Shown here: piece after piece, positions 1-64,000 of the stretch | How the letters are laid out: each line of letters opens with the position of its first letter | Numbering within the stretch: the stretch's first letter is position 1 | Source: Podospora anserina | Taxonomy: Eukaryota | Reading direction: 5' to 3' | DNA length: 64,000 bases | Assembly (NCBI GenBank): GCA_017654855.1 | Contig: CM030337.1 | Coordinates: 2,542,001-2,606,000, forward strand | Made by a program: the position numbers and the translations under genes | The notes under the pieces: generated by a model | The model's input: only the letters and a program-made list of their open reading frames with translations | Told to the model about the DNA's origin: nothing | The model's database searches: none

Positions 1-37025: not shown

Positions 37026-38132
37026 ATGATAGCTCACAGTGCCCCTGAGGTATCTTGTTTGGGGTGTGGAACACAGAAAAGCAACCCCCAAACAATTCAT
37101 TCGGCCTTTATGTTACTCGCGACAATATCTACGGTAGAGATAACATGCACCGTCGTAATCGAGGGTAATCGCACATCCCCTCTCCTCCCGATCCGCACCG
37201 CACAACATTCCTGGAACAAACCTTCCTCTCTGGGAGACATAAACCTGGTTTACTTCAGCGACGGCTCAGCAAACAAGAGACCAGCGGCATGTTCTTCCTG
37301 CCCCGACCCCAAGGACCAATCAAAGCGTGGCGGCTACGCCATCGTATTCAAAGAATTCTGCCCCGGTGATGCTGGCCATGGCGAGGTACACGCCTGCGGA
37401 TGGTCCATATCCGTCCTGCACAACCACCTAGCTGAAGCAATCGCGGTCCTCTAGGCTCTCACCCACGCGCTCCAGCAGCTGCGCCCGGCCGCACTCAACC
37501 GTCCTCTCCCGAAAAGAGCCAGCTTACAAGTTTTCACCGACGGCCAGGGTGTGCTGAAGCTAATCGCCTCAGGCAAGCACCCGCATGCCAGCCCAGTCTT
37601 GTCCCGGCTTTGGTCGCTCGTCCTGAACAAGACCAACACAGCAGCGTAGGAGCTGGCCGTGTTAACCAAGATCAACATCACCCTGCACTGGATACCCAGC
37701 CACCTCCCAGAGGACAAGGCCCCCAAGGCAAAACCGCATTCCCTGGCTGACAAGCTGGTCGGCAAGGCTACGCAAAGGGGCCAAGCGCTGGCCTCTGACA
37801 AGAAAACGGGGTTGTATAAAGAGTTGGATGAAACCACCGGGGTGTTCAGTGCGTTCGAGCACGAGTTTTTCCAGGCTTATGTTGTTGTGGCGGGTGTACC
37901 GTTGCCTACAATGCCGAAGGCCATCATGTCCCACTACAAATCGTCTAGCGCGGTCGCTAGTGTCGCCTCGCCGCTGCTACTACCACACCTAGAGACGACC
38001 AGAGTAGCCCTCCGAGGCTTCGGAACTCCTCCTACAAGTCTAAACAAGGATTTGCGACCGAAAATTGACGGCGGGAATACACCGACTGTCGCGCCAGCAA
38101 TGTCATTTTCCAGTAATACTATTACCTGTTAA
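37026..38132 (+). pseudogene. RNase H1-like domain gene disrupted by two TAG stops
   Basis: One reading frame: YFSDGS, AEAIAVL*AL, VFTDGQ, AA*EL, LHWIPSH, ADKL (D-E-D-H-D order). Stops at 37452 and 37647. Confidence 0.75.
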
Positions 38133-39007
38133 ATGGCAGGCATCACTTGTCAAATTTGATTTGTTGCTGCCCCTAGATGATTGTTGACAAATATTCTTGT
38201 CCTGACCTTAGATGGACGGCAGAGCAGGTGGTGACAAGTTAAACCCTGTCCGTAGCTATACCAGTGCTCTCGAGCCGCAGCATCAGACATTGCAATGAAT
38301 CTCGGAGAGCTTGTGTAAGCTAGTTGAGCAACCAACAAGGCCTCCTCAGCTGGGGCATGTGTATCCGTCGCGAGCCCACAAATGGTCGGCCGACAGCCGT
38401 GAAAATACAGAGCGTTTCCCAGAAGAAGATGAAAAGGCTTGACACCAACGTCATGAGGATGGAAATTGAAGAAATATATCGACAATCCAGAGGCTATGTT
38501 GATCTCGCCTAGAGGCGTTACCTCGGCCTCGGGCGTTGCCTGCGGTGTAGGGGGGAGTATCACGGCGCTCGAGTTCTTACATTGCTCTACATGTTGTCAA
38601 GAACATACTACTCGACGGCTTAGCGCAGGAAGTGAAACTAGGACTCGAGGTGCCAAGGGGGTAAAACATCGAGAGATCTTGTACAAAACGTATTACTACA
38701 CCCTTCAAGTCCTACAGAACCAACTCATTAACCCCACAGATGAGCCCGCTTCACACCAATTTCCATCAACCAGACACAAGTCACTCCTCTTCCAGGTCGG
38801 CCGGTGGTTCCTGCCCTGTCTGCTCCAGAGGGCCCAACAACTTATCCATTGCTCGACATCCATGAGGTTGACAATGTTCAAACCACCAACTGTATTGAAA
38901 TGTAGATACATGTAGGGCCATAATTGACCAGTCACAGGCCCTGAAAATTGTCCTCTTCCATCTAGGTCTACATCACCTGCCACCCCACAACCACACCTAC
39001 GAGCTCA

Positions 39008-40881
39008 TCACCGAGAACCACAACGCGGCAAAAACACCGCCTCAAAAGGCCCAGCCTTCAAAATCAAATTGTCCTTCGACTCCGTTCGGATCCTCTTCCC
39101 ATCCTCCCCCGGCGCCTTCTCCCAAGTATAGTTATACACCGTGTACGCCATCACAAGCCGAAGGACGCTCATGGCCATCCTCTTGCCGACACAGTTATTC
39201 GGACCGACAATAAAGGGGATGAACGCCTCGGCATTTTTGACATACTCTTTGTTGTCGTCCAGCCACCTTTCCGGCCTAAACTGAGCTGGCTCGGCGTAGA
39301 ACTGTTCGCTGCGGTGGAGGGCGTACGCCGGGACCCGGACCGCCACGCCCCCGGAGATGTGGACGCCATCGACCGTGATGCCTTCGGGGGGTGTCCGTCT
39401 GGGGCCGTTGCTGGCGATCGGGTTGTCGACACGCATTGTTTCGTTGATGAGGGCGTCGAGGAGGGGGATTTTGGAGAGGTCTTGGTTGGTGAATTCGTCT
39501 GGGATGGTTTTGCCGTAGGCCTTTTGAAGTTGGACGTGGAGGAGGTCTTGGTAGTGGGCGTGGTTGGCGAGCTGGTAGAACAGGTGGGCGAGGACGGCGC
39601 CGATGGTATCACTGCAATGATGGAGATCAGTCACCGAGAATATCTTCTGAGAAAAAAAGACCTACGTCGCTCCGGTCAGGACCAAAGCCGCGTCCGAGTA
39701 CAAGATGATTTTGTTGGTAAAGGCAATTGGCTTTTCGGATCTCATGTCGTCCAGGAAGTGCTGCAGGATGTCGCCCTTGTTGTTGTCTTCCGCCTGTTTT
39801 TCGGTCTTGTGTCAGCTTTGTTCATCTTCAGACCAACAGTATCACAGTCCTAACTTACCGCGGCCCTCCTATCAGCCATCAACATTGTCAACTGGTCAAA
39901 CTCGGCGGCTGTCTTGCTCAGCTTCAGATTCTGGGCAATGCTAAGTAGCCACGTCAATTCTCCCATTTGTCCAATCTTTCCAAACATGCTCTCTAACAAG
40001 TGTAGCATCCTGTGTTCCTTTCCGGCTTCAATCGATCGGAACTGGTGCGAAAACCCAACCTTTCCCATGTGATCAAAAGGGATCAAGAGCGAAAACAACG
40101 AAGTGTCAATCGGTTTACCATTGAAGCTCGCAACCTTTGCCAACCAGGTATGGCAGACCTCTCGTGTTTTCGGCTCGTGGATCGCCAACGCTAAAAGACA
40201 AATTCTATCAGTACACATGCTCTCCCCCGCAATGATCTACTACTACGCTTTGTACTCACCCTTGGTAGAAAACGCCCGCTCCCACACCTTTCTCCGAGGC
40301 GCGTGTTCTTCCCTCGTCATAATGGAGTCGAGGTTATACTCCCCCTCGAAATGGATAACATCATAGACTCCGGCATTCAGCTTCCTGCATCCGCTGTCTC
40401 TCATGTGGATCTTTCTGATCCCTTCGACCGAACACATAAAGACTTCGTTAGGGGCTACGCGCACAAAGTTGCCGTATTTTTCAAACAGGGCCGCTTGCTC
40501 GAGGTGCTTTTGGCCGTTGCGAGCTGCGTACAGGCTCGTGAGCTTGGTTATCTTGGCCAAAAATGGACCAGGGATGTGGCGTAGGGGGTGGAAGAAGAGG
40601 CGGTAGATGATGATGGAGGTGAAGAGGGCGGCGAGGTAGGAGAGGAATAGGGTGGTGGAGAGGAGTAAACCTGGGAGGAGGGAAAGGCGGGCTGTTGCGT
40701 AGACGGTGAGGAGGAGGTACGAGGTGAGGTGGAAGAGGATGATGCGAAGGGCGGAGGTGTCGTGAAAGCCATGGATGAATCAGCAGGCGTGGGAGAGCAA
40801 GCCTGTGAATGAGGCAAGGAGGCAGGGGAGGACAAGAGGGGGAGGGTTGGAGCCATCGCTAGGAAAGAGGAGGAGGTCCAT
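39008..40881 (-). pseudogene. Cytochrome P450 with one premature TGA at codon 34, otherwise intact
   Basis: Four exons: HPLRHIPGP, TGAT|DT, ETMR, PERW, FIVGPNNCVG. The sequence GCC TGC TGA TTC places a stop at 40780-40782. Confidence 0.8.
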
Positions 40882-42307
40882 TTTGGTGGAGGTAGACATG
40901 CGGAGAGGCGAAGAGCATGAGAGCAGGGAATGGGATTGTGGCTTCTATGTCGCTATCTATAGGTACCAAGCTCCAAGACCTTCAAGCTGGAGTCGTGTTA
41001 GTGTCGTGCCTCACAAGAGGTGTGATGTGGCATCACTGCGGGGACTGGGACACCAAGACCCTGTTATCTTGGCGGATTATCGCTCTGCAGTAGGCAGTTG
41101 GTAACTTCGGGCCTGGACAGAGAGATCAGATCATCGCTGAAGTTGTGGGGTAGAGGCCTTTATAATGGTTAGCTAAGATCTCCTCCCGCTGTCGAAACAG
41201 CGTTTGTCTTATCCTTGCTGCTGATGACGCGGCCCGGGTGGTGCATATGCATGCCGACGGAGTTTGGCGGGGGTTGTCTTATCCCCTGCCGAGAGGCATG
41301 TTGGTGAGATTTATGCGGGCCAGTGGGTAGAATATAATTGTACTCATGCAACGAACTTGTGCAAACGGGTATGATGACGGCTTTGTGTGTTTGAGGCTCG
41401 CAAAACCAATGTTGTGAAACACTGCTGATAAATAGATATTTCGACGACCTCCCGTCATTGTGATTCATTATGAGCGATTGGCCAGGGACGATTGGTGAGT
41501 GGCGTGATACTAACTAGCATGCTGACATGCTGCAGACAGGCAATTATTGATCGAGAAATGCAAATGCGGTTCAGCACTTGGTTGTCCTTTCTTCACATCC
41601 CGTTAGACCCTCCTTGGAAAGCATCTCTGTCTGGCCAATTCAAGGCAGCGAGTCGCAAAACGCCTATCTCTGCCTAGGTACCCCGCCATCCCACGTCTAC
41701 AGCGAATGCAGAGTCAACTGCCGGTCCACATATCAAGCAACCCGGGGAAAATGAAGTCGTATTCCACCCCATCCTCGCGAGTCCCCGACATGAATCACGC
41801 TTACACGATATGCAACAACATGTGCTTTAAGGGTACAGGGCGGCAGCGGGGTGAGCTTGTGTATCCTTTGAACAACTCCCCCGCGCACGGGTTTCCTAAT
41901 TCGAAGTAGTGGCGCAGTTATGGCCTTGATTCTATTCACGATCTACACCGTGAGGGCCTCTGAGAAGCCGCAGCGTTACATAATCGCGGTTGGTTCTCTG
42001 GTACGACGTTACACCTAGTTTACATGCATGGAACTATATGGTGATATTGCCATGTCGGTTCGCATCTTCTGCAGCTCTCGAGGAAACCGGTGAGAGATAA
42101 GACTATGTTCTCCTCGTCTTGGCTACAGCAAGGCAGACCTTGTGGCGAGGTCGGTATGGGATGGGGGTTGCAGCAGCACCCATGTGAAACTAGAAGGCAG
42201 TGAGCTTCGAGTACAAGAAGACCACTCACCCTGGCCTGTGGAGTTTATCTTGAAGATCCAGTCCCTCCTGTCAAGCCTTTCTCATCCAGGCCCAGGATCA
42301 AAGCAAA

Positions 42308-43964
42308 ATGGACTTCTTCGACGACCTGATCAACCTTAACTTCGACCTCGACCCCACCACCGCCCTCACCCTCGCAGCAGGCTCCTTCGCAGTCTGGTAC
42401 ATCACCACCGCTTTCATCTCCTGGTACCGCTACCGCCACCTCCCCGGCCCCTTCGTCGCCAAGTTCTCCTACATCTGGCAGGTCTACACCATCGCCACCG
42501 GCCGCGTCAAAGAAAACTACATCAACCTCCGCGAGTATGGCCCCCTCGTTTTGACCGCCCCGGGCACCGTCGTCACCAGCGATCCCGAAATCTTCCGCAG
42601 GGCCAACGGTGCCAGGAGCAAGTATGATCGATCCCCTTGGTACGCGGCGGGCAAGTTCAAGCATGACACCACCAATATGGGGACTTTGATCGACACCCCC
42701 GAACATGACGCGATCAAGTCCAAGACTGCCGGGCCCTATGCCGGGAGGGAGGCAGAGGGTGGGTTGGAGAGTGTTGTTGATGCCCAACTGGTGAGACTTG
42801 TGGATTTGATCAAGCGAAAGTATGTCTCTAGGAACGGGGAGTTGGTGCAGACGGACTTTTCCAAGATCTCGCGGTTCTTTACACTGGATGTGATCTCCAA
42901 GCTGCTCTTTGGGACCCCGTGGGGCCATCTGGATGAGGGGATCGATGTACTTGGTTGGTGTGTGGCGATGGACGACAGGTTGGTGTTGATGTTCTTGATG
43001 ATGGAGCTTCCTGCGTTGAGGTACCTCTTTGGCGGAAGCTATGGGCTTTTGAGATGGTTTGGACCGCAGCCAGGCGATAAGTCTGGGTTGGGAGTGGTCA
43101 TGGGCTACGTTAACAAGCTCATTGGAGAGCATTTTACCGACAAGGATTTGAAGCAAAAGGACATGATGAGCGGCTTCATTCGCAACGGACTGTCAGAGAT
43201 GGAATGCCAGGGTGAGGCACTCCTTGTAATTTTGGCGGGCTCCGATACTTCTGCGGTTAGTTATATCACTACCCAACATGAGAAAATACAACTGACACAT
43301 CCCAGGGAACCATCCGCTCCACCATCCTCTACCTCATGTCCAACCCCCAAGCCTACGGCCGCTTCAAGAGGGAGATCAAAGAAGCCCTGCAGCAAGGCAA
43401 AGTCTCCTCCCCCATCACCAACGAAGAAGCCCTCAAGCTCCCCTACCTCCAAGCCATCATCACCGAAGCTTCCCGGATCGGCACCCCCTTGACCTTTGGT
43501 CACTACAAGGTCGTCCCCAAGGGCGGCGATACTGTGAACGGGATGTACCTTCCGGCAGGAACGGAAATCGGACATAACGCCCTCTCGTTGACGCACAATA
43601 AGGAGATCTTTGGTGAGGACGCGGATATCTTCAGACCGGAGAGGTTTCTGGAGGCGGACCCGGAGAGGAAGGCACACATGTTGAAGGCGTTGGATATGCT
43701 GTTTGGGTCGGGGAGGTGGACTTGCGCAGGCAAGAACTTGGCGCTGATGGAGTTGAATAAGATTTTCTTTGAGGTAAGTTGATGGGTGTGGTGATGTGGT
43801 GATGTGAGGAGAGGTTGCTTACGAGGTTTACTTCACAGTTGCTGAGGCACTTTGACTTTCAGATTGTCAATGTGCAGAACCCGGTCAAGGAGAGGGCGTA
43901 TTTGACTAAGTTGCATGAGGATATGTTTGTGAGGATTACGGAGACGGATTGGAGTACTATTTGA
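42308..43964 (+). CDS. Cytochrome P450 monooxygenase (pisatin-demethylase-like group)
   Basis: RHLPGP, LAGSDTSA|GT, EASR, PERF, FGSGRWTCAG; introns at ~43256-43305 and ~43774-43838; TGA at 43962-43964. Confidence 0.92.
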
Positions 43965-45407
43965 GGGCTTGCTAAAGGGGTTTGCGTGAACTTCTTTGTA
44001 TTTGTTATGAGTTGTTATGAGGGGATCTTTGATGGCGTTTATCTGGTCTTTTGTATTCTTTGATCAAACGCGTGGCCTTTGTCTTTCAGAGATTAAGAGT
44101 TACCTAGCTGGAATGAAGTTTTGAACCAAAGCACGATATAGTGAACTGGGCATGCTCCTCTTAAAAGAATAAATGGCACAGGAGCTTGAATGAAGAACTT
44201 AAAGGGTAACTAACAGACTAACAAATAGGTTGGATGACCAGGAAATGGACCACATGTGGATCTGGTCCACCACCACCACACCAGCCACACAACCTTGTTG
44301 AGATTACCCCTGAATGATCACACTGGCCACAACAAGACTAATATTGGGTCAATTTCTATGGGAGTTATACCAAAATGTAGCTCAATCACTGTCAGAGTCA
44401 GACATTGCATCTGCTTCTCGCTTGCGCCTGGTTTGAACCCGATGACGTGCGCTGCGCCGCACAGGCTGGGCTGGCTCTGGCTGCTCCACATCCTCCTTGG
44501 CTACCACTTCTTCCTCCACCACCCTCCCTTCAATGCGGGCCTCTTCCAGTTCACAGAGTCTCACAAACTTGGAATTCGAGTCTTCTCTATTCAACTTACG
44601 CCTTTTCTTGCTTCCTAGGCCTTCTAGGCGTTCTGTTGGTGCCTTACCGCATCAGCTTTGTAGATAGATGCCTCAGATCTCAGTGTGAGTATAGTACTAG
44701 TAAGAGTCCTTGCCGCAGGCCGTTTTCCGGCCGGCGTATAGTTCTTAAGTAGGTCCCTGACCTTCTTGGCCACCTAGGAATCCCCCACGGTATGGAAAGT
44801 AGGTGTTTTTAAAGAGAGATCTAACGGCACTACAGGGACTACTACCTAGCTTAAAAAGAGCGGTTTGCGCCTACGTATAGGCCATAATCCTATCCCACGC
44901 TAGCCGCTAATAATATTTTTTTTCCTAAAACCTTACTTACGGGTAAAGTTATATAGCCGGACTAAGTCGACTTTACTATTAAGTATATAGTTAGTAAGGG
45001 CGTCGTTTATAATTATAAGCTTTTTATATACCTTCTTTATACTAGAAAAGTAATTAATATTAAAAGGTTAAAGGACGTAAAAGTAGTAGGGGGGTAGGAA
45101 AAGAAAGTAAATATTATTTTTATAGTACCAGATTATAAAGTCGTTAGTAATATATAAACTATAATTATTATAAATAAAAAGATAGGATTTTAATAGATTT
45201 TTAAATTTAGTTTTTAATATAAAAACCTTTTTAAGCTAATTAACGGTAAGATTATTATTAATTTAACTATTTTTTAATATAACTATATACTAATCCTTAT
45301 TTAATTAATCTTTAAACTATTATTTTTAAAGGTTTTTACTTTTAAAAATAATTTCGGGGGGAAGGACTCTCCTGTTTTATAAAATATATTTAAGTATAGT
45401 AGTCTAG

Positions 45408-46415
45408 TGTTACACCCCAAGTATAATAACCCCGTGAAGGAACCACTGGGTGGTTCCCGAGGTGCTGGGACACCTCAGCCAATTATTGGGCCAGGGATGG
45501 AAAGACCTATAAAGTTCCTATGTAACTAATCAGGAGGTGTTTAGTTTAATCAGTGGCCAAGACTACTAAGCACACTGAGTATATCGATTATAAAAGATTG
45601 TGACGAACCCCTGTACAGAACCTCTAAAAGGGATACTGGTTAAAGGTAACTTCTAACAATTGGTTCGGTGCAGCTAAACAGTGCACAACAAGATGTCTCA
45701 ATATAAACACTAGCTACCGTGAATATAAGCTTGAATTGCATACTGCGGAACTATCTATCTACACTAGCCAGTTCCTCCGTATATATAGACCTTGGGGCCG
45801 TGAGGTGCTCGCCCTGCTATGGGCCCGATTACTCCTAGCACATTGCATCCTGCATTGTGCTCGTCGTGCTATACCTCTGATCACTCCTAGCACATTGCAT
45901 CTGCATTGTGCTCGTCGTGCTATGCCTCTGATCATCCCTAGCATCTTGCATCCTGCAGACTGCTCGTGAGCCTTAGCGCTATAGCACTTTTGCCTAGCCC
46001 TGATCGGCTTGTTCCCTGACTTCCTAAATGATTGGCTAGGGGCGACCTGCGCCCCACATGTGGCGCGACCTGCCGTTAGGTTAACTGTAACAAAGATTGC
46101 TTAGTCTGCTCAGCCGCCAAGACCACTGAGTATACTAAGTAAGGTATAAAAATATTTTAGAAATATATGTAGATAGCTGCACATAAATAGGAGGGAGCGC
46201 CTAGCGCTCTCCGTGTCGAGGAATCTGATTCCTTACGTAAGTAATTAAATTTATTTATCTATAATCTACTCTTAAGTAGTTTTTTATAGAACGACCTATT
46301 ATTAACAGTAAACCCCTTATCTAAGACGCTTGTCATAACCTTCGATTATCCTATTATATTTACCTCTAGCATACTACCTTGCAGTCTGTATCTACTCCCG
46401 GTGCAGGTTGTAATA
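45408..46415. mobile_element. Solo LTR (about 510 bp without its insert) inside the pogo element
   Basis: TGTTACA...TGTAATA ends with 5-bp TSD TCTAG at 45403-45407 and 46416-46420. Confidence 0.8.
45599..46092 (-). mobile_element. Little-mutated solo LTR of the same family as the 50011-57405 Gypsy element
   Basis: TGTGACG...TGTAACA, TSD AAGAT on both sides; its reverse complement matches both Gypsy LTRs. Confidence 0.92.
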
Positions 46416-47333
46416 TCTAGGTCCTTCTTTTATTCTATTTAATATATATAGATTTCTTATTTTATTTTAAAAACTTAATAACTAAACCGTTTTCTCTTTA
46501 ACCTTTTATTATATTTATTTTATTATAATTATATTTATACCTAAACTTAATTTAATTAATAATAAAATATAAATTAAAAAACTTATTAATATTCTTTATA
46601 GTAATTTCGTTAACTCTAACGTAATTAATTTTCTTTTTAATCTTTATTTTAATATCGGGATAACGATTAATAAAGTATAATACTTAATACTTATTAAGGG
46701 GGTTAAAATCGCTTTATTTAATTAGTAAACTAGCCGCTAAAGCTATTATATTAATATAAATAGGAATATAATTAAAACTTTTTTAACGGAAAATCTATTA
46801 AATAATAAAGTTTTTTTAACCGTAAGAAAATCGCTATTAGTTTTTATAAATAAAGTTCTTTAATAAAATACTATTAATATAGTGCGTTAGGGTAAAACGT
46901 AAAATCCTATATTTATTAAACGCTTTTCGTTAATTTATACTAATAGCAATATTTTTCTAGGTATTTTTAATTTCCTCCTCGGTATATTTAGCTATTGTTA
47001 AGTACCTAAAGCAAAAAAAAGTAAAAGAAAAGCTTTATTTTTGGTCTTTATAAGTAAAATATAAAGTATATATTAATATCGGGGGGTTTTCGGAGGTCCA
47101 GGGTTGTGGAAGGTTTAATGTGGGTAGATAGCTTAGGTAGTTCAAACTTACCTGAGCCACATCTATATATAGTCTACTTCCTTATTATCCAACCTATAGT
47201 GGAATAGAGCAGACCCCCAGTACACTAAGTACGGAAAGCCTTTTAATGCTAACCTATAGGAGGCTTCGAGCGCAACAAATGGCTGGATAATAGCACATCT
47301 CCCCCCCACTACATACAAATTATAAAATATATA

Positions 47334-48907
47334 ACGTGTATAATAAGCGAGCGCCGTAGATAAGCGAGCGCTGTACTTTTCGACGCGACCTAACCCTCTA
47401 CCTTTAACATTCCATTTTTAAACTAAAAACTATATTTTTTACCTCTAACGAAACTAAAGTAATTCTGGCCGCTAAAGCTATAAAAAACAATAAAAACCTA
47501 AGTAAACGAGCCGCAACGAAGATCTATAAAGTTAACGATAGAACTATTCGCCGTCGATTTACCGGTATACTTATACGACGTAATACTTTAATTAATTTAC
47601 GTAAACTTACGGATTTAAAAGAAAAAACAATTATTTAATATATAATTTAGCTATTTATATGCGTATTTTATCCCCGGCTTTCGTAGATAAAAAATATAGT
47701 TAATCGATTACTATACGAACGCGACGCGCCTCCTATTAGTATACGATAGGCTTATAATTTTGTTAAACGTTAGTTAGAACTTCGGATACGTTTTACGTAT
47801 AAATATAATTATTAAAGGGCTAAATATAAGGATTTAAAGGTTATTAGTAAGTAGTTTACCCTCGTACGGAATACTAAGGCTAAATATAGTATTATAAATA
47901 ATAATATTTATAACTTCGACGAGATTAGGTTCAAAATAAGCATTATCGTTACTATTATAATTATTATAATTTCTAATAGCTATAGTAAAGCTAAATAGGT
48001 TTAGCTTAGTAATCGTAAATGGGCTACGATTATTTAGGGTGTAAATACTTTAGGTTAGGCTATCTTACTATTTATTATTTTAATTAAGTAATATTACTTT
48101 ATTAATTAATATTAAAAGTATAGCCTTCCGGCTACCTAGCGTATTGCAATAACCGATAATAGCTAGACTACTAATAAAAAAGGCATGGATTAGATTCGGC
48201 ACTTCGATTACAGAAAAAAATATCTAAGGAGGTTTTACTAGAGCTAGCCTTATACCTTATAATCCAGAAAGGGTAATATCTAAGCTAGATATATATATTC
48301 GGACCCCAATACCCTTAGCCTTAAGCCTAACTACGGCACTACCTTGGGTCTCTCAAACGCCACACAACCCTCGAGAGGTTACCTCACAGTTAACGCTTAT
48401 TAAAACTCGAATTTCTAACCATTAAAATAGCTCTCCAACCTCAATACTAGCCGCTATAGACTAATTTATTAAGGGAGTAATAAGTATAATGCACGAGGTG
48501 GCTCTTCTCCGTGCAGAGGTCTCTTCGCTACGCAAGGCCAATAAGGAGCTTAGTAAAAAACGGAGAGCCAAAAAAACATATATGCGGCTTAGAGGATCAC
48601 TTACTATATAAGAGGCACAGGATCTACTAGATCAAAAGGCTGTGGGTGAGCAGGTAGCCCAGGAAATACGACAAAGTGGTGGTGGTGCAGGGGGGTCTCG
48701 TACGAAGATTCGGTGCTGTGGCGTGTGCGGTAAGCCTGGCCATAATGCACGTACATGCCAGGAGGCTGCAGAATCATCTGATTCATCTATTTCTAGTTCA
48801 GTTATCGTTATTTCTTTATGTTGTGGTTGTGTAATTGAGGATAGCTGTGGTAGGGTAGTAGAAAGTGCGGCGCTCGCTTGTCTGCGGCGCTCGCTTATCA
48901 TACACGT
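47334..48907 (+). mobile_element. Fot1/Pot2-family (pogo) transposon, internally deleted and RIP-mutated
   Basis: About 47-bp TIRs ACGTGTAT(A/G)ATAAGCGAGCGCCG.., TA TSD, NFDE motif, and C-terminal RCCGVCGKPGHNARTC knuckle. Confidence 0.92.
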
Positions 48908-51900
48908 TATAGATAAATAAGGTAATACAGATTCTTATAAATTATTTAATAATTTAGCTTAGCCAGCGAGTCGAGACGGTGCGGAAATTAACCCACAGCT
49001 TTATAACAGATTCTTAGGCATATAGTTAGACTGGAGACTAAATTGGAGAGCATATAAAGGGAAGGTAGTTAAAAAGCTAAGGACTTAAGACTACGCACTA
49101 TCCAGGATTGCAGCTAAAACCTAAGGCCCAGGCCTCATTAGAGCGCGAGAGGTATATACTAAGTGCATTAGAAGCGCTATAGCTTATGGAGCTGTCAACT
49201 ACTATATACCCACTCCAACTCGAAGTCAACTACGGGGTCTAGCGAAAAGGCTAGCGAAGGCTTAAATAAGGAACTTCAGGATAGTGGCCGGAGCATATAA
49301 GGCTACACTAATTAGAAACTTAGAAACCAAAACCTAGGTGCTATACTAAACCTATACCTTAATAAAAGACTAGTAGACTTTAAAGCCCGGCCATAAAACC
49401 CATACTTATATAACGGGCAAGGACTAGATATATTAAAGTACTTACTAGGGCAGCTCGTCCAAGAAGCGTGCAATAGGATATACCGACGCTTCTAAAGATA
49501 GAAACTAGGCTAAAGACCTATCTACCCATAGGAACCCATAATTATTAAGAGAACTATTATTACTATTAATTAGTAAGTTAGCTAGCACTAAAGCTAAAGC
49601 GAGAGCCAGAAAAAGACCCCGGTACCCACGATAAAGGTAGCACTATACTAAGTTTAGGAAAACCGTTAAAGAAAATAAATCGAAGGCCGACCTACTAAAA
49701 TAGCGGACGAAGGACCACTAAAAATACTTTTTATAAATAAAACCCTAAAAAAATATAAGGATTTAACTAAAACTTAAAACTTTTTATTAATCTAAGTTCG
49801 TACCGGAATAATAAATTTACGGGACTTTATAACGAACCTTTATATAAAACTTTTAAAAGGGATACAAATTAAAAGTAATTTTTAATAATTAATTTAATAT
49901 AATTAAATAATATATAATAAAATATTTTAATATAAATATAAAATATTATAAATATAATTATAAATTATATATTACGGAATTATTTATAAACTATTTAATT
50001 TCTCTATATATATTATAGTTAACCTAACGGCAGGTCGCGCTATATGTGGGGCGCAGGTCGCGCTATATGTGGGGCGCAGGTCGCCCCTAGCTAATCATTT
50101 AGGAAGTCAGGGAACAAGCCGATCAGGGCTAAACAAAAGTGCTATAGCGCTAAGGCTCACGAGCAGTTTGTAGGATATAAAATACTAAGGATAATTAGAG
50201 GTATAGCACGACGAGCATAATGCAGGATATAATATACTAGGAGTGATCGGGCCTATAGTAAGGCGAGTACCTTACGGCCCCAAAATCTATATATACGGAG
50301 GAACTGGCTAATATAGATAAATAGTTCCGTAATATATAATTTAAATTTATATTTACGGTAATTAAGTATTTATATTAAAATATTTTATTATATATTATTT
50401 AATTATACCGAATTAATTATTAGAAATTACTTTTAATTAATATCCCTTTTAAAAGTTCTATATAGGGGTTCGTTATACGTTATATACTTACTTTAACTCT
50501 ATTATAAATAAATTAAAAGCGTTTTTTTATTACTATAGTTTAACCCGAAAACGTTTAGATAGGAAGCGTTCCGCCTAGCTTAACTATCGAAGGACTTTCT
50601 ACGGCAAACGCTAGGTCCAGGGTCACTATAGCTTAATAGCTTATTAATTACGTTAAAAAGCTTAAAACTAAAGCCCAGTAAATTAAGGAGTAAATTCTTA
50701 CTCTCTTAGCGGTTAGGCCTACGTATATAACTAAATTCCCGGCACTAGAGCACTATAAAGGCGGAAAGATAGAGTTTAGAGGTTTCTTAATCTAGTTTAA
50801 AACCTATTTTCGTTATTATCCGGAATAGTTCGATATAAAAGAATCGAAAGTAATATACGTAATTACCCGGCTTAAAAATAAAGTTTTTATTTAATTCGAA
50901 TTTATTTTTAACGATTATTATAAGGTAATAGCGGAAAATTAAAAGGAGATTACTATTTAATATTTTTAGAATTACCGAATTTTTAAAATAAAATTTAGGA
51001 AAGTATTTAGGGAATATAATAAAGGTAAACGTATATAAAAAAGGCTCGCAAATTTATAATAAATATATTTAATAGCGGAATATATTATTTAATTTAAGAT
51101 CGATAGTTTATATAGCGAAATTAACGATAAGGGGTTAATATAGATTTTTTATAATAGCTTTAAAGAAAAGGTAAAAGATAAATTATATAAGGAAAAAAGG
51201 TTTAATACTATCGATAAATATATTATTATAATTATATAGATCGATAATAAATAATTTTAGCGTCGTACGGAAAAAAAAAGTTATAATAATCGGGGTTATT
51301 ACGGAAATTATTACTTTAATAATAAATATAAATAATAATATTTAACTATTAATTACTCCGGTACTATATATTTAGGACTTATAAATATCGACGCTATATA
51401 ATAATAAAGGCCGTAAAGTTAATGTTAAAATAAAAATAATTATAAATATTTTAATTATAGTAAAGTAAAATATTTTAAAAAGAATTACCGGGTATTTAAA
51501 TAATTTAAATAAAAGAAAGAGGTTACTATAATAATTATTATATTAAAAGAACCGAGGGTTATAAAGGTCGTAGCTATTGGGTATTAGTAAAGTAAAGTAA
51601 TAAATTTCGAAGAAAACTTTAATTAATACGCCGAATAAAAGGAAGTAGAGTTCTAGAGGCTACGGAAAGTAATAAAAAAGTTAAAGGCGGAGTATAAAGA
51701 AAGAAACTTTTAAATATTAGTATTTTAGGATCGATTAATATAAATTATTATAAAAATCGTTACGGAGGTCGTTAAGGATAATAATGCTATATAGTAAGAA
51801 GGATTTATTAAATAAATAATATTAAAAAAGTAATATAGTAAATATAAAATTATTATTTTATAAAAAATATTATTATTTATAAAACTTATATATAAAAGCC

Positions 51901-54900
51901 AGGAAAAATATTAAAAAAGTAAAAAAGTTATTAGTATCGGAATTACGAAATTATTAAGAAATATATTTATATTTATATAATATATACCCTATAAAGGAAA
52001 TATAATATAACTTTATTTTAAATATCCGGAATATCGGAAAGTACCTTAGTTTTAATATATTATATACGGATATATAGAATATTATTAAAGTAAATCGCTA
52101 TACGATTATTAACCGTTTATATTAAAGTATACGAAATATTATATTAAATACGTAAACGGTTAGGATATAAATAATAATATATATTTTTAAAAAAAAATAA
52201 TATTAAGTTAATACTTAAACTTAAATTATATATTATATTTATAAAAAAAAAAAAAATAATATTATTAAATAAAAATACTTAAATAAATAATTAAATAAAA
52301 AAACTATTATTAAATATATATATAAAAAATATTAGGTACGTAAAAGACGGAAGATAGAAGGAAGTTAGGCGGATATAGTTAAAAGACTTTATATTATTAA
52401 ATAATCTAGAATAAAAAAACGTTTTTAAACGATATAACCGTTTAAAAAATAATTTACGGCCTTTCGCGGGGGTTAGTAACCTTTAACGGACTACGAATAG
52501 TATTTTCGGAAATATTAATATAAAATAAAGGTATAAGATAATAACCCGGTACTCGTTAGCGAGGTTATTACCGCATAAAAAGGAAGTAAGAAAAATAAAT
52601 ATTTTTAAATTATAACGTATTAAAAGGATATCTAAGTAATAATATTAATAAATAGAAATATAAAAATAAACTTAATTTCGCTATAATTTATATATTAAAT
52701 TAAAATACTATAAAAAAAAAAAATTAAATCGTTATATAAAAACTATTTTTAACGTAAAAAGTTTATAAAAAAATATTATTTTTAAATATTATAATTAAAA
52801 GAAAAATAATTTTAATTATATTTAATATTATAAATATAGGATCCTCGAAGGATATAATTTTAGGGTAATTATAGTATAAAGATTATAATTTAAATATCGA
52901 TTAGAGGGATAGTAATTATTTATAATTAAAAAATTTTTAAAAGTATTTAATTAACGATAGGAGATTAGGCGTATATATAAAGTAAAGTGTAAGATAAATA
53001 CCCTCTACGGTATTACTATAAGGAACTTAAAAAGTAATAATATACTTTATCGATATAAGTAGTAAGATCGAAGAAATAAAGTTAATAACGTTAGTAGAGA
53101 TATCGGAGGTTAATAAATATATTTATTATAATAATATAAAAAAAGGCGAGAAAAAAGCGGTACCGATAAAATATTAAGGATATTTAGCCTTTACGGTTAA
53201 ATATTTAAAGGGACTTTTAGAGCGAAGACCGTAAGACTACGAAATTAAATTAAAAGAAGGAATTAAATTACAGTTATTTAAAGTTTACTATATTAACGAT
53301 AAGTAAAGTAAAGAGTTATAAAAATATTTAAATAAAAATTTAAAAAGAGGATATATTAGGAAGTCTATATCGCTAATAGGATACCCCGTATTTTTTATAC
53401 TAAAAAAAAATAACGGTTTATAATTATATATAAATTATCGTTAATTAAATAACGAGACGGTAAAAAATAATTATCCGTTACTATTAATATTTAAATTATA
53501 AAGTTAATTAATAGAGGTACGATATTTTATATATTTAAATATATTTATCGAGTACGCTTATATACGGATTAAAAAAGGAAATAAATAAAAAATAATATTT
53601 CGTATACCCTATAATTATTTTAAGTATCTCGTAATACTATTTAAATTAATTAATACGCCTATAACGTTTTAATCTTTTATTAATTATATAATCCAGAAAT
53701 ACCTCGATAAAATAATAATATATTATTTTAATAATATTTTTATTTACTTATATATTTTAAAGGAATATAAATAATATATACGAAAAATATTCGACGTACT
53801 ATACGGAGCCGGACTTTTAATTAATAAAAAAAAGAGTGAATTTTATATATAAAAAATAATATATTTAAAATATTTAATATCGTTAAATAAAGTTCGTATA
53901 GAATTTAAGAAAATTACGGTAATTAAAGACTAATTTATATTATAATTATAAATATATATTAAAGAATTTTTAAGGTTTATAAATTTTTATTAAATATTTA
54001 TTTATAAATATATAAGTATCGCGCGACTATTTAATTATTTAATTAAGAAGGATATAGAATTCCGGTAAAGGTAAAAAGAGGAGTAGGCCTTTTAAGAACT
54101 AAAAAAAATTATTTTAAAGGACCCGGTATTTAAATTATTAAATCCTAATTAACTATTTAAAGTCGAAGTAAATATATTAAATTATATAATTAATAAATAA
54201 TTAGGGTAGCGAAACGACGATAGTAAATTATACCCGGTAACTTTTTTTTCGAAAAAGCTTAAAGAGGTATATTAAAATTATTTAATTTACGATAAAGACT
54301 TATTTATTATTATTAAAGCGTTCGAGGAATAAAAACTATATTTTAATAATATTAAATATAAAATATAAATCTATATAGATTATAAAAATCTATAGTACTT
54401 TATTACTATAAAAGTTTTTAATATACGGTAAATATAATAATTAAAATTTTTTTCGGAATTTAATTTTTAAATTAATTATAAAAAAAGTTCGGAAAACGTT
54501 AGAGTAAATATATTTAACCGGCGGGCCGATTATTATAAAGATATATTTAAAGAATTACTATTATTACTTAAAAAAACGTTAAACGGTACTTTTAAATATT
54601 TATTATAATTATAAATAAAGTATTATATAATATATTATAAAAAAATTATTTTTAATAAATATTAAAGGAAATTAAGTAACGATATTACGGAGTAATATTA
54701 ATAGGAAGAGCTGGAACTATAAAATATTTAAAAGGATAATTAGGGAAAATTATAGTATAAGAATCGAGCGTACGTAATACTAAGTAATAGGACGATATTA
54801 ATAATAAAAATTTATAGATTGAAGTTCGGAAGATATATAAATATCGTAAAGACTATAAAAAAGATTAAATAATATTTTAATTAACTAAAGATTAAAAATA

Positions 54901-56120
54901 ACGTTAAAGAAACTATTTAATTATACTATACGTACGAAAAAATAAAAATTACGAGGCACAAACCTTATAAATTTTTAAAGCTATTATTAATAATAAAACG
55001 ATTATAGAGTTTAATTATAATAAACTTTATTATTAAATTATTAAAATTTAAAAATATAGTAACTAGCGTTAAATACGATAGTATATTAATGGTAATCGAT
55101 AAACTTATTAAATAAATATATTTTTTACTTTATAAAGAAACTTAATCGGTAAAATAATTAATAAATATAATATTATAATATATTATATTAATATATATAT
55201 AATTAAAAAAGTTTATTACGGACCGTAATATTAAATTTATATCGAAATTTTAAAGAGCGTTAATAATAAAGCTAAAAGTAATAAATAAAGTATTTTCGGT
55301 TTACTATTTTTAAACGGACGGTTAAACGGAACGGCTTAATTAAATTATAAAATAATATTTACGGAATTATATTAATTTCGAATAAAATAATTAAATTAAA
55401 TTATTATTTATAATATAATTAATATATAATATATTATTAATTAAAATAATTAAAGTTATATCGTTTTTCGTAAACTTTAAATATAAAATAAACCTATAGT
55501 AAGGACCTAACGTTAAAGTATTTAAGGTTAGGGTTAAAGTAAATAAATTATATATATTTTATAATAAATTTAAATAAAAACTAAAGTTTATAAGGGAAAA
55601 GATACGGAAATATTATAATACTAAAAAGCTCGAAGGACCTTACTTTAAAAAAAGAAATATAATATTCTTTTCTATATATAATTTACGTATTAAAAAACTT
55701 AATAAAAAACTAAACTATAGGAAAGTAAGCTTATTTAAAGTTAAAAGGAAGATCTTAAAAACGGTATTTAAATTAAAGTTACTTAATATAATATATTTAT
55801 AATTATATATTTTTTATATTTTACTTTTAAAACTTATATTACCGGTAAATAAGGTTAATATATAAGTAATAGCGGAAAACGAAAAAAAAAATTATAATAT
55901 AAAAAAAATATTAAATTTATAATTTAATAAAAATTAATTAAAATATTTAATTAATTAATTAAAATATCCGGTTATAAATAATTTATAAGAATTATAAATA
56001 TACTTTAATTACTTAAATAAATAAAAAGAATTTTATTAACGATATTTAGACCGACTTAAATTTAAATAAAAAAGACGAGTCTCTAAATTACTACTAAATA
56101 GTAATAATATAGAGATTAAA

Positions 56121-56191
56121 GAACTTTAATAGGAATCGAACCTACGCCTTTAACGTAGTAATCGATATACTATATACTATACTATAAAGTT
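56121..56191 (-). tRNA. RIP-mutated tRNA-like cloverleaf (Gly-GCC-like) within the Gypsy 3' region
   Basis: 71 nt: AACTTTA/TAAAGTT 7-bp acceptor stem, GTAGG-TTCGATT-CCTAT T-arm (B box), TAGTATAGT A-box-like; anticodon arm imperfect. Confidence 0.55.
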
Positions 56192-56276
56192 AAAAAATAT
56201 AAAAGGAATTAAATATAAATAGTATTACGCGCTTTAATTACTTTAAAAAGTAAAAAGCGTATTAGCGGCGGTATTT

Positions 56277-56850
56277 TAAAAGGTTAAGAAGGAAGGACCA
56301 GCCACGCCCGGGTCTAAAGAAAGGTTAGGCGGCTAGTCGAAGTTTAAGGAAGGATTTAAAAAGGAAAGATTAGAAAGAATAACGGAAACGTTTACCGCCG
56401 GCGAGCTATATAGGGTAGTAAGCCGCGCGGAAAACTCTTTTTTTTCCTCCTTAAAGAGCCGAGATTCGCGACGGAAGGTAGTAAGGGCTCGAACCTTAAG
56501 GGTACGTAATTATATTTCAAAATAAAAAAATTTATTTAAAGTAATTTACTTTTTGGTATTTAAACGTTTTTTTTTTTAATTAAAGGATAGACTATAAAGA
56601 TAATTAGAAAAGGGAAAAAAAGGTTAAAGAAGAAATTTACGATTTACGTTATAAATATTATAATAAGAACGACTCGAATTAATATATAAAAAATACCGGT
56701 TATATTAAAGGGAAGTTATATTAAAAGTTATTTTCTTTATAATAAATATATTCGGGTATAATAAAATTAAATTTCTCGAAAAAATATATTTAATTACGGC
56801 GACGGTCGATATTCGTATAAATCGATTTCCTTATACGATTAAATATAACG
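56277..56850 (-). pseudogene. RIP-mutated antisense ORF of the Gypsy element
   Basis: Minus frame DRRRN..., LRTLKVRALTTFRRESRLFKEEKKEFSARL...LNFD*PPNLSLDPGVAGPS; stops are at RIP-type codons. Confidence 0.5.
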
Positions 56851-58083
56851 GTTAGGATAATAGAGGAAAGGAACTTATAGTAGAGATACGGAAGAAAGGG
56901 GGATCGGTAATTATTTTAGGAATATAATTGCCGGAGTATCGATTTAAGAAAAAAAATATTATATTATAATTAACTTAACGGTAAGTCGCGCTATATATAG
57001 GGCGTAGGTCGCCCCTAACTAATTATTTAGGAAGTTAGGGAATAAACCGATTAGGGCTAGGCAAAAGTACTATAGCGCTAAGGCTCACGAGCAGTCTGTA
57101 GGATGCAAAATACTAGGGATAATTAGAGGTATAGCACGACGAGCATAATGTAGGATGTAATGTGCTAGGAGTGATCGGGCCTATAGTAGGGCGAGTACCT
57201 TACGGCCCTAAGGTCTATATATACGGAGGAACTAGCTAGTGTAAATAAATAGTTCCGTAGTATGTAATTTAAGTTTATATTTACGGTAGCTAAGTATTTA
57301 TATTGAGATATTTTATTATGCACTGTTTAGCTACACCGAACTAATTGTTAGAAGTTACCTTTAACTAGTATTCCTTTTAGAGGTTCTATATAGAGGTTCG
57401 TTATAGTATATATAAACCTAATATTAAACTTAAATTATTTTATTTTTCCCCGGATTATAACCGACTTTTAAAAATTATAAATAATTCCTAAAAATCACTT
57501 ATAATTCTTTTATATCCCGGATAATTTACCTCTTATTAATTTATCCTCCTTTCTCTTAATTAATTACGATACCTCCTTTTCCCTATTAATTATTCTTTAT
57601 AGGTATCTATATTATATTTATAATAAACTTTTTATTTAAATAATAAATCCTATACCTAACTACCTCCTACTATACTTACGGAGAAAGCTATAAAATAGTC
57701 GAGTACTTCGTTATATAATACTTAGTATTACCGAAGCTTAGATCCTAGCTAATAAATAATATCTACACGCACCAAGATTTTAGCCTTATACTATAAGGTA
57801 TAGGGTCCCGGAACCGAAGGCTATTAAGAAAGGTCTAGGTTAGCTAATAAATTCCGCCGCTTAATAGAATATAGTTTAGCGAGGAAACTGGAATTAGAAT
57901 AGGAGGATATATTTATAGGAGAGGAAGAGATAGAAGCGGCGGCTGGAGCAAAAGTCGAGGACATCTAGCCCTCAAGGCCTTATTGGGGCCTTTCCTTATT
58001 TTGTAACTATCTAGCTTTTTCAATAACTATTTCCTATTTGTTACCGATATATGTTTTTCACCTAGCCTCAGGGCACGGTTTTC

Positions 58084-58464
58084 CTATGTAAATAGCATCA
58101 GCAGGACCGGCACACTCTTTTTAGGGTAGAACGGAGTAGGAATAATAATAATAAATAAACCAGCAAGAATCTCCACGTTTTCTTTATTTTCACCAGATGG
58201 AAAATCAAGGATGTTAACGTCTGTCACAGCTGTTGCATCGTGACCGTCGTTGATCCACTGATGGAGCTTAGCACGTGCAGAGCACGGGCCAATGCGACTA
58301 AAAAGGTTTCGCATCTCGCTGCCGCCAGACTTGTTTGTAGCTCTTTGAGCTACGTCTTGACAAAAGAGCCTGCCCGTAACCGACGGAATAGAGCCCAGAC
58401 TGTAGTTTAGCTGAATACTACTGTCATCAACCTGTCCACCTGTCCTACCCGTGACAGCTAGCAC
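58084..58464 (-). pseudogene. Possible PI-specific phospholipase C C-terminal relic
   Basis: IQLNYSLGS...QDVA....VNILDFP resembles the LNFxSG..VA..GIVxMDFP end of bacterial-type PI-PLC; no complete gene is visible. Confidence 0.3.
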
Positions 58465-59287
58465 AAAAATACAGAAGGTTACCCACTAATCTTTGCTTTA
58501 CAGTGCCTATAAAGTTCTGTAGCCCCAGTACCCCAGCAGTGAGCTACAGATATCGAGTGACAACTTCCGCTGCACTAAGTGTACTATAAATACGACCGCT
58601 TACAGGGCCCGTAGGCTGGTATGTAGCTCATATCCTTTTAACAGAACTGTAGTAGGATAAGCAGTATGTTGGTTTATATCACGATTCAACTAGGCCTTTA
58701 CCTTGATTTGCAAATTCGGTATTCGAACTTAAGCTGGTTAATTTGGACATTTCGAAATCAAACACATTTTTTCCAAGCTGAACTTGACAGGGGGGTAGGG
58801 TGGAAGAGGCAGCGCTGCTCCTAACTACACACCCCACCCAAGTCCAAAAGCGGCAATACATTTCCCTTGACCGGGAAGAACACGGATGAAACAACTTCAT
58901 TTTTGTCCCCTTTCACGGCGGCTTCTGTTGGTGGTGGATGTGTAGCATGTTGCTGCACCATTATGGCTGGAACTTCAGGCGCAATATCGTCTCTGGCAGC
59001 GCCAGTGCTGCAGACGTCCACTGTCACGGTCGTCGTTGTGGTGGAGATTACATGGACTACAGAGACCTACATATCCCTATCAGCATCTACGGCTTGCCCA
59101 ACCTGGTCCAGCACAAATCTAAGATGGGACATGGAATATCAGCAGGCATCTCAGAAGTAGGCAAAAACACTGGAAGTCAACTATCCATCTCTGCTTTGAT
59201 ACTCGTGTGTCTATCTCCCTAACCATCTCACCTCACCCGCTTTCCGTTTTCTTGTAAGTACATGCCTTTCTCATCTCCCTTTCCGCC

Positions 59288-60051
59288 TTAGTCGTTGTAG
59301 CAGCCACCGTTAACGTTCCCACCGGGATAAGGGTAGGTGTGGGGGAAGACATTGGTGGCGTGATTGCAGTTTCCATAGCCGAGCCAAATGCTGTATCTTC
59401 CGTCCTGGTAAATGTGCCCAGATCTTCCAGCCCTGTAGCCTTGGCAGCAGTTGAGTATGATATGGTTCACCTGTCTCCCGGCAGTGGAGCAAGGGATGGA
59501 AACATCCGAGCTGTTCTCCTGCAGAGAGGGTTAGCACAGTGTCACATGGGACGGTGTAGGAGGACTTACACTGCAGATGTAACTGGCGGTGGTGGATTGG
59601 CATGTCATGCGGCGGCAGCGCTTGGACGGGGCACCGCAGTTCTGGCCTAGCTTCTTGAGATCATTGGCAGCAGTGATGGACCGCTCGAGGTCGCCGGTAG
59701 CCATTGTTCCGCAGGTGAGCACCTCGGCACGCTTCTCCAGGGCCTCGAGGGCATCCTCGGGAGCGATCTCGGCAGCGTTGTACTCGGGGTTGATGGCGAG
59801 AATTTGGGCGAGAATTTCCTATAGGGCAACCGCTGGTCAGTCAAGGGATTCGGGAAGTGTTGTTGTCAAGGCAAGATGTGTACCGTAGCCGTGCCGTGAA
59901 GCTCGGTGACCTCTGTATCGGTCTTGAAGATACGACCGGTCCATGTCATTCCATCGTCCAAGTCAAGATCGGGAGCACGAGGACTGGCGACAGCAGCGAG
60001 CACGCATGGGATGGCGGCAAGGGCGAGGAGGATGCTCTTGGGGAGAACCAT
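59288..60051 (-). CDS. Small secreted Cys-rich protein with a Kex2-cleaved pro-domain
   Basis: Three exons: MVLPKSILLALAAIPCVLA..MTWTG..HGTAT|EILAQILAINPEY..LEKR-AEVLTC..C..C..C..C.|..C..CC..C..C; canonical introns; 10 Cys in the mature part. Confidence 0.85.
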
Positions 60052-62250
60052 GGTTGCTGTTTGGGCTGGTGCTGTTGAGGACGGAGCTGTGGAGTCTGAG
60101 GAGTGACGACTGAAGAGTGAAGTGAGAAGAGAGTATCGAAACAGCTGAGGACGTGCCTTCTTATAGAACGACAAGCTGATTCCCCACTGACCTCGGTTTC
60201 TCAAAGTCTCAGCTCATCATTGTTCATGGCTGCCTCAAAATCCTTGTCAAAAGGCCGACTTGTCTCACCGATCCTTGCTGTTGACTGGAGACCTTGATGA
60301 CCGGAAACCACCCTTCTTCACGGAATCTTGATGATCGGAAGGAATTAGCCGATAAGCTGGATGGATCACACTGTGTGTTTTGTGGAGCTGGCCAGCCCAC
60401 GTGTGGATGAAAGCGAATGATATCTTCTTGGTGGATCGGAAACGAGCCTTTGTTGATATACGCGAATGCAACATGTTAAGATCTCGAGTTGTCATGATAT
60501 CCACCTTCTACTGCACCCATTCATGCCGTCGGACTTTGACAGCAAAGCTGGGTCTAAGATGATAGTGCCGATTGGTTGCACTCTTCCCGCACTACCTTGG
60601 CGGTGGAGCAATTGTAGCGGGTTATGGCTGCCTATAACTGGACTCTGTGCTGGTTATTCTCCTGCCCTATCGCTGACACCGAGACCAACCCTGCAAAAAA
60701 AGATCGTCGAGGGCCATTAAAGTGGAAAAGAGGATTGGCTGTCCCATCGCATCCTCATCGCAGGTTCCAGTTCCAGTTTCCAAACCGGCTAGACATCATG
60801 GACCACGAAGATCCATCACCGAGACGAAATGCGAACTGCAGGATTCATATGGCTTTTAGCAGGCGAGAGAGTCGCATAGAACCAAAGGACTCAGGACGAG
60901 TAATGCACCTTGCCCTTGATGCATCTAGATCGTTCATCGACACGAGTTGTATGGCTACTAATTATAAGCATGGCGGACTTGTGGAAGCTTTCCGTCGACG
61001 CCAAGCTGTGTGATGATGAAGTTGCTCTCTTTGAGACCAGCAGTCAGGTTTCTCCTAAACCTTTAGCCCTGGGGCCCCAGCTTGGCCCCAGATTCATAGA
61101 TATTGGTTTCTTTTCTTTTTGCTTGTAGCTTTTTCCTATACACTACGAATAGTACCATCCTCTTCTACACAAAGGGCGTCCGACAGAAGCTCAGATATTT
61201 CCATTGAAATTACTAAAAAGGCTCGAATAATATCTAGGGTGGTCAATAACACGAGATCTTCGTGGCTTTTCTTGTGAGGTGAGGCGGCAAGTTAAAGCCA
61301 GGCCCACGATTATTTTACGCAACCGAGTCCAGCCTCCTATCGGTTTGTCCTGTGGTATTGCAATCTGTGGGCCATCTACGGGCCACGGCTTCCCCAGCCA
61401 AGCCATCAACTCGTCCAGGCCTTCGTCGCTCATGAGAATTTTCCCCTGCCATCACCATCCAATTGCATACTTAGTCTCGGGAGTGAAGGGCAAATGTTTC
61501 ATTAATTTATACTGATATTTACCACCACCGCACCCGCTATTGCGTGTCCTTGACTTCCAGTATCTATGTTATTGTCACACGGCAAGAAAACCAACAGACC
61601 ACATCACAGCCCAACAGCTATCAACCTGCACGTTGTGAGCCAACCGTGAAAGTGAAGCAGTCAATCAGAGGCATGGCGGGTATCAAAGGAATCTCACTGG
61701 CCCAGTGGTATATTGGAGGACTTGGCAGAAGCCTGAGGCCAACAAGGGCACGGGCCATGCGATGAAGGATAAAATACGCGCTCAGGATCATCAAGACTGT
61801 ATTTTCCTCTTCTTCTTCCGGTATCACAGACTTCGAGGCCATTGAAGATTATTAGCCTGAATTGAACCATGAGTTCCAAGCTCTGATATTACAGCCCTTG
61901 TCACAGTTATCCACCAGAATGTGGGGCTAGATTGGATGTTTGTGAGGAAAACAAAGTCAGCCCGTTCTTCAAAATCAAGGACACAGGAAGTAGTGGATAA
62001 AATCCGATATCAATAGGTTCTGAACTGAACTGACTAGTCTAACAAGGCCGGCTAATATATACATAGCGGCTGACTGGATAAGTCTGAGAAATGACTTCCA
62101 GTGGTGAGTCCTGAGGGCAAACCAAACCTGGTGTGAACCGGCCAAGCCAAACAGGACCAAACAGGCAACCCTTTGGCTTGTTCTAGATCCTTCTCCTCCT
62201 GCTTGTTTAGTGATGAATGAGACAGAACAGAACCTTTGTGTTGATTAGGC

Positions 62251-62754
62251 TAGGGCGGTTAACAAGTTAAACTTGACTTGACTTGCACGTTCAACCGTCA
62301 AGGCAAGTTAATCGGCCCGATTTTTACGCAAGCTGAATTAAATCCAGGGTAGACTTAACTTGACGATTTGTCAAGGCCTATAATGTATTTTTTATTCATA
62401 CAAACACTAGTGGTCGAGAACTGAGTTCATGGTGGCGAGGTTATTGTTAGGTGTGAGGTTGGCCTCTGAGTTCAACTCGGCAGAACCCAGACCGGAACCT
62501 CCGGAAAGAAAAGGCGCAAGAACCCACTACTGTAGGGACTTTAACGCCAAAGAGCTATAGATAGTTGAGAAAATAAATATCCGATTTGCCCTTACCTACT
62601 TTGCTAAGAATCGGGCCGGAAAAACTACCAGAAGCTTGCAAGTCGGCAAGTCAAGTCAAAGCGGTAAGGACCTTAAGTCAAATCAAAGACCTTGGCGGCA
62701 AGTCAAGTTAAATCGAGGGCCGACTTGACTTGACTTGACTGGTTGACCACCTTG
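62251..62754 (+). mobile_element. hAT-type MITE (~500 bp)
   Basis: TIRs TAGGGCGGTTAAC / GTTGACCACCTTG, (CTTGA)n and (AAGTC)n subterminal repeats, flanking 8-mers GATTAGGC / GATCAAGT that differ only by transitions. Confidence 0.75.
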
Positions 62755-64000
62755 GATCAAGTATAGTAACTTACCGCTCGAACTTTCCCGCAACCCAACC
62801 TATTCTCCTCTGGAAGAACCTTCGACTGGTTGGTTTACGTGGGTCTTCCCGGATAATATATTCCACTGAGTTCCTGCTCTCCTGCCCTTTATCTCCGATT
62901 TAATTTCCTATACAGCTTTTTTCATGGCCTGGATGAACGTCTCCGGGCCACCTGCAATAATAATTGCGTCGAGGGCTTCGGTGCTGCGTTGAACCTTGTT
63001 TGCAGAGTTTATAGCCCTCAATAAACGCCTGATCTGACCGGCCAGTTGCGAATGGTCTGTCTCGAATAGTTCACCTCACAACATCTAGTTTCGCCGTCCT
63101 TTGCTCGAGATCTCATGCCTTTTCCCCGCTGAATGGGAGGACGTTGTATATCGCGCCATTGACCTCAACCACTTCCACACCGGTAGGATCGTCCTACCTC
63201 TAGCCTTCCGTGCTGTATTTTGGCTGGTGAGTGGGCAGGTTATTCGAGAAGTCCGAGGAATGGAGGGTGATGATGGCGGGGACACGGAGTCATGGGCGGG
63301 GTCAAAATCAGCGGAGGAATGGTATAAGATCTACCTACGCCTAGCCGAGCTTTATCCTAGCGTAGTAGGGACACTATCTAAGCCTCTTCTATTGGAAAGC
63401 CAAGCTTCATCTGTCTAAAATCCAAACTCTCATACATAGTATCTAAACTTTATATCAGCTATCTGAGAATTATAGGATTCCCATATCAAACTAAATTCAG
63501 TCTTTTGACAGTGGGTAAGGCCACTTTTCAATGTTTCTTGCGTCGGCTCCAACCTTTTTCTCTTTTTCTTTTTTCGTTAGACTCATGAAATTCCGATTGG
63601 GCTACCTTACCTCATACTGCGCGAGTAAAGTTGTGTGGGTTAAAGTATCATCTTGAACCTATAACCCAGCCAGCAGGACGATTTCGCCGCCCTTCGGTAT
63701 CTTTAATTAACTCTAGCACTCGGGATAAAGCCGAGTTCAATGCAGAGTTCACAACTCGCATCCTGCAGTTATATATGTAGTTACGCCGCGCTTAGGTAGT
63801 GTCACGGGGCCTGAATATTTCGAAAGCCGCCTTACAGAATCAAGAATGTGATGATATTGGGAGTACACGTACCAGCAACAAAGCTACAAAAGAGCATCTT
63901 CATCTTCCATGCCCACACAGTTCCGTCACTGTCAACCACCCCCCCTTAAACGAACGCAACAACGCCAAACACCGCCCCAGCAAAGACCCGCACCAGTGAA

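Follow-up and report, generated by a model that had tools for sequence, protein, structure and literature searches.

A RIP-mutated tRNA-like unit between pol and a probable antisense gene of a decayed Ty3/Gypsy chromovirus in Podospora anserina

The 64-kb stretch of Podospora anserina DNA that was analyzed here as a whole (the window) has a G+C content of about 52%, except for an AT-rich block extending from about 44.9 to 57.9 kb. This block contains a Ty3/Gypsy chromovirus of 7.4 kb (50011 to 57405, plus strand), which has decayed almost solely by transitions. The element was classified by its LTR pair, the domain order RT, RNase H and integrase in pol, a C-terminal chromodomain and a polypurine tract. 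On the minus strand, a tRNA-like unit and an antisense open reading frame (ORF) were found downstream of pol (Table 1). A preliminary description of the locus had placed the tRNA-like sequence inside a Gypsy retrotransposon, between pol and the antisense ORF and far from the primer-binding site (PBS). The layout found here agrees with all three statements, the first on the evidence of the LTR pair and of pol.

Table 1. Features of the chromovirus in the window (positions in nucleotides of the window).
Feature	Position	Strand	Evidence and remarks
Left target-site duplication ATATA	50006–50010		By eye; weak, DNA very TA-rich
5′ LTR (468 nt)	50011–50478	+	Direct repeat, 90% identity over 300 nt; ends by eye, guided by the solo LTR and by the LTR termini of L070
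pol (RT, RNase H, integrase, chromodomain)	52548–56061	+	Full of RIP stops, no frameshift
tRNA-like unit (71 nt)	56121–56191	−	Acceptor stem of 7 bp; B box in the T arm; A box close to the consensus; anticodon loop of 6 nt; D loop not canonical
Antisense accessory ORF (about 217 codons), probable	56225–56878	−	RIP-degraded; phmmer and RIP-collapsed HMM; start by eye
Polypurine tract AAGAAAAAAAATAT	56947–56961	+	By eye; abuts the 3′ LTR
3′ LTR (444 nt)	56962–57405	+	Repeat match to the 5′ LTR and the solo LTR; ends by eye

The LTRs were defined by direct repeats at 50057 to 50356 and 56985 to 57284. The 5′ LTR begins with TATTATAG, compared to TGTTACAG in a solo LTR of the same family, and ends with TTCGTTATA. 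By eye, a tandem duplication of about 23 nt (GCAGGTCGCGCTATATGTGGGGC, present twice) was recognized between 50030 and 50080 of the 5′ LTR, whereas the 3′ LTR and the solo LTR each contain one copy of this segment. The partner of the left target-site duplication is GTATA at 57406 to 57410, one transition away from ATATA.

The conserved end of pol (..EFY.RY.DR.K) stops at 56061, and the next in-frame stops are located at 56067 to 56069 and 56127 to 56132. With stop codons read as X, the pol frame matched the Pfam family RT_RNaseH_2 with E = 2.7e-13. Using phmmer, the best match of pol was obtained with E = 5.4e-141 and many of the alignments ran in a single stretch, e.g., from query position 205 to 1165 against residues 233 to 1190 of the protein P0012. 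The nearest relative found, a metagenome locus designated L070, was aligned by tblastn over query positions 57 to 1171 in one piece (34% identity). Its pol contains the Pfam domains RVT_1, RNase H, rve (integrase), SH3_Tf2-1 and Chromo, and the chromodomain of the window pol is predicted from the alignment to L070, where Chromo was detected with E = 4.4e-9. A word-index search with pol gave distant matches only. Three proteins among the best full-length pol matches (P0012, P0013 and P0014) carry low-complexity tails of about 290 to 320 amino acids past the chromodomain. By eye, these tails are dissimilar to each other, so the region between pol and the LTR seems to be long and variable in the clade.

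The solo LTR is located at 45599 to 46092 in reverse orientation and, by eye, is flanked by the perfect 5-bp duplication AAGAT (45594 to 45598 and 46093 to 46097). It is far less RIP-mutated than the full copy, with a G+C content of 54% in the section from 45801 to 46100. In addition, a fragment from the 3′ region of the LTR was found in inverted orientation at 49828 to 49938, about 70 nt to the left of the 5′ LTR. This fragment is 92% complementary to 50367 to 50477, which suggests nesting or a rearrangement among copies of the same family. Since both a solo LTR and an LTR fragment are present in the window, the family must have been multicopy. For a second interior copy within the window, purine/pyrimidine-coded BLAST of 50478 to 56964 gave chance-level matches of 24 to 66 nt only. 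A less-mutated island inside the AT-rich block (48500 to 48920, plus strand, 49% G+C) harbors an open frame whose product includes a CCHC zinc-knuckle-like motif (..CGVCGKPGHNARTC..); this frame is probably gag of another element.

The antisense ORF ends with the stop codon TAA at 56227 to 56225, and its putative start codon is ATA at 56878 to 56876, derived from ATG. With the X-read minus frame as query, phmmer matched five members of a protein family that is also encoded by L070. The best match was P0188 (E = 0.0034 among 228 sequences, 10.5 bits), in which residues 51 to 204 were aligned to query positions 81 to 234. At the cysteine positions of the family, the ORF of the window has tyrosine, as predicted for TpG to TpA mutation, and a ..D.GV.GPSFL.. 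motif is located near its C-terminus. For a second search, the family HMM was collapsed for RIP by replacing C and H with Y, M with I, and W and Q with X. The best match of this model in the window was found in the frame of the antisense ORF, with 6.4 bits compared to 2.1 bits for the next match, although its E-value of 0.78 is not significant on its own. The first and the uncollapsed family HMMs missed the ORF and found nothing significant in the window, and the reverse phmmer search with the family members against the six-frame translation was not significant either. The similarity is weak but colinear, and the antisense ORF reported in the preliminary description is therefore probably real, as a counterpart of the L070 ORF family.

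In L070, the antisense ORF is located between pol and the 3′ LTR on the minus strand, from 9451 to 8903. It contains two RIP-type stops and continues in frame to about 8804 (HMM envelope 9451 to 8804). At E ≤ 1e-3, 54 relatives of this ORF were identified in Sordariomycetes and metagenomes, among them annotated hypothetical proteins of Staphylotrichum, Cordyceps, Fusarium, Beauveria, Metarhizium, Microdochium, Colletotrichum and Thermothelomyces. The members of the family are about 200 to 227 amino acids in length. Six cysteines are conserved with the pattern C-x2-C-x6-C-x9/10-C-x2-C-x7-C, a spacing that resembles that of Zn2Cys6 clusters in fungi. Behind the cysteines lies a coiled-coil-like block (KQKKLWFEKM.RA..RGID.VEELERVE). 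A Pfam search of the family gave no significant match; the best E-value for the L070 ORF was 0.13, and scattered weak matches were obtained for 22 members. No locus of the family was found in IMG/VR, and a short ORF at 56395 to 56520, used as a probe for paralogues, gave no candidates.

Next, the signature of RIP was analyzed across the element. Over most of 50301 to 56900, including 56001 to 56900, CpA and TpG together occur only 0 to 4 times per 300 nt (6 times in 50601 to 50900). The 71-nt unit contains 15 TpA and neither CpA nor TpG and is thus saturated like its surroundings. The B box of the unit is untouched because it contains no CpA or TpG and hence offers no target for RIP. Pairing in the acceptor stem was kept because TG in a helix faces CA and both are turned into TA. 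The preliminary description had pointed out the perfect acceptor stem and the B box. Neither of them requires selection or is evidence of constraint, since the chemistry of RIP itself spares both. Outside the 3′ LTR, about 400 nt (57406 to 57800) are almost equally depleted of CpA and TpG (index 0.13 to 0.27), which reflects either another repeat fragment or spreading of RIP to flanking DNA. Owing to this depletion, the RIP saturation of the spacer that holds the unit is a weaker argument in the interpretation given below.

The sequence of the unit on the minus strand is identical letter for letter to that given in the preliminary description, and its likeness to a tRNA was confirmed by two programs. 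ARAGORN called a single tRNA across the whole window, which is the unit. The Rfam model RF00005 matched the same segment with 37.1 bits (E = 3.5e-4 for the window), above its curated gathering score of 29. This alignment covers model positions 1 to 71 and passes over the anticodon arm of the unit as a local gap (14 vs. 15 positions). With default settings, ARAGORN found no tRNA in 300 dinucleotide-preserving shuffles of 50301 to 56900 (1.98 Mb), compared to one in the real sequence; the resemblance to a tRNA is therefore not due to chance. Statistically, the unit is a tRNA relative. A second candidate relic at 56485 to 56495 (minus strand), with an exact B box GGTTCGAGCCC surrounded by a 5-bp T-stem, was rejected as a chance match. 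It was called by ARAGORN solely at 80% thresholds, at which the shuffles yielded 719 calls per 1.98 Mb, and the B-box site has no fold and lies within the coding frame of the antisense ORF.

With its length of 71 nt, the unit has the exact size of a tRNA, as first described. It can be folded into a cloverleaf with all four stems and 21 pairs, of which 15 are Watson-Crick pairs, five are G-T pairs and one is a C-A mismatch. The acceptor stem is paired at all seven positions. Each of the six non-Watson-Crick pairs can be restored by reversing a C to T or G to A transition, in agreement with the earlier proposal that the stems are repairable in this way. ARAGORN itself proposed a fold that differs from that of the preliminary description, with a 3-bp D stem, a 10-nt variable loop and the anticodon TCG. 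The minimum-energy structure of the present-day RNA is not a cloverleaf (−15 kcal/mol, z = −1.74).

Pol III type 2 genes contain two internal promoter boxes with the consensus TRGCNNAGTGG for the A box and GGTTCGANNCC for the B box. In the unit, the B box GGTTCGATTCC at position 50 matches this consensus at 11 of 11 positions, so the T-arm with a B box of the preliminary description was found again. The A box at position 8 matches at 8 of 11 positions as it stands and at 10 of 11 with transitions reversed. Both internal boxes of a Pol III type 2 gene are thus present. The anticodon region and the D loop deviate from the canonical form. The anticodon arm comprises 16 nt with the 6-nt loop TACTAC, compared to an arm of 17 nt and a loop of 7 nt in decoding tRNAs. 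In the D loop (AGTATATA), no adjacent purines follow A14 and G15, so that G18 and G19, which are near-universal in decoding cytosolic tRNAs, cannot be recovered by transitions. TTTAAT comes directly after the 3′ end of the unit, and six T in a row are first found about 50 nt downstream, within a pol tail that is common to L070.

The unit occupies a non-coding gap of about 160 nt between the convergent pol gene and antisense ORF, 770 nt before the 3′ LTR. It begins 59 nt past the conserved end of pol on the opposite strand, and 33 nt after the stop codon of the antisense ORF on the same strand as this ORF. No obvious target-site duplication had been noted for the unit, and this was substantiated here: the best flanking repeat had a score of 16, which was reached by 26% of 800 random positions, or by 10% if the repeat was required to abut the unit. 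A link to the primer of the element was considered and rejected by eye. The PBS region (from 50479 onward) and the unit are alike only at the level of TA repeats, and the PBS of L070, which is not RIP-mutated, shows no likeness.

For comparison, related chromovirus loci were searched for tRNAs. ARAGORN detected none in 75 related metagenome loci (489 kb) and none in 20 chromovirus loci from IMG/VR (113 kb), and Rfam gave no match at the gathering threshold in the 20 closest loci. A purine/pyrimidine scan of the related loci for the unit had a best result of 15 mismatches in 71 positions, compared to 14 in the reversed control. A transition-tolerant pattern of the unit matched neither the metagenome contigs nor the viral contigs. 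Judging from these searches, the wider chromovirus clade does not share the unit. Of the 75 metagenome loci, 37 extend at least 300 nt past pol, and the antisense ORF was found in L070 only. There, pol runs to its stop at 8966 and overlaps the convergent antisense ORF by about 160 nt; no tRNA is present, and because of the overlap there is no room for a tRNA-like unit. By eye, the distance from the EFY motif of pol to the LTR is 906 nt in the window and 730 nt in L070. From the EFY motif to the end of the antisense ORF, the window has roughly 180 to 230 nt more than L070, and its two ORFs are separate. For homology between the spacer DNA and L070, a score of 36 was obtained, compared to a shuffle maximum of 46; this is a weak test, in which the LTR control failed as well (41 vs. 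49).

Taken together, the unit may best be described as dead, RIP-mutated and derived from a tRNA, either as a pseudogene or as the head of a Pol III element of tRNA origin. We give about an even chance to the reading that it is a dead Pol III-type passenger of the chromovirus. Before RIP, the unit would already have had the 6-nt anticodon loop and a D loop lacking G18 and G19, so that the A and B promoter boxes were possible but decoding was not. It would have been inserted, or captured in the course of reverse transcription, at the one site of the element where added DNA is cost-free, and would then have been RIP-mutated together with the rest of the element. At present it would have no function, and its good-looking parts would survive by chemistry. 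The lack of tRNAs in 95 related chromovirus loci and the lack of space for one in L070 are consistent with such a passenger, as far as can be judged from sequence comparison. The relatives concerned are distant, with the pol of L070 being just 34% identical after RIP, which would count against this reading. The search for a target-site duplication, a poly(A) tail or a SINE body at the unit was negative, which likewise counts against it.

Other observations on the surroundings of the unit speak against a passenger and for a different explanation, in which the unit is an integral module of its chromovirus family. In active copies, RNase P or RNase Z could then cleave the antisense mRNA at the unit and so determine where it ends, in the manner of mascRNA. 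Alternatively, the unit could serve as a Pol III promoter inside the element or as a TFIIIC-bound barrier between the convergent units. We regard this as the less likely explanation. A processing signal would fit the position of the unit, which shares its strand with the probable antisense ORF and follows the stop codon at a short distance; the conserved end of pol is reached 59 nt past the 3′ end of the unit. RNase P and RNase Z recognize the acceptor and T-arm half of a tRNA, and this half is the best-kept part of the unit. The fit of the A box (10 of 11, with transitions allowed) and of the B box (11 of 11) is in line with a promoter. In addition, both adjoining ORFs appear whole and not cut, unlike the outcome of an insertion into an overlap such as that in L070, and this fits an ordered layout at the level of the lineage. 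The family was once multicopy, as indicated by the solo LTR and the LTR fragment, and the spacer is RIP-saturated like the repeated interior. Saturation throughout the 880-nt spacer is easier to explain if the spacer itself was duplicated, but it may also have spread from neighboring repeats, given the roughly 400 saturated nucleotides outside the 3′ LTR. Against a module stands the result for the 95 related loci, with L070 managing without a tRNA while its ORFs overlap, and RIP chemistry alone accounts for the kept stems and B box. Furthermore, an internal unit bound by TFIIIC would lie in the way of the full-length genomic transcript. It seems rather doubtful, in particular, that a fungal chromovirus lineage keeps a tRNA-shaped module between its convergent genes, read from the same strand as the antisense Cys-rich gene, either as an RNase P/RNase Z site at which the mRNA ends with no need of a poly(A) signal within pol, or as a landing site for Pol III and TFIIIC.

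A former decoding tRNA gene, either of the host or carried by the element, that was ruined by RIP and a 1-nt deletion is an improbable source of the unit. Its full tRNA length, its repairable pairs and an Rfam score above the threshold would be expected of such a gene. The preliminary description had suggested that the sequence TTACTA in the anticodon loop could derive from TTGCCA of a glycine tRNA. By eye, the contexts of the transitions required (TpG to TpA and CpA to TpA) do fit tRNA-Gly(GCC), but the remaining molecule fits no canonical tRNA. With G18 and G19 irrecoverable and the arm 1 nt short, no isotype can be assigned to the unit. The deletion itself is hard to reconcile with pol, which is free of frameshifts over about 2.9 to 3.3 kb, so that a later loss of 1 nt in a 17-nt arm is unlikely. 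No clear T run adjoins the 3′ end, the run of six T about 50 nt away belonging to the pol tail. The TTT that follows the 3′ end cannot be derived from CCA by transitions, which excludes a retro-copied mature tRNA. Owing to the 6-nt loop, the D loop without recoverable G18 and G19 and the frameshift-free pol, we conclude that the unit was probably never a decoding tRNA, and that it was already tRNA-like and equipped with promoter boxes before RIP. This agrees with the doubt about a translational role that was raised earlier because of the 6-nt loop.

A chance look-alike, or a relic of primer-tRNA read-through from an over-long primer-binding site, is highly improbable, for although TA repeats abound in AT-rich RIP DNA and can pair with themselves, the shuffles gave no ARAGORN call and the Rfam match is significant, and the unit comes after the pol chromodomain and not after an LTR, with no trace of a CCA complement ahead of it on the plus strand.

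Several known systems resemble the unit in part. Like tRNA-derived SINEs (SINE2 type), a passenger of this kind would combine a tRNA-related head and A and B boxes with an inability to decode. In contrast to SINEs, the unit lacks a tRNA-unrelated body as well as an A-rich or LINE-like tail, and its flanks show no significant target-site duplication. Moreover, conserved pol sequence lies just 59 nt away, and the tail in between can still be aligned in part with L070. The mascRNA of MALAT1 represents a tRNA-like element for the 3′-end processing of a Pol II transcript, which is located downstream of the functional part and combines a good acceptor and T-arm half with a defective anticodon region. 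By analogy, the tRNA shape of the unit past a functional part, its good acceptor and T-arm half and its defective anticodon region may be compared to this type. The host of the unit, in contrast, is a retrotransposon gene and not a long non-coding RNA, and the unit is known here from its sequence.

Among LTR retroelements, tRNA-derived sequences with conserved A and B box regions, which are mostly unable to encode a functional tRNA, are described for Helenus (TRIMp3), including cases in fungi, in the available part of the report (Kojima, 2024; PMC10886601). According to the same part, the tRNA-like sequence of Helenus is located in the LTRs of short (311 to 1263 bp), non-autonomous elements and is thought to be their own Pol III promoter. 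The fungal cases, for which a link to Copia is described, come from Pucciniales and a small number of Agaricomycetes (PMC10886601). As far as this account extends, Helenus and the unit have in common their derivation from a tRNA, the A and B boxes and an LTR retroelement as carrier. The unit differs in being single, internal and antisense, and in residing in a 7.4-kb autonomous chromovirus with a full pol, the LTRs of which contain no tRNA-like sequence.

Antisense extra ORFs between pol and the 3′ LTR are described for the Retand/Tat lineages of plant Ty3/Gypsy elements in the accessible sections of PMC11963269. These lineages and the element in the window would therefore share an accessory ORF on the opposite strand in a long stretch between pol and the 3′ LTR, with the difference that the latter belongs to a fungal chromovirus lineage. 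No tRNA-like unit is mentioned for the antisense ORFs of Retand/Tat in the same sections (PMC11963269). In the literature available in part, no report of an internal tRNA-like unit in an autonomous fungal Gypsy element was found, which is not proof of absence, and the accessible portions of papers on Verticillium transposons contain no relevant mention of a tRNA.

In summary, the observation on which the preliminary description was based is confirmed, and its interpretation is partly supported. The unit is a modestly unusual arrangement of a known kind and, at present, just one dead relic. A tRNA-like unit that is internal to an autonomous element and antisense would be arranged differently from the LTR-borne sequences of miniature retrotransposons, which are presumed to drive Pol III transcription. 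Tentatively, if the reading as a kept module were true, it would be the first tRNA-like module with a function inside an LTR retrotransposon that is autonomous, in contrast to miniature elements of the Helenus type with their LTR promoters. If the unit proved to be conserved, this would point to a tRNA-based way to end or insulate an antisense gene within a retroelement. Well-kept-looking tRNA-like matches in AT-rich fungal repeats inflate counts of tRNA genes and should not be taken as a sign of selection. The conserved and unannotated antisense ORF family of this Sordariomycete chromovirus lineage may be a more useful lead than the unit itself.
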